Positions 1 through 64,000 of a stretch of 64,000 bases of DNA are shown here, in pieces. The notes beneath the pieces are model-generated. The model was given only the letters and a program-made list of their open reading frames with translations, made no database searches and was not told the origin of the DNA. Location: contig OZ025754.1 of assembly GCA_964019335.1 (NCBI GenBank), forward strand, positions 1-64,000, in the 5' to 3' direction. Made by a program: the position numbers and the translations under genes. Position 1 is the stretch's first letter. Each line of letters opens with the position of its first letter. The DNA comes from Diplonema japonicum. Its lineage: Eukaryota; Protista; Euglenozoa: Diplonemea.

Positions 1-535
1 GCGGGCTCCAAATGATAAAAATTCAAAAATAAAAATCTCAAAAAAGGCTTAAAAGAAGAAGAGGCAAATTCAAAAACATACTAGGGAGGAATGAGTGGGG
101 CAGGGGGTAAAATTTAGGAGGGGGAAAGAGGGAGAATCAAAAAAGGGGAAAGGGGCAGAGTGGCCAATGCCCATGCGAAAAAGCATAGAGGGAAGAAGAA
201 AATCAAAAACAGGAAAAACACATCACCACAAAAGAAAAAAGAAAAAAAAAAAAAAAAAAAAAAAAACGTCGACCGAGATGGTTCCACTTCAAAAAGAAAA
301 AGAAAAAGAAAAACAGAAAAATAAAAAAAAAAAAAAAAAAAAGGAAAAACAAAAAGAAAAAAAAAAAAGGGAAAAAAAAAAAAAATCTAAGTGGTTCTAT
401 CTAGCCTGGCCGTTGTAGCACCTGTTCCCTATTCTTTTATTTTTCCCTTTTTTTTTTTTCTCAGAAAAAAAAAAAAAAGTTTCACATCTTCCTATGGCGG
501 GGGGGGGGAGAACAGCCCCCCACACCCCCGCTGGC

Positions 536-1870
536 CTATCTGGCCAGCGAGCCTTTGGACCTCTTCTTGTGGGGTATGGGCCCCACCCGTGCCCTCCCCG
601 ACTCGAGCTGCAGCCAAGCCACCGCACTGTTCACCGGGGCCCAGTTCTCCTTGTTGCGCACCTTGACCGTGTCCCGCACCAGGTCGTCGCCCCCCAGCTC
701 TTCCATCAACCTGTGCTCCGCCAAGAACTTGAACTGGGGCCCGGTCATCCCCTTGAGCTCACCCCTGCATATGTTGGCTTCGACCACGGTGCCATCCGCC
801 CCCGTACCCTTCAGATAGATGTAGCCACCCTCCACACAATCCGAGTCAGTACTGGCCGATCGGGCCCGGGCCCGCTTCTTGTCCTTCTTTCTCCACTTCA
901 GCTCTTCCAGGGTGGGGAGATCCGTGGCAACCACCTCAGGCCGCCTCTCCCTGTCTTCCTCCTTCTTCCGGGCCAACAGCCCAAGGTACCTCTCAAAGGA
1001 GACGTCCTCGAACAACCCCGGGACCGTCACCACCGCTGACTGCAGGTCGACCTCTTCAACACCCATCTTCCGCAGATGGTCCTGGACAGTGCGCCTCGTC
1101 TCCTTCTCGCAGGGCCCCCTCCCCTCGTAGACGTCGAGGGTGACCTTCCTTCCATCCCTCACCCACGCCTTCACTTTGATCAGGTCCTTGACCTTTCCCA
1201 CTGGGGCCCTTATCCTTGCGTCGCACCTCTCCAAGAACTCACGTAGTGTCACCTTGGTAGCGCCGGCTCCCGCCGCAATGCCCACTACCCCTTCCTTCCC
1301 CGGTGTCGGGTGGTGTCTGCACCCCCGGGTCTGCAACTTGACCACCCTCCATGCCGTTTCCAGAGTCCCCTTGAGCAGGTTTGCGGGTTTGCGGGTTTGC
1401 GGGTTTGCGGGTTTGCGGGTCTCGTCCACTGACTTGCCGGCCCTGGGTTGTTTGTCGGGGTTCCACAGATTCCGCTGCCTGTGTAGTGCACAGTGCGTCT
1501 GGTTCGACGAGCACGCCGCAGCACACGTTCCACAGAGGTTCACCTTCATGTTCCTCGCCTGCTCTTGTTTCACAAAATGATGGTGGACCGCATTGAGGTG
1601 TTTAACTAGACAGCTTGCCACACTGGTGCGGAAAGAGCAGCCTTCCATCCGGCATTGATGTTTGTCTGTTCCTTCTTTTTCCCCCTCCTTCTGCGCCTCC
1701 GTGTGCTCATCATCCAAATCCATGGGGGGAGGGTCACCACCTCCTTGCAACGCGTCCCCTGCCAGCGTCAAGTCCGCAAAGGGGTCCAGGTGTTCGGCCT
1801 GAAAGAGCTTATCCTCCGTCTCGGCTCGTTCCTTCGCCGCTTGCTTGGCGTCTTCCTTCTTTTTTCTGCG
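536..1870 (-). CDS. Retroelement ORF1 distal part with C2H2 and CxxC zinc-finger motifs (in frame with 1871-4345 after one TGA)
   Basis: CRMEGCSFRTSVASCLVKHLNAVHH and CGTCAAAC...HCALH. The frame is open from 1870 (RRKKKEDAKQ...DPFADLTLAG) into the listed 536..1771 ORF. Confidence 0.6.
   Translation of the reverse strand, partial: RRKKKEDAKQAAKERAETEDKLFQAEHLDPFADLTLAGDALQGGGDPPPMDLDDEHTEAQKEGEKEGTDKHQCRMEGCSFRTSVASCLVKHLNAVHHHFVKQEQARNMKVNLCGTCAAACSSNQTHCALHRQRNLWNPDKQPRAGKSVDETRKPANPQTRKPANLLKGTLETAWRVVKLQTRGCRHHPTPGKEGVVGIAAGAGATKVTLREFLERCDARIRAPVGKVKDLIKVKAWVRDGRKVTLDVYEGRGPCEKETRRTVQDHLRKMGVEEVDLQSAVVTVPGLFEDVSFERYLGLLARKKEEDRERRPEVVATDLPTLEELKWRKKDKKRARARSASTDSDCVEGGYIYLKGTGADGTVVEANICRGELKGMTGPQFKFLAEHRLMEELGGDDLVRDTVKVRNKENWAPVNSAVAWLQLESGRARVGPIPHKKRSKGSLAR
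1378..1420. repeat. Tandem octamer (GGGTTTGC)x5 inside the element ORF
   Basis: Read directly; translates as RKPANPQT repeats in all three frames. Confidence 0.95.
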
Positions 1871-4345
1871 TCATGAGCTTCTAGGCGGGCCCAAGTACAC
1901 CGGCAGGTAGTGACCTCTCGATCCGCGTCTTGTCTTCCTCAGCTTTACCGGTCCGAATCTCTGGGTCGGGTCAGCACCAGCTTTCCCCACCATCACTTCC
2001 GACATGGCCCAGAGCGACATCAGCCCCCCTATCCAAACTGAAGTGCTTCCCACCAGAGTACCCCCTACTGCTAGCCAAGCGAGCTCCCCGGCGGACCATT
2101 CATCCCCTCGGGGCCCCACCTGTACCCTTGACCTGCGGGTGGTCCTCCTGTCGCTCCCCGGCCTCTTCCACAACACTGCCGCATGCAGGAAGGAGGGGGC
2201 CATCCCGATGCCCGCCCCCAGCACCTGCCTCACCCCTGGGATCAGCAAGAGGGAGACCAGGGCGACCCAGGCCCACGCCCCCAGGTGCTCCCATCTCACC
2301 CCTTCCTTGCTGTGTCCCGTCCGTCTGCGGTGCCTCCTTGTGCCGGTTGCAGCCCCAGGTGCCGGGATTCTGGGTGCCAGGGGTTGGGCTCCAGGCGTTC
2401 CCACCTCGGTCCGCTTCAGCCCCATTGCAGGGTCATCTGGCTTCTGTTTCAGGGCGGCCTCGTGTTCCTCTCTGCGGGCCCTCCTCCTCCCTTCTTTCCT
2501 CGCACGACGGTGCCTTTTCTTCTCCTGTCTGGCAGCCTCCCTCGCCCCCTCCCTCGCCTTGGTCCTCTTCTCCCGACGCCTCTGAAGGGCCGTTTCGCTC
2601 CTGTGCCTCCTCCTGTTCTTCTTCCGCTTGGGCGCTGGCTTAGGTTCCCTGCCACCCATGGCAATCCAGGGGGCTCTTTTCTGTCTTCTCACAAGGGTGT
2701 GCAGTGGTGCTCTCACGTCGCTCGCAGCCTCCGCCCCAACCACACCTTGGCGGGCGGTGGGGGTGGGTGCTGGGTCCCCCTGGTTGTTTGAAAAGAAAAA
2801 AGGTTCCTCCTTGTTTGTTTTTTTTTTTTCTTTCCCTTCCACCCTCAAAAAAAGCCCCCGGCCCTTGGGGACCAGGGTGTACACCTCCGTAGAGGGTCCA
2901 GAAAAAATGGGGGGCAGAGAGGGAGGGGCACTACCTTCTCTCGGGCGTGCTGTCTCTCCCTCTGCCTTTTTTTCCTCCGAAGAGGGTCTGTTTTTCACCT
3001 CCGTGGAGGGTCCCTCTGGAGAGGGCTCTATAAAAGAAAAAGGGGGGGACGAATGGGGGGGAGGAACACTACCCTCTCTCGGGAGTGCCACCTCTTCCCC
3101 TTTCTCTCTGTTTTCCTCCGAAGAGGGTCTGTTTTTTACCTCCGTGGAGGGTTCCTCTGGAGAGGGCTCTAAAAATGAAAAAGGGGGGGACAAATGGGGG
3201 GGAGGAGCACCACCCTCTCTCGGGAGTGCCACCTCTTCCCCTTTCTCTCTATTTTCCTCCGAAGAGGGTCTGTTTTCCTCCGAAGAGGGTTCTAAAAAAA
3301 AAAGGGGGGCGGGTGGGGCACTATCCTCTCTTGGGAGTGCCACCCCCCCTTGCCCACAAAAAAGGGGATCTAAAAAAGGGGGTTCGTCTGTTAACCCAGG
3401 GGATGGGTCTTCCTGGGGTGTGCGGGTGAGCTTGGGGCCTACCGCACGCAGGGTGATCGACACCCTGACACCAGTGGACATCCCGGACGGGATGTGGTGC
3501 GTCCACTGGTGTCTCGCTTCACCTTCCAACAATGCCCATGAGAAGGGGGGCACCAGGTATTTCGCCACCCTGTCCCCCCTCCTCATGACCATTGTGGTCT
3601 CGGCTCCGTACGAGAGGACTAGGACAATCGGTCCCAGCCTCGCGTCGTCCTTGTGGGCGGCAATCCCACAACCAGACTTGTACTTGTTGACAAGTACCTG
3701 GTTGGGGACCACCTCGAGCCCTGCGGCGGCGGCCACCTCCCTCACCCACCCCTCCGCCCCCCCTGGGATCCCCGTGGTGGGGCGCACCTTGGCGTTCGTC
3801 CCCTCCCACCGGTACCCGTATTGGAGGGTCTCCCTCCCTGAGTTCCCAGACAGGGCCTCCCACTTTCCTGAAAGCAGGGCTTTCGGGAAGGCAGGGGCCG
3901 GGCCCGTCCTCAACCCGGGAGGGTGTTCACCATACACCAGTACCCACCCCTTTTTTTCTCCCTCTTTTCCTCCCTCTTCAACAATAGCAGGGTCGGCTGC
4001 AGGGGTCGTGGTCGCGGCGGTCGTGGCTGCGGCAGGGGCGGCTGCGGCGGTCTCAGTTGCGGCGATCAGGGCGGCAGGGTCGGCTGCGGCGTTCAGGGCG
4101 GCTGGGGCGGCCGTGGCTGTAGCAGCGGCGGTCAAAACCGCGGTCTCTGCTAGTGATTTTTTTATTTTATTATTTTTTTTTTCTAAAGGGGGGTGGGGGG
4201 ATCTAGGGGGTGGGGATTCATACTGCCCAACCAGATTGCCTGGTTGGGTGGGTCTCGGCGCCGTGTGCTGCGGGCTGCGGGCTTGCTCCTGCGGGCTGCG
4301 GCTGCGGCTGCGGTCACCTCCTCCTGCGAGTCGTCTTGGATCCAT
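1871..4345 (-). CDS. Retroelement ORF1 proximal part with AlkB-family 2OG-Fe(II) dioxygenase domain (about 3440-3840), repeats and hydrophobic segments
   Basis: RETLQYGYRW...PNQVLVNKYKSGCGIAAHKD...LSYG...LLEGEARHQWTHHIP...RVSITLR matches the AlkB motifs NxY, HxD, H and RxSxTxR. Confidence 0.85.
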   Translation of the reverse strand: MDPRRLAGGGDRSRSRSPQEQARSPQHTAPRPTQPGNLVGQYESPPPRSPHPPLEKKNNKIKKSLAETAVLTAAATATAAPAALNAAADPAALIAATETAAAAPAAATTAATTTPAADPAIVEEGGKEGEKKGWVLVYGEHPPGLRTGPAPAFPKALLSGKWEALSGNSGRETLQYGYRWEGTNAKVRPTTGIPGGAEGWVREVAAAAGLEVVPNQVLVNKYKSGCGIAAHKDDARLGPIVLVLSYGAETTMVMRRGDRVAKYLVPPFSWALLEGEARHQWTHHIPSGMSTGVRVSITLRAVGPKLTRTPQEDPSPGLTDEPPFLDPLFCGQGGVALPREDSAPPAPLFFLEPSSEENRPSSEENREKGEEVALPREGGAPPPHLSPPFSFLEPSPEEPSTEVKNRPSSEENREKGEEVALPREGSVPPPHSSPPFSFIEPSPEGPSTEVKNRPSSEEKKAEGETARPREGSAPPSLPPIFSGPSTEVYTLVPKGRGLFLRVEGKEKKKTNKEEPFFFSNNQGDPAPTPTARQGVVGAEAASDVRAPLHTLVRRQKRAPWIAMGGREPKPAPKRKKNRRRHRSETALQRRREKRTKAREGAREAARQEKKRHRRARKEGRRRARREEHEAALKQKPDDPAMGLKRTEVGTPGAQPLAPRIPAPGAATGTRRHRRRTGHSKEGVRWEHLGAWAWVALVSLLLIPGVRQVLGAGIGMAPSFLHAAVLWKRPGSDRRTTRRSRVQVGPRGDEWSAGELAWLAVGGTLVGSTSVWIGGLMSLWAMSEVMVGKAGADPTQRFGPVKLRKTRRGSRGHYLPVYLGPPRSS
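2880..3350 (-). repeat. About 141-bp (47-aa) imperfect tandem repeat, about 3 copies, within ORF1
   Basis: Recurring EEVALPREGxxPPPHxSPPFSFxEPSPExPSTEVKNRPSSEENREKG; TTTTCCTCCGAAGAGGGTCTG near 2969, 3111 and 3252. Confidence 0.9.
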
Positions 4346-4515
4346 TTTTTATTTTTTTTTGTTTTATAGTGTGTGTTGGGGGGGAGGGGATCCTTTCGTT
4401 GAGCGGCGGGCAGGCCGACGGGCAAAACAACCCCCCCGGACGACGGCGACGACGGACGACGGACGCAGCGGCAAACCCAGGCAGAGGCGGCAGGCACCAG
4501 CAGAACACGAACGAC

Positions 4516-4553
4516 CAATAAAGTACAGAAACTGTAGCTTTAGAATCGTTGGT
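4516..4553 (-). other. Spliced-leader exon copy 1 (ACCAACGATTCTAAAGCTACAGTTTCTGTACTTTATTG) followed by GT
   Basis: Carries the conserved euglenozoan SL 3' end CAGTTTCTGTACTTTATTG and a diplonemid-type 5' end; identical to copies 2 and 3. Confidence 0.92.
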
Positions 4554-5005
4554 CCTCCAGCGCCTTCTCATCAAGCACCCTAGAGAGCCACCTCTGGCTG
4601 CAGATGTGGGGGGCCTTGGCCACCATGTCGGGTGTAATCTGCATGCCGCCTTTCGTCCTGTTGAACCACTCGAGCCAGCTCCCCCATACACCCCCTTCCA
4701 GCCCATGTTCGTATTTGGGATCCAGCTCCTTGCACAGCTTCATCGTCGACGCCCTCGAAGCCATGTTGGCCGCGCGCAGGTGCTCCTGGCAGCTCCTCAT
4801 CCCAAGCCCACCGACTTTTACGGACAGTTTCGCCTGCTGCCATTCTTTCGACCCGCTCTCGAACTGCATGCCGCACACCTTCGACATCGTCTTCCGCACC
4901 ATCTCGTCGAACCTGTGCATGACCCCTCCCACATGCGAGTCTGGGACCACTCTCATGTAAAACACCAGTTTGCTGTATGAGCTGCAATACCGGAGAAGAC
5001 ATATA
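4554..5005 (-). pseudogene. Fragment of non-LTR reverse transcriptase C-terminal/thumb region (CRE-like)
   Basis: LLRYC...KLVFYMRVVP...FD...WQQAKLSVKVGGLGMRS...AANMAS resembles the LLRxC and QAxLPxxxGGLG thumb motifs of RLE-clade elements; truncated by SL copy 1. Confidence 0.75.
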
Positions 5006-5222
5006 CTCATACTTCTGGCGTTTGTAGTGTTCCGCCTTCGCCGCTGCGTACCCCGCAGTCTTCGCCGCCTGGTTGACACAAGACTCGTTCCTCGGGTGCA
5101 CGATGACCACGTCCATAGCCATTGGGCGGGAACCCCCCACCCCACCTGGGAAGAACACGTCCGCCGGGCGCTGGGACGACCCCGGGATCAGCCCCGTCTT
5201 CTCCATCGTTGCGCTCACCCCG
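5006..5222 (-). pseudogene. Fragment of restriction-like endonuclease (RLE) domain of a CRE/R2-superclade retrotransposon
   Basis: E...RPADVFFP...MAMDVVIVHP...AAAKAEHYKRQKYE fits the RPD-x-D...K..KY RLE signature. Confidence 0.75.
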
Positions 5223-5248
5223 GCCCACTGACAGTGTCTGTGGATGGT

Positions 5249-5657
5249 GGAGGGGGAAAGAGGGAGAAATCAAAAAGGGGAAAGGGGCAGAGTGACCAAT
5301 GTCCATGCGAAAAAGCGGGGGAAGAAGAAAATCAAAAACAGGAAAAACACATCACGGCATGGCGTCGTGTGCAGCCTGGCGGCCTGTCGGGGTTCCCTCC
5401 CTGCGGTTTGCATGGTCACCTCCTCTTGCGTTCCGTCTTGGATCCATTTTTTATTTTTTTTTATTTTTTTTTAAAGTGTGTTGGGGGGAGGGGATCCTTT
5501 CGGTAAGCGGCGGGCAGGCCGACAGGCAAAACAACCCCCCCGGACGACGGCGACGACGGACGACGGACGCAGCGGCAAACCCAGGCAGAGGCAGCAGGCA
5601 CCAGCAGAACACGAACGACCAATAAAGTACAGAAACTGTAGCTTTAGAATCGTTGGT
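5249..5657 (-). mobile_element. SL-headed element copy 2, internally deleted derivative
   Basis: SL+GT, near-identical 5' UTR and ORF start (MDPRR, ATG 5447), then joined to the segment that lies at 117-226 in copy 1. Confidence 0.8.
5620..5657 (-). other. Spliced-leader exon copy 2 followed by GT
   Basis: Identical 38-mer to 4516-4553. Confidence 0.92.
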
Positions 5658-5826
5658 CCACCTCCTTCGCGTCCCTCGCGTGGTCCTCCTTCGTCGCTGC
5701 CTTCACCACCTTCATCGCGAACACCTTCCCGTCAATCTCCCTCACCGCCATGTGCACCGACCCCTGGCCCCCTGACCCGAGGTGCTTCCCTTTCCTGTAC
5801 TTTTCAAAGTTCTGCATTTCCTGCAT
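5658..5826 (-). pseudogene. Protein kinase N-lobe truncated by the SL-element insertion
   Basis: YRKGKHLGSGGQGSVHMAVREIDGKVFAMKVV...AKEV contains GxGxxG, AxK and the alphaC Glu, then runs directly into the SL exon. Confidence 0.8.
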
Positions 5827-5865
5827 CTTTTCTTGTTTTACGGTGTGTTCTTCTTTTTTTTTTAA

Positions 5866-7646
5866 CCCATAACACTCCGGGGCCTATCTACATAGGGGTC
5901 CCTTTTTTGCTCCTTTTCATAATCTGAGGGGGAAAATGGCAGCATTCAACCCCCGTTTGCAGGTAAAACGGGTTTTTTGGGCCAGGAAAATTAAAAAGAA
6001 AGTTCAAAAATTAATAAAAATACAAAGGGGATGAAGAGTTGAATGGCCGTAGGGTGCTCAAAAACGACCATGTTTACGGGTTTGCAAAATGGGTTGTGCA
6101 CGGGGGGGTGTAAATTGAGCATCCTGGGACAAAAAAGGCAGCATCAGGACCCCTCAGATGTCTCAGACCGAGAGAAGTGCCTATTTGCGGGTGGAATATC
6201 GGCCTCGAAATCGTCAAGAGGCCTTTTTGGGGTGATGGAAGAGTGGTACGAAAAAAGCACTTATTTGGACAGAGGTGTTGGTTTCAGGTGTAGCATTTGT
6301 AGATTGTGCGTTTTGTGCATTCTTTCAACCTGCAGACCCTGGAGGTGCCCCCTTTGAGTGGCTAGCGGTCACGTTTGGTGTAATCTGGGGTATCGGGTGT
6401 GTGTGCACCACTAGTTGGGTGCCGGGAGTGGTGTTTTTGCAACGTTGAACCCATCAATTAGGCTCTCTCGAAAGCGCTCTTTAAAGCAGCCAGGGTTGTG
6501 TATCTCTTTGGCATCCCTGAACCATATTTTATTTGAAGTGCATGGCAGTTAACTATTGTCACTTCTAGGGCCCACCAGAAGAGTCCGCAACACCCAACGA
6601 AATGCAAGCCCCTCACAGCAGGGCTTCGGCCAGACCCACAGTCGAAAAGTAGCTATCGCAAACTACCGTGTTGTCATTTCCCCGGAAAGGCTCTGTTAAC
6701 CCCAGCCCCGCTTTTTCCACAACACTGAAGTCTTCAAGTGCGTGCCCCTCGATTTTGGTGGATGTGAAACGCAAAAGATAACCCGTGCTCGCGCAGTTTA
6801 GGCAGTAGATTTTTATGCCATATCTTTTACGCTTGAAAGGACAGTAGACCCGCAGCCCCCAATTGCCCCGTGAAGGTACGAGTGTCTCGTCAATGCTTAA
6901 ATATTTTCCTGACACTGCTGCTTTTGCCCACTTGTCACCAATTCTGTCCAGAAACCCTCGTATCTTCACAACACATCACCGTTTGACTCTTCTGTGTGAG
7001 TGAAGCGGAGGCTACTTTTGATTTCCCAGTAGCGTCTCCTGGGCATCGTGTTACTGAAAAGGGGGATTTTCATGGGTCCTGTGGACCAATACGACTGCTG
7101 ATTCTGGGCACGCCGTAAACCCATCGCAATGCTCAATCCGAGTAAGCGGTGGAGTCCTGGGTCGAAATTTTATCAATCTCAGCGTCCTTTTGCCTGTTTG
7201 TCTCTTCTTGGATGACGTCTGTTAGCTTCTTATAAAAAAACCGAAGGAATAACCATTTTGCGTCGTCAAGTTTCTGCGTACCACGGGACAGCTTTTTTTC
7301 TCCCCACTGGCCTATTTTATGGTCTCTATGGGTACCAACTCCCTTACCCATGAAGGTTGGACCTCGTCCGTAGCTGTTTTGGCTTTACCTTTGCGTTTTT
7401 TGGGAACAATTTGAGCACAGTATGCACACCCGTTATTTTGCGTTTTTAGCCTATCTACTCGGATTTGGGACCCACTTGGTGGGTGGATAACAAGGTAAAG
7501 TGATGCAGCGCAGCATTAATTGCAGTTGAAAATAACTCCTCACTATAGTCGTGCTTGGAGATCCAGGGGTCGTGGGGACGAAAAAGTACTTAGAGAAAAA
7601 AACGATTTTTCAAAACGACAAATATTTGCGCCTTGGATGTTATGGG
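5866..7646 (-). mobile_element. Degenerate piggyBac DNA transposon with TIRs and TTAA target duplication
   Basis: TTAA(5862-5865)-CCCATAACA ... TGTTATGGG-TTAA(7647-7650). Transposase remnants: SIDETLV...YCPFKRKRYGIKIYCL...DSYFST (6613-6969) and LFWWALEVTIVN (about 6530-6575). Confidence 0.88.
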
Positions 7647-8809
7647 TTAATGTAAATCTCCACTGTGTGATGGATTTCTTCCCCCCCCCCCCCGTGTTGA
7701 GAGAATGAAAAAAAGCATAATATAACAACAGGGCCCCCGGTTCAAAATGGGTTTTTTTCCGATGTCACATGCCGTCTGCTTGTCGGCATATCATGAAACC
7801 GTCTCATGACGTAACCGAAGGAATTGCGGATAGTAGCAAGAAGAACTCTATCGATGCAGGGCTTAGGAAAGAGCCCTCTAGAGTCTCCCTGATGTCGTGG
7901 TTGATGGGAGAAGCACTTGTCTTGAGCTTGAAAAGCTGCACCCTCTTCCACATTTTATCCTTCGCCTCTTTGCCAAGTTCTATGGAGAACTGATTGCCTA
8001 AGTGGTGAAGCAACGGCTCGACCAACTGCTTAGCTGTTTCGATTTACTGTACTTTATTTACCGTGCTGATTTGCCGCACTTTACTTTGCTGAACCTTGTT
8101 GTGCCGTGCCTTGCCCTACCGTACTTTATTTTGCCGTACCTTTTGATTTTCTTTTTTTTTTTTCACCAGTGAATGAAAGCACGCAATGTCGCATACCGCC
8201 TCACATGGTCGATCTTTTACGTCAAGGTGACAAGTCAAACCCGTCTTGCTCCCCCTATGCAGTACGGATGTGAGCCTGTCGTGGTTCGAATGAAGATATC
8301 GTAAAATGCGATAAACTAAAAGGCAGCAAAAAGCCTATGCAAAGGGAGGAAGAGGATACTAGGAACTAGGCAGTTTGTTTCAGGTAAGACACCCCTGGAG
8401 TATATGGGACAACATGTTTCTTTGACAAAAAAAAGTAGATGATAGACTAAAAGTGGTATCGCAAAAAAAGAGAAAAAAATGGGGCTTTGATTGCAACACT
8501 AGGTGGCGTTAAGCGTGCAACGAAGCACGAACTACCTACTTGATTACAGGGGGCGCTCCTCGGCCGAGCAGTAGCTTCTTCTGCGTTCCGTGTCGTGTCC
8601 TTAATGCGTGCGGTGTGCAACTCAACCCTAGTCGGTGCGTCCCGGATAACCAAGATTCTGCGCTCGTGCAGTTTGCTGCCTGTTCGTCACCCAGAGCATC
8701 TGCGTTCTCCCACTCGGGCGCTATCGGTGATGACCGACGAGGAGGTCAACAGCTAACAACACATCTGATGTACTTCTTATATTTCCATGTTATCCCCACC
8801 ACCCTAAAA

Positions 8810-8941
8810 GTGTCTCGAGTTCCTCTCCTTGGAAGGGGAGGTGGTCGAGAAGCGTACAAAAAATTCTGTATATGGCTTATTGATCATGGATCAGATTGGG
8901 TACCAATAAAGTACAGAAACTGTAGCTTTAGAATCGTTGGT
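8810..8941 (-). ncRNA. Solitary SL RNA gene-like unit (SL exon 8904-8941 plus intron-like part)
   Basis: SL exon, GT donor, hairpin TGATC-CAT-GATCA, Sm-like AATTTTTTG, hairpin TCTCGA..CCTCCCCTT/AAGGAGAGG..TCGAGA, then TTTT. Confidence 0.6.
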
Positions 8942-9084
8942 AAAAAAAAAGGGGGGGGGGATATTCCCAACTACCAAAAGAGACAGAAGAAGAAGAAGAA
9001 GAAGAGAGTGAGAAAAAAAAACAAATAATCAAGTTAACAAAAATCTATCTTGTCAAGCAACTTGCCACATATTTCTCCGTTTCT

Positions 9085-9936
9085 CTATTCATTTACACTT
9101 ATCCCCTCTGGTATCCTATTCTTCAATACCTCGTAAAAACTATCAGAGCTTCCACTCAAGTCGATGATTCTTAGATTATCGCACTTATACATGAACACGT
9201 CACCAATGTAATTAAGATTGATCATCGCACTCAAGTCGATGGTTTCTAGTTTTTCACACCCATACATGAATGCATCACCCACGTAATAAACATTGGCCAT
9301 CGAACTCAAGTCGATGGTTTCTAGTTTTTCGCACCACGACAAGAAGGAATCACCAATAGAAGAAACTTTGTTCGTCTCGCTTAAGTCGATAGATTTTAGG
9401 TTTTTGCACTGATACATGAAAGCCTCACCAATGGAAAAAACATTGGGGAGGCTGAGATGGACAGATGTCAGGTGGTCGCACCCCCTGAGAAACTCATCGT
9501 CTATAGCTGTAACACAGCCTGTGGAGTCGGTGACAACGAGGCCCCGAAGTCCAGAAGGAAGGTCCCCTGCCGCCATGGACAGATATTCATCCGAGCCCTC
9601 CACTTCAACCACCAAGACTAGCTCAGGGTCAGCTGCCACAAGCCCCTCCAGCTCTGAAACCACTTCTGAGTTCTCTCTCCTCAGCTCTTTCAACCCCACG
9701 GTTCTCATTATCACCTCTACATGAACTTCACAGCCCTCCACGAGCCCGATCTCTTGAACCTCCTCACCACTGTTCATGTCCAATACCTCTCCCTCCCAAA
9801 CCAGTTTGAACTTGCCCTCGAGTAATCCAGAAGCACGGGCTGCCTTCTTGTACAGGCTCCCCATCGTCTCCTTACCCGAAACTTCCACATCGTGAACCCC
9901 GCTTTTTGTCTTCAGAAACACTGTCACCCCGTCCAT
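9085..9936 (-). CDS. Ubiquitin-like domain plus leucine-rich-repeat (BspA-type) protein
   Basis: N-terminal VTVFLKT...FKLVWEGEVL...IGLVEGCEVHV; repeats of IGDxFMYxCxxLxxIDLS. Confidence 0.8.
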   Translation of the reverse strand: MDGVTVFLKTKSGVHDVEVSGKETMGSLYKKAARASGLLEGKFKLVWEGEVLDMNSGEEVQEIGLVEGCEVHVEVIMRTVGLKELRRENSEVVSELEGLVAADPELVLVVEVEGSDEYLSMAAGDLPSGLRGLVVTDSTGCVTAIDDEFLRGCDHLTSVHLSLPNVFSIGEAFMYQCKNLKSIDLSETNKVSSIGDSFLSWCEKLETIDLSSMANVYYVGDAFMYGCEKLETIDLSAMINLNYIGDVFMYKCDNLRIIDLSGSSDSFYEVLKNRIPEGISVNE

Positions 9937-10510
9937 CTTTATGTCTCCTGTTTGTTTGTTCAGTCTTCCGCCTTGGCCACTAAACCACTGGATTTATAAT
10001 CGGGGGGGAAACGAAAGTTTTCCTGTAAAAGAAAAATTACAAGACTGCTTGAGCTTCCCAGTATGAAGAATTAAGTGTCTGCAACGAGGAGCAGTGGAGT
10101 TAGCAGCAGTGTGAACCAATGAAGTACTATGTACCCCTTTTTTTTGCTTCTTAATGCAAGATGGTCGGTTCCTCATCATCAGCGGTACCTGGTGCGTAGC
10201 GGCAAAACAAACATTTGTGTCAACGGAGCCAAAGGATAAGCCCTTCCCGCCATCATCCACCCTTGTTGTACCGCGCAAGAAAAACTGTACTTTATACCTG
10301 CTGTTGCTGTGATCACACGTGTGTCGCCATTCACCTGCGGCACCAGTAGGCTCGATGGCACGCCGCGAGCATGCTTTACTGTAACGAGGGTTAAAATAAC
10401 AGTAGTCCACTGCAAAAGGAAAAAAAGAAACAAACTTTTGACATCACGCAACGCAAGGGCAAGCAGCATGCGTTGGCAGATGTGAAACGTTGGTTTAGCA
10501 TCAGTTTTTC

Positions 10511-12022
10511 CTACTTCGCAGAGTGCACCAAGACTTCAAGACCATTCTTGTCCAGCTGCCAGGTGATGGAGGGCTGGAGCTTGGGAACGAATCCTTCACA
10601 TGGAGAGAACTTGAATTTCGCAAACAAAGTGAGCAGCGCGATTTTGCCCTCCAAGATTGCCATGTTCTTCCCCAAGCACAGCCTGGGCCCTGCGTGGAAG
10701 GTGGGGTACATGAACTCATCGTAGGTAGCCCCGATCCATCTCTTGGGGTTGAAGTCCTCGGGGTTTTCGCCCCACAGCTTCTCGTACCTGTTGGTGACGT
10801 AAGGCAGCCATTCCACCTTGACGCCAGGGGGCACTTTGAAGCCGGAGGGAAACGTTGTCTCTTTCACGCTGATCTTCCCGTTCACGGGGACCGATGGGTG
10901 GAGCCTCAAGGCCTCCAAGAAAACCGCTTCGGCAACAGGCGACTTGCCTTCTACATCATCGAAGGTGAGTGCCTCTTGTGTGTTCCCGCCAAAGCACGCC
11001 ATCGCCTCATCGTGCAGTTGCTCCTGCCACTCGGGGTGCTTGCTGAGGTACTCGATGCACGATGTCAGTGCTGACCCTGTCGTGTCCCTTCCTGCGATGA
11101 CGGTGTTCAAGATCATGTCCCTGAGGAACTTCCTGTCGTATGGCATGCTGCTCGACCTTGCGTAGTCCAGGAAGAGCCCCGTCATTGTGCGGTCGTCTTT
11201 GATTGCGTCCTCCTTGAGTGTCCCATCCTTCTCGAAGTACTGGTCCACTGCCTCCTCCACGTAAGCATCTATGATCTTCATTGAGGTAGTAATACCCTTC
11301 TCGGTTGGAAGCCCAAGCAAGCTGTTCAGCCTCCACCATGGTAGCAGAAAGCGTGTGAGGATGCCTGCCTGGACAACGTCGAAGGCTTGCTGGAACTCAG
11401 CATCCCTGGTGTTCCCCTCTAACGAGTTGACGTCTTTGTTGAACGCTATCCCGTTGATGCAGTCGAACGTGTAGCAGTAGAACAGTGGCTGGATGTCCAG
11501 CGGTTTGTTGCTCGCTGCGTGCTTGTCAAGGGTTCTGACTAGGTCCTGCGCGTGGGTCCCGAAGACAACGCTCATTCTCTCTCTGAGCTGCCTGCGGTTG
11601 AACATCTGCGACATCACGACACGCTGCTCCTTCCACACCTCCCCGTTGGAGTTGAAGATGCCGCCTCCAAGGAGGCACGAGAAGTTCTCAATGAAGTCCG
11701 GCGACTTTACAAAGTTGTTGAAGCTGTCCTTCAACAGGAACTTGATGTCCTCGCGCTCAATCAGAACGACGCCCACCCTGCCCCCCACGGCAGACCAGGT
11801 GAAACTCTTCCAGCCGTTCGTCTTGAACTCGCTGTACGTGAACTCACACAGCGACATCTTCCTGAATACAATCGCCTTAATCGCAGCAACGGTCGATCCG
11901 ACCACAGGAGTGTGCCCGCTGTGCACGGGAAGGCTTGTGAAGCGTCCTTTGGCCTTGAACTTGTACACCACAACACATAGTACCAGCAATGCACAGAGGC
12001 AGGCTTTTAAAAATGAGTCCAT
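10511..12022 (-). CDS. Cytochrome P450 (resembles CYP86/CYP704-type fatty-acid hydroxylases)
   Basis: N-terminal anchor, GIFNSNG, AGRDTT, EALRLHP, FNPKRW and heme motif FHAGPRLCLG. Start taken at MDSF after a CAG acceptor. Confidence 0.93.
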   Translation of the reverse strand: MDSFLKACLCALLVLCVVVYKFKAKGRFTSLPVHSGHTPVVGSTVAAIKAIVFRKMSLCEFTYSEFKTNGWKSFTWSAVGGRVGVVLIEREDIKFLLKDSFNNFVKSPDFIENFSCLLGGGIFNSNGEVWKEQRVVMSQMFNRRQLRERMSVVFGTHAQDLVRTLDKHAASNKPLDIQPLFYCYTFDCINGIAFNKDVNSLEGNTRDAEFQQAFDVVQAGILTRFLLPWWRLNSLLGLPTEKGITTSMKIIDAYVEEAVDQYFEKDGTLKEDAIKDDRTMTGLFLDYARSSSMPYDRKFLRDMILNTVIAGRDTTGSALTSCIEYLSKHPEWQEQLHDEAMACFGGNTQEALTFDDVEGKSPVAEAVFLEALRLHPSVPVNGKISVKETTFPSGFKVPPGVKVEWLPYVTNRYEKLWGENPEDFNPKRWIGATYDEFMYPTFHAGPRLCLGKNMAILEGKIALLTLFAKFKFSPCEGFVPKLQPSITWQLDKNGLEVLVHSAK

Positions 12023-12468
12023 TTCCTGAGGGAAATAAGGGGTGAATTGTTCTTTTTGTTGAAAAATAATCAGATCATTTGCCGGCAAGAAACTTCAGAA
12101 GCTAAACACAATAAAAAACCTTTGGTGATTATTAACTCCCGTCGTCGCTTGCCTTTCCCAAACAGGGGACGATCCAGATTTGCCCACGAAATGCAGGAAG
12201 GAAGAAAGAAGTGGCGATCCCCCAGCATAGCAAGGTACGGCCGCTGCAAGGCTATGACACGAATCAGGTAACGGCAGGCAAATCTCAAAATAAAAGCTTC
12301 GTTGCCCCTCGACCAAGTATCGTCTGCAAAGCCGCGATCGGGGGTCACGTTTGAAAAGAAGCTGGATGCAATCAACTTCGACTTTTTACTTATTTCTAGT
12401 TGGTGGTTTGCCAAAAAGAGGGGAAAGAAAAGTACTAGAAACGAGCAAAATAACACAAGGCGGTCAAA

Positions 12469-12881
12469 CTAAGCTGTCTTTGACTTTTTGAGCAACTTAA
12501 GAAACAAGCCGGTAGAGGCGTACCCTAGAAGGCAGGTCTGCAGGGACCACAAAAGAACGTCTGGAAGGGGGGGTGAAAAAGATTGGAAGTCATACCCATG
12601 AGAGAGGAGCCTGCACCAATCGCCTTGACGGCAACGAAGATGGCTTCGAGAACATGAAGTGCCACAGCAATGTAGAAAACACTGGGCCACAGGTTAGGGA
12701 ACTGCACAGCAAGGTCGGCCACCCAACCGAGGACTTGCGGGAAGGGCAGCTCTGTCGGAGAGAAAGCGGCCTGTATGTATGATAACTTTCCTTCCCCTGT
12801 TCTTCACACCATATAAGTGAGGCACATCCCTGTGATGATCACGGGATACCACAAGATGCCGGCAAGAGCGAATTTCACCAT
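12469..12881 (-). CDS. TMEM254/DUF4499-like small membrane protein, 3 exons
   Basis: Spliced product MVKFALAGILWYP...ALHVLEAIFV...LLWSLQTCLLGYAS; two short GT-AG introns restore the frame. Confidence 0.7.
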
Positions 12882-12910
12882 TCTTTTTTCTCTTTTTTTC
12901 TTTCTCTTAT

Positions 12911-12945
<35 letters not shown>

Positions 12946-13018
12946 AAAAGTATCTACCGAAAGACAAAAAAAAAAAATACGAGTTTACAATAGTCTTCAA
13001 AAAAGCTTGATGGTGATG

Positions 13019-14650
13019 TCACAGGAATGAAATTTTCGGAATACTGAAGACGTCCAGCACTTCCCTGTTGGCGGCACGTGCTTCCCCGACGCGCAATATG
13101 ATGCTCTGATGGGTGCCGAAAGCCTTCATTTCGAACCTAGCGTAGCCGTCGTTAGGAAGGTCCGCCAGCATTTGCGTCAGGTGCCGTAATGACTGTACCT
13201 TTTTGTCATTCAACGATTCCACCACGTGGTGCACAAAGTCGCCCGACTGGTAGCCTTGGTTCACCTGGTGCGGCAGCATCTGCGCCAACACCACCACTTC
13301 GCACAGGTCCTTCGCAGGCCTCCCTGTGAGGGTAAGCTGCAGGAGGTGCGTCGGGGCCAATGAGTACCAATCCTGACCCCATTCCTTCAGGTACGGCACA
13401 GTGAGCGGTGTAAACACAAGCCCGCCAAAAGTGTGGTATTTCGGTTTTTGTTTCATGTACGGGTTGCAGTTGTGGGACAGCACCAGCGAAGGCATCACCT
13501 TGGATTGCATCTTGAGCGTTATCTCTTTCTTGTTTCGGAGCACGCGCACCTTCGAGGTGCTCAGGTACTCCTTCATGTGCATGACGTGGTCGAAACGCAC
13601 CCTGCGCGACCCGAACTTCACCGTCCCATCGTTCGCCACCTGCATCCCGTCTATGGACAGCAGCACGTCGTTGTCCCTCATGACCCCCTCAGAGGCTGCA
13701 TGTGCGACTACCTTTTTGATCAGAATCCCGGTTTGTTTCTTGCTGAGCCCCATGTACTTCCGGAGGTGTTCGTTGAGCGGATCTTGCACGTAGCACCCGA
13801 ACGAGCAGAAGCCAGGGTGGTAGCTTCTGTCGGTGTATGTTGGGAGGCAGGATGGATCCCTTGCTGCTTGCTTGCGCTGCCGCTTGCCGTGCAGGGCATA
13901 ATACTGCCTCAAGAAGTGCGCGATGACAGGGACGGGGATGATGTAAGAAATATTGTCGGCGTGCGTGAGGGACTGGAACGACACACCAATGACCTTATCG
14001 TTCGAAACTGCGGGCCCGCCACTGTTGCCTGCGTTGATGGCGGCATCGATCTGGATGGCTATGAGATGCGTGTGCACACATATGACATAAGGCTGTGTGT
14101 CAACACGGGAAACAACACCGCTCGTAACGCTGACCTGGTCGCCCCCTACAGGGTAGCCCACCACACGGACCGACTCCTGTATATCAGGAACTCCATCAAA
14201 GGACTTGATAGCTTCCACAACATCTCGAACATCGGGCTTTTTCGTGTCGGATAATGATTTGTGATGGGTGTACAGGTCCAGGCCGGTGAGGCCTTCCCAG
14301 AACTCGTTGTCGTGAACCGTTAAAAGCGCCATGTCGCATTCTACTCCTGTGTAGACGACCTTAGCTACGTACTTGTCACCTGAACCTTCTTTGCGGACCT
14401 CTACTAGGACGGAGTCGAGGATGACGTGGGCGTTGGTCATGAGGAGACGTCTCTTCCTGTCGATCACGAAGCCGCTACCTGTGGAGGACTGTTGGATCTT
14501 CTTGCTCCACGGGATGAGGTAGTTCGGCGCGCACACTGTCGCGTAGACCTTTACAACGCTGTTCATTACATCCTTGCTTATCGTATGGCACAGCCTCACC
14601 GTCCACCGATACTTTGTAAATGCCGTTGCATGCCTCCTTAGCACATTCAT
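13019..14650 (-). CDS. Deg/HtrA trypsin-like serine protease with PDZ domains, probable mitochondrial presequence
   Basis: GSGFVI, TNAHV, CDMALL, QIDAAINAGNSGGP, and FGGLVFTPLT as in the plant Deg2/9/10 type. Confidence 0.92.
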   Translation of the reverse strand: MNVLRRHATAFTKYRWTVRLCHTISKDVMNSVVKVYATVCAPNYLIPWSKKIQQSSTGSGFVIDRKRRLLMTNAHVILDSVLVEVRKEGSGDKYVAKVVYTGVECDMALLTVHDNEFWEGLTGLDLYTHHKSLSDTKKPDVRDVVEAIKSFDGVPDIQESVRVVGYPVGGDQVSVTSGVVSRVDTQPYVICVHTHLIAIQIDAAINAGNSGGPAVSNDKVIGVSFQSLTHADNISYIIPVPVIAHFLRQYYALHGKRQRKQAARDPSCLPTYTDRSYHPGFCSFGCYVQDPLNEHLRKYMGLSKKQTGILIKKVVAHAASEGVMRDNDVLLSIDGMQVANDGTVKFGSRRVRFDHVMHMKEYLSTSKVRVLRNKKEITLKMQSKVMPSLVLSHNCNPYMKQKPKYHTFGGLVFTPLTVPYLKEWGQDWYSLAPTHLLQLTLTGRPAKDLCEVVVLAQMLPHQVNQGYQSGDFVHHVVESLNDKKVQSLRHLTQMLADLPNDGYARFEMKAFGTHQSIILRVGEARAANREVLDVFSIPKISFL

Positions 14651-15194
14651 ACTGCCTGATGTATTTAAAAAAAAAACGGGGTAAAACAAAAACAAGAAAT
14701 TTTGTTCAGAATAATGGAACCAAAAAAAAGGGAGGGAAGAAAGAAGAAAAAAAAAAGAAGAAAAATCCCATTGAAGGGAAAGGAGGGGGAGGGGGAAAAA
14801 AAAAGAGGGTTGGGGGGGGAGAAGAAAACTTTAAAAAAAAGAGAAAAAAAAAGTGACAAGAACGTGAAAAAAACTTTCTTAGGAGGGAAATTAAATAAGA
14901 AAAAAAGAGGGGGGTCCCCCTCCGTCTTTTCTTTTTCATTTTCCGTTCTCCTGCTTTTTTTTCCCCCTGTTTTTTTTTTCTTTTTTTTCTCCTTCTTTTT
15001 TCTTTAAGTTCTCTTCCGGGTTTTCCCTTTCTTTTTTTTTTACCTCCTTATCTAATTCTTTATGGGGACAGGGATTCTAAGGGGGGACAAGCTTAAGAAA
15101 AAAAATTGCGGGGAGGGTTTTTTTTTCTTCTCTTCTTTTAAGCTGCACACAAAGAAAAAAAAAGGGGGGGATCTATGTTAAAAAGTATCAAATC

Positions 15195-15404
15195 TTACGG
15201 GTAAGCGGGGCGGAACGAACCAGTCCTGGCGGGGGGGGGCGAGGGCTTGGCGCGCCTGAAGCAGAGGACGTAAATCTCAGGGGCGTGAACCATGTAGTGG
15301 TCCCAGCCAAGGGACTGCTGCACACCAAGACTGCGCCACTCGCTTTCAGCCATAATCCTGTTCGGGACCAACTTCTTGAGCTCCTTTGGGAGGATCACGT
15401 GCCT

Positions 15405-15444
<40 letters not shown>

Positions 15445-15580
15445 CCCTTGAAAAATACCTGTACTCAAAAGTGTCATCAGTGTACTTATCAGAGTACCTG
15501 ATCCTGTCCTTGCAAGAGGTGATGATCGTCTGAGCCTTGGTGTTCTTCGTGGACTCTAAGACGGGACCCATGGTGACCAT
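15195..15580 (-). CDS. CKS1: Cyclin-dependent kinase regulatory subunit, paralog A (intron 15403-15458)
   Basis: [15 protein letters not shown]|HVILPKEL...[26 protein letters not shown]. Confidence 0.93.
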
Positions 15581-15856
15581 TTTTTTTTTTTTTTTTTAAA
15601 AAGGAAGCGAAAACGTTGCCTGTACGGGTGGGGAAAATAAAAAATAGACCAGGAAGCGTGAAAAATAGAAAAAAACTTTTAGTTTTGTTTTTTTTGTTTG
15701 AGAGTAAGAAACAATCAGGAGGTGTTAGGCAATAGTTTGGAGGAAAAAAAAAGGGGGGGGAAGGAGGGGAGTGGAGAAACTAAAAAAAGAATGAGAAAAA
15801 AGATGTCTTTGAAGGGAACCTGCAGTATGTGACAGGATCGCCTAACGACAATCAAC

Positions 15857-16318
15857 TCATCTAGTGTTTGATCCCTTCTGTCGTGGTAGTGCCTTAGGCC
15901 CGTCGTGGTATCTATTCAGCAGCTTGGGCGTGAAACCAACTAGCGAGTTGTTGAGGATGCAATGCGTTCGCAGTTGCTCCTCTAGGATCGGGTGGGTTGC
16001 CTTCGGGGACGCGAAGACTGGACGAGTGGAGTATCCAATGATGGAACGGCTGTGGAGCCCCAGGGTACGCAGCGAGTGTAATGACTTCTTAGTTTCTGCT
16101 GGAATCAGGTGATTCCCAGTTCCTGTTCTGTGTGCCCTGTCCAGGACGTTGAGGATTCTTCCGATTTTCCTAGCCCAGCATGCCAGGTCTTCACCACCCA
16201 TGTGGATTCTCTCCGTTGCTATGAAGTCGACAGCAAGCTCCGCCTTGGACACTTGCCCTCCATCCTTGCCCCATTTCAGGGCACTCAGCCATTTGAGGAC
16301 AAACGGGATCAGCCCCAA
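15857..16318 (-). pseudogene. Possible 3' fragment of a LINE-like retrotransposon ORF
   Basis: Isolated high-complexity ORF with no real start; WLSALKW...VSKAELAVDF resembles C-termini of some protist LINE proteins (recollection only). Confidence 0.3.
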
Positions 16319-16499
16319 AAAAAAAAAAGATCCCTTCCCTTTAATGGCCCTAACCTTCCAAATGTCTGGTCACTACTTGACGCGAAAAAGTGATCAGATT
16401 TCAACCCGAATCTGGTTTTTTTGACATAGTGACAGACAATTGGAAATTTAGGGCCTTATATTTTCTTTGTAAAAATGTGACCTAATGACCCTACAAGAG

Positions 16500-17777
16500 G
16501 TGATAATTAGGATGAAGAGAATAAGGTATTGCATGTCTTCTTCTTTTTTTTCTTTTTCTTTTCCCGTTCTTTTTTGTTCTTGTATCGAAAAATCTTTTCT
16601 GCAAAATACCCCCTACATGAGTAGGGGCTATTTTGGTGTGAAGGCTGTGATAGGGGGGGCAATAAAAAAAAGTTTTCTTTTTTCTATCCTTTGCCTTTCC
16701 CAAGCCGGAAAAAAAAAAAAAAAAAAAGAGGAAAAAAACACTGTTTTCGCAAAGGGGCGCTGTGAGCGCCCTTTTGTTGAAGATAAAAGACTCGTCACAT
16801 ATTTTGATACAGAGGCAAAAACTGGCATTATCAAATTTGAATCTTTTTTTTTTTCTTTTTTTTTTTTCCGTTTTCTTAACAGTGAGTACCCTGTACACTG
16901 AAAATTTTCATTCGAGTTTTTTTTTTTTTTTTTTTTCGTTCTTGCTTTCCCTCTCAGCATCTTGATACCGGGGATCGAGGGGGGGGGGGGGGGGGGGGGC
17001 TTGAACAACAGAATAACAGCACACATAAAAAAGGCGGTATTTAGGGCAAATCTCACCTGAGGACCTAGTTCCGTTTCCTGAAGAGAATTGAGGTTTTTGT
17101 CTCTTTTTACTGTTTTTACGTAAGATGGTGAAGATCTTAGGTGAAGATCTGCGCAACGGGAGGTTCCCTGCAAGATTTGGGGAATTCTACTAACGATTAA
17201 AATCTTTAAGTGATGAAAACCATCCCAGGCACTGCTGCCTTCAAGAGACCAAGAGACGGCAACAAACTCTCTGTTATGCTGCATTTAAAAAAAAAAAGAA
17301 AGAAATCTGCAGAATTTTGTGTATAAAAAACAGATTTCTTTTCTTTCTTTCAAGTCGGAGTTAGGACAGTGGTTCAAAGAAGAAAAAAAAAGTTTTTTTT
17401 TTTTTTTTTTTTTTTTTGAACGAGAGAGCCTTATTGTTGTTAGAGTGTTTCCTTTCAGAGATTCTTTTTTTTTCTTTTTTTATTTATTCTAAAAAAGACG
17501 GGAGAAAATCCAATCAACAAAGTCAAAAAAAATCACCTTTTTAAAAAAAGATTTCCATAGGAAAAGACATCTATGTGACGTGTCCTTGATGGGCCTTTCT
17601 GCTTGCCACCCCAGAACCAGGGTGCAGGCGCTAACTGCAGAATACACCGGTAAACCGGTATTTCTTTTACAACGAAATTTTATGTTCCTTTTGATTTTTT
17701 TTTTTTTTTACACGGATAGGCCCCGAGAATTTGTCAGCCATTTTCTCTCCGGTTTCCTTCTTAGGGGAGCCGGGAAT

Positions 17778-17811
<34 letters not shown>

Positions 17812-17902
17812 CAGGCGACAGAAGATTTCCATAGGTATGAATAATGTGATTTTGTGGACATAAAATCTGTTCACTGGACGTGAATAATAATAAAAAGGTG
17901 GC

Positions 17903-17939
<37 letters not shown>

Positions 17940-19173
17940 TTTTTTTGAGAAAATCAAAAAAAACACAAGTTATTATTTTTTTGTGAAGATCGCACTTTGA
18001 AGGCAGAGGCACGCAGTGTTGCATCGCCTCAGCGTATTGTCATGTGGTAAAAAAAAAAAAAAAAAAAAAGAAAAAGAAAAAAAAAAATATAAATAATATA
18101 AATAGTTGTAATCATTTATTGAACGAAAACCTGTGTTTAATAAAATAATAATAATAATAATAATAAAAAAGAAACAAAAATATTTGCGAGATAAAGGGCT
18201 TCTTGTTGTGGGAGGTCCCTCTCTGTTTTTCACGATAAAAAGAAAAGACAATCCTCCAAAAAAAAAAATCAAACCAGAAAGGGTCTGTTTCAACCCCTTC
18301 TTTTCTGGAGAGGGGAAGGGTTTTTTATTTATCAGGGGGGGGGGATGCAGAAGAACGAAGAAAATATGAAAATATCAGCCCTCTCTCTCTTTGTTCTAAA
18401 TAGGTTTGTATTGCATGTTGCCCTTTTTTTTCTTCTTCTTTTTTTTTTTCTTCTCCCCTTTCGGAACTACAGATAAAAACTTAGCTCCGAATTTCTTGAA
18501 GACAAAAAAAGAGAAAAAAAAAGGAATTCATAATTATGATAATGATGATGGCTCTTTTTTCACAATGGGCACCGATGGCCGGACGTGGGGGGGATCTAAA
18601 TAATAAAAAATCTTTTTTGTGGTGAAAAGGGTTAAATGAGCGAGCCGAAAGGTATTCTCTAAAAAGGGATTTAGAGACATTGCGGGGCTATTAAACTTCA
18701 TAACAGGGGGGTGGGGGAGGGTAGCATGAGAGTCGGGTGATTTCACCTTAAACAGGAAAAAAAAAATACTTTTCCACCGGCTTTGTACCCATACGGGCAT
18801 AATTTCACCATCTTTCGGGTTTATCTTAGAGATCATCTCGTAATCATAATATAAGCTGTGTCCCTCTTATCTCAGCTTTAAGAAAAAAAAAAATGACAAA
18901 GCCCATGCTGGGCTTGAAGCCACATAAAATTTTTGGGTGGGTGCACTCAGGCGGGGGGGAGGGGGAGTCACACTACAGCGGTTTCAGGCAAAACAGTCCC
19001 CCCCCCCCCCCCCCCCCCCCATTCATCAAAGTAAAGAAAAAAATAAACCTTCGTCGGCAAAAAAAAAAAAAAAAAAAAAATGTCCAAGCCTACCTCAAAA
19101 AGGGGAGTGAAAAGAACAAAAAAGCTCCTACATTACAAAAAAAAAAAAATGTATATAAACGGATGACAGTATG

Positions 19174-19205
<32 letters not shown>

Positions 19206-19714
19206 ATGGCACTGACGGTAAGCGGGTGGGAGTGGAACGGGAAAAAAACACACAGAAAAAATTTTAAATTGAAATATAAAATGAGTTCATACGGAGGGTC
19301 ACGAGGAGAAATGCTGGATAATGATACTAGTAACCCCTTAGTTGTGGGCGGACCTAGGCAAGAGGCACCCTTCAAGGGCTCCTCCCACAAGCGTCCCAGA
19401 AGGTCGGAAGAGGAACTGCTTTCTTTTTGTGAAAATGGAAAAGGGGTCCCAAAGAAAAAACAAAAAGAAATGAACGGAGGAAAAAAAAAAAAAAAAAAGA
19501 GGGGGAGAAAGAGCGCACGGTTCAAAAGCTTTGGTACAAAACCATACATTGCAGAAAAAGCAAACAATAGTTTTGACAGTAAAGGGGAGAGGGTATTGGA
19601 GGTGCTCTATAAGAGCTCTTACAAAGCTCGAACCCGCATTTTTCATTATTTTTTTTTTCTCTCATTTTTATTTTTTTTTCTCCGTTCTTATTCTTTCCCT
19701 TTTTTTCTTTCCCT

Positions 19715-19746
<32 letters not shown>

Positions 19747-19830
19747 CCTTCTTGCTTTTTAATTTTACATCTCAGGACCCCTTCTATGCGTTATACTTTT
19801 GATCCGGCTGTGCACAAACAACAATCAACC
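16500..19830 (-). other. Unresolved intron-rich hypothetical gene(s)
   Basis: Short high-complexity blocks (e.g. ATG 17284 MQHNREF..., 19290-19420, 19530-19640) separated by homopolymer tracts with GT/AG edges; exon structure not resolved. Confidence 0.3.
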
Positions 19831-20025
19831 GACTCTTTTTTTTTTTTTGGTGGCAAAAAAAAAAAAAAAAGGATTTATATTTTAAATAAAACCAGAACAA
19901 AAAAAAAAATAGAATACAAATAAAACTGAAAATAAAATAAAAAAAAACAAGGATAGGAGGGGGGAGTGAAACAAAATAGCGTGGGAAGAAAAAAAAAAAA
20001 AAAAAAAAAAAAAAAACATCTCATA

Positions 20026-23025
20026 TCAATCCCACGAATAGGCACCTCCCGAGGCGGGGGGTTCTTCACCACCTTGGTCAGGTACACTTGGGGTGCTCAG
20101 ATTCTGTGAAGATTCTGCTGAGGGCCGGCGCATGAGTTGCTTAGCGTCCTTGACACCCGGATCTGAAGGGCTTAGAAGAATAAGGTTGGCAGTAGTACTG
20201 GACATTGAAGGAGACAGAGAAGTTCGTCGTCTCCTAGCACGCTGAGAGTGAGAAGGATAGTGACTATGCTGCGAGGAACGGTTTTGATGTTCCGTCTCCA
20301 CGGCCGCTGCGATGTCTTGAGTTGTTGTCACCAGCTCGTGCTGGGTATCGGCCACTGCCCCGACGGCTGTGGCGGACTCTGTGACAGTGACAACAGCTTG
20401 TTTCACACGAGCGCCCATCTTGTCGACGGACTTGGCTGTCATGGTACTTTGCGCGGTAATGCTATTTATGGCGATGCCTTGATCCTCAACTATCATGTGG
20501 AGCTTGTTCACAACAGAGTTCGACACTTCAAGTTTTCTATGGAACTCCTCCATCTTCCCCATCATCCGTTCAATGCTTCGCTCCCCTATCCGCAATGCCA
20601 TCTGATCACCTAGTGTCTGCGACATGGCGTCTTGGAACACCGACGCCATCTCGTACTCGTTCAGCACCTCCTCGCCGTTGTTCTTCGCCCACCGCATTAT
20701 CTTTTGCAGGACATCCTCCGTCAGAAAAATCTTGTCCCATTCCATCTTCGAGCCTTTCTTGCCCTTCTTGACCTTCTTTCCCTTCCACTTCATCTCGTAG
20801 TACTCTTTGATCGCCATCATGGAATTCACCCTCCGTTGGATGTACCGCGACCCCCAACCTTTTGAAAAAGTGATTTGTTTCTCATGCGCGCCTTTGGTGT
20901 TTCTGCAGCACCCGTACAGTCTGCTGGGTTTCTTCTCGTCCGGGTTCCCAGTCTCGCGGATTTGCGGGCAGCAAAGAAGGTACTTAAACACGTAGTTCTT
21001 GATGTCCGTGGCGATAGACCGGTTGCTGGACTGCTTTGCTTGCATGTTCTCCTGCACGACACTGAACGCACCTGCGATGACAGCCAGGATCATGTTGAGG
21101 AGGACCAACCAGCAAATAACAAACCATGACAACATAAAGGACGCCACAATAACAGGGTGGGCCACCTTCACCATGTCGTTCCATAGGGACATCTCACCGG
21201 TGAAGATGACACGCACTAGGTATGAAGTCGTAGCGAAGAAAGTCTGGAACTCATCGAACTCGTGAGCAAAGAGCAGCGTGCCTGCGATGGCGTAGCCTAT
21301 GATGACAATGCAGAAGATGAGCCCCATCCCGACAAGGTCACCGATGGCTTCCTTCACCGTCTCGCTGAGAGCGTTTAACCGCACGTTGTGCTGCAAGAAC
21401 TTAAACAGTCTCAAATAAGCCAGGATAATGCTCGGGGCGAACCAGCTTGCAGACAGATAGCTCTGCCCGCTGTACTTCGTCAACGCAGAGAACTGCACCC
21501 TCTCCTCACAGTACTCCGTGCAGTTCCCCAGGCCGCGAACGCCCTTTTCTACGTTATCGTGTTGGAACAGTTCGAAACCCTCCCTCCACATCTGCCCCCT
21601 TGCGTAGTACGTGATGAAGAATGTGATGACATTGGCTGCCTCGAAGATTTCCCACACACCAAGGATCCCTGCACCGGTGATCCATTCGATTTTCTTGAGT
21701 TCCATTTTTGACATAATAGTGTCGATTGTAAAGCCGATAACGCACAGACACGTCACCCAGTCCATGGCGAACAACATGGCGCCAAGAGGTGTCTCGAAGG
21801 ACCAGATGCTGAACGGCGTGCTCCGTCGGGAGTTGATCAAGGACCCGGTTACAAAAAACTCCATCTTCCCATTAAAATGCACGAACGTGTTAAGCTCCGG
21901 GTCGAAGAATATTGCATCGACGGACACCGCACGGGTCTGCCCATCGATCCAGTGGTCCTTCCGTAACCTCTTCAGCTTGGCGGCGACATCCTGATAAGTA
22001 GCAGTGTAAGAAAATAACTGAGCATAAGCATCACCCATGTCATAATTCCTATCTGTTGCTGTTGACGCCACCATCTCGGAGTCAAGCGGCGGCGGCCCAC
22101 CATTACGCTGCAGCTCCTTCTCGGATATGAACATTCCGTTTACCCCGAACGGCTTTGTGGTCACGTCATCCTCCTCATAATGAAGGACACAACCTCCCAA
22201 ACCATCTATGTTATACCTGTCGGAAGAAGGGAGAATCAGGAATTTCCGTTCAGACAAGTCGCATTCTTGCGGGTTGACCCGCCATTGTCGGACCACAAAC
22301 AGTGTTATAGGGAAGAAGGAGTACCACCCGTTGTTGGCGGATAGACCGCACACGATGTCAGGGTCGGTGTTGGCCACGACAGAGATGCCCTCGTAAAGAA
22401 TGCATGAAGCTGTTGAATTGTCGTAAGTCCATGCCACACAGTCCTTTGTGGAGTAGCATCTTGAGCAGCAGTCATCTTGTGTCACGCCTATGGGGATGGT
22501 GGCTAAGGAACGTGCTGATGATGATGGGTCGATGGTTTTTTCCGTGTGGAGTGTAAAGGCGGTGGAACACTGACCGGTAGTACCCTTGGGGGTGCGATGC
22601 CAGAGGTTTTTTGAAACACCGTCGAGCCAGTCCCATATCTCCTCTCGTTCTTTAATGGCCTCCATTTTTGTCGCGTCCATGGCGTCCTTGGAGGACTGGT
22701 TAAAGTAGTAGTCCGGGTTCAGTGTGAGGTGCGCGAGATTGACAAAAACAATCATCGATGTGAACACAACGAGGAACACGAAGTAGAAAGGCATGGTCTT
22801 GTAGTTCCTTGTCCGTTGGATGTCGCCCGCCAGAAACATCAGCACCTGCTTTGCGGAGATCTCTTTCGGAATCAGGCTTTCCAAATCCTCGCTGTCGACG
22901 GTGCTCTCCTCGTTCCTGGAGGGCTCGTCCTCGTCCTCGCTCTCCTCTTCTTCCTCCGCCTCTTCTTCGTTCTCCTTCAGCCGTTTCATCTCTATCAGAG
23001 AATCGTTCATTGTGTCCACTGTCAT
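20026..23025 (-). CDS. Polycystin-2/TRPP-like cation channel with PAN/Apple-like insert
   Basis: PFYFVFLVVF (TM1), VRQWRV, WIDGQTRAV, LRLFKFL, GYAIAGTLLF..EFDEF, LVLLNMILAVI, and a C-terminal coiled coil. Confidence 0.88.
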   Translation of the reverse strand: MTVDTMNDSLIEMKRLKENEEEAEEEEESEDEDEPSRNEESTVDSEDLESLIPKEISAKQVLMFLAGDIQRTRNYKTMPFYFVFLVVFTSMIVFVNLAHLTLNPDYYFNQSSKDAMDATKMEAIKEREEIWDWLDGVSKNLWHRTPKGTTGQCSTAFTLHTEKTIDPSSSARSLATIPIGVTQDDCCSRCYSTKDCVAWTYDNSTASCILYEGISVVANTDPDIVCGLSANNGWYSFFPITLFVVRQWRVNPQECDLSERKFLILPSSDRYNIDGLGGCVLHYEEDDVTTKPFGVNGMFISEKELQRNGGPPPLDSEMVASTATDRNYDMGDAYAQLFSYTATYQDVAAKLKRLRKDHWIDGQTRAVSVDAIFFDPELNTFVHFNGKMEFFVTGSLINSRRSTPFSIWSFETPLGAMLFAMDWVTCLCVIGFTIDTIMSKMELKKIEWITGAGILGVWEIFEAANVITFFITYYARGQMWREGFELFQHDNVEKGVRGLGNCTEYCEERVQFSALTKYSGQSYLSASWFAPSIILAYLRLFKFLQHNVRLNALSETVKEAIGDLVGMGLIFCIVIIGYAIAGTLLFAHEFDEFQTFFATTSYLVRVIFTGEMSLWNDMVKVAHPVIVASFMLSWFVICWLVLLNMILAVIAGAFSVVQENMQAKQSSNRSIATDIKNYVFKYLLCCPQIRETGNPDEKKPSRLYGCCRNTKGAHEKQITFSKGWGSRYIQRRVNSMMAIKEYYEMKWKGKKVKKGKKGSKMEWDKIFLTEDVLQKIMRWAKNNGEEVLNEYEMASVFQDAMSQTLGDQMALRIGERSIERMMGKMEEFHRKLEVSNSVVNKLHMIVEDQGIAINSITAQSTMTAKSVDKMGARVKQAVVTVTESATAVGAVADTQHELVTTTQDIAAAVETEHQNRSSQHSHYPSHSQRARRRRTSLSPSMSSTTANLILLSPSDPGVKDAKQLMRRPSAESSQNLSTPSVPDQGGEEPPASGGAYSWD

Positions 23026-23809
23026 TTGTTTGCCCCCCCCCCCCCCCAAAGGGCACTGTGGTGTGTGTTTTTTTTTTGAAGAGTTTGGACAGTAATTAAA
23101 CAAAACGTAGTTAGAAGAAAAATAAATAGGGTCGGAAAAAAAAGAAGAATGAAAAAAATGGAGGGGAGGGGGGAAATGGATGTTTAAGGGGGAAATCCCG
23201 CTTTAAGGGACCATCCCAAAATAAAGGGGAGGAGTGAGTCGGTCTTTTTCTTGTAGATGAAAAAAAAAAGAAGAAACATCACACAACAATTTGCCACCCT
23301 CGACTCTTTTAGAGGGAAGAAAAAAAAATAATAAGAGGGACGGAGAGAGAAATGGAAATGGAAGTGGGGGGGGGGGGGGGGGATAATAAGGGCAGCAAAA
23401 TAATAACTTTCCCGAAAGAAGAAAAAAAAAAGTAGCTCGTAGTGGCACCTTGCAGTGCCGTGTACAAGAGGTCCTTCTTGTGAGTTTGAGCAGTGCATGC
23501 GGGTTCACCCTCTTGTAGCACGTTCTGCAAACAACCTCATAGAGCCTCTCGGTGGCAATTGGCGGGGGGGGGGGGGGGGGAGGTTTATTATAAATAAAAG
23601 AGGTGGTGGTGGGGGGGGAAATAAAAATAAAAAAAAACAAAACCAACTCTGTAAAGATTCAGCTCCATTTTCTCTTTTTTTTTTTTTTCTCTTTTCTCTT
23701 TCTTTTTTTTCTTTGTTCAGACATCGAGATGCCTACCTTTTTTGAAAACGTTTTTATGAATAAAAAAAAAAAAAAAACTGGATATAAAATTGGCTCCGCG
23801 GTGTAAAAG

Positions 23810-23849
<40 letters not shown>

Positions 23850-23911
23850 CACTAATCTTTTTTTTTTAAGTGGCGCAGCGTTGCAAGAAGGGGTAGGGTA
23901 TTTCTTTTTTG

Positions 23912-24379
23912 TCAGCAGGACTCTAAAGATGCCATCCGCAATCTTGTAAGGTAGCCTCGGCCCGTCTGTTGAAGAGTCTTTGAAATGACCTCGGCATACT
24001 CTGCCTTCCATCTATCGTCCTTGGTACACATGGCAGCATAAGCCAACACGTTCCCAACCGAACCTACGGAAGCACGTGAGACAGAGCGGGAAGGGAAGGG
24101 CTCGGTGAGAGCCTTCCCGCTTGTGCTTATGCTGTAAAAAACGTTTTTGAAATCGTCTTCCCCATCTTCTTCCATGCCGTCTATCAGTTGTTGCGGGCAT
24201 GCTTCATTATCACTGTAGCCGCTCCTGTCGCTGAATGAGGGGCTGAACACCAAGACTTCTTCTTTTTGATACACTGGTACCTCAACCACCAAGCCGTCGC
24301 TCGTCCGGTGAACTGAAGCAAAGGCCGAGCCTCCTCCTTCTATCTCATTATCGTTATCGCCCAGCCGATACCCGCACAT
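23912..24379 (-). CDS. Hypothetical protein (probably one exon of a multi-exon gene)
   Basis: 155-codon high-complexity ORF on the coding strand, flanked by homopolymer introns. Confidence 0.45.
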   Translation of the reverse strand: MCGYRLGDNDNEIEGGGSAFASVHRTSDGLVVEVPVYQKEEVLVFSPSFSDRSGYSDNEACPQQLIDGMEEDGEDDFKNVFYSISTSGKALTEPFPSRSVSRASVGSVGNVLAYAAMCTKDDRWKAEYAEVISKTLQQTGRGYLTRLRMASLESC

Positions 24380-25052
24380 TGTCTTGCCCTGGAGGTTTTT
24401 TTTTTTTAGGAAGGAAAAAAAAAAAAAAGAGAGAGAGAAAAAAAAAAAAAAAAAGAGGAACTTGAGTCACCTTTAAGATGCCCGGAATCGGAAAAAAAAA
24501 AAAGAAAAAAAAAAAGGGTGGTGGGGTGGACAATTATATATATATTTTTTTCGTCCCAAGAGCGCCAAAAATGCAAGGCTCCAGGTAAAAAAAAAAAAAA
24601 AAAAAAAAAAGAGGGCCTTTTTTTTAAAGTTACTTTATAAAAAAAGATCGGGGTGGGGGGAGATGAAAAAGGTTTTCGAAAGAAAAAAGAGGGGTAAAAA
24701 CGGTTATTCAATCAATGTGTACCAAAAGAAATCTTTTTGTTCGCAATATTGTTTTTTTTGTTTTTCCCCCTTCTTTTGTTTCCAGTTGCAGATTTTCTTT
24801 ATTGACTTGGAGACTTTCTTACAACACAGCTGCGCCCCAAAGAAAAAGGGGGGAAATGGGGGCAGCTACGCCAAGAGCTCATTTCTTACGTGAAAGAAAA
24901 AAAAAGTGGGGGAAAAAAAAAATGAAACCACAGTAGATTATAAATCTGTTGTCAATATTTTGCTTTCATCTTGTGCCCAACATGCCAGCTCATTGCTGCC
25001 TTAACACTAACTTTTTTTCCTCTTTTTTTTCTCAAGAACCACTATCTGGTGC

Positions 25053-26183
25053 TCACTTCCCGAGCTTGTCGAGGGAGTCAGTGGTCTGCACAACGACCTT
25101 GGAGGAGGCATAGGCGGTGACGTCGATACCCGCCTTCGCGTCCTCCTCGATCTTCCCAGAGATCCAGTTGTAGGTCCTCTTCAGCCCCTCCTGCAGAGGG
25201 TACTCGGGGGCCCACCCAAGGACCTCCCTGATCTTTGTGTTCTCACTGTTCCTCCCCCTCACACCCTCGGGACCCGGGATGTGCTTGATGGCGGACTCCT
25301 TGCCTCTGAAGGACATCGCGAGCTCCGCAAGCCCGTTCATGCTGATCATGTGGTCAGTACCCAGGTTGATGGGGTCGTGGTAGTCGCTCTTGCACAGACG
25401 CCTGATGCCCTGTTTGGTGTGGTGTGTGGTGCTGGTGGGTGGTGCATACCTCCACGCAGTCGTCGATGTATGTGAAGGAACGGGTCTGCTTGCCGTCACC
25501 CCACATCTCGAAGGAGTCGGTGCAGGTGGCGGCCTTTCTGCAGAAGGCGGCGGGGGCCTTCTCTCTCCCGCCCTTCCAGGTCCCGTGGGGCCCGTACACG
25601 TTGTGGAATCGGGCGATGTACACCTTGGGGGGATTATTAAAAAAAAAAAAAAAAAAAAAGCATGAAATACCTGCATGCCGAAGTCCTGGCCGTAGTGCTT
25701 CACGAGCTCCTCAGTGGCGAGCTTCTCAAGCCCGTAGGCGTCCTGGGGCTGTGCGGGCCAGGCATCGGACTCCAAAAGGCCCGGGTTCTCAGGGTCCTCC
25801 TGCTTGGTCTCGTTGTAGACACAGGCAGAGGAGGCGAAGAAGTAAAGCTTCACGCCGTTGGCCCTGGCAGCCTCCGTCACGTTGAAGCTGATCATGACGT
25901 TGTTGTAGTACAGCACACTGTGGTTGGACTGGATGAAGCCCATCCCGCCCATGTCGGCGGCGAGGTTGTACACCTCCGTGCACCCCTTCGTCGCCTCCGT
26001 CGCAGCAGCCAGCGAGCGGAGATCAAGCAGCTTGAACTCGTGGCAGAACTCCTCCTCCTTCATGAACTCGTTCTTCTTCCAGTCGGCAACGATCACGTGT
26101 GCCCCCTCCTCCTTGAACTTCTTCGCCAGGTGGGACCCGATGAACCCACCACCACCGCAGACGCATACCACACGGTCGGACAT
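25053..26183 (-). CDS. GME: GDP-mannose 3,5-epimerase copy 1; exons 25053-25409, 25450-25623, 25671-26183 (347 aa)
   Basis: GGGGFIGSH, NLAADMGGMGFIQSNH, PQDAYGLEK, RFHNVYGPHGTWKGGREKAPAAFCRK, IPGPEGVRGRNS. Confidence 0.95.
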   Translation of the reverse strand: MSDRVVCVCGGGGFIGSHLAKKFKEEGAHVIVADWKKNEFMKEEEFCHEFKLLDLRSLAAATEATKGCTEVYNLAADMGGMGFIQSNHSVLYYNNVMISFNVTEAARANGVKLYFFASSACVYNETKQEDPENPGLLESDAWPAQPQDAYGLEKLATEELVKHYGQDFGMQVFHAFFFFFFLIIPPRCTSPDSTTCTGPTGPGRAGERRPPPPSAERPPPAPTPSRCGVTASRPVPSHTSTTAWRYAPPTSTTHHTKQGIRRLCKSDYHDPINLGTDHMISMNGLAELAMSFRGKESAIKHIPGPEGVRGRNSENTKIREVLGWAPEYPLQEGLKRTYNWISGKIEEDAKAGIDVTAYASSKVVVQTTDSLDKLGK

Positions 26184-26265
26184 GTTGCTTCAATGACCTT
26201 AATGAGCAATGATTAAGAGTGTTGTGATGAAAAGAAAAAAAAGGGGTTCTAATATCTATGTAAGT

Positions 26266-27873
26266 CTAAAAGCAGTGCCCTCCATGGGCGCATATCTTCA
26301 TTACAGCAGGTGCCAGCACCGCGGCTGCTGAGGCTACAAACACCGCATGCTGCGCATTACACCCTGTAGCGTGGGAAACAAGGCCGTTGGCCACAACAAA
26401 GGAGGCTAGTGTCACTGGGCCTGCGATGAAACCGATGGCAGTGGCGACGGCCACAGGGATGCAGACAGAGAGGAAGCTGTGCGCGACAACGCTGCAACGC
26501 GTGAAGGAGTCGCAGAGTGCATGATACGCCGGGGCGAAGAAGGCGCCAATGAGCACTCTTCTAAGGGGCGTGTTGGTGTGAAACTCATAAGGTACCGCCT
26601 GGGTGTACACGACCATACCCAAGCAGAGGCACGTCAGAAGGCCGTTTGCCGACTTCACCAGTTCATAGCTGTTTTTCCTCCCAACCCTCCAGCAGACCTC
26701 CAAAGGCATCGCTGCCATGTAGCCCAGCACAGTCAGGCTCACAGCATACTCCACCCCACCACGTCTTGCCATCCCGTTCCCGATAGCACCACTGCACACC
26801 AGCATAGCAGCCGTAAACAGCGGCTCTGCTAGAGGCAGTTTCTTCAGCAAAACAGTCCCCACGAGCTGCCCCACCGCACCCAACAAGTACGCCTGCAAGC
26901 ACCACGTGTCCTGTACGGAGTAGGCTGCCCAGCTTGACGCACTAGCCGCCAAGAGCAAGCTCAAGTAGTACCCAGCATCCCTGCCCCAGTTCAACGCCAC
27001 TGTAGCCAGTGCTGCACACAGCAAAGAGATCGAAGAGGCAATCAAAGGGAAGGCTGCCCCTGCAGGACCATAGGGGGCAGTGCCGAGGTACACAGCTGCA
27101 AGCACAGGAAGAATGAAGAAGAGAAGCGGGGTCATAGGGTGCCCTGGAGTGGGCCCCGTAGGGAAGGCTGCTGTGACGTACTGGTGCACAAAGGCAATGC
27201 CAAAGCCAACGCTTTGTATCTGTGCGGTGCTTCTGAAGACGAGGAGGCCGAGGTAAGCAGCCATCAGGGGGAAAGCCACGAGGGAGAGCCCCACCCTGGG
27301 CCCAGTGGCGGGTGCCTTCGGGAACCATCTGAAGAGCAGCGGAACAAAGCCGACAGCCACGAAGAGAAAACAGAGGCCGCCGTGGTACCCTTTGTTGTTG
27401 AGGTCAGTGAAGCCAATCCCAGCAGAGAGGCTAAACGTGAGAGGGGCATAGTAAATACAGTGCTGCTTAGTGGTTTGAAGAGGTGCGTTGAAGAGGGGCG
27501 TGCTCTCCCTTTGTGTAGCCGACAGGAGGAAGGAGAGGAAGACTGGGCTGAGCGTGGCAAGGAGGGCGTATAAAGGAAGGTCAGCACACTTCTTTAGGCG
27601 ATTTGCAATGCTTGAGACGTCTTCGAAAAGAGAAAGGTCGTCCTGCACCTCCCGTAGGCTGTTCCTCTCGTATCCTGCACACCTCTCGGACAGAACTGCC
27701 CATTTGGGATCCGTTTTCATTTTTCCAGTATCAACACACCGCGTGCCCTCCTCTGCCGCGTCTAGCAGCACGTGCTCCAGGCCAGCAGCCAGCCCACCCC
27801 CGAAGGTACCTAGTATCGTCAGTACCAACGCACTCCACACCATCAACCCCCACACGGTCATGGGCTGGTTCAT
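26266..27873 (-). CDS. Hypothetical multi-pass membrane protein
   Basis: Long ORF with many hydrophobic segments; start taken at MNQPM. Confidence 0.7.
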   Translation of the reverse strand: MNQPMTVWGLMVWSALVLTILGTFGGGLAAGLEHVLLDAAEEGTRCVDTGKMKTDPKWAVLSERCAGYERNSLREVQDDLSLFEDVSSIANRLKKCADLPLYALLATLSPVFLSFLLSATQRESTPLFNAPLQTTKQHCIYYAPLTFSLSAGIGFTDLNNKGYHGGLCFLFVAVGFVPLLFRWFPKAPATGPRVGLSLVAFPLMAAYLGLLVFRSTAQIQSVGFGIAFVHQYVTAAFPTGPTPGHPMTPLLFFILPVLAAVYLGTAPYGPAGAAFPLIASSISLLCAALATVALNWGRDAGYYLSLLLAASASSWAAYSVQDTWCLQAYLLGAVGQLVGTVLLKKLPLAEPLFTAAMLVCSGAIGNGMARRGGVEYAVSLTVLGYMAAMPLEVCWRVGRKNSYELVKSANGLLTCLCLGMVVYTQAVPYEFHTNTPLRRVLIGAFFAPAYHALCDSFTRCSVVAHSFLSVCIPVAVATAIGFIAGPVTLASFVVANGLVSHATGCNAQHAVFVASAAAVLAPAVMKICAHGGHCF

Positions 27874-28391
27874 CTTCTCTTCACTCCTGAGTTGCTTGAT
27901 TAAATGACGAGGGGGAGAAGAACAAAAATAAAGGGAAAGAAACCTGCGTCTTTGGGGGGGGTAGCAAAAAAATAAAAATAAAAAAATAAGAGAGGTAGAA
28001 AAAAACCCTTGTAACCCACATGTTGCATTCCAAGTGACAGTCAAACAAGCGAAGGGGAGGGAAGGGAGGGGGGGAAGGGGTTGGGTGGCAAAGCAATAAA
28101 AAAAGGAGCAAAAAAAGGGGGGGGTGGCACGCAGGTAAGAAAAGGAAATAATATATAAAAAAAAAAAGGCGAGAAAAAAAGGATCCAGACTGTAAAGGAA
28201 ATTCATTGCCCGCAACAGGAGCAAGATTTAAGCAAAAAACCTCAAGGCTACCGAATTCCAGAGCCTACATCTGAATACTCCATTCTGCTTTAAGCTGGCA
28301 AACAAGAAGACTTCTACCTTACTGAGAAACCTTTCGAGCTCATTGCTGCCTTAACACTAATTTAATTTTCTCTTTTTTTTTCGCAAGGTGC

Positions 28392-29522
28392 TCACTTCCC
28401 GAGCTTGTCGAGGGAGTCAGTGGTCTGCACAACGACCTTGGAGGAGGCATAGGCGGTGACGTCGATACCCGCCTTCGCGTCCTCCTCGATCTTCCCAGAG
28501 ATCCAGTTGTAGGTCCTCTTCAGCCCCTCCTGCAGAGGGTACTCGGGGGCCCACCCAAGGACCTCCCTGATCTTTGTGTTCTCACTGTTCCTCCCCCTCA
28601 CACCCTCGGGACCCGGGATGTGCTTGATGGCGGACTCCTTGCCTCTGAAGGACATCGCGAGCTCCGCAAGCCCGTTCATGCTGATCATGTGGTCAGTACC
28701 CAGGTTGATGGGGTCGTGGTAGTCGCTCTTGCACAGACGCCTGATGCCCTGTTTGGTGTGGTGTGTGGTGCTGGTGGGTGGTGCATACCTCCACGCAGTC
28801 GTCGATGTATGTGAAGGAACGGGTCTGCTTGCCGTCACCCCACATCTCGAAGGAGTCGGTGCAGGTGGCGGCCTTTCTGCAGAAGGCGGCGGGGGCCTTC
28901 TCTCTCCCGCCCTTCCAGGTCCCGTGGGGCCCGTACACGTTGTGGAATCGGGCGATGTACACCTTGGGGGGATTATTAAAAAAAAAAAAAAAAAAAAAGC
29001 ATGAAATACCTGCATGCCGAAGTCCTGGCCGTAGTGCTTCACGAGCTCCTCAGTGGCGAGCTTCTCAAGCCCGTAGGCGTCCTGGGGCTGTGCGGGCCAG
29101 GCATCGGACTCCAAAAGGCCCGGGTTCTCAGGGTCCTCCTGCTTGGTCTCGTTGTAGACACAGGCAGAGGAGGCGAAGAAGTAAAGCTTCACGCCGTTGG
29201 CCCTGGCAGCCTCCGTCACGTTGAAGCTGATCATGACGTTGTTGTAGTACAGCACACTGTGGTTGGACTGGATGAAGCCCATCCCGCCCATGTCGGCGGC
29301 GAGGTTGTACACCTCCGTGCACCCCTTCGTCGCCTCCGTCGCAGCAGCCAGCGAGCGGAGATCAAGCAGCTTGAACTCGTGGCAGAACTCCTCCTCCTTC
29401 ATGAACTCGTTCTTCTTCCAGTCGGCAACGATCACGTGTGCCCCCTCCTCCTTGAACTTCTTCGCCAGGTGGGACCCGATGAACCCACCACCACCGCAGA
29501 CGCATACCACACGGTCGGACAT
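28392..29522 (-). CDS. GME: GDP-mannose 3,5-epimerase copy 2; exons 28392-28748, 28789-28962, 29010-29522
   Basis: Apparently identical to copy 1 (offset 3339 bp), including both introns. Confidence 0.95.
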   Translation of the reverse strand: MSDRVVCVCGGGGFIGSHLAKKFKEEGAHVIVADWKKNEFMKEEEFCHEFKLLDLRSLAAATEATKGCTEVYNLAADMGGMGFIQSNHSVLYYNNVMISFNVTEAARANGVKLYFFASSACVYNETKQEDPENPGLLESDAWPAQPQDAYGLEKLATEELVKHYGQDFGMQVFHAFFFFFFLIIPPRCTSPDSTTCTGPTGPGRAGERRPPPPSAERPPPAPTPSRCGVTASRPVPSHTSTTAWRYAPPTSTTHHTKQGIRRLCKSDYHDPINLGTDHMISMNGLAELAMSFRGKESAIKHIPGPEGVRGRNSENTKIREVLGWAPEYPLQEGLKRTYNWISGKIEEDAKAGIDVTAYASSKVVVQTTDSLDKLGK

Positions 29523-29985
29523 GTTCGTTGCCTTAGCCTTCTGTGAGAATAGAATGGGGAGGAGGGGGGAGGGAAGGAGGGCTCACTGAGCAAGAAAAAA
29601 AAAAAAAAAGGAAAGACAATGTGGCACATTTTTTTCAAAAATAGGAAGAAGAAGAAAAGAACACACCCTTCCGGTTCGGAAGCTCTAGCTTCTTCTTCCC
29701 CCCCCCCCCCTTTTTTTCACTTTTATTTTTTTTTGTTCTCTCATTTTTTTTTTTGCCTTCCTTTTCATTAGTTAGTAAAACACCCAACGTCTTGTTTCTT
29801 TCTTTTCTCTCTCTCTCTCTCTCTCTCTTTTGTAGGCTTCTAAAATATTATCCCCGCTTCTTTTTTTTTTTTTTTTTTTTTGGATGTCCATTTTGTACAA
29901 GGAAAAGGGAATAAAAAAAAAAAAAGCTCCAACAAAAAAAAAAAAATAATGGGGCGGGGGGATTGGAATTTCTTTTCCTACCTAA

Positions 29986-30379
29986 CTACTGCGAAGTGAG
30001 GGTTTTCTTGACGCGATCGACGTTCTCAAGGATGACAACCTGTCAGTTTTTTTTTTTTTTTTTTTCTTTTTTTTTCCCTAAACACCTGAACAGCAGGAAG
30101 GTGCTCTTTAACACGGGAGTAAACCTCCTCGAGCATCTGGTCTTGGAAGGCCATCAAAACCACGAAGAGAAGCTCCACAATGGTAAATATGAACAAATAG
30201 GAAAGGATGCTACCAAACAGCACACGGAAGAAGAAGAACAAGGACGCAACTGTCCAGTACTTCAGCCACCGGTCTTTGGCACCCTTCTCACCGTTCTCTA
30301 TACACTGCAGAGTCATAAAGGCTGGGTACGCAAAGCCAGCGCCGAGCGTGGCAAGGTTCATGACCATAGTGACCGACAT
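29986..30379 (-). CDS. TB2/DP1/HVA22 (REEP/Yop1) family protein, one intron
   Basis: GFAYPAFMTLQCIE...RWLKYWTV; last exon VVILENVDRVKKTLTSQ*. Confidence 0.8.
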
Positions 30380-30392
30380 GGCTCTGTGATAT

Positions 30393-30426
<34 letters not shown>

Positions 30427-30471
30427 CTTAACACTTCGACATCAACAATAAAAAAAAAAAAAAATATTATT

Positions 30472-30705
30472 TCAAAGCTTAAACTTCTTGGGGTCGCCAT
30501 AAGAGGAGTACATTTTCTTCACGGGTGCAGCGCTCCTCTTCGAACAAAGCTTGCTTTTGCAACTCATGATGTCCATGTGATGTGTTAACCCCAGATTCTC
30601 CGTCGGGCACTGTGTCATTTGGTAGCATGTCCTCCCATCGTTAGACAGAAGAGACACATTCTGCGTGGGCCAGCTAGACCCGAATAAACCACTGAAGAGT
30701 CCCAT
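30472..30705 (-). CDS. Small hypothetical protein (77 aa, possible MGxxxS myristoylation start)
   Basis: High-complexity ORF directly after a polypyrimidine-rich upstream tract. Confidence 0.45.
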   Translation of the reverse strand: MGLFSGLFGSSWPTQNVSLLSNDGRTCYQMTQCPTENLGLTHHMDIMSCKSKLCSKRSAAPVKKMYSSYGDPKKFKL

Positions 30706-30803
30706 TGTAGGAAAAAAAAAAAAAAAATACCGTGTAATCTATCAGAGGATGTATTGAGTGGAAAAGGGAAAAAAATGAATGAAAAGAAAAAGGAAAAAAA
30801 AAT

Positions 30804-33023
30804 TCATTTCGGGCTTTGGACGGGGCTTGGCGAGCGGCTGGAAAGCCTGTAAACCAAGGCCGTCTCTACTTTCGTCTTCTTTTCCTGCGCTTTCTTCAGC
30901 TTGCTGTTGAGGGTGTCGTTTAAGATCCGGTCGCGCCTGTCGGACACTGCGTCCACTCGTGCATCTTGGTCGCGTTTCTTGTCGGCAGCATCGTGTCTTG
31001 CATCGGTTCTTCTCATGAGGGCTTGTCGCTGTTTTTGTTCGAGGTCAGGGTGAGCCAAGGTGTTTTGTTGCTTTGATAGTTTTGCCAGGTTGTGTGTTCT
31101 CACCTCTGCTTGTTTTTGTTCCTCTCTCGCAGCTTTTCTCCGTGTTTCTTCTTTCAACGCTGCGACCCATTTCTGTTCCTTCACCAGTTGTTGCTGCACC
31201 AACACCCTGTGTGCTTCTTCCTCCGCTTCTTCCTTCCCACGTTGCAGGCAGGCTGTCTTCTGGCTAAGCAGGATCTGTTTATCGGTCCGCTCCTGTTTTG
31301 TAGCCCTCAGTATTTCGTCATTGTTGACCGCCATGGCCTTCACGACGGTCTCTATGTCTTTTTTCAGTTTTTTCTTAACGAGTTCGTGGTGCTTTGTGGC
31401 GTTCTGATCTTTTCGTTTGTTTCGTTCCTCGATGATCCTCTCTTGTTCCTCTTTTTCTTCGCGTTGCTGTGCCGCGAGGCGGCTTTCGGTGGCCTTGACG
31501 GAAGACAGAAGCAACTCCTTCTTGCGCGCCGCTTCCGCCTCGTGCAGTTTGAGTATCCTATCGACCCTCCCGTTGTATAGCTCGCTGTGCTCCTGTGCCT
31601 TCCCGTGCAGCTCGTCTCTTGTCTGCTGTTTGCGTCGGTCGAGTTCTTTCTCGCGGGCCATTCTTTTTTCCATCAGCATGTCTCTGCCGCTGTCTTCTCT
31701 GTTTTGTGTGGTGACGTGTTTCCCCTGCTTTGTGCTGTGTTCCTTTTGTGGTTTGGTTTCTTTGCCTTTTTTCTGTGTTTTTTGTTTCATGAATGCGCCC
31801 ATCTTCTGCACGCACTCGTCGTGCTTCCGCGATTTGTTCTGTTCCACGAGTTCTGTGAGCTTCTCCTGTTGGAGGTTCTCCTTTCTCCTTTCGGTGGCGT
31901 TGAGGTGGTTGTGGGTGCGCCTCTCCTGTGCGTCTTGTAGTTTTTTGTTCCAATCGTTTCGCTTTTGAGAGATCTTTTCGTGGTGGCTGCTCTGGAGGGT
32001 CGAGTGCCTGTCAGCGTGCTCCAGCTCCCAGTGGTACAGGACGGGGATCTTCTCCTCGTACTCCTGCCACGCCCGCTCGAATTCTTGCTGTTTGCGGTCT
32101 TCTTTTTTTTTCGCTTTCGTGCTGATCGTTTGAAAGCTATCATCATGGTCATGGTGCAAAATCGGCGGCGAAGGACTCCGAAGTGGCCGCGGGGGACCGA
32201 TAGTGCGGGCTGTACTGCGTTCCCTTCCTATGCTGTCCAGCATTTGGAGTTTTTTGTTGAGCTTCTGAGCTGCGGCGGCGGTGGCTTCCATGTGTTTCTT
32301 GGCAATGACCTCTTTGTTGCGTGCTATCCTGACGGCCTCGGGGTCTTCAGCGTGCTCGATTTGGTTAAGGATACTGGCAGCTTCCTTCTGCAGCAACTCT
32401 GTTTCGTTGCGCTTTCCTGTGCAAGCGAAGAACTGGTCCCTGAACTTCCCTTGCGCCGCTGTTTGAAGGAGCTTCAGTCCCGCGTGGCCGCCGCCCCGTT
32501 CGGGTAGCTCGCGTATTTTGCGTAGAGTGCTGGAGACGTGTCGGGTATTTTGTTGTTGCAGTTTTGCTACCATTGTCGCTTCGTTCTTCTGGGCTGCTTC
32601 GTCTGCTTTTTTGAGCCTTTCCAGCCCGATGGCGGCGGACCCCATGCTAGCTGTCTTTGCTCTCCAGATGCTCTTCTCTTTGCTCTTTTTGATTTTCTCT
32701 TTTTGCTTGCAGACGAGTTTCTCCAGCTTCGCGGTCTCCATCCTCGCCACCTCCCTCTCCCGCTCCTCCTCCTTGAGGGCCAGCAGCTCGTGTAAACGCT
32801 GCTTCTTGCTTGTCTGGACGTTAGTGACGCTTTGCTCGCTTTCCTGTGTGCTGCCTTTGATCTCGTCCAGTACCTTGTACAGCGACATGTCCATCTTGCG
32901 CTGCAGGAGCGGCTTAACACGCTTGCCTTCCTTTTCGTGAAACTTTTGCCATTTGAGGGGGAGGTGCACAATGTACTCCTTGTGCACTGCCTCTTCGCAC
33001 GCCACTCGTGCTCCCCCTGTCAT
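30804..33023 (-). CDS. Long coiled-coil protein
   Basis: 739-aa K/E/Q/R-rich ORF. Confidence 0.8.
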   Translation of the reverse strand: MTGGARVACEEAVHKEYIVHLPLKWQKFHEKEGKRVKPLLQRKMDMSLYKVLDEIKGSTQESEQSVTNVQTSKKQRLHELLALKEEEREREVARMETAKLEKLVCKQKEKIKKSKEKSIWRAKTASMGSAAIGLERLKKADEAAQKNEATMVAKLQQQNTRHVSSTLRKIRELPERGGGHAGLKLLQTAAQGKFRDQFFACTGKRNETELLQKEAASILNQIEHAEDPEAVRIARNKEVIAKKHMEATAAAAQKLNKKLQMLDSIGRERSTARTIGPPRPLRSPSPPILHHDHDDSFQTISTKAKKKEDRKQQEFERAWQEYEEKIPVLYHWELEHADRHSTLQSSHHEKISQKRNDWNKKLQDAQERRTHNHLNATERRKENLQQEKLTELVEQNKSRKHDECVQKMGAFMKQKTQKKGKETKPQKEHSTKQGKHVTTQNREDSGRDMLMEKRMAREKELDRRKQQTRDELHGKAQEHSELYNGRVDRILKLHEAEAARKKELLLSSVKATESRLAAQQREEKEEQERIIEERNKRKDQNATKHHELVKKKLKKDIETVVKAMAVNNDEILRATKQERTDKQILLSQKTACLQRGKEEAEEEAHRVLVQQQLVKEQKWVAALKEETRRKAAREEQKQAEVRTHNLAKLSKQQNTLAHPDLEQKQRQALMRRTDARHDAADKKRDQDARVDAVSDRRDRILNDTLNSKLKKAQEKKTKVETALVYRLSSRSPSPVQSPK

Positions 33024-33122
33024 CGTCCTGTCTTTTTGTCTTGTTTTGTTTCTGTTTGCATAGAGGGAATAGAAAGAAGAAGAAGAAAAAGAGGGGTGGT
33101 TGAAAAAAAATAGTTTTTTTTT

Positions 33123-33698
33123 TCATAGTGTACCCAGCAGAGATAGTCCCGTGGACATGCTTGATTTGTTCTTGGTAGTCTTCCCTCCCTTCGCCCCCTT
33201 CCCCTCCTTGCCTTTTTTGCCCCCTTTGCCCTTTTTATTGGCTTCCCCCTTGCCCGCGTGTTTTCCGCCCTTTCCGCCCTTCTTTCCCTTGTCTGATCCC
33301 TTCCGTCGTTTTGCGTGCTGTTCCTCTTCCTCTTCTTCTTCTTCTTCCGCTTTTCGTTTATTTCGTGCAGTTTGCTGTTTGGCGAGGAGAGGGACCGGGA
33401 TGGGTGTCGGGGTGGTAGTGGTAGCGTTCACTGTGAGGACTTCCCACATCATGCTCAGTACGCAAAGAAGTGCAGTGCACAGTCGAAGAGTCCTCAGAGT
33501 GTGCATTTCTTGTACGAGGCGATATGTGGCCTTTTTCACTGCTGACATGACCGCTTCCTGCTTGCTTTTGCTATTCTCTGCCAGACGGAGTACCCCGATG
33601 CAGCTCTTGTAGAAAGAGTGCGCACCGTACCCGGCTTTATGCGCCGCCAGGAGGCCTTTTAGTGTGGTTACCTCATCTTTCCACAGTGGGGTGTTCAT
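33123..33698 (-). CDS. Hypothetical protein with acidic run and KG-rich tail
   Basis: 191-aa ORF; may contain an intron. Confidence 0.55.
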   Translation of the reverse strand: MNTPLWKDEVTTLKGLLAAHKAGYGAHSFYKSCIGVLRLAENSKSKQEAVMSAVKKATYRLVQEMHTLRTLRLCTALLCVLSMMWEVLTVNATTTTPTPIPVPLLAKQQTARNKRKAEEEEEEEEEQHAKRRKGSDKGKKGGKGGKHAGKGEANKKGKGGKKGKEGKGAKGGKTTKNKSSMSTGLSLLGTL

Positions 33699-33817
33699 GT
33701 TTCAAAAGAATTTTAGTCGTGACTTTTTTTTTTCACATTGAAAAAAAAGGGGGGCTGGCTTTTTTTTTTTGATGAGTGGGGGTTTCAGAAAAAGGAAAAA
33801 AAAAAATCACACACTTT

Positions 33818-33853
<36 letters not shown>

Positions 33854-33942
33854 GATGAGACAACGTAAAAAAAAAATGGGGGGGGGAAGGGGGGGAAGAG
33901 GCAAGATATGAGTTCTCAGCTCATTTTATAAAAAAAAGAAAA

Positions 33943-34284
33943 TCACATCTTTTGCATGCCAAACCCACCGCCCTGTGGCACAGCGGGAGCACCCGCGGCC
34001 TCCATTGCTTGGTTCCGTTGCACCATTGCTTCGATCTGGGGGGGGGGGGGGTTCTTGTTTTTTTTCTCTCTTTTTTTTCCATACATTTTTTACGAACTCT
34101 TCGCTGATTTCCTCATGTGCTGTGTTCAGCCTACCTAAGCACCTCCTCAAGCATCCATCGTAAGGTTCCATTCGGTCTCTTTCGTATTTTTTTTTTTTTT
34201 TTTAAATTCACACCTCTTCCCTTTGGAGTGTGTCGCTTCCACAGCAGTGGCCATATCAAAGGTCTGGTGCACACAGACATCCTG

Positions 34285-34315
<31 letters not shown>

Positions 34316-34395
34316 GATACCCAGCACTTGTTTCTCACCGTATTATAGAAGGACTCCCCCTCATACATGGTGGCTACCTGGTCTAGATCTTCCAT
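33943..34395 (-). CDS. Small Tim-family (twin CX3C) mitochondrial intermembrane-space chaperone, 4 exons
   Basis: Spliced MEDLDQ...NKCW|DVCVH...KGKR|DRMEPYDGCLRRCLGR...KN|IEAM...MQKM*, using three GT-AG introns. Confidence 0.7.
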
Positions 34396-34991
34396 TTTTT
34401 TTTTTTGTTGCAAAATTGGGGACTTCTCCCTGGCCCCAATTCCTGTTGCATTTTGATGTTAGTTTTGTGGAGCGTCCGGCCAAGAAATGAAAAGCGGATA
34501 GAAGAAAGAATAATTTTGATGAGCTGGCTTTTTTTCTTTTTTCTTTTTTCTTTTTCTTCCTTCTTCTCTTCTTCCTTTCTGGTTTTTTATTGTATTTTAT
34601 TTTTTTCTTCTTTAGAAGTTTTTTTTTCATGTTTTTTTTTTTCTTTCTTTTTTTTTTTCTCCTGGTGTCTCCTCTTCGACTTTTATGTATTACTACTGTA
34701 CGAATGCTGGACTGACAAAATGTCAGAATTCTTTTCGGTGTCTGGGGATTTTGACCATTCCCTGGGATTCTTAAACGCCACTAAGAAAGTCTGGAAATTT
34801 GCCCCGGGAACATAATTAGTTTTCAGATTTTTTTTTTCTTTTTTTTTCTTTTTTTTGCCAGTCGACATTTTTTTCACAGCGTTTTCTTTTCCCTTTTTTT
34901 TTAAAAAAATTCTAAGAAGAGAGGACAACATTTTTGTAAGAAATAAGAAAAAAAAAACGAAGTTCGTTCTTTTTTTTTTGGCAAGCTAGGA

Positions 34992-35026
<35 letters not shown>

Positions 35027-35132
35027 GACATGCATGACAAACACACCCACCCTTATCACCCGCTTCCATCTTATTAAAAAGCAAAGGCCACGTGAGAAAA
35101 AACAAAAAGGGGGGATGTGGGGGGGACGGCGG

Positions 35133-35167
<35 letters not shown>

Positions 35168-35188
35168 GATTTTTTTTTTTCCCCCCAT

Positions 35189-38100
35189 CTATTCCGGGAG
35201 AGGTTTCGAGTGTTTCTTGGGAGGAGGCTTCTTCACGGCGACCTTAGCCGGCGGTCGGGGGTCAAAGTTGAATGTTGCAGTCTCCTTTTCCTTCTCTTTC
35301 TCCTTTTCCTTCTCTTTCTCCCGTTTGTTCCTGGCCTTCACCTCCTCCGCCACCGTTTTATTGAAGTGCTTCCAAAACTCGGATATATTGCTGAAAAAAG
35401 CAACTTCGTCAAAACCCGTTGCCTCGCCGTAACGAGCAGCAACAAGGTCCATCTGATCCTTCACATTATTGAACTTCTCCTCGAGAAACGCAAGAACAGG
35501 GTACTTCTCCTCAGAGAACCTCATCAAGGTGTCGAGCATACCATCAACAAGCCCATCATCTCTCTTTACAGAACTTCGCTTTTTTTCATCAATTGTACGC
35601 TTAATAGTCCGTAGCCCCTGGCCTAAGTGGACTACACCCTGCGACACTCCAGAAGTTGGGATCTGCACCTCTCCGATGGAAGCAACATCGTCCCACCAGG
35701 AAAGAAGCGAAGCCTGTCCCTCATCAAGGATCTTGTTGATGACAAATGATAAGAGGGAAGAATTCCCGTCTGCGGTTCTGCACAGGCAAATCGTTTTGAG
35801 GTCTTCCAATGTGAAGCCAGCTGCAGCTCCGTAAGATGTTCCCTCGTTCATCATGTTGCCGACAGTTAAGATAATGTGTAGGATGTCAACTAGCCTGTTC
35901 CCCTTAGCGAGCATCTCCCCCACTACAGTGTCCAAATGTTTGATCTCCTTCATCATCTCTTCCACATAGTTGTCAAACTCGTTCATGAAAACCCATGAGG
36001 CCATTCGCCTTTTCAGATCCGGGACCGTGTTCCCCACCACATCGACGAACTGTTCCACCGGGCCCCACGCCTCTACTATCTCCGGGTCTTCCTTCTCCCT
36101 GTTGATCGCTTTGAGTTCCTCTGCTTCCGGTAATATTTTAACGATCGACTCCAAATTGTCCTGCTGTATAATCTGACGGGGTTTGTTTTTTTTAAAATTT
36201 TGTTTGTTGAATTCCCAGCATACCGCGTGGTCCATTTCGATGAGGCCTTGCTGCAGTTCTTCTGTTGACAATCGCAGGAAGTTGAGAACCTGTGTTTTGT
36301 GTTTTTTTTTTTTTTTTTTTTTTTTTTTCCTTTCTTTGAAGCATACAATTCCGATGTTTTGCTTTCTCTGGGAAGAGATTGCGGTGCTTCTCTTCTTCGG
36401 CTTCTCGCTTTTCTCCTTGTCGTCCGCCGGCGCCTTCTTGATCTCGAAGGCCAGGCGGATCTCCTCCGCGACCGCCATGCTGTCGTACTTGCCTGCCTCC
36501 AGCCCCTCCCACAAGCTCCCGTTCACCTTTGCAGGCTTTATTTTCTTCCAATGGACGGTTCTCATTTTCGGGCCTTTCTTCTTCGGCACTCCTAACCCAG
36601 GCGGAGGAGGTGGGCCTCCAATACCAGGAGGCGGAGGTGGGCCTTTAAAGCCAGGTGGAGGTGGCGGCGGGGGACCCTTTCCTGCACCAGGCGGGGGCGG
36701 CGGAGGAGCACCAGGCGCAGGTGGAGGAGGCGCACCTGGCGCACCCGGTGGTGGAGGAGCTTTGCCGCTCGGCGGTGGTGGAGGCACACCACCTTGCTTG
36801 GAAGGTGGTGCCATGGATGCCTGACGAGTCCGCTTGGCATCTTCAAGCTGTTGCTGGAGCTCTTTCAAGGTTGCCTCAAGCTCCTTAACCCGTGTCTCCC
36901 CCACAGCGTTCCGCATCTTCGCGGCAGTCTCAAGCTTGAGCACCTGCTTCTGGAGGGCGACTGTTTTCTGCTCTAACTCCTTCTTCTCCACGGGGGTGGT
37001 CTTCTCCTGTTCCTGTTCATCATCCTCATCCTCTTCGGATGAGGACTCGTACCCTGTTTCGCTTGACTTGTCATCTCGGGACTCAAACGAACACCTTATA
37101 GGGGACGCGGTGAGCCAGCCTTTTTGCTCGATTTGATTAATCTCGAATTGGAGGGCAGCTGTGACGGTGGTCTCCAAGCTAGCTGTTAAAGATGTGCCTT
37201 CTACAGGGTTGGCTACAGCATGCGGCCGTATGGTGGTGTCGGAGGTCAAGTCGCGTAGTGTGCAGAGCGACCCGTCGTAGATGAAGTGCTCCTCACCGAG
37301 GGTGTCGGACAGCATCAAGACGGGGCGATCGGGTTCGTTGTCATGGGTGGTGATGGTGACACACTTCTTGCTAAGGTCGTGCACAAGATGCTTGCCCTCG
37401 AAGAAGAAAGCATCGCCTTGCTCCATCGAGAAGACAAGCTCCCCGGTGTCCGTGCATCTGACAACCTTTCCGGACAGCTTGTGCTTCAAGGAAAACCCTG
37501 TCGTGCCTTTTATCACGGGATCGTGGTAGTGTAAACCGGAGTCTTCCCGTTCTTTGCCTTTCGGCGATGCTTGCGTGCCCTCCTTCCTGCCGTATCGTAT
37601 GCTTTCCATGCATGCTTGGAGGGAGGCGAGTTCGTCAACGTCCTTGGGTTTGAAGCCCTTTGTTTCGGATTGTTTTTCGAATTCAAGGAAGTCGTACAAA
37701 AACTCGTTGATCTCGATCTCCTCGCCGTTGGGCCCGGAGAGCTTAAGAACCTTTGCAGCGGCGCCGGTTACTTGCCAGGATTTGCTGGATTCGACAGTGG
37801 CGGCAAGCCACATGTTAAGCTTGCTCATTCTTCGTGCCATGGCGTCTGAACGGTTCCATTTCCACGGTGCGAGCTTCCCTGTCAGAGGCGGGACGTTTGC
37901 CAGGCCGTAGTAGTTGACAAGGTTGGAGTGAAACCTTTCGAACTCCGTGTAGCGTTTCTGGAAGCTCCATGAGTGGGAGTGCCACTCCACGATTCCTTTA
38001 AACTCTGTGTGGTCATCAACCACTATGTGGTCCATCAAGAGGACAACAAACGGCATTTTCGCTATAGATTCGTTGGCTTCGGTGATGACGTCGTGGGAGC

Positions 38101-38491
38101 TGGTGTCGGAAATGGCTTCTTTTAAGGCTTTGACCCAGTCTTTTACTTCTGCGGAGGTTTGGCATTCGAAGGTGTATTTTACTTTGTGTTTGTCGGGGTT
38201 CAGGTTGGGTCCTTCCAGTTCGAACCTTCCCGGTCCCGTTGCTCGTGCTGTCGCGTCTGTTAAGTCCAGACACGCGATTTCCTTTTGGCAGCTTTCGTTT
38301 TCGTAGTATTTCAATGTGCCTCGAAGTGCCCAGAACCACCTCACATAGTCTTGTTTGAACATGCTCCCTCCGATTTTCTTCAGCCATCCCTTGTGGCCCA
38401 TGCCCGCTTGCTGTTGTAGTACCGCGTTTTCCGCCTTCACCCCCTCGATCGTTCGCTTGAACCTCTCCCAGTCCAACTCGTCATCTGGCAT
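35189..38491 (-). CDS. Formin with N-terminal PH and PX domains; in-frame introns 36173-36223 and 36290-36346
   Basis: PH (KGWLKK...RWF...WVKAL), PX (KRYTEFERFH...PPL), polyproline FH1, FH2 (VHWKKI, RKQNIGI, ILTVGNMMN...AAGFTL). Confidence 0.9.
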   Translation of the reverse strand: MPDDELDWERFKRTIEGVKAENAVLQQQAGMGHKGWLKKIGGSMFKQDYVRWFWALRGTLKYYENESCQKEIACLDLTDATARATGPGRFELEGPNLNPDKHKVKYTFECQTSAEVKDWVKALKEAISDTSSHDVITEANESIAKMPFVVLLMDHIVVDDHTEFKGIVEWHSHSWSFQKRYTEFERFHSNLVNYYGLANVPPLTGKLAPWKWNRSDAMARRMSKLNMWLAATVESSKSWQVTGAAAKVLKLSGPNGEEIEINEFLYDFLEFEKQSETKGFKPKDVDELASLQACMESIRYGRKEGTQASPKGKEREDSGLHYHDPVIKGTTGFSLKHKLSGKVVRCTDTGELVFSMEQGDAFFFEGKHLVHDLSKKCVTITTHDNEPDRPVLMLSDTLGEEHFIYDGSLCTLRDLTSDTTIRPHAVANPVEGTSLTASLETTVTAALQFEINQIEQKGWLTASPIRCSFESRDDKSSETGYESSSEEDEDDEQEQEKTTPVEKKELEQKTVALQKQVLKLETAAKMRNAVGETRVKELEATLKELQQQLEDAKRTRQASMAPPSKQGGVPPPPPSGKAPPPPGAPGAPPPPAPGAPPPPPPGAGKGPPPPPPPGFKGPPPPPGIGGPPPPPGLGVPKKKGPKMRTVHWKKIKPAKVNGSLWEGLEAGKYDSMAVAEEIRLAFEIKKAPADDKEKSEKPKKRSTAISSQRKQNIGIVCFKERKKKKKKKKKHKTQVLNFLRLSTEELQQGLIEMDHAVCWEFNKQNFKKNKPRQIIQQDNLESIVKILPEAEELKAINREKEDPEIVEAWGPVEQFVDVVGNTVPDLKRRMASWVFMNEFDNYVEEMMKEIKHLDTVVGEMLAKGNRLVDILHIILTVGNMMNEGTSYGAAAGFTLEDLKTICLCRTADGNSSLLSFVINKILDEGQASLLSWWDDVASIGEVQIPTSGVSQGVVHLGQGLRTIKRTIDEKKRSSVKRDDGLVDGMLDTLMRFSEEKYPVLAFLEEKFNNVKDQMDLVAARYGEATGFDEVAFFSNISEFWKHFNKTVAEEVKARNKREKEKEKEKEKEKETATFNFDPRPPAKVAVKKPPPKKHSKPLPE

Positions 38492-38570
38492 TTTTTTTTT
38501 TTTTTTTTTTTTGTGCTTCTTTTTTTTTTTTTTTTTGGTTTCATGTTTTTTTTTTTTTAAAAAAAATTAT

Positions 38571-39041
38571 CTATTGCATCTTCGGTTTGTTACGGGCTCT
38601 GTTGGTGCCCTTGATGAGCCGCCATGTCAGCAACATGGAGTTGATGGCGGCTACGAATATCCCTATGACGTGGCACAAGGTTTCTTGTGCCCCGGGGAGC
38701 ATGTTATCAGGGTGCTCGGGGTCGGGGTGTCCTACCAAGTAGACCGCCCTGATGGAGGTGATCTTTTCGGGAGGGTTGATGAGGATGTGGGCGGCGACCC
38801 ACGTGCACGCGCACAATCCGGGGATTTCTAGCCATCGTCCGAAAGGCTGGGGGATGGCCTTCCCGTTCCCCATCCACATCCCGTAAAAGGCGATGAACAG
38901 CCCCGCCACCACCCTCGCCGCAAAAACCTTGTACTCGTTGTAAACATACCAACACCCCCCTCCACCTGCACCGCAGATCACGCTCATCAGCAGCAAGCGC
39001 TGCAGAGTTGCGGGATTGTTTTTATAAGTCTTGCTGGCCAT
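38571..39041 (-). CDS. Hypothetical membrane protein (156 aa)
   Basis: ORF with about 4 hydrophobic segments and an A-rich leader. Confidence 0.65.
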   Translation of the reverse strand: MASKTYKNNPATLQRLLLMSVICGAGGGGCWYVYNEYKVFAARVVAGLFIAFYGMWMGNGKAIPQPFGRWLEIPGLCACTWVAAHILINPPEKITSIRAVYLVGHPDPEHPDNMLPGAQETLCHVIGIFVAAINSMLLTWRLIKGTNRARNKPKMQ

Positions 39042-39521
39042 TTTCCCTTTTTCCCTCTCTTTTTTTTTTTTCTTTTTTTTTTTTTTCTCGCCGATTTTAT
39101 GGTTACATTAAAGAAAAAAAAAAAAAAAAAAAAAAAAAAACAGCAACCCGGGAAGGGTGCGTTGTGTTCATTTCGAAGAAATAAATGCACGCTGCATCTC
39201 CGGCATGGCGGCTTGCCGGGATCCAACAAATGGATGCCATGTCACCAACATTGAGTTGCCCCCTTCGCTCGGCACAGGTGAACACGCAGAACGCTCCCGT
39301 CTACTAGCTGTAGGCCACAGAGAAGGCAGTGGAATGGTGCTCGCTGCAAAAAAAAATCCCTTCTTTCATTGCTTTTCGCTAATCGGGAGGTTCTCATCAT
39401 TCTTGTTTTTTTTTTTTTTTTTTTTTTTTTTCAAGCCTTCATCTTCTTCTCACCTGGTTATCTACTCCCATTCCATAGTGCTGCCTTCCTGAGAAAATTT
39501 CATTTTTTTTTTTTTGAACAC

Positions 39522-39554
<33 letters not shown>

Positions 39555-39736
39555 AGTAACCCTCCAATTGGTAATGGTGCCACACCCAAAGCCAAAGCAC
39601 CATAACTATCTTTTTTTTTTTTTCCTCGTTTTTTTTCCCCCCTTCCCTTTTTTTTCGCAGAGAGGACCTTCTTTAGATACAGCTCCATCATTTTGACACC
39701 GAAGGCCACGGGTGAAACAGGGTAAGGGGGCGGAAT

Positions 39737-39792
<56 letters not shown>

Positions 39793-40606
39793 CCTTTCTT
39801 CTTTCTATTTCTTAAGGAGGAGAGGGGAAGTCGGGGGAGGGGGTATTTTTCCCCCCCTTTTAAAAAATTTGTGTTGTGTTGTCTTTTCTTTTTTTTTTCT
39901 TTCTTTTTCTTTTTTTCCCCCTTTTGTTTTTATTGTTTTTTTTTTTTTTTTTTTTAAAAACCATTTAGCACAAAAAAAATATGAGTCATTTTAACTCCAG
40001 TTTCTGAATTTTCTCTAAAAAAAAAAACAGTAGCGAGAGTTAAGTAACGGCTCATTTCTTTTTTTTTATTTGCTAGAAAAAAAAGGGGGGGAAGAGTTGA
40101 AAACGGAGGCCGCTTGTATTCTTGCTACAGAAGAAAAAAAAAAAAGAAAGAAGAAGAAAAAAACTTCACCGTGATATGAGGAGAGAATAGGAGAAAGCAT
40201 AGCTAAGGGATATCTTGATTAGCAAAAATCCTTTTATTTCTTCTCTTTTTCAATAAGAATATAGGGTACACAATTTTTTATGGGGGGAAAAAGTTTTTCT
40301 TTCGAACTCCAAAGAGTTTTATGTTCAGCCACTAGTCTCACGAGGGCAGAAACAAGAATAAGAAGAAAAAAAAATGAAAACAAAGCCTGTGTGCAGTATC
40401 TTTAAAAAAAAAAAAATAAATTCTAGCAATAAAATAAAATAATAAAAAAAAAAACGTTTCCAATCAAAGCGAAGGGGAAGCCGACCGTTAAAAAATAAGG
40501 AAGGAAAAAAAAAAAATATGTTTTGCAGTAAGAGAGGGGAGGAATATTCCTTTTTTTTGACTAGAAAAAAAAAGGAATTCCCCCCCCCCCCCCCCCCCAA
40601 ATCTGC

Positions 40607-40665
<59 letters not shown>

Positions 40666-40747
40666 GACCGAAACCAACACGATCCCGGAAGGATAAAAAA
40701 CAAGGCATTTGAGAGGAAGGGGATGGAAGACGAAGGAGGAATCTTCA

Positions 40748-40981
40748 TCACGGAAAAGCTGCTGCTTTGAAGTAACTGTTGGTCTTCATAGTTGCAGGAA
40801 CAGCGTCCCTGGAGGGGGAGGGCAGAGGCCTTCTGAAGCAGAGGACATTCTTCTCAGGGGCGTGAACCATGTAGTGGTCCCAGCCAAGGGACTGCTGCAC
40901 ACCAAGACTGCGCCACTCGCTTTCAGCCATAATCCTGTTCGGGACCAACTTCTTGAGCTCCCTGGGGAGGATCACGTGCCT

Positions 40982-41019
<38 letters not shown>

Positions 41020-41109
41020 AAAAAAAAAACCTGTACTCACAAGTCTCATCTTCATATTTTTCGGAGTACTTGATACGTTCCCTGAAGGTGGAAATAGTAG
41101 CTTGGGCCT

Positions 41110-41144
<35 letters not shown>

Positions 41145-41216
41145 CCCTTCTCCCGCCCATACCGTCGCAGATCTAGTGCTTTCCAAGGGAGGGCCCTTCG
41201 GGAGCATCGAAGTCAT
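40748..41216 (-). CDS. CKS1: Cyclin-dependent kinase regulatory subunit, paralog B (2 introns)
   Basis: [18 protein letters not shown]|[26 protein letters not shown]|HVILPREL...[13 protein letters not shown]. Confidence 0.92.
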
Positions 41217-41371
41217 TTTTTTGTTTTTCTTCTTTTTCTTTCCTTTTTTTTTTTTTTTTTGGTGGCGAGAAAAAAAAAAGGGAAAAAAAAAAAAAAAAAA
41301 AAGTAGTGTTGTGTGTAGTAAGAGAGAACAAGAATAATTATTAACTTTCTTAAAAATTTTTTTTTCTTCAT

Positions 41372-41566
41372 TCACACCCCCGGATCTATATGTGTGCTGA
41401 GGTGTACACCTTTCCCCAGGTGGCTTTTCGGAACATCTGCAAACTCGGGTTTTTCATTTGGAAGATACGAAGACGCGCCCATGCGCTTGAACCCCCCCGC
41501 CCAGTGTATTTTCCCGTGTAAATTCCAAACATCGTCAGCCCCAACTTGGATGTGGCCATGGTCCAT
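41372..41566 (-). CDS. Small hypothetical protein (64 aa)
   Basis: MDHGHIQVGADDVW... high-complexity ORF after a poly(A) leader. Confidence 0.5.
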   Translation of the reverse strand: MDHGHIQVGADDVWNLHGKIHWAGGFKRMGASSYLPNEKPEFADVPKSHLGKGVHLSTHIDPGV

Positions 41567-41749
41567 TTTTTTTTTTTTTTGTTTACCTCTCTCTCCCTCC
41601 CCCCCACCTGTCTTTGTATTAAAAAAAAATCGTCTGTTTGACAAATAAAAAAAAGGTGAGAGGGGGGTTGGGGGAAAAAATTTCGGAAAAAAAAAAAAAA
41701 AAAAAAAAAAAAAACATCGGGAGGAAAAAAAAAAAAAAAAAATTCTATC

Positions 41750-41796
<47 letters not shown>

Positions 41797-41798
<2 letters not shown>

Positions 41799-42393
41799 AG
41801 TCACCCCTGTAAGTTACGGTGGTGTCAACCTTGTGAACGCGAGTGGAAAAGGATCTGAGTTTAACGTTCGTGGCGTTGACGACAAGCTTGGGATCTGTGA
41901 GCTCCCACGACATGGGCACGTCCGCATCGGAGTTGGCGTACACCAGAAGGTCGAAAGTGCAAGAATCGGGGAGGAGGGGGAGAAATGTTTGTGTGGCAGT
42001 TACCTGTTTAACAATGGCCTGGATACCCCTTTGTGTGGTCTCGTCACTTCCGGCACCCTGCCCAGAGGCGGTCGTGTCAGCATCTATGTCAAATTGCCAT
42101 CTTTCCGCCACTTCACCGTCATCACCGCTAATCACTAAGACCAGCTTCTGAACCATTCCCTTCATCAGCCACTCCGACAACTGCTGCAGCACATTCCCGA
42201 GATACGCCTTCAGCCCCTTATCCGTTGTCACCAGCATCTGTAGCTTATACTTGCTTACCGTCGTGAAACAGTCAGGGGGGTACACCCCACGTTGGTACAG
42301 AAGGGTGTTTACTGCATATCCGAAAAACTCGACCACCGTGCTCACACTGCCTCTTAGAGTGATCACCTGCTTCTCTGCCTGGGCCACTGACAT
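41797..42393 (-). CDS. MAD2: Spindle checkpoint HORMA protein MAD2
   Basis: ITLRGS...EFF.YAVN.LLYQRGVYP...ERWQFDI...FLPLL...FDLLVY...LRSFST.VHKVDT.V.Y. Confidence 0.95.
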
Positions 42394-42917
42394 TTTTTTT
42401 TTTTTTTTTTTTTTCTTTCCCTCTTTTTTTTCAAATTTTTTTGGGAATATTATTTGCAGGAACAAAAAAAAAAAAAGCAAAAAAAAACTTGAAAAGAAAA
42501 TTTTGTATTTCTTTTTTTTTTTTTTTTTTTTTTGTTTTGTTTTGTTTTGTTTGGGGTATGGATAAAAAAAAACATGTTGTCTAATAAAAAAAAAAAGAAA
42601 AGAAAAAAGAAAATAAGAAATAAAAAGAAAAAAACTGGGCATGAAGCCTTTTGAAGGAAAGAAAGAAAGAAAAAAAAAACTGAATTGGGAAGAAGGATAA
42701 CTGGCAAACCGGGGGGGAGGATAACTATTGTTTCTTTTTTTCTTTCTTCTTCTTAAAACAAGAGGCGGAGAGAGATGGGAGGGGAGCGGGGTGTAGAGAC
42801 TAGTTACTCCTATTCGCCAGTGTTTCAAAAAAAAAAAAAAAACTATCCCCCTTTCAGGTAAGAAAAAAAAAAACTATTCTTTTAAGGTATGCGTTTTTGC
42901 GCTCACCGGCCGCGCTG

Positions 42918-42951
<34 letters not shown>

Positions 42952-43024
42952 GAATGGGGGAATGGAACAGGGGAAAGGGAAAATAGCATGTTTGATCCCT
43001 AGCTGAAAGGCGTAAAAGTTTTTG

Positions 43025-43055
<31 letters not shown>

Positions 43056-43124
43056 CTTCTTCTCTTTATTGTGGACGTCATAAGCGCGATCCCCCCCCTT
43101 TCTTTTAAAAAAAAAATTCTTTTT

Positions 43125-44849
43125 TCATTTCTTCCTTTCTTCATTGAAGTATTTCCGTGTCTTAATCGCCGTCTCAGCAACGTCCTTAGCACCCATCGAC
43201 CCGAGCTTGTCGACAATGGTGGCGATGACAGATGGGACCGATGTGGCAGCCCCAGTGGTCACATTTGTTACCACAACGCCTCCACCCGAACCTTCCGGTA
43301 TTTGATGATAGAGGAGAATAGACTTTGCCTTCTTAATCACATCCACCGCTTGTTTATTCCTCTTTGTGCGTTCAAGAAGAAGAGCGAAATGAACTGGCAA
43401 CCCATCCTGCAGCTCAGAAAGATCTCCATATGTACTGGGGTCAACCACAGACACCTTAAACTGCATTGTGAGCTTGTACACAGGCCAAATAATCGTTTTG
43501 GTAAACCTGAAAGTATCGGCCTCATTTGTGTCATGTATCTTAACACCACCGGGTTGACACCTCGCCTGATAATCGGTCGAAGTGATCAAATCTTTTGTGA
43601 TGTCTGTAATTTTAATATCAGGAATCATGTATATGGCCTTGTTAAGCAGAATGAAATACTGTTCCTTGTGAGTCGCGTTGTTGAGGTCTACATTGGGGAC
43701 GAAATTTTCACCTGTTTCATCTGAAAAGGACGACAGGTTCATCAATTTTGAAGCCATGCGGAGCACCCCCTCTGGATGATTCGCGCCTTTTAAAAACGTG
43801 AAGAAGTAGAAAGAACCGCCTTCTCCAAGAAACTCATCATTGCTGCGATCATCGAGAACCGACCAGTTCGAGCAGATTCTGTACTTGGAGTTGGAAATTT
43901 TGCAGTTTCTGCCGATGTCTGGGGTGATGGACAATGCGGTGAACGGGGCGGGTTTCACGGTTTCCGCTGGTTTCGCTGGCTCGCATTTTAATTCTCCCTC
44001 CGCTTTCTCAACATGGGATTCAAAGCAGTCTCCGCACATTTTAACCATACAGACACCGCAACCTCTGTTTAGAATGGGTAAAGTGTTGCATATTGCACAG
44101 CTTGCCAAACCGGGGCCCCAATCGTGCGTCACGCGAACCGCGCATTTTGGTCCGGAAGCGGGGGTGAAAGATGGGAGCGGCATGTTGCGAGTCAACCTCT
44201 CTAAAGAACCGGGTTCGAGGAAAGCAGACAACACAACTAAATGGTCGAGCGTGATGCCCACATTTTCCGGGTCGGACCCACGTGCGTCGCACGACACGTT
44301 GAACTCTTCACGGGTCTGCTCCGGCATGTCGAGATCATGTAAAAGCGCGTTCCATTCTGTAAACGACAAACCATCCGTTTTGCTCACATCGTATTTTTTA
44401 AGCGCCATTTTTGCGAGTTCGACGGTGGTGACGAGGAGGCTTTTGTGTGAATCGAAGCACGTCATGCACATTCGTTTTTCACAAACTAAGCAGCCTCTGT
44501 TGAAGATGGGCCTTGCCCCGCAGGAAGCGCACGATTTCACACCCGGGCCCCAGTCGTGCATGGTCTGCGCGGAGCACGATGGGAATGCGAGCGTTTCGCC
44601 TTTTTCTATGCCGGAAATTGTTAGTCCCGCGTTCCACGACTTGCAGGAGTGGAGAGAGGGCGACCTTGGGATGTCGCCTAAAGGGAATCCTTCCACGACG
44701 CCCATCTCTAGGTCGTGGTCCATCATCACTGTCGTCTTCTCGCCCGTTCCTCTTTTTTTTTTTTGCACGCTGCGCCTTGCTGTTAAGTACATCACCACCA
44801 TGCATATCAGTAACACCCCGCCCGTGCAGAGGAGGACTAGCAACAGCAT
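43125..44849 (-). CDS. Membrane-anchored protein with two Cys-rich zinc-binding repeats and an EF-hand-like segment
   Basis: N-terminal TM; HDWGPGxxSCxxCxxxPIxNRGCxxCxxxMCxxCFxSH twice; YDVSKTDGLSFTEW. Confidence 0.75.
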   Translation of the reverse strand: MLLLVLLCTGGVLLICMVVMYLTARRSVQKKKRGTGEKTTVMMDHDLEMGVVEGFPLGDIPRSPSLHSCKSWNAGLTISGIEKGETLAFPSCSAQTMHDWGPGVKSCASCGARPIFNRGCLVCEKRMCMTCFDSHKSLLVTTVELAKMALKKYDVSKTDGLSFTEWNALLHDLDMPEQTREEFNVSCDARGSDPENVGITLDHLVVLSAFLEPGSLERLTRNMPLPSFTPASGPKCAVRVTHDWGPGLASCAICNTLPILNRGCGVCMVKMCGDCFESHVEKAEGELKCEPAKPAETVKPAPFTALSITPDIGRNCKISNSKYRICSNWSVLDDRSNDEFLGEGGSFYFFTFLKGANHPEGVLRMASKLMNLSSFSDETGENFVPNVDLNNATHKEQYFILLNKAIYMIPDIKITDITKDLITSTDYQARCQPGGVKIHDTNEADTFRFTKTIIWPVYKLTMQFKVSVVDPSTYGDLSELQDGLPVHFALLLERTKRNKQAVDVIKKAKSILLYHQIPEGSGGGVVVTNVTTGAATSVPSVIATIVDKLGSMGAKDVAETAIKTRKYFNEERKK

Positions 44850-45497
44850 TTTTTTTTTTTTTTTTTTTTCCCCCCAGGGCCGCAACTTTTTTTTTTTTTT
44901 TTGTTGGGAAAAAAATTGTGTTGTTTTTTTTTTTTTTTTTTTTTTTTTTTTTGGTGTCAGCGCTATGATATTGGTATGGGGGAGAGAAGTGAAGTGGGGC
45001 CGATGTTGGGGAACAGACAAAATCTTTTAGACCTTTAGGTCATTCCTTCCGTCCCTGAGACAGGGTTAGAAAAGGACGGAAGGAAAAAAAGACGGGTGGG
45101 GAAACCGGACTGTCCCAGCTGTTTGTCGTACAAACAAATGAAACATTAAACTAGTTCTTTTTTTTTTGAAAAAAAAAAAGAACCCCCACCCGTCACAACG
45201 AAAGGGCCTGGCTGGTGCAAACAATTATAAATAAAAATAAAAAAATAAAAATAAAAATAAAGACGACGAACAAATGCTGGAGGGGGGGGGGGGGGGGTGA
45301 CGGGGGGAGGGGCTTTTTTCTTTTTAAATATTTCCCCCCTTTTCTTCTTTTGTGATAAAAATGTGCGGAAAAAGTCCCCCCCCCCCCTCTCTTCTTAATG
45401 ATGTAGAAAGGTGTAGAGGAGTGGTAAAAAAAAAAAGGAGAAAAAATGATCTGACATCCCCCCCCCCCCCCCCCCCCTTTCCCCTCTTCTCCCATTC

Positions 45498-47548
45498 TCA
45501 TGTTTCATCTTGCAGGGCAATTTTTGCTTCTTTCTTCTCCTTTCGTTTCGCTGCTGTGGTGTCTTTTTGGTGCTCAACTCGTTTTTGCTTAGCTTGGTGT
45601 GCTTCTTTCTTCGTCCGGCGAAGTCGTTTGCGCTCCTTAGTGGTGAGTTCGTCATCACCAAGATCGTCGTACTTACGCTTCTGCTTGCTGGCAACGTCCT
45701 GCGGTGCAAGGAGCTGTACATTCGACACTGCGGCAGGTGTGACCTCCTCCATGGCGATCGCGGACTTTTGCGAAGCTCTTATCTTGAGCTCGTCCTCCGG
45801 CATGGGTTTCGGTGTGTAGTAGAAGTTCGACAGCATGTCCAGATTGGACGCCAGGGACCGCCACATCTGGATGATCTTCAGCTCCTCCTTCTCTTCCTCC
45901 GTGAGCTCGTGCGTTGTCGTCCCTGCTGCCTCCAGCTCTTTTCTGTGATTGTCGAGCCACTCCTTTTCGTAGAGGTCCGCGAGACCTACTTTGCTCTTGG
46001 CGTGAAGGTCGATCTGCATTTTTTTTTTTTTTTTTTGAAAAAATTAAAAAAAAAAAAAAAACCCCCCAAACCTCGTTCTTGTGGTTTAGCGTGAGATCCA
46101 TCGCTGTGCTCCGCCTCTCCCTGCGGATCACGTCGTCGAAAATGCTTTCCTTTTTTTTTTTTTTTTTTTTTTCTTTGCTGGAAAAAATACCTGGATGCGT
46201 TTTGTCAGTCGATCTTCAAGGGATTTTGTCATCTCAGCGGTGACGAGGGGTTTGGCCACCTGGGTGTGGTCGAATTCCAGGTGTTCCTCTAGAAGCGCGT
46301 TTTCAGGGCGTGCGGAGGCCATCGTCTCTCCCGCAACCGACCAATGCTTGTCGCTCAAACGCTTCTTCTCGATTTTGTTGATGGTCTTCGCCAGCTTTTT
46401 CTGGCGGATCTGGAAGGAGGTGAGCCCCTCGGTGTCTATCTCTTCCTCTTCCTCCTCCTCGCCCTCTTCTTCAGGGGATTCTTCATCCTCTTCATCTTCC
46501 TCGCCGAGAGCGCCAAAGCCTTCAGTGTTTTCGTAGTTGCCCTCCCCGTACATCTCACGCAAGGCGGCTGTGTCCTCTTGCATCTCTTTCATAAGTTCAT
46601 CATCCACTTCGATGTCACTGTCTCCTTCCTCACCTTCTTCTGCGTCTTCTTCTTGCTTGCCTTCAGCTTCGTCGAAAGCGTCACGAAGAACTTCCCTTTT
46701 TTCGTCGGTCTTTTTTTTCTTGGTTTTCTTCAGGTCGGCAAAAAGCGGTGCGTCCTCTTCTTCCTCTGATTCACTGTTTTTGGGTTTCTTTCTTTTTTTT
46801 TTTTTTTTCGTAAAAAAAATACCTGTCCGGGCCTACCAATCCTTGAATTTTCTCCAACAACATTTGTTCTTCGTCGGGGCCCTTTGATTTGCCCTTCTTC
46901 GACCTTGTAGGTTTGTAGGTGTCCAGCAGGCCTTGTATTTCATCGTTGTCCTCCCTTTCGGCGAGCTGTGTTGAATAATGGGTTTTTTTGGATATTTTTT
47001 TTTAATACCAATTTCCTTGCTTTGCCAATTTGGGTGCCTTTGATGATATCGTCGAGGGCCTTGGCGTTGAAGGGTTGTTCTTCCTCCTGGTCTTCTTCTT
47101 CGTCCGATTCTTCATGTTCTTCTCCTTCTTCGTCTTCCTCTCCTTCTTCGTCTTCCATCAGTTCTGCAAATTCATCAAATTTTTCGTCGCCGGATTTTGA
47201 TTCTTCTTCGGAGTCCTCTTGCGCGGTGTCGGCGGTGTCGCTGTACTTTTGCAGTGTTTTGGTAACGTTCTCCAGGACGGAGTCGGTAAGTGGTGTGACT
47301 TGTGGGATTATCTGCTCTACGCTGTAAGCATCGTTGGCGTAGATACGGGGCAGCCCCGATTTTGTCGATATTTTAGCTGCAGAGTAGAGACTAGAGAGGA
47401 CTCCTCTCAGAGAGCCGCCCAGCTTTTCGGGGTTTCCTATAAGCTCTTCTGGTGCCTTGTCCACCTGGCCCATTCCCACCGCTGCACCATCCAGCAAGTC
47501 TTTCTCTTCGTTGTCGGACTTGACCTTCTTCTGTTTTTTTGGTGGCAT
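45498..47548 (-). CDS. MPP10: U3 snoRNP protein Mpp10, multi-exon
   Basis: WSVAGE..ASARPENALLEEHLEF, FDDVIR, KSKVGLADLYE, LDMLSNFYYTPKP, AIAMEEVTP, LLAPQDV. Confidence 0.88.
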
Positions 47549-47654
47549 TTTTTTTATTTTATTTTTTTTCCCCCTCTCCCTTCGTATTTCCCTTTTTTTT
47601 ATTTCTTTGTTGTAGGACGGGGGGAGGGGGGGAACAAAAAAAAAAAAGGACAAT

Positions 47655-47688
<34 letters not shown>

Positions 47689-48123
47689 GCTACAAAGTAA
47701 TCATAAGTCTGAAACGGGGCATTGGGGTGGGTTACACACTATTCTTTTTTTTTTTTTTTTTTTCCCGTTCAGTTCTTTTTTCTTTTTTTTTTTTGTTCAT
47801 TTTAAGGAGGGTCAAAAGTATAGAATAATCGATCATATTTCTTTTTTTTTAAGGGGGGAACCCCGTGCGGTTCCCTTTTTTTCTTTTTTTTTTTTTGTTG
47901 GCCTGTTGCCGGTAAGGAAAAATCGTCTTATTATCACACCCCTTCCCCTTAATTCTAATTTCTCAATCCTCGTTTTCTTTTTTTTTTTTTTTTTTTTTCC
48001 TTTTATAACGAAATATAACATATAAGAGATAAAGGAGGCGAGTGTTTGTGGCGCCCTGCACAAGATCTGTCTCTTGGTTACAGAGGGCGCACATCGAAAT
48101 ATAATTTTCTCCGGTTGGAGGCG

Positions 48124-48158
<35 letters not shown>

Positions 48159-48762
48159 TTCTTGTGTTTGAGATGATGGGAGTGTTGCAATTTTCCTTAA
48201 TCTTTAGTCGAAGTCCCAAGTGAGTGAAGAAAAAGAGGACGGAAAGGGGAGGTGGGTGTGTGTAATAAAAAAAAGGGAGTTTTCTTATTTTTTTCTTCGA
48301 CTCTCTTTTCCCCCCCCCCCCTCCTTTTTCTTTGAAAAGCCGTACGTGTATTCAATTAAGATAATACCTAAGAATAGAAGAGGAAAAAAGCAAAAAAAGG
48401 GGAAAAAAAAAAAATCCCAATAGATGGCATGTCGCAAATACTTGCATATATCTCTAAACCTGCCGATACGTGGGGGGGGGGGGGGGGGGGGGAGGATTCT
48501 TTTTATTTTTTTTAGTCACAGGCTCCGGAAAGGTAATACGTTCGTGCAAAATTCTAGAGACATACACAGCGTTAAAAAATAAAAAAAAAGAGTTGAAATG
48601 CACAAAAACGAACGGGGGGGGGGTTTTTTTTTTAAAAAACTTTTTTTTTCCCTCCTACTATTTTCTTTAATCTCAAAAAATAAAATTCAACCTTCATTAC
48701 CCCCCTTCTACCCCTGGAAAAAAAAGAAGTAAATGTATACCCCCCCCCCCCCCCCCCCCCCC

Positions 48763-50286
48763 TCAATCAATAAATTTCACATTGTAATCACGAATGAGCT
48801 TCAGCATAAGGGCGTCGTACCTCTTGAACAGGGCGATGAACGGTTCCTGCTCCTGCTCGGTTCCCTGGTGCAGACCGATGGACGATGCCTTAGATGAGTA
48901 AGATGCCTGACGAGTCCCGCCTGAAGCTGCAGGGTCGCTGCAAGCAAGCTTAATCTGCTCCCATCTACTGGGACCAGTACAGTTGTCTTTCTGCCAGTCT
49001 TGCTCCGCCGTGCAAGGGCTCGCCACCCTTTTGAACTTGAACGAGTCCGCCAAGATGTCGATCAGAAAAAACGGATCGGACTTCTTCATCGCGGCTGTGC
49101 GTAGCACGGTGAACTGCTCTGCGGGGAAATGGTGCAACCAGTAACGCAAACCCAACACGGGGAGAGACATCCCGAGGTAGATGGGGTTGACGAAACAATT
49201 CGCAAGCACCCATCTCAGCCTCTCCTTCGAACCCGGCTCTAAAAGCGTTTCGGGGTCTGTCTTCAACACAGCACAACCTTCACTATCCCACATGCTGAGC
49301 TCTTTGTTCATCCTTCTGATAAAAGCGTTTTGTTTAAAAGCATTATTGTGATTCTTAACGATCATCACGTAATGACTGAATGCGCGTTCCATTCCGTCCC
49401 TCCAAGCGATAACAAACCGCGGACGGTGTAAATCGTGGATGTGATCAGCGTACACGTTTTCCGTAGCCCACGGGTTATGAAGGTACGATGGGGTGGCATC
49501 GAGAACTTCCCAGTGTCGGGACTCCGGTTCTATAGGAGGAAAGGACTCGAAAGCTCTGTAGTACTTCGCCTCGGTCGAGTTTCCACAATGCCTGTAAACC
49601 CTCGGCTCCTTGTGCAGATCCCACATCCTGAACCCCGTCCGGTTCCACAAACCCCCATATGCAAAACCTGTGAACCACACGTACGGCTCCCCGTTTCGTT
49701 GAAATCTGTACGGCCAACGAAACGCCGGTCGTGGGTACGGCATTCTTGCAGAATCGCCAGACAGAGCTCCGCTCGAATAACATCTTTCTAAAAAGGTAGT
49801 TCCGCCTTTCGGAGCGCCGAGGATGAAGTGGGTTGGGTGGTGCCGGGCGTTCCATGATTTTGGAAGCCCCCATTCACGGGAGAGCTCCATGGCGGCTTCC
49901 CCATCAGGGGCGTCTTTGGTCTTCGGGAGCGCTTTGAGCCGAGTATCCAGGTTTTCGTAAGATGTGATGGTTGGCATCATGCCGGGTGTGAACCGCACGC
50001 CTGTTGTTCCCAGTGAAAACCGTCTCGCGGTGTCGTTCTCGCCGCTTGTGTACATACTGTTTTGAACAGTCTTGTGTTGTGGCCGCTTTGGTGTCGCGGG
50101 AGTGTCTTTATCCAGTTCTCTCTCTGCGTTGTTCAGGGCATCGAAGACTACATTCTTCCCCAGAACCACCGGCTGCCCCGCCTCCATGTTCCCAGTCATG
50201 TACAGCAGGATCACCGCCAGCATCCCCACCAGCATCACGTGTTCCTTCGCCGGGCCTTGCTTGCCCGCTGTCGGTCGTGCAACCAT
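48763..50286 (-). CDS. Type II membrane PAPS-dependent sulfotransferase
   Basis: N-terminal TM; ILGAPKGGTTFL (5'-PSB), DATPSYL, RDGMERAFSHY (3'-PB). Confidence 0.85.
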   Translation of the reverse strand: MVARPTAGKQGPAKEHVMLVGMLAVILLYMTGNMEAGQPVVLGKNVVFDALNNAERELDKDTPATPKRPQHKTVQNSMYTSGENDTARRFSLGTTGVRFTPGMMPTITSYENLDTRLKALPKTKDAPDGEAAMELSREWGLPKSWNARHHPTHFILGAPKGGTTFLERCYSSGALSGDSARMPYPRPAFRWPYRFQRNGEPYVWFTGFAYGGLWNRTGFRMWDLHKEPRVYRHCGNSTEAKYYRAFESFPPIEPESRHWEVLDATPSYLHNPWATENVYADHIHDLHRPRFVIAWRDGMERAFSHYVMIVKNHNNAFKQNAFIRRMNKELSMWDSEGCAVLKTDPETLLEPGSKERLRWVLANCFVNPIYLGMSLPVLGLRYWLHHFPAEQFTVLRTAAMKKSDPFFLIDILADSFKFKRVASPCTAEQDWQKDNCTGPSRWEQIKLACSDPAASGGTRQASYSSKASSIGLHQGTEQEQEPFIALFKRYDALMLKLIRDYNVKFID

Positions 50287-51030
50287 TGTGTTTTTTTTCT
50301 TTTTTTTCTTCTTTTTTTCTTTTTTTTTTAAAAAATTGGTGGAGGCCCACCCAATACGACCTGAGAGTTTGAAATCACGCAAATTTTATTGTAAAAATAA
50401 AAAGAAAAGGGATAGTATCAACGTTTGAGCTTGTTTTAAAAAAAAGGGGGGGGGGGAGGGGGTGAGAGAGAGAAAGAGAGAAGGATCAAATGAAGACACG
50501 TTACCCAGGTGCCAAAATGTGGCGACTTTTAGAGTGTAGACACACCTTTCCCCCCTTGGGGAGGTTTAAAAGAAGCCGCTGAAGAGCGGCCTTTCTCTTT
50601 CCCACCCTCTTCTGTGTGTGAAAAAGCCTTAATAAAACACCTTGTGCACGTTCAACCTCCGAATTACAACGGTGATGAGAAAGATGATGGTGTGCATTGG
50701 GGGTAGGGGGGGGTCTGTGACCCAGGACGACATTTGAGCCAACTCCCAAGAGATTTACCCTCCCATAGCACCCTGAGGCAACCGAATAAAGTAAGTGCCC
50801 GTACCTTGGGCACTGGGGGAAGAAGTCTTCGGGTGTTCCCCCCCCCCCCCCCCCCCTGGTCTGTCTTTTTCTTCCCCACAAGCGTCTTGTTATGGTTGCA
50901 CGTGTTTACACAAGAAATAAAAAAGAATCGAATTGTAACCTCATTTTTTTGCCCCGAAAAAAGCCCCTTCAATATGGTTTTAAAGAGACACTTAAAAAAG
51001 GAGGGTGCCTTCCCTGTAAATATGTTATGT

Positions 51031-52804
51031 TCAGTCCTCCTTTGCCTCAATGTTGGAGAGGTGAGGGAAGGGGAGGAGAGCAGGAGAGGGCACGAGGGCG
51101 GTGGGCTGTGTGCTGTGGAGGACGGAGGCGATGAGGAGGGAGGAATGCTCTGCTTGCCTGATGGGGTTCACGTTCTTCTGCACGACAGTGTTCATGAGGG
51201 ACCTGTCGAAGAAGTGTACTGCTGGGGTCACCACGTGCAGGTATGTGTGCGCAAGCGGAACTGCTCCCGACTTTGAAAGGGAGTCCAGCAAACGGTACGC
51301 CTTCGCCGTCTCGTCCGCCTTCTCCAGCGTAACTGTCTCCTGCTCTGCGAGGAGCGACTTGTGCATCTTCTTCGTCCATCTCTCGCCTGTCAGGATTGTG
51401 CCCGCGTGCAGTGCCGCTTCCTTGTCGTACTTCTTCAGCATCTCGTTCAGCCTCTTCGGGAAGGACCTTACCTCGTCGATGAGATGCGGAGGGCGCCCAT
51501 CCTCCTCCCCCTCGAGGGCCATTTGCCCCATCATATCATCCAGCTTGTCTACTTCCATCCTTTCCGTTCCCTTTCCCTTTCCCCTTCCTTTTCCCCTTCC
51601 TTTTCCCTTTCCCATGCCAGAACTATACATTTCCACTTCCATCTCAGACTCGTCGCATGGAACAGCGCAACTCTCTAGACTGCAATCAAAATCCATCGCG
51701 CACATCGGTGCAGGCATTTCAATCATATCGCAGCTTGACGATAGCATTGAACTATACATGGACTTTCGCTTACGTGTTTCTTCCACATAAGCATCGCGCA
51801 TCTTCTTCTCCTTCAGCTCCGCCTCCTTTGCGGCTTGTATCATGTCGAAGACCCTGCGGACATGCTTCCTCACGATCTCGACCTTCTCTGCGGTGTGCTC
51901 CTTCAGGTTGCTGCCGAGGGTGTCGCTCTCCTCGGAGAACATGATGAGGTCCGGGGGGATGTGGTAGTCGATGAAGAGCTGCAGGATGCTCTGCGTGAGC
52001 TCCACCTCCTTCGTGAGGGACGCCGTCGGGAGCTTCAGAAGCTCCTCCAGCTGCGGTTTGATCTGGATCACCGCGACCCCGAACAGGCTCCCCTCCAGCT
52101 GCATGACCCTGTAGGCTTCTGCGAACTCCTGCTGCTCCGGCGACAGTGACGACACAGCCACCTCGAACGCCTTTGGTGTCGGGATCGCCTCCACCTCCAG
52201 AGGGATCCGCACCTCGTCCTTGTCCTTCACGATCAAAGCGTTCGACGGGAGGAACTCCTTCCCGGGGCCCAGTTTTCCCAGCATCACCACGTAGCAGCTG
52301 AACTGCCTCGCCGCCGCCTTCAGCACCCCGCGCACCCCCCGCTCCGACTCGAACGCATGGCTCACCCAGCAGTGCGCCTCCAGCTCCGCTTCCATCGTCA
52401 CCACCGTCGAGCTGTTGATCCGAGCCGTCGTCTCCTGCCTCCCGAACACCCGCTGGAACATCTCCACAGGTCGCTCCTCTTCTCCCTTGCTGTTGTTGCA
52501 GTCGAGACTGATGACTCCCTCAGGGTAACACCCCTCCCGCCTCACCGAGTGGCAAAACATCCTCGGGCGGTACTGCTCGTTGAAGAAGCTCGCGTAGTGG
52601 TGCTGCATGTACTCCCCGAAGTCGGCGGGGGCCAGCTGCCGGCCCACAGCCTGCTCCAGCTGCCGCATCAGCGTCGCCTCCAGGTACTCCACACCGTTCC
52701 GGTACGAGAGGGACAGCTCCATCATGTGGTTCAGCATCGTGAGGAAGTGCTCCTCGCGACGGGTGCACAAGGCTGCTGTTTTTGTCCCTGTTGCAGGTCC
52801 ACCT

Positions 52805-52837
<33 letters not shown>

Positions 52838-53859
52838 TTGTCTGCAACAACAACAAGATCATCATCATCGTCATTATCATTATCAGCAGCAGCAGCAGAG
52901 TGAAACGTGGGGAAGGAATCCATCTGTGCAGCGAGGAGGGAGCTTGGGAGCGGGGGTGTCCCTGTGTCCTTCCGCAGCACGGGGGCGACAGGGTCGAAGA
53001 TGGAGTCCGGGTCTGTGGCCTCCTTGGAGGGGTGGCTGGGGAGGTTGGTGCGGAACACATCCCACACACGGTTCGTCCACACGTAGACCCCCGCGAACAG
53101 GTCTGACAGCTCCTCCGTCGGCTTGTTCCTTCGCGGCGTGTGCGTCTCGTCGCTGCTGCGGTCGATCTCCACCCTTGCCGCCTCGCCGTCCTTCCCCAGA
53201 GCCCTCACCAGGAAGCTGATGTCCACGTCCACAGGCTTTGCAGTCGTGCTCTCGGGGTGCGGAGGGGTAGCCTTCCCCTTCAATGTCTTCAGGGTCGTCT
53301 TGCACGTCGCCACAGAGATGGGGACCGCCTCCTTCACCCCTGCATCCGAGCCCTTGTACAGGGACAGGCTGTAGGTCCCCTCGAAGCCCCACGAGTGCTC
53401 CGTCACCTTCAGCACCGTCTTCGTCGACTTCTTCGTTGACTTCCTTCCCCTCTTCGCCGCCGTCTCCGTCACCAGCTCCACAGCAGGTTCCACCTCCTTC
53501 GTCTCCTTTCCGAAGTATTTGCAGCTCGTCTTCATCTCGAACCGCAGCATCACCGCCTCCCCGTCCCTTCCCCAGCCGACAGCCTTCTCCCGCACCGAGT
53601 CTGTCACCCCTATCTGCCCTGCTGCGTTCCACCATCCCCCCACAGCCACGGCCCCGAGGAACTCGGCCAATAAATACTTGTCTTCGTACTTGTGCTCCGC
53701 CTCCCGCAGCGTCAGCACAGGGTCCTTCGCCTCCCCAAGGATCCGCTGCACCTTCTGCACAACCTTCTCTAGCTTCGCAGTGAAGGCAAGGTCGCTGTAG
53801 CTGATGTAGTTGTACCTGTAGTTTAACAAGGCGTTACTTTCGCGAATTCTTTCTGACAT
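51031..53859 (-). CDS. Large hypothetical protein (about 942 aa)
   Basis: Long GC-rich ORF with an ordered block ARQFS...LSPEQQEFA...QIKPQLE.LL.LP..SLTKE; function not recognised. Confidence 0.8.
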
Positions 53860-54003
53860 CGTATTGTTCTTTAATTTTGTGTGTGTGTTTCTTCTGTGCA
53901 AGTATTTTTACTTTGACTTAACCGTTTTTTTTTCCTCTTGTTGCCAAACTAAATATAAGAAGAAAGAAAGAAGAAGGAAAAAAAAAAAAAAGGCCACAAA
54001 ATT

Positions 54004-55485
54004 TCAAAGCCTCCTCAATTTCATGATAATCTCCTCGATCCCCTTGTGCCCGCCTTTCATGGCGTAGTAGAGCGGGGTCTTCCCGTGCGCGTCCCTGGCA
54101 CTAGGGTCGGCGTTGTTGAACAGCAGGTGTTTGACAAGGTCCGCGTCGCCCGCCTGCGTCGCGAGGTGCAGGGCCGTGGAGCCAGTCTTGTCGGCTAAAT
54201 TAAGATTCGGCGACACGGACAGGAGGGTGGTGGTGGTGGCGGTGTAGTTGCGAGAGATGGCTATGTGGAGGGGAGTCCGACGGCTAGCGTCCACTGCATT
54301 GACAAGCGCAGGGTGCTTGCTAGGGTGCGTGAGAGAGAGGATGGCTGCCACCACATCATGACAACCCAACATGGCAGCACAGTGCAGTGGAGTGCTATCC
54401 GACCCGAGAAGCTTGGCATCCGTCGACGCCCCGTACTCAGTCACGAGCATGCCAGCTAACTCTCCATGGTTGTTTTGAAAGGCAATGTGCAGCGCCGTCG
54501 CATGAGAAGCATCTTTCCTGTCAACTGCGATTCCGTTGTCGAGAAGCACTCGGCATACAGACACGTGACCTCCCTTGGCTGCGTGGTGTAGCGCTGTCCC
54601 CCATGCTCCATCTGCTGCGTGAACGTCAGCGCCTTTCTCGATGAGCAGCTTGCAGATGGGATGGCTTCCGTTCTTCGCGGCCACCAGCAGCGGTGTCACG
54701 AAGTCGTTCATATAGAACTTTACCTCCAGGTTGACCTCGTCGCCGATCCCTGACAGCAACGCCTCCACACACCCGAAATGCTTCTTTTCACACGCGTGGA
54801 ATAAAGGTGTCTTGCCCGCTCGGTCAGCCGCATTCACCTTGTCACCAATACCATTTGCAAGAAGGTAAGATGTGATGTCAGAGTGGCCATGGATACACGC
54901 CCAAGCAAGAGGGGACACCCTGTCAACATCTGGCTTCGTGGTCACCTCTGGGTGGCGATCGTGGTAGTACTGTAGAATTTGAAGAGAACCAACAGCGATG
55001 GCAGTGTGGTGGGGATAGCCCCCATTGTGGAGGTCGCCGAAGAAATCGGTGACATGTGGCATGATGAGAGATGTCAGAGCCAGCGTGTCAGGGGCGTTGG
55101 GGGACTCGCAGGCGGCGTGTAAGTATTTTGCGGTGATGGGCACTGCAGCCGACTCGCAGATTGCTTCTACCATCGCTGTTTCGCCTTCAAAAATTGCTTG
55201 TAAAAGCACCTCCTGGCTGGGCTCCACGCCTGCTTGCATTAGCGCGCACTTCCCCTTCACGATGCTGTTGGGCTTGAACTCCAAGGTGTCACCGTCCATG
55301 ACACCTAGGCTGCCGACCAGGTTGTTGTCCTCGCATCGCAACCCCTCCCACCACACCTCCATCTCATCCACCCTGTCTTCCCACTCTTCGGCCACAAGTC
55401 TTTTCACATCCACCACTCGCTCTGGACCTTCGATGTCCACTGTTACTATTGCACCCGACGGTTCTAACCGAATGTGAAGGTGCAT
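54004..55485 (-). CDS. Ubiquitin-like domain plus ankyrin-repeat protein
   Basis: N-terminal Ubl (VVDVKRLV...LGVMDGDTL) and multiple GxTPLHxA repeats. Confidence 0.9.
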   Translation of the reverse strand: MHLHIRLEPSGAIVTVDIEGPERVVDVKRLVAEEWEDRVDEMEVWWEGLRCEDNNLVGSLGVMDGDTLEFKPNSIVKGKCALMQAGVEPSQEVLLQAIFEGETAMVEAICESAAVPITAKYLHAACESPNAPDTLALTSLIMPHVTDFFGDLHNGGYPHHTAIAVGSLQILQYYHDRHPEVTTKPDVDRVSPLAWACIHGHSDITSYLLANGIGDKVNAADRAGKTPLFHACEKKHFGCVEALLSGIGDEVNLEVKFYMNDFVTPLLVAAKNGSHPICKLLIEKGADVHAADGAWGTALHHAAKGGHVSVCRVLLDNGIAVDRKDASHATALHIAFQNNHGELAGMLVTEYGASTDAKLLGSDSTPLHCAAMLGCHDVVAAILSLTHPSKHPALVNAVDASRRTPLHIAISRNYTATTTTLLSVSPNLNLADKTGSTALHLATQAGDADLVKHLLFNNADPSARDAHGKTPLYYAMKGGHKGIEEIIMKLRRL

Positions 55486-55487
55486 TT

Positions 55488-55536
<49 letters not shown>

Positions 55537-55725
55537 GCGGGGGAGAGAATATGAAGGAGGGAGGGGAGAAAAATGAAATCTAGTGGGTATTTTTTTTTTT
55601 CCCTTTTTTTCTTATTTTTTTTTCTTTTCTTCTCTTTCGTTCCTTTTTTTTTTCCCCTATACGTCTGTTGGTGTTTTGACTGAATGCCAAAAAGACACAC
55701 CCGCTTCTTCTTCTTTTTTTTTTTT

Positions 55726-56058
55726 TTACTTCTTATTGGGTTTTTTGCTAGCTGCTTTTTGCGGTAGTTGTTGTTGTTGTTGTTGTTGTGGTTTGCTATC
55801 TTCGTCTGCCTTCCGTATTCTGCTTACCTGTGTGGCGATATCAGCGAAGCCCATGTTTTGCAGCACGGACACGACGTCCTCTGAGTCCTCAGCAGATTCC
55901 CCACATGTTTGGGCCGTTAGCGCAAGGATGAAAGCGTGCACGGACTTATACACAGCGAGCCTCCCACCCCTCGCCAGTTTCGCGTTCTCAACACAATTCA
56001 TGATCTCGAACACATGTTTTGCGGTCAGGCCTTTGTGCTGGATAGCGACCTCAGACAT
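55726..56058 (-). CDS. Small divergent histone-fold protein (NF-YB/NC2beta/POLE3-like)
   Basis: KLARGGRLAVYKSVHAFILALT...EDVVSVLQNMGF resembles histone-fold helices 2-3. Confidence 0.5.
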   Translation of the reverse strand: MSEVAIQHKGLTAKHVFEIMNCVENAKLARGGRLAVYKSVHAFILALTAQTCGESAEDSEDVVSVLQNMGFADIATQVSRIRKADEDSKPQQQQQQQLPQKAASKKPNKK

Positions 56059-56132
56059 CGCAACTTTCTTTGGGTATGGATTTTTTGAGTAGGGGGGGGG
56101 AGGGGTGTGTGTGTGTGTGTGTGTGTGACAAG

Positions 56133-56185
<53 letters not shown>

Positions 56186-56231
56186 ACTATTGATCCGGCG
56201 GCTGTTTTCTTTTTCTCTTCTTTTGTTTTCT

Positions 56232-57457
56232 TCACACCAATCTAGCCACCTTCACTTTGTTCTCCAATTGCTTTTCGTAATCGATTAACTGTGTTTTTTT
56301 TTTTTTTTTTTTCTTCTTTTTTTTTAACTTCAAGAAAAAAAACACACCTTCTCCAAACTATCGATCATATTCTGCACCAACGCTGTTTCGGGTTGGCCCC
56401 ACCGAGCGGAGTTTGAGATTTCCGTGACGCCCCCCGTTGCGGAAGGGTTCTGGGTCAGCCTGTGCCGCTCCAAGAATGCAGGGAAGTCGGGGTGCTGCGA
56501 CGCATTAGGGAATTTCCCCACAACCGTGATCCTCATCGCGGTCCCAACGTTGGCGAGGGAGGGCCCGAGGAAGCCTAGCGACCGGTGGTACGAATAGTGT
56601 TTTCCGAGCCTGTGGAAAGCAGATTCAAGATCGATATTGGCCATTGACCACCTATTGAAACACAAGGCAAGGTTGCCGCCACGCAACGTAGAGATCACTT
56701 TTAGATGATCGCAATCATTAGCCCACACCAAGATGTCTTTTGACTTGCTTATGTGTGCACCGCGTCCCACCGGCCAGTCCCGTGAAGCACCAGCTGAAAC
56801 AACAAACGGGGAACTTGGTTTTGCGCCGATTAATCCCTTCGACACATGCTCTTCAATTTCACGCAGGGAGAGAGACGGGAGGTCAACCCACTTTCCTTGG
56901 AAGGGCGTGGATAAATTTCTGCATGCGTGTTTAACGTACCAGTTGATCTCTTCCCGTTCGCCCCTTCGGACAACGGGGTAGTACCGGTGTTCTTGAAAAT
57001 TCCTTGATGACCTGATGCGAACGTTAATGACGTATTGGCTGTTTAGGTTTCCGCCTCGGATGCTGTCTGGGTTCATATCTTGAGGTTGTGCTGTGCCTTC
57101 GGACCAGCCGTGTTTGGCGGTGAGGATTGGGTTGTAAAGGTCCTTGAAAACGTAGTAGCTTTCTTCATCGCCAGCTACGCATCCGGCGTCCCATGGACCC
57201 CCCACTTGGTTGTCGATCCCGGGTTGGACCGCGTCGTTGAACTTGAATCCTTTTTCCGTTCTTTTCTTGAAGTTCGCCCTCCACAGCTCCTTCGTCAGCA
57301 CCCCTCCTGCCAGATGTGTCGAGCCTGATATCTCGGGGTACTCCGCGTCAGCACCATATGTTGCGTACATCTCCCTCATCTCCTGAGCATGAAGAACTGA
57401 TCCCGCACCAAGCCCCGCTGTGAAGCCACCCAGACACTTCAATACGCGATATTTCAT
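56232..57457 (-). CDS. Phosphagen (creatine/arginine) kinase-like protein with degenerate active site; short last exon LIDYEKQLENKVKVARLV*
   Basis: GCVAGDEESY, RIRSSRN, RDWPVGRG, EISNSARWG; NEEDH is NDCDH and CPSNLGT is SLANVGT. Confidence 0.85.
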
Positions 57458-57832
57458 TTTTTTTTTTCTTTTTTGAACCAAAAAAAAAAAATTTTTTTTT
57501 TGAGGGAACGGGTGAATTATTTATAAAAAAAAAGAAGGAAGGAAAGGGGGGGGGGGGGGTTCTTAAAGAAATAAGAAAAAAAAAGAATCGGATTTCTCTG
57601 TCTTTTTTTTGTCCCGCCGGATTTTTGACCCCTTTTTTTAGTTTTTTTTTTTAAAGGGGAAAAGGGAGGGGTGTAGGGGGGGGGGGGGTGGTGTGGAAAA
57701 AAAGGGGGGGGGGGAGTAACTATTTTTTAAAAAGTCATTTGTTCTCTATTCACAAAAAAAATGTTAAAAAAATGAGAAAAAAAACCCCCCCCTACCTTAT
57801 AAAAAAGAAATCATTAAAAACCCTAGCACTTT

Positions 57833-58066
57833 TCAAGCATCATTAGGCACTTCTTGCCCTTCGCTGATCAGCTTAATGAGGTGGCTCCGTCGGGTTTCAA
57901 GCTCCTAATTTTTTTCTTTTTTTTTTTTCTTCTTTCTCCCTATATCCAAACCTGTTGCGCCTGGTTATCCTGCTCCTCCCGGTCCTTCACGCTCGACAAG
58001 AATTCCTTAGTAAGCTCCTGAAGGTCAACGTCGTCAAGGCTGCTGTCTTTGTCACCGACTTCTATA

Positions 58067-58122
<56 letters not shown>

Positions 58123-59762
58123 CAATACCTCGTTGCTGAAGAGCGTGGGACTTCTTCCTCGCTTTTCCTTTGCGTTCTTTCGCACGCTGCAGCAGGGCTC
58201 TGTCCCTGCTCGACTCCCTTGCGAACATGGCCTCGATTGTATTCTTTTCCTCATACTGTGCAGTGCACAACCCCTGTGACAACTCCAAGAGAACGGTGTT
58301 CCCGTCCACACCGCCTACAGCTACGTGCTTCCCCTCCGCAGTGCACTGCAAGGTGTTCAGTGAGTACTCTGAGAGCTGAACGGAAAGCACAGGCGCCGTC
58401 TGACGGTACAGCAAATCCCACACATCAAGCACGCCATCCATTCTGGTGGTGATGAAGACACCTGGACGTGCAGGGTGCCATGAACCATTTGTGAGATATG
58501 CCTTGTGGTAGAATGTTGTGAACATAGGTGCTTTTAGAAGTGCGTCCTCGGCCGTCCATAGCTTCACGGTCCAGTCTCCAACTGACATGAAATATTTTGA
58601 ACAGTGCGGGTTTCGCATGACGCCGTAGACGGGGCCGTGGTGGCCGTGGTAGCAGTGCGAGATTTTGTCCTGCGGGGTTTTCCCCTTTCTGTTGCACAGT
58701 AGAACTGTGCCTTGTTCGGTGCCTACCATGTACTTGCTGGGGCCGCCGACTTGCGCGTCGTAGTCGATGCAAATTCCGCCCAGTACGCCTTTCGGACCAC
58801 CGTCGTTAACCTTGTCGGAGGGCTTCAACACTACGGTTTCAGATTCAATGGGTTTTGAGAGGTTTCGAACATCCCATATAAAAGCCTGCCCGTCGGTAGA
58901 CACGGAGAGGAATTCACCGGATTTCGACATCAACCATTTTATGTCCCACACGGGGTCCTTGTGGCTGTGGTCGATGATCGACTTTGACTCGGTTTGAACG
59001 GATTTTAAATCCGGGGTCCCGGCTTTACGGGTGTCCCATAGCTGTACTACACCGTTGTACGACCCGCCTGCGATGATGTGGGAATCCTTCGGGCTGTACC
59101 TTATACTGCATAATGGGGAAACAGGGATTAGATCAAGCTCGGGTGTGTTGGGATTGGTAACATCCCATATGTGGGACTTGACAGTCATGCCTCCGATGGT
59201 TCCTTGGAATTTCATGTTGCAGTAGGCTATCGCGAGTTTTTTAGCGTCGGGAAGCCATGATAAGTTTGCGACGGTTCGTTTAACGGGTGATGGGTCTTGG
59301 AAGACCGTTACCGTTTTTGCGGAGGGCGGGCCGGAGGAAACGTCCACCGTTTGTTCGAGGAAATATTCCTCGAAGATATCTATCGCGTTGTTCTGTTTCA
59401 AATATTTTTCCACGTGTCTGTCGAAAAGATCTCTGCATGTTAAGAAGTACCCTTCCTCTCGCTCAGCTTTTTTTCTGTATTTTGTTTTGTCGTCCAGATC
59501 TGTGTTATCAATCGCTGCCGGCCAACCGCCTTCTACATGGGTTTGTCCTTTCGGTCTTGTTTCAATTTGGGCGGTGTTGGTGCCATACTCGCTGAGTATC
59601 GGCACGTTTTCGATTTCTCTCTCATAAGGGTTTAGAACAGTGAACTCGTCCTTCAGCTTCTGGTTGGGAAGGTGTTCGAAGAGGTTTTCAGGTTCGTTAT
59701 TCTGAAACTCCACAGGCCGGCCGAACTCCTTCCGGGCCTTCTGGTACATAGAACTGATTTCC

Positions 59763-59767
<5 letters not shown>
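57833..59767 (-). CDS. DNAI2: Axonemal outer-arm dynein intermediate chain 2 (IC70/DNAI2-type WD40), two 3' introns
   Basis: RKEFGR, HVEGGWP, KQNNAIDIFEEYF, GGSYNG, SHKDPV, YMVGTEQG, HHGPVY, SVGDWT. Confidence 0.9.
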
Positions 59768-59797
<30 letters not shown>

Positions 59798-61128
59798 CGC
59801 CCTCCGCCCCCCCCGCCTCTCCCTCTTTTTTTTTTTTTTTTTCTTTTTGGGAAAATTAAAAAAAAAAAATTTTTTAAAAAAAAAAAAAAAAAAAAAATAA
59901 ACGGATCTTTTTTTTTTTCTTTTTTTTTTTTTCCTCCCCTGGGACACCTTTTTTTTTTTTTTTTTTTTTTTAAATCTCGGTTCGCTTTTTTTTTTAGCAG
60001 TCTTCCACCCCCTTTAGAAAAATGAAACAAAAAAAAAAGAGGAACTGGCCGTTGTTTGTACGTGCAGGGGGAAACCTGGAGAAGGATGTCAACCCGAAAC
60101 ACGTTGCCAACGTTCCCCTTTTGTTTAGACAAGTCAAAGAGTCGTTCTTGCAAAAAAACATTTCTACGAGATTATGGAGGTTTACATGTAGAAGGGTGGG
60201 AATAAGAAGAAGGAAAAAGAAAAAGAAAAAGAACACCGCCCCAAAATCACCCGAAAAAAAAAAAAAAAATGACCAAGTACAGGAAGAAGAAGTGGAATCT
60301 TTTATTTTAAAGTTTCTTTTTTTCTTTTTCTGAGTATATCCGGAGGGGCTTTTTTTTTTTTCTCTTTTTTTTTTCTCTATTCCTCTTCTTTCTTTTGACG
60401 CCATAATATAAAAAAAACCCCCTTTGCCTATCTGTTGGTTCTCTCTACTTTTTTCTCTTTTTTTTTTTTTCTGATGGACAAGTTAGGCAAAGAAAAGGGG
60501 GGAACAAAACACAGGTGCAGCACAAAGCGATGGGCCTCCTTTTTTTTTTTTTCATTTGTCCCTTCCTTTTTCCCCATTTTGAAAAAAAAAAGAAAATGCA
60601 CTATTTCACACAGTGATTTTAGTTTGTTTAAAAAAAAAAAAAAAAAAAAAAAAAAGGCAGGTGGGGGGGAATTGGTAAACAGGCATATTTAAGCGTAATG
60701 TGAGAAAATAAATAACTGACCCCCCCCAGGCTTAAAAAATATGAGAGAGAAGAGGGGAAGAAGAAGAGAAAAAAAAAAGAAGAAGTTTTGACGAAATATC
60801 TCTTGTGGGTCGGAAAAGAACAAAGTGAATAGAAAGGAAGGCGTTTAAAAAAAAGGGGGGGGGAGTAAAGCGCGGGGGACGGAACAGGGGAAAAAAAAAA
60901 AAAAAAAACTCTTTTTTTTTTTTTTTCCCTTCCAGGACATTCCTAGCAGTCGGAGCGCAAAGAAATCTCCTTTTATGCACTTCAAAAGAAAAAAGAAAAA
61001 AAAAAAAAAAACAGCCAAACCTTTTACCTTTTCACTCTCTGCCTTTTTTTTTTCCCCCCCTTCTGTTTTAATAACCCCTATTAGTACAATGCTTCCCCCC
61101 CAAAAAAAAAAAAATAAATAAATGATGA

Positions 61129-64000
61129 TTACAGCTCATCAGGCCTCTCTGCCTCTGTCTCTTCCTTCTTGGGTTCTTCGTTCTCGGGCTCCTTGTTAGG
61201 CTCACCGTCTTCTTTCTTCTCCTCGTCCGTTTCTGTTTTTTCCTGTGCGGCCTTCTTCTCTTCCTTTTCCTTCTTCTTTCGCTCCTTCTCTTCCTTCTGC
61301 TTGGCCTTCATCTCTTCTTCGATGGCTTTGCGTTCGGCGTCCTCCTTTTCTTTCTTTTTGTCAATAACGACATTGACCTCCTTCTGCAGTTTTTCCTTCG
61401 CCGCCACGAACTCCGAGAGGGGTGTTCCATCGTTAGAACCTTCACCGAATTCCACCCAATCTCCCACTTCTTCGAGCGCCGCTTCAATGGCCTTGCGGTT
61501 GTCCTCGGTGATGAACTCTTGCATTTCCTCGAAGTCAAGGACGCCCTGAGGTTTTTTTTTTTTTTTTTTTTTTCCTCAAATCAAACCTCAAATTTAACCC
61601 AATAGATGTACGTTTCGAGATCATTCTTGGCTGCTGCTGCCTCTTTCTTCAGGTCCTCAATCCTAAGAAGAAAAAAATTGGGGGAAACGGGTGTAGCCAT
61701 ACTTCTGGAGAGCTTCCAGCACTGTTGTGGACTTGTTGTAGTCCTCTTCACCCATGGGGTGCGGGACCACAGTTGAGACCTCAACGTCGGCCTGTTGTCT
61801 GTGTTTCTTGATCTCGGTCTTGTTCACGAATTTGTATTTTGGCTCCTCGGGCTTCTTCTCCTCCTCACCCTCTTTCTTTTCCTCCTCGCCTTCCTTCTTC
61901 TCACCTTCGCCCTCTTTCTTCGCTTCCTCCTTGCTTTCTTCGGCCTTTGGGGGGGTTTTTTTTTATTTTATTTTGTTGATATATTTATACCTTGGGTTCT
62001 TCGGGCTTGGGCTCCTCGTCTTTTGCGGGTTTTGCGGTGTCATCCTCCTCTTTCTTGTCCTCTTCTTTCTTCTCTTCCTCTTTCTTCTCCTCGGGCTTGG
62101 GCTCCTTGATCTTGACTGCGGGAGGGGGGGGGGGGGGGGGGGTTTCTTTTTCTAAAAAAGAATTCGTGTTTTCATACTTTTCTTCATCACGGACATATGT
62201 TCGTCGTACTTAACGACAGCTGACTCTGCGTTCACAAGATCATCAAAACCATAACGGACCTGGGGGGGTTTTTTTTTTTGGTTTCCCCATTCTCACCTGG
62301 AGCTGAATTGCGTGCGTGTTTGACGCGTTCTTGCCCTCCTTGTTGAAGCCAAGGGTTTCGAGAGTGCTGGCAACATTCTGTTTTTTTTTTTTTTTTTTTT
62401 TTTTTTCCCGTTCCCATACCTTCACAGTCAGTGTCTTCCACTTCTTGTACTCCACCACACCCTCATCGTTCTCCGTTGATGTGAACAGGTTGACGTCGAA
62501 ATCCTCCGTCCTCGCCACTGTAATGGACTTCTTACTCCCAGCCTCCGGGTTGCTGAACAACGGGCGCATCTTTAAAAAAAAAAAAAAAAAATCTTTTTTT
62601 CCTCCCCCCTTATACACACCTTAGGGGGCTTGTTGCTCCCAGGGAGCTGGGACAGCTGGAAGGTGACGTTGTAAGGCGCCCTATCCGACACGGTGAAGCC
62701 CTGTGGGACGTTTTGAAGAAGAAAAAAAAAAACTTTTTTTTTTTTACCTTAGTCCTGAAGGTCCCGCTGAGCTTGGCAGCCTGGAACGCGGCTCCAAGCG
62801 CCATGCACTCATCACCGTTGAGCGTCTTGTCGAGGGACCTGCCGCCAAGTGCCTCGGAGAGCGCAGCTTGCAAACGGGGGATTCTGACACCGCCTTTTTT
62901 TTTTTTTTAATTATAAAATAAAAATTTTCCCCGGGGAGGGGGTCCATACCACCAATGATCTCAACGGCAGAGAGCTCTTCAGGCTTGACACCAGACAATT
63001 CAAGAACCCTCTTCATAGGCGGGGTCGCACGCTGGAACAGGTCCTCGCATTGCTGGGCGGGGGAAGGGGTGTGTTTTTTTCTTTTTTTTTTCTTTCAAAT
63101 ACCTCATCCAGCTCGGTTCTCTGGAACGTGTAGAAGAACGGCTTGCCGTCGTACAACTCCTCAATGGACACAATGGCCTCCTTGTTGGCGGAGAGGACCT
63201 CCTTTGCCTTGTTGGCCCTCCTCATGAGAACGGTCATGGCCTTGAGCGCAGCCTTCTCTGTGGAGCCGATAAGCTTGACAGAAGGGTTCTTCTCCTCGAA
63301 CTTCTTGGCGAGGAAGTCGGCGATCCGGGCGTCCATGGTTCTACCACCGAGCGTTTCATCGTGGGCGACAGCGAGGGTCTGCAAATGCCCGAGCTCACCG
63401 CCACGCTTAGGCTTTCCATCGACCTCCTCAGGAGGGGTGAAACGGTAAAGCCCAACCTCAGTCCTGGAAGCCCCCATGTCATAAATCATCAAATTCACGG
63501 TTTCATTACCAAAACCACGCTTTTGAACACCGTATTGCAGGGCTGCGGAGAGGGTCGACGACATTAAACCAAGACAGGTAAGACCTGTGAGGTTTGCAGC
63601 ATGGACAAATGATTCCCGTTCAGATGCAGACAGAAAGCTCGGAACGGTGATTACGGTCCCGGTAACGGGGATTTCCATGTGAACAGCAGCTTGGTTTTTG
63701 ATGTAACCAAGGAGTTGAGCGATAAGCTCCTCAGGGGTGTATGTAGTTGCGGGGTCCGGGTTGACAATGCCCATGACGCCTCTGGGCTCGACACGTTCGA
63801 AGTTGTAAGGGAGGTTCCAGTTTTTCTTGAATTCGTCTTGGATGCCGCCTTCCTTGTGTTCCTTGCCCGCCACCCTATTGAGGAAGGTGTACATTTGGTC
63901 AGGGAACCGTGGTGCCAGGTTGAAGGCGTCCTCTCCTATGAACCTGTCGTCTCCACGGTATCCAATGAAGTTGTTGCTCTTGCGCTTGCTCTGCTCGTTT
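61129..64000 (-). CDS. HYOU1: ER HSP70-family nucleotide exchange factor GRP170/HYOU1, multi-exon, 5' end outside the window
   Basis: NEQSKRKS, VITVPSF, AALQYG, IYDMGASRT, AKEVLSAN, LNGDE..ALGA, KNDLETYIY, and C-terminal PDEL. Confidence 0.9.

Follow-up and report, generated by a model that had tools for sequence, protein, structure and literature searches.

Extra enzymatic domains are rarely fixed in non-LTR retrotransposons. The CRE clade of trypanosomatids (CRE1/2, SLACS and CZAR) consists of single-ORF non-LTR elements with N-terminal zinc fingers, RT and a C-terminal CCHC motif and RLE, which insert within the spliced leader (SL) exon of SL RNA genes; no member is known to carry AlkB or OTU. 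Spliced-leader exons are listed among the targets (PMC4640811). The NeSL/Utopia elements, also of RLE type, target SL1 or U2 genes and encode an extra cysteine protease upstream of RT, which is Ulp1-like, and no AlkB (PMC4640811). Precedents for an element-borne AlkB are the polyproteins of RNA viruses and the Gypsy elements of orchids. In the former (Alpha- and Betaflexiviridae, Closteroviridae and marine picorna-like viruses) AlkB lies inside a replication polyprotein with RdRp. In betaflexivirus replicases it adjoins an OTU-like protease. Ty3/Gypsy elements of Phalaenopsis encode their own AlkB, for which m6A demethylase activity was found in vitro (PMC9289625). In these plant LTR elements AlkB is a separate ORF, recently acquired and close to host ALKBH9/10. 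Chromosome-end arrays in which full and truncated copies follow each other head to tail, with fixed orientation and telomere-type repeat junctions, are formed by Bombyx SART1/TRAS1, Drosophila HeT-A/TART and Giardia GilM/GilT. In dinoflagellates, retroposed sequences carry an SL in the DNA at their 5' ends, and relic spliced leaders were reportedly described in dinoflagellate retrogenes by Slamovits and Keeling in 2008.

The element described here was found in a 64,000-nucleotide stretch of diplonemid DNA (the window), and diplonemids are among the most abundant marine protists. It shares with the CRE clade a euglenozoan host, the single-ORF non-LTR organization, the association with the SL and the arrangement of zinc fingers, RT, CCHC and RLE; however, its SL is whole and present at the 5' end only, its copies lie at chromosome ends and its insertions are not specific for the SL exon of SL RNA genes. 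Like NeSL/Utopia it is of RLE type with an additional cysteine protease upstream of RT, in this case OTU. As in the RNA viruses, AlkB is located inside a polyprotein, but with RT instead of RdRp, and the viral AlkB domains are only ~15-25% identical to that of the element. In contrast to the Phalaenopsis Gypsy AlkB, it belongs in frame to a non-LTR polyprotein, as a domain of long standing, and is not close to its host paralogues. The element forms chromosome-end arrays like those of the telomere-associated elements, but it is of RLE type whereas SART/TRAS are of APE type, and it inserts outside the repeats as well. In comparison with dinoflagellates, the main SL carrier is an autonomous retrotransposon and relic SL forms are rare.

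Results

The window contains a pile of broken copies

On the minus strand, positions 5657..1 of the window consist of piled-up, broken copies that all belong to a single family of RLE-type non-LTR retrotransposons with poly(A) tails (Table 1). A preliminary description made from the letters of the window had reported an SL-headed element with an AlkB-bearing ORF, and this observation as a whole is confirmed. Copy A starts with the 38-nt exon ACCAACG...TTTATTG followed by GT (4553..4516, minus strand), and the complete SL exon noted there is an exact match. A second head is found at 5657 and a copy resembling an SL RNA gene at 8941, which makes three SL matches in the window, with none expected by chance. 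Immediately upstream of the SL of copy A lies a thumb fragment of a different copy and no SL gene. The RLE and RT-thumb fragments that had been noticed beside the sister copy at 5657 are indeed 99%-identical pieces of the element, but they stem from other truncated copies.

Copy A is dead. Its ORF, described earlier as AlkB-bearing, does encode the domain within 824 aa, but it is closed by an in-frame TGA where intact copies have CGA, and the copy is joined via (CCCGCAAA)4 to a 5'-truncated one. This filler looks like a telomere-type repeat that was put on a broken end before a fresh insertion. Past the stop, the frame continues into a C2H2 zinc-finger motif (CRMEGCSF...HLNAVHHH, from ~1654). 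Copy A itself has neither OTU nor RT, and the RT sequence of the window is the thumb fragment only. The second copy is 98% identical to element positions 7755-9117 and the CCHC/RLE fragment 99.2% identical to positions 6062-6304; residues 411-446, in the proline-rich repeat segment, are absent from matches to other copies. All comparisons were made with natural copies.

Table 1 Features of the element copies in the window (positions of the window, all on the minus strand)
Feature	Position	Strand	Evidence or remark
Spliced leader (SL), complete 38 nt, 5' end of copy A	4516..4553	-	exact match
5'UTR of copy A, beginning GTCGTTCGTG	4346..4515	-	97% identity to 5483-5662
824-aa ORF, N-terminal third of the polyprotein	1871..4345	-	stop TGA at 1873..1871
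AlkB-type Fe(II)/2OG dioxygenase domain	3446..3847 (Pfam envelope); modelled fold ~3371-3988	-	Pfam, model
N220-x-Y222	3688..3680	-	AlkB motif
H231-x-D233	3655..3647	-	AlkB iron ligands
H283	~3499..3497	-	completes iron triad HxD...H
R294-x-S-x-T-x-R300	3466..3446	-	2OG-binding arginines
Two 141-nt tandem repeats, proline-rich coding	2970..3251	-	repeat number differs among copies
Post-stop continuation of copy A frame	1421..1870	-	C2H2 motif; ends at ~polyprotein residue 927-935
(CCCGCAAA)4 filler between 3'-truncated copy A and 5'-truncated second copy	1386..1420	-	
Second copy, 5'-truncated: final ~250 codons (stop 538..536) and 3'UTR	1..1385	-	cut by contig end
RT-thumb fragment (LLRYCSSYSK...GGLG...)	4551..4998	-	99.6% identity to element positions 5339-5786
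Fragment with end of CCHC motif and RLE domain (RPADV...MDVVIVHP...K)	5006..5248	-	another truncated copy
3'UTR fragment	5249..5355	-	matches element positions 8893-9006, window 117-197
Copy B: SL head 5657..5620, 5'UTR, first codons only; internal deletion	5429..5657	-	

Intact copies encode AlkB, OTU, RT and RLE in one ORF

A full copy measures ~9.3 kb, and a sister family recurs every 10.7 kb. Elsewhere in the genome, intact copies possess a single ORF of ~2800-3000 aa with a low-complexity N-terminus, AlkB, proline-rich repeats and a basic tract, C2H2, an OTU cysteine protease, RT with thumb, CCHC, RLE and a C-terminal extension of ~700 aa, in this order. In the 2804-aa ORF of two independent intact copies, Pfam placed AlkB at 166-299, OTU at 942-1047 and RVT_1 at 1447-1650, the latter with E 2.8e-16 in L032 and L033, both intact, and the PDB matches to the element RT were R2 proteins only. 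CCHC (C..C..H..C) and the RLE signature RPADV...MDVVIVHP...K were recognized C-terminal to RT by motif inspection only; both align with the protein of Diplonema papillatum. The C-terminal 694 aa gave no match in Pfam or Atlas. As AlkB, RT and RLE share one ORF in intact copies, AlkB is linked to RT, and the proposal of a retroelement encoding its own AlkB is borne out. The absence of LTRs, the 3' poly(A) tail and the many 5'-truncated copies are features of RLE-type non-LTR elements. The best database matches are either unnamed or come from Symbiodinium, sponges and Asteraceae, with 30-38% identity; a literature search found no published description of it.

The AlkB domain and its selection

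A complete-looking AlkB domain had been placed at about 3440-3840. Pfam 2OG-FeII_Oxy_2 (PF13532) matched aa 167-300 of the window ORF, i.e. window 3847..3446, with E 7.8e-14 and 52.8 bits (cut-off 31.2), and the motifs NxY, HxD, H and RxSxTxR are present as stated. In an alignment of 35 AlkB sequences H231, D233, H283, R294, R300, N220 and Y222 are invariant or nearly so, and the motifs are also retained in families B and C. An AlphaFold2 model of the domain (pLDDT 88.9) adopts the AlkB-type double-stranded beta-helix fold; the top Foldseek matches listed all belong to the AlkB family (ALKBH6, ALKBH8, NMAD-1, ALKBH2/3/5 and AlkB, E 1e-11 to 1e-8). The best solved relative is ALKBH8 (E 2e-9), a tRNA wobble-uridine hydroxylase. 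Since this protein and the next closest ones, ALKBH6 and Ofd2, are all of low identity and do not belong to the classical m1A/m3C or m6A erasers, the term "demethylase" is an extrapolation.

Among the families A, B and C, dN/dS of AlkB is 0.22-0.27, with a shortfall of nonsynonymous changes at p ~1e-8 to 5e-8. Between families A and C, no domain is better conserved than AlkB, which shows 70% identity in comparison to 55% in the RT core (omega 0.25 versus 0.23), although omega values outside AlkB are rough due to dS near or above saturation between families. The element AlkBs form a clade of their own (support 96/98), apart from ~10 internal host AlkB genes. The D. papillatum protein KAJ9442719.1 (2635 aa) contains AlkB, OTU and RVT_1 in the same order and is 34% identical over 1353 aa; homologues in that species were automatically named "SLACS 132 kDa protein" or "tRNA methyltransferase". 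Because the deep nodes of the tree are unresolved, common ancestry with the D. papillatum AlkB rests on the shared domain order. Three diverged families here, and also the element of D. papillatum, thus share an AlkB module that is maintained by selection. A word-indexed search of proteins of 1542-4900 aa revealed no long AlkB fusions elsewhere, and an exhaustive HMMER search of proteins recovered the D. papillatum AlkB fusions.

Copies are located at chromosome ends

The genome contains at least 75 protein matches to the element. All matches with coordinates below 20 kb lie on the minus strand (33/33), and all 38 plus-strand matches lie beyond this limit; plus-strand copies for which the right contig end is known are 1.6-10 kb away from it. 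Copies are concentrated within ~10-40 kb of contig ends, have their 3' ends facing outward, the reverse of the HeT-A/TART orientation, and are interleaved with (CCCGCAAA)n repeats, which also cap contig ends, and with 5'- and 3'-truncated sister copies. A few copies (C64, C98 and C115) may be internal. Fixed polarity, location at chromosome ends and junctions with terminal repeats identify a telomere-associated retrotransposon. Poly(A) tails of 6 to >60 A come after a 26-nt 3' repeat, and beyond them lie telomere-type repeats, unrelated DNA or the next SL head; some insertions sit outside telomere-type repeats. A TERT candidate is present in the genome. A text search of the literature for the sequence of the 8-nt repeat yielded chance matches only. 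None of the sequencing runs recorded as RNA contains the element; in other data sets (Logan contigs) AlkB, OTU and RT occur in near-contiguous tiling, in contigs that cannot show RNA ends.

The SL head is probably copied from RNA

Each of the 62 canonical 5'UTR starts in the genome begins with an SL head. A GT directly behind the SL had been noted in the preliminary description. A retained SL-gene intron was rejected as its origin, because similarity to three intron types was about that of shuffled sequence (p = 0.31-0.80), and the head "SL exon + GT" does not have the intron, with its Sm-type site, of an SL RNA gene. A search of the element 5' end against Rfam found no ribozyme, HDV-like or other, and no SL RNA family, and the predicted fold of the 5'UTR is no more stable than that of shuffled sequence (z = 0.13). 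There is strong support for the SL head being copied from an RNA template and not being a remnant of an SL-gene target. We conclude equally strongly that this template bears the SL at its extreme 5' end, at least sometimes by trans-splicing at AG acceptors. Three of the seven variant junction classes are preceded by AG in the reference (p = 0.007), one of them a relic SL that begins directly after the CAG of the SL itself. Such relics, rare with 2 of ~40 heads, resemble those of dinoflagellates, where a truncated SL starts after an SL-internal AG with a fresh full SL in front. Nearly all SL-headed copies start with G past the SL, as expected 3' of AG/G acceptors. None of the 5'UTR starts turned out to be a master copy that lacks the SL and has an AG acceptor. 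Three starts without an exact SL were considered as master copies and rejected, being mutated SLs or a TG-insertion variant.

In total, 214 DNA-encoded SL copies were counted in the genome. Nine are loci of the SL-gene type with the intron seen in the window, and well over 100 are neither these nor element heads; those of the latter that were sampled include SL-headed retrocopies and possible variant SL genes. SL-headed retrocopies other than the element occur in this genome as well.

Discussion

On balance we lean towards a retrotransposon of chromosome ends that takes its SL from its RNA template and carries a selected AlkB acting in cis. By analogy with other replicators that encode AlkB, the domain would probably act on the element's own RNA or RNP and oxidatively strip base methyl or alkyl groups that stall RT or flag the RNA for host control. 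Such a role has been proposed for AlkB in RNA-virus polyproteins and shown in vitro for the AlkB of an orchid Gypsy element. The task of the OTU protease is probably to release or serve the N-terminal module. An AlkB as conserved as RT would imply that methylation of RNA (or DNA) bases is an obstacle to, or a host control point of, diplonemid retrotransposition. The element could serve as a natural system for the role of AlkB in replicators with an RNA intermediate, parallel to the AlkB-bearing RNA viruses. Its SL heads and chromosome-end arrays offer a test bed for the reverse transcription of trans-spliced RNAs and for the build-up of unusual chromosome ends.

A specific substrate would be the cap-proximal methyl groups of the SL (cap-4-like, such as m6,6A or m3U): AlkB would erase base methylation on the SL-capped template, cap-proximal positions included, and RT would then copy the leader to its first nucleotide. 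This is in line with the whole SL from nucleotide 1 in dozens of independent DNA copies, with the intact and selected AlkB domain, and with position 1 of the SL being most often miscopied or missing (non-A in 4/35 element heads and 6/20 other SL-headed copies). However, the difference between these two groups is not significant (p = 0.14), AlkB-less SL-headed retrocopies reach nucleotides 1-2 as well, the SL here starts with ACCA and has no U at position 4 that could bear m3U, and the nearest structures are no known m6,6A or m3U erasers, which makes such a cap-directed activity quite improbable. If the same machinery mobilises other SL-headed RNAs, an RNA-demethylase step borne by a retrotransposon would shape the genome. 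It is also conceivable, albeit rather unlikely, that AlkB is a tool of counter-defence or chromatin against the silencing of subtelomeric arrays, directed at DNA at the chromosome end, new cDNA (for example 6mA or alkylated bases), host RNAs or proteins. The residence of the element in chromosome-end arrays would suit this role, and the structural neighbours of the AlkB domain include the DNA-directed ALKBH2/ALKBH3, the 6mA-linked NMAD-1 and the protein- or histone-linked Ofd2. For D. papillatum, the genome paper reports a dozen genes of AlkB type as well as homologues of DNA methyltransferases (PMC10161547), and TET/JBP dioxygenases carried by DNA transposons are a precedent (PMC12730594). 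Yet the AlkB of other replicators with an RNA genome or RNA intermediate sits in a polyprotein and has been assayed on RNA only, and a position at the N-terminus of the polyprotein with RT speaks for an action in cis, on the RNP, as in the explanation towards which we lean.

The preliminary description had framed the element in terms of the SL-gene-targeting CRE/SLACS/CZAR retrotransposons. According to such a scenario, the SL head is the upstream half-target of an SL-gene-specific element, which would use the SL RNA gene promoter. The RLE type and the N-terminal zinc fingers would fit, and the only hint at CRE-clade kinship is that D. papillatum homologues were automatically named "SLACS". 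Against this, the SL is found at the 5' end only and is whole, with no split at nucleotide 11/12, ~35 heads are preceded by coding fragments, unrelated DNA, telomere-type repeats or the poly(A) tails of other copies, the 3' junctions consist of poly(A) and then non-SL sequence, none of the nine SL-gene-type loci was seen interrupted, and what follows the SL does not resemble the introns of SL genes. We consider SL-gene specificity very unlikely and abandon this framing.

It is hardly credible that the AlkB stretch was captured from the host, as a gene fragment or retrocopy, and is a passenger without function for the element, even though the window copy is dead and without RT and D. papillatum homologues were automatically annotated as a host tRNA methyltransferase. 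Every intact copy has AlkB in the reading frame of RT; the domain is the best-conserved one between families A and C, shows a dN/dS of ~0.25 (p ~1e-8) and has been kept in another genus at 34% overall identity, and no host AlkB gene is near to it. What the preliminary description had named as evidence against its proposal, i.e. a single-copy ORF, a host ALKBH orthologue or retrocopy, or neutral decay, does not apply, since the element is multi-copy with AlkB linked to RT and RLE, its AlkB is remote from the host AlkB genes and the domain is under purifying selection. The D. papillatum homologues also suggest that part of the "dozen AlkB homologues" and of the "tRNA methyltransferase" annotations of that species should be re-read as transposon genes.

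AlkB domain and polyprotein architecture

The exact 38-nt spliced leader (SL) ACCAACGATTCTAAAGCTACAGTTTCTGTACTTTATTG, which is of the diplonemid/kinetoplastid type, lies at window 4553..4516 (-), immediately ahead of a GT as the preliminary description had read it; three SL copies occur in the window against zero expected by chance. In the 824-aa ORF behind this head a Pfam match to 2OG-FeII_Oxy_2, above the curated cut-off (E 7.8e-14), covers aa 167-300 (window 3847..3446), and every motif listed earlier for a complete AlkB domain was found (N220-x-Y222, H231-x-D233, H283 and R294-x-S-x-T-x-R300), the motif residues being invariant or nearly invariant columns in an alignment of 35 AlkB sequences. 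Among solved structures, human ALKBH8 is the closest in sequence (E 2e-9); S. pombe Ofd2 and then ALKBH3/2/6 come next. An AlphaFold2 model of the domain has a mean pLDDT of 88.9, and the top matches listed by Foldseek against the PDB are all AlkB-family structures with ALKBH6 and ALKBH8 first. Since its closest neighbours among solved structures are ALKBH8, ALKBH6 and Ofd2, the domain is established as a dioxygenase, not as a demethylase.

The window is the start of contig C107 in an assembly of 62.5 Mb and 132 contigs, and its pieces were mapped onto an intact reference copy of the element, L032 on contig C9 (see the table). At 1873..1871 the window copy (copy A) has an apparent stop, TGA, in place of the CGA of intact copies; the reading frame runs on beyond it. 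The joint at window 1386-1420 keeps the frame from the 3'-truncated element copy through four telomere-type units into a 5'-truncated copy, and looks as if repeats had been added to a broken end before a new insertion took place. A protein kinase N-terminal fragment (GSGGQGSV...AMK) at window 5658-5826 (-) is cut exactly at the start of the SL head of copy B.

Features of the window, of the intact reference copy and of variant SL junctions
Feature	Location	Strand	Remark
Copy A	element positions 1-2963	(-)	mapping to reference
5'UTR of copy A	directly after SL	(-)	170 nt; begins GTCGTT
Copy A ORF	ATG at 4345, end 1871	(-)	824 aa
Four CCCGCAAA units	window 1420..1386	(-)	joint between copy A and 5'-truncated copy
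5'-truncated copy	from CCCGCAAA joint as far as contig end		mapping to reference
Thumb fragment	4998..4551	(-)	upstream of copy A
RLE fragment	5248..5006	(-)	upstream of copy A
3'UTR fragment			upstream of copy A; mapping to reference
Copy B, SL-headed with internal deletion	5657..5429	(-)	upstream of copy A
AlkB	aa 166-299 of 2804-aa ORF, L032		Pfam
OTU cysteine protease	aa 942-1047 of 2804-aa ORF, L032		Pfam
RVT_1	aa 1447-1650 of 2804-aa ORF, L032		Pfam
C2H2 finger	2804-aa ORF, L032		seen in translation
Thumb region (LLRYCSSYSK...GGLG)	2804-aa ORF, L032		seen in translation
CCHC motif	2804-aa ORF, L032		seen in translation
PD-(D/E)xK-like motif (RPADV...MDVVIVHP...K)	2804-aa ORF, L032		seen in translation
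Variant junction, three loci	SL joined at element position 162		AG precedes in reference
Variant junction, one locus	SL joined at element position 5323		AG precedes in reference
Variant junction, two loci	SL joined at position 23 within SL		full SL, then relic TTTCTGTACTTTATTG

The AlkB ORF of the window itself has no linked RT; its intact sisters are RT-linked. The 824-aa protein is multi-copy, with at least 75 matches genome-wide, many of them within open frames of 2700-3000 aa. In the reference copy the ORF 9770..1356 codes for 2804 aa, and this single ORF holds AlkB, OTU and RVT_1, as does that of a second intact copy, L033, so that the proposed linkage of AlkB to RT is borne out. For about 700 further residues no family was recognised in searches that included Pfam. 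By its predicted domains the element is placed as an RLE-type non-LTR retrotransposon. It does not show the behaviour that defines the CRE clade, which inserts within SL exons. NeSL and Utopia are likewise RLE elements with a protease (PMC4640811), but theirs is Ulp1-like whereas that of the element is OTU.

Selection on AlkB and relation to host genes

A genome-wide AlkB profile search returned two groups: about 10 strong internal genes, which look like host genes, and about 85 weaker, element-type matches, almost all near contig ends. The latter belong to at least three families (A, B and C), with AlkB identities to family A of about 85% for B and about 67% for C. Among natural copies of these families the AlkB dN/dS (Nei-Gojobori) is 0.22-0.27 and the nonsynonymous deficit is significant (p ~1e-8 to 5e-8), which speaks for selection and against neutral decay. 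When an intact family-A copy was compared with an intact family-C copy of 2990 aa, AlkB was the best conserved of the named domains (70% amino acid identity, omega 0.25), ahead of the RT core (55%, 0.23), RLE (38%, 0.51) and OTU (33%, 0.55), the omega values of the last three being rough because dS is saturated outside AlkB. On this sequence evidence selection maintains the AlkB domain as part of the element.

In a maximum-likelihood tree of AlkB proteins, as had been called for in the preliminary description, the element AlkBs form a clade of their own (support 96/98; deeper nodes lack resolution) apart from host ALKBH proteins, and no host paralogue lies close to that clade. We rejected an origin of the AlkB ORF as a host retrocopy in view of the purifying selection, the RT linkage, the separate clade and the presence in two genera.

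The family-C copy compared here is one of three full-length copies in tandem at C24:6263-28518 (L036, L049) with a period of 10,659 nt and ORFs of about 2990 aa; the spacers between them are not telomere-type repeats. In elements of the L032 type the first ~354 nt match family C (98-99% identity) and the remainder matches family A (compared with L007, L015 and L036), a mosaic suggestive of exchange between families by recombination or template switching.

Origin of the SL heads

A reading of the element as one that targets SL RNA genes in the manner of CRE/SLACS/CZAR was rejected: the upstream flanks differ across about 35 heads, being (CCCGCAAA)n, unrelated DNA, pieces of coding sequence or a poly(A) tail that belongs to another copy, and the element ends in a 26-nt repeat of variable number and a poly(A) of 6 to >60 A, after which follows (CCCGCAAA)n, the next SL head, a 5'-truncated copy or unrelated DNA, and at the junctions examined never an SL intron.

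The canonical 5'UTR start has 62 exact genomic copies, of which 59 are preceded by the exact SL end and the remaining three by a mutated SL or a TG-insertion variant; no copy among the 62 has an AG acceptor in place of the SL. At the position-23 junctions the relic TTTCTGTACTTTATTG begins directly 3' of the SL's own CAG. Junction classes preceded by AG make up 3/7 of the variants against 1/16 expected per class (p = 0.007), a pattern that is the hallmark of trans-splicing with subsequent reverse transcription. Two further classes are preceded by TG or TTG, matching the SL 3' end, and are compatible with template switching or microhomology deletion. We propose an RNA template with the SL at its 5' end, which would be copied up to nt 1.

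The GT after the SL shows no sign of being the start of a retained SL-gene intron, as the sequence downstream is no closer to SL-gene introns than shuffled sequence. It is most simply the start of a G-initial exon, since nearly all of 20 sampled internal SL copies, which head other sequences, have a G right after the SL. At the element 5' end there was no Rfam match to a ribozyme or other RNA family, and the predicted fold of the 5'UTR is not unusual.

Position 1 of the SL was most often affected (non-A or missing), in 4/35 element heads (L013, L023, L031, L033) and in 6/20 other SL-headed copies (L053, L060, L061, L068, L070, L071), a difference that is not significant. Odd 5' junctions occur at L030 (~160-250) and L013 (1150-1260), in one case ACCAACGATTCTAAA plus oligo(A), repeated ahead of a full SL, and in another a second SL that comes after the SL and 16 nt of 5'UTR; in both, the template appears to have been switched repeatedly at the 5' end of the RNA. 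Base-pairing is possible between SL nt 4-10 (AACGAUU) and the 7 nt that directly follow the SL (GGUCGUU; window 4510-4553 (-)), and it is largely retained in the family-C-type head.

Location at chromosome ends

All 33 protein matches at coordinates below 20 kb are on the minus strand and none of the 38 plus-strand matches lies below that limit (p ~1e-10), and on contigs of known length plus-strand copies lie 1.6-10 kb from the right end; the 3' ends of the copies therefore face the contig ends. Contigs terminate in (CCCGCAAA)n arrays that are several hundred bases long at most (e.g. positions 1-634 of L032), read 5' to 3' toward the end, and the G/T-rich strand (TTTGCGGG) thus has its 5' end at the terminus, which is the reverse of the canonical telomere polarity. 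The element is a chromosome-end-associated non-LTR retrotransposon that frequently integrates into the terminal repeat as well as into copies of itself. (TTAGGG)4 is absent throughout the assembly, and a TERT candidate is located at C41:533974.

Relatives and possible function of AlkB

Among 1.84 billion representatives searched exhaustively with HMMER, nothing was closer than ~35-40% identity; most matches are small metagenomic AlkB proteins, and three long ones come from Diplonema papillatum. A cluster member from this species, KAJ9442719.1, is a protein of 2635 aa that bears the deposited name 'Retrotransposable element SLACS 132 kDa protein, partial'. Its AlkB, OTU and RVT_1 domains are ordered as in the element ORF, and the alignment of the two extends through CCHC and RLE (34% identity over 1353 aa). 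This arrangement is thus old and has been kept in two genera. Other D. papillatum fragments of the family were deposited as 'tRNA (carboxymethyluridine(34)-5-O)-methyltransferase', an ALKBH8-type auto-annotation, and the genome paper speaks of 'SLACS reverse transcriptases' and, as a separate matter, of 'a dozen AlkB-type genes', which it takes for host regulators (PMC10161547). The D. papillatum sequences are thus already public but mis-annotated. Full-text literature searches turned up no account of a non-LTR element with AlkB or of the present diplonemid family.

AlkB domains are present in polyproteins of many RNA viruses, and demethylation in vitro has been reported of RNA by plant-virus AlkB and of m6A by an AlkB of orchid Gypsy elements (PMC9289625). 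Due to these analogies we lean, by a narrow measure, towards a function of AlkB on the element's own RNA or RNP, where it might strip base methylation that stalls RT or marks the RNA. The narrower proposal of the preliminary description, removal of cap-proximal methyl marks of the SL, is possible though rather improbable, and a role directed at DNA, chromatin or the host also seems unlikely, if less so. The OTU protease probably processes the polyprotein or serves as a deubiquitinase.

In the public run X1 (run type unknown), 19,145 short contigs with summed depths of 1e5 to 2e6 fall on L032:4001-10000, and the element also occurs at 99% identity in runs labelled as three other organisms.

Other SL copies in the genome

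The SL 3' half has 214 genomic copies, only 9 of which are followed by the SL-gene intron seen at window 8941. An SL-RNA-like gene at window 8150-8941 (-) consists of the SL and GTACCCAATC...AATTTTTTG..., up to CTTTTAG immediately before GGTGGTGGGGATAACATGG. At L054, L056, L060 and L072 the SL is fused straight onto the GGTGGTGGGGATAACATGG-side downstream sequence of this gene, and these fusions are its spliced form, retroposed. In a dispersed family (L059, L061, L062, L064-L069, L071) GT(A/G)TC(C)GACCGTGCCAATAAAG comes after the SL and a T-rich tract lies ahead of each copy; its members may be variant SL RNA genes, or else SINE-like repeats headed by the SL. A coding-like region adjoining the SL-like gene contains four tandem repeats of 75 nt at window 9153-9452, and in window 12800-64000 the genes are set apart by very many long tracts (30-60 nt) of poly(A), poly(T) or polypyrimidine.
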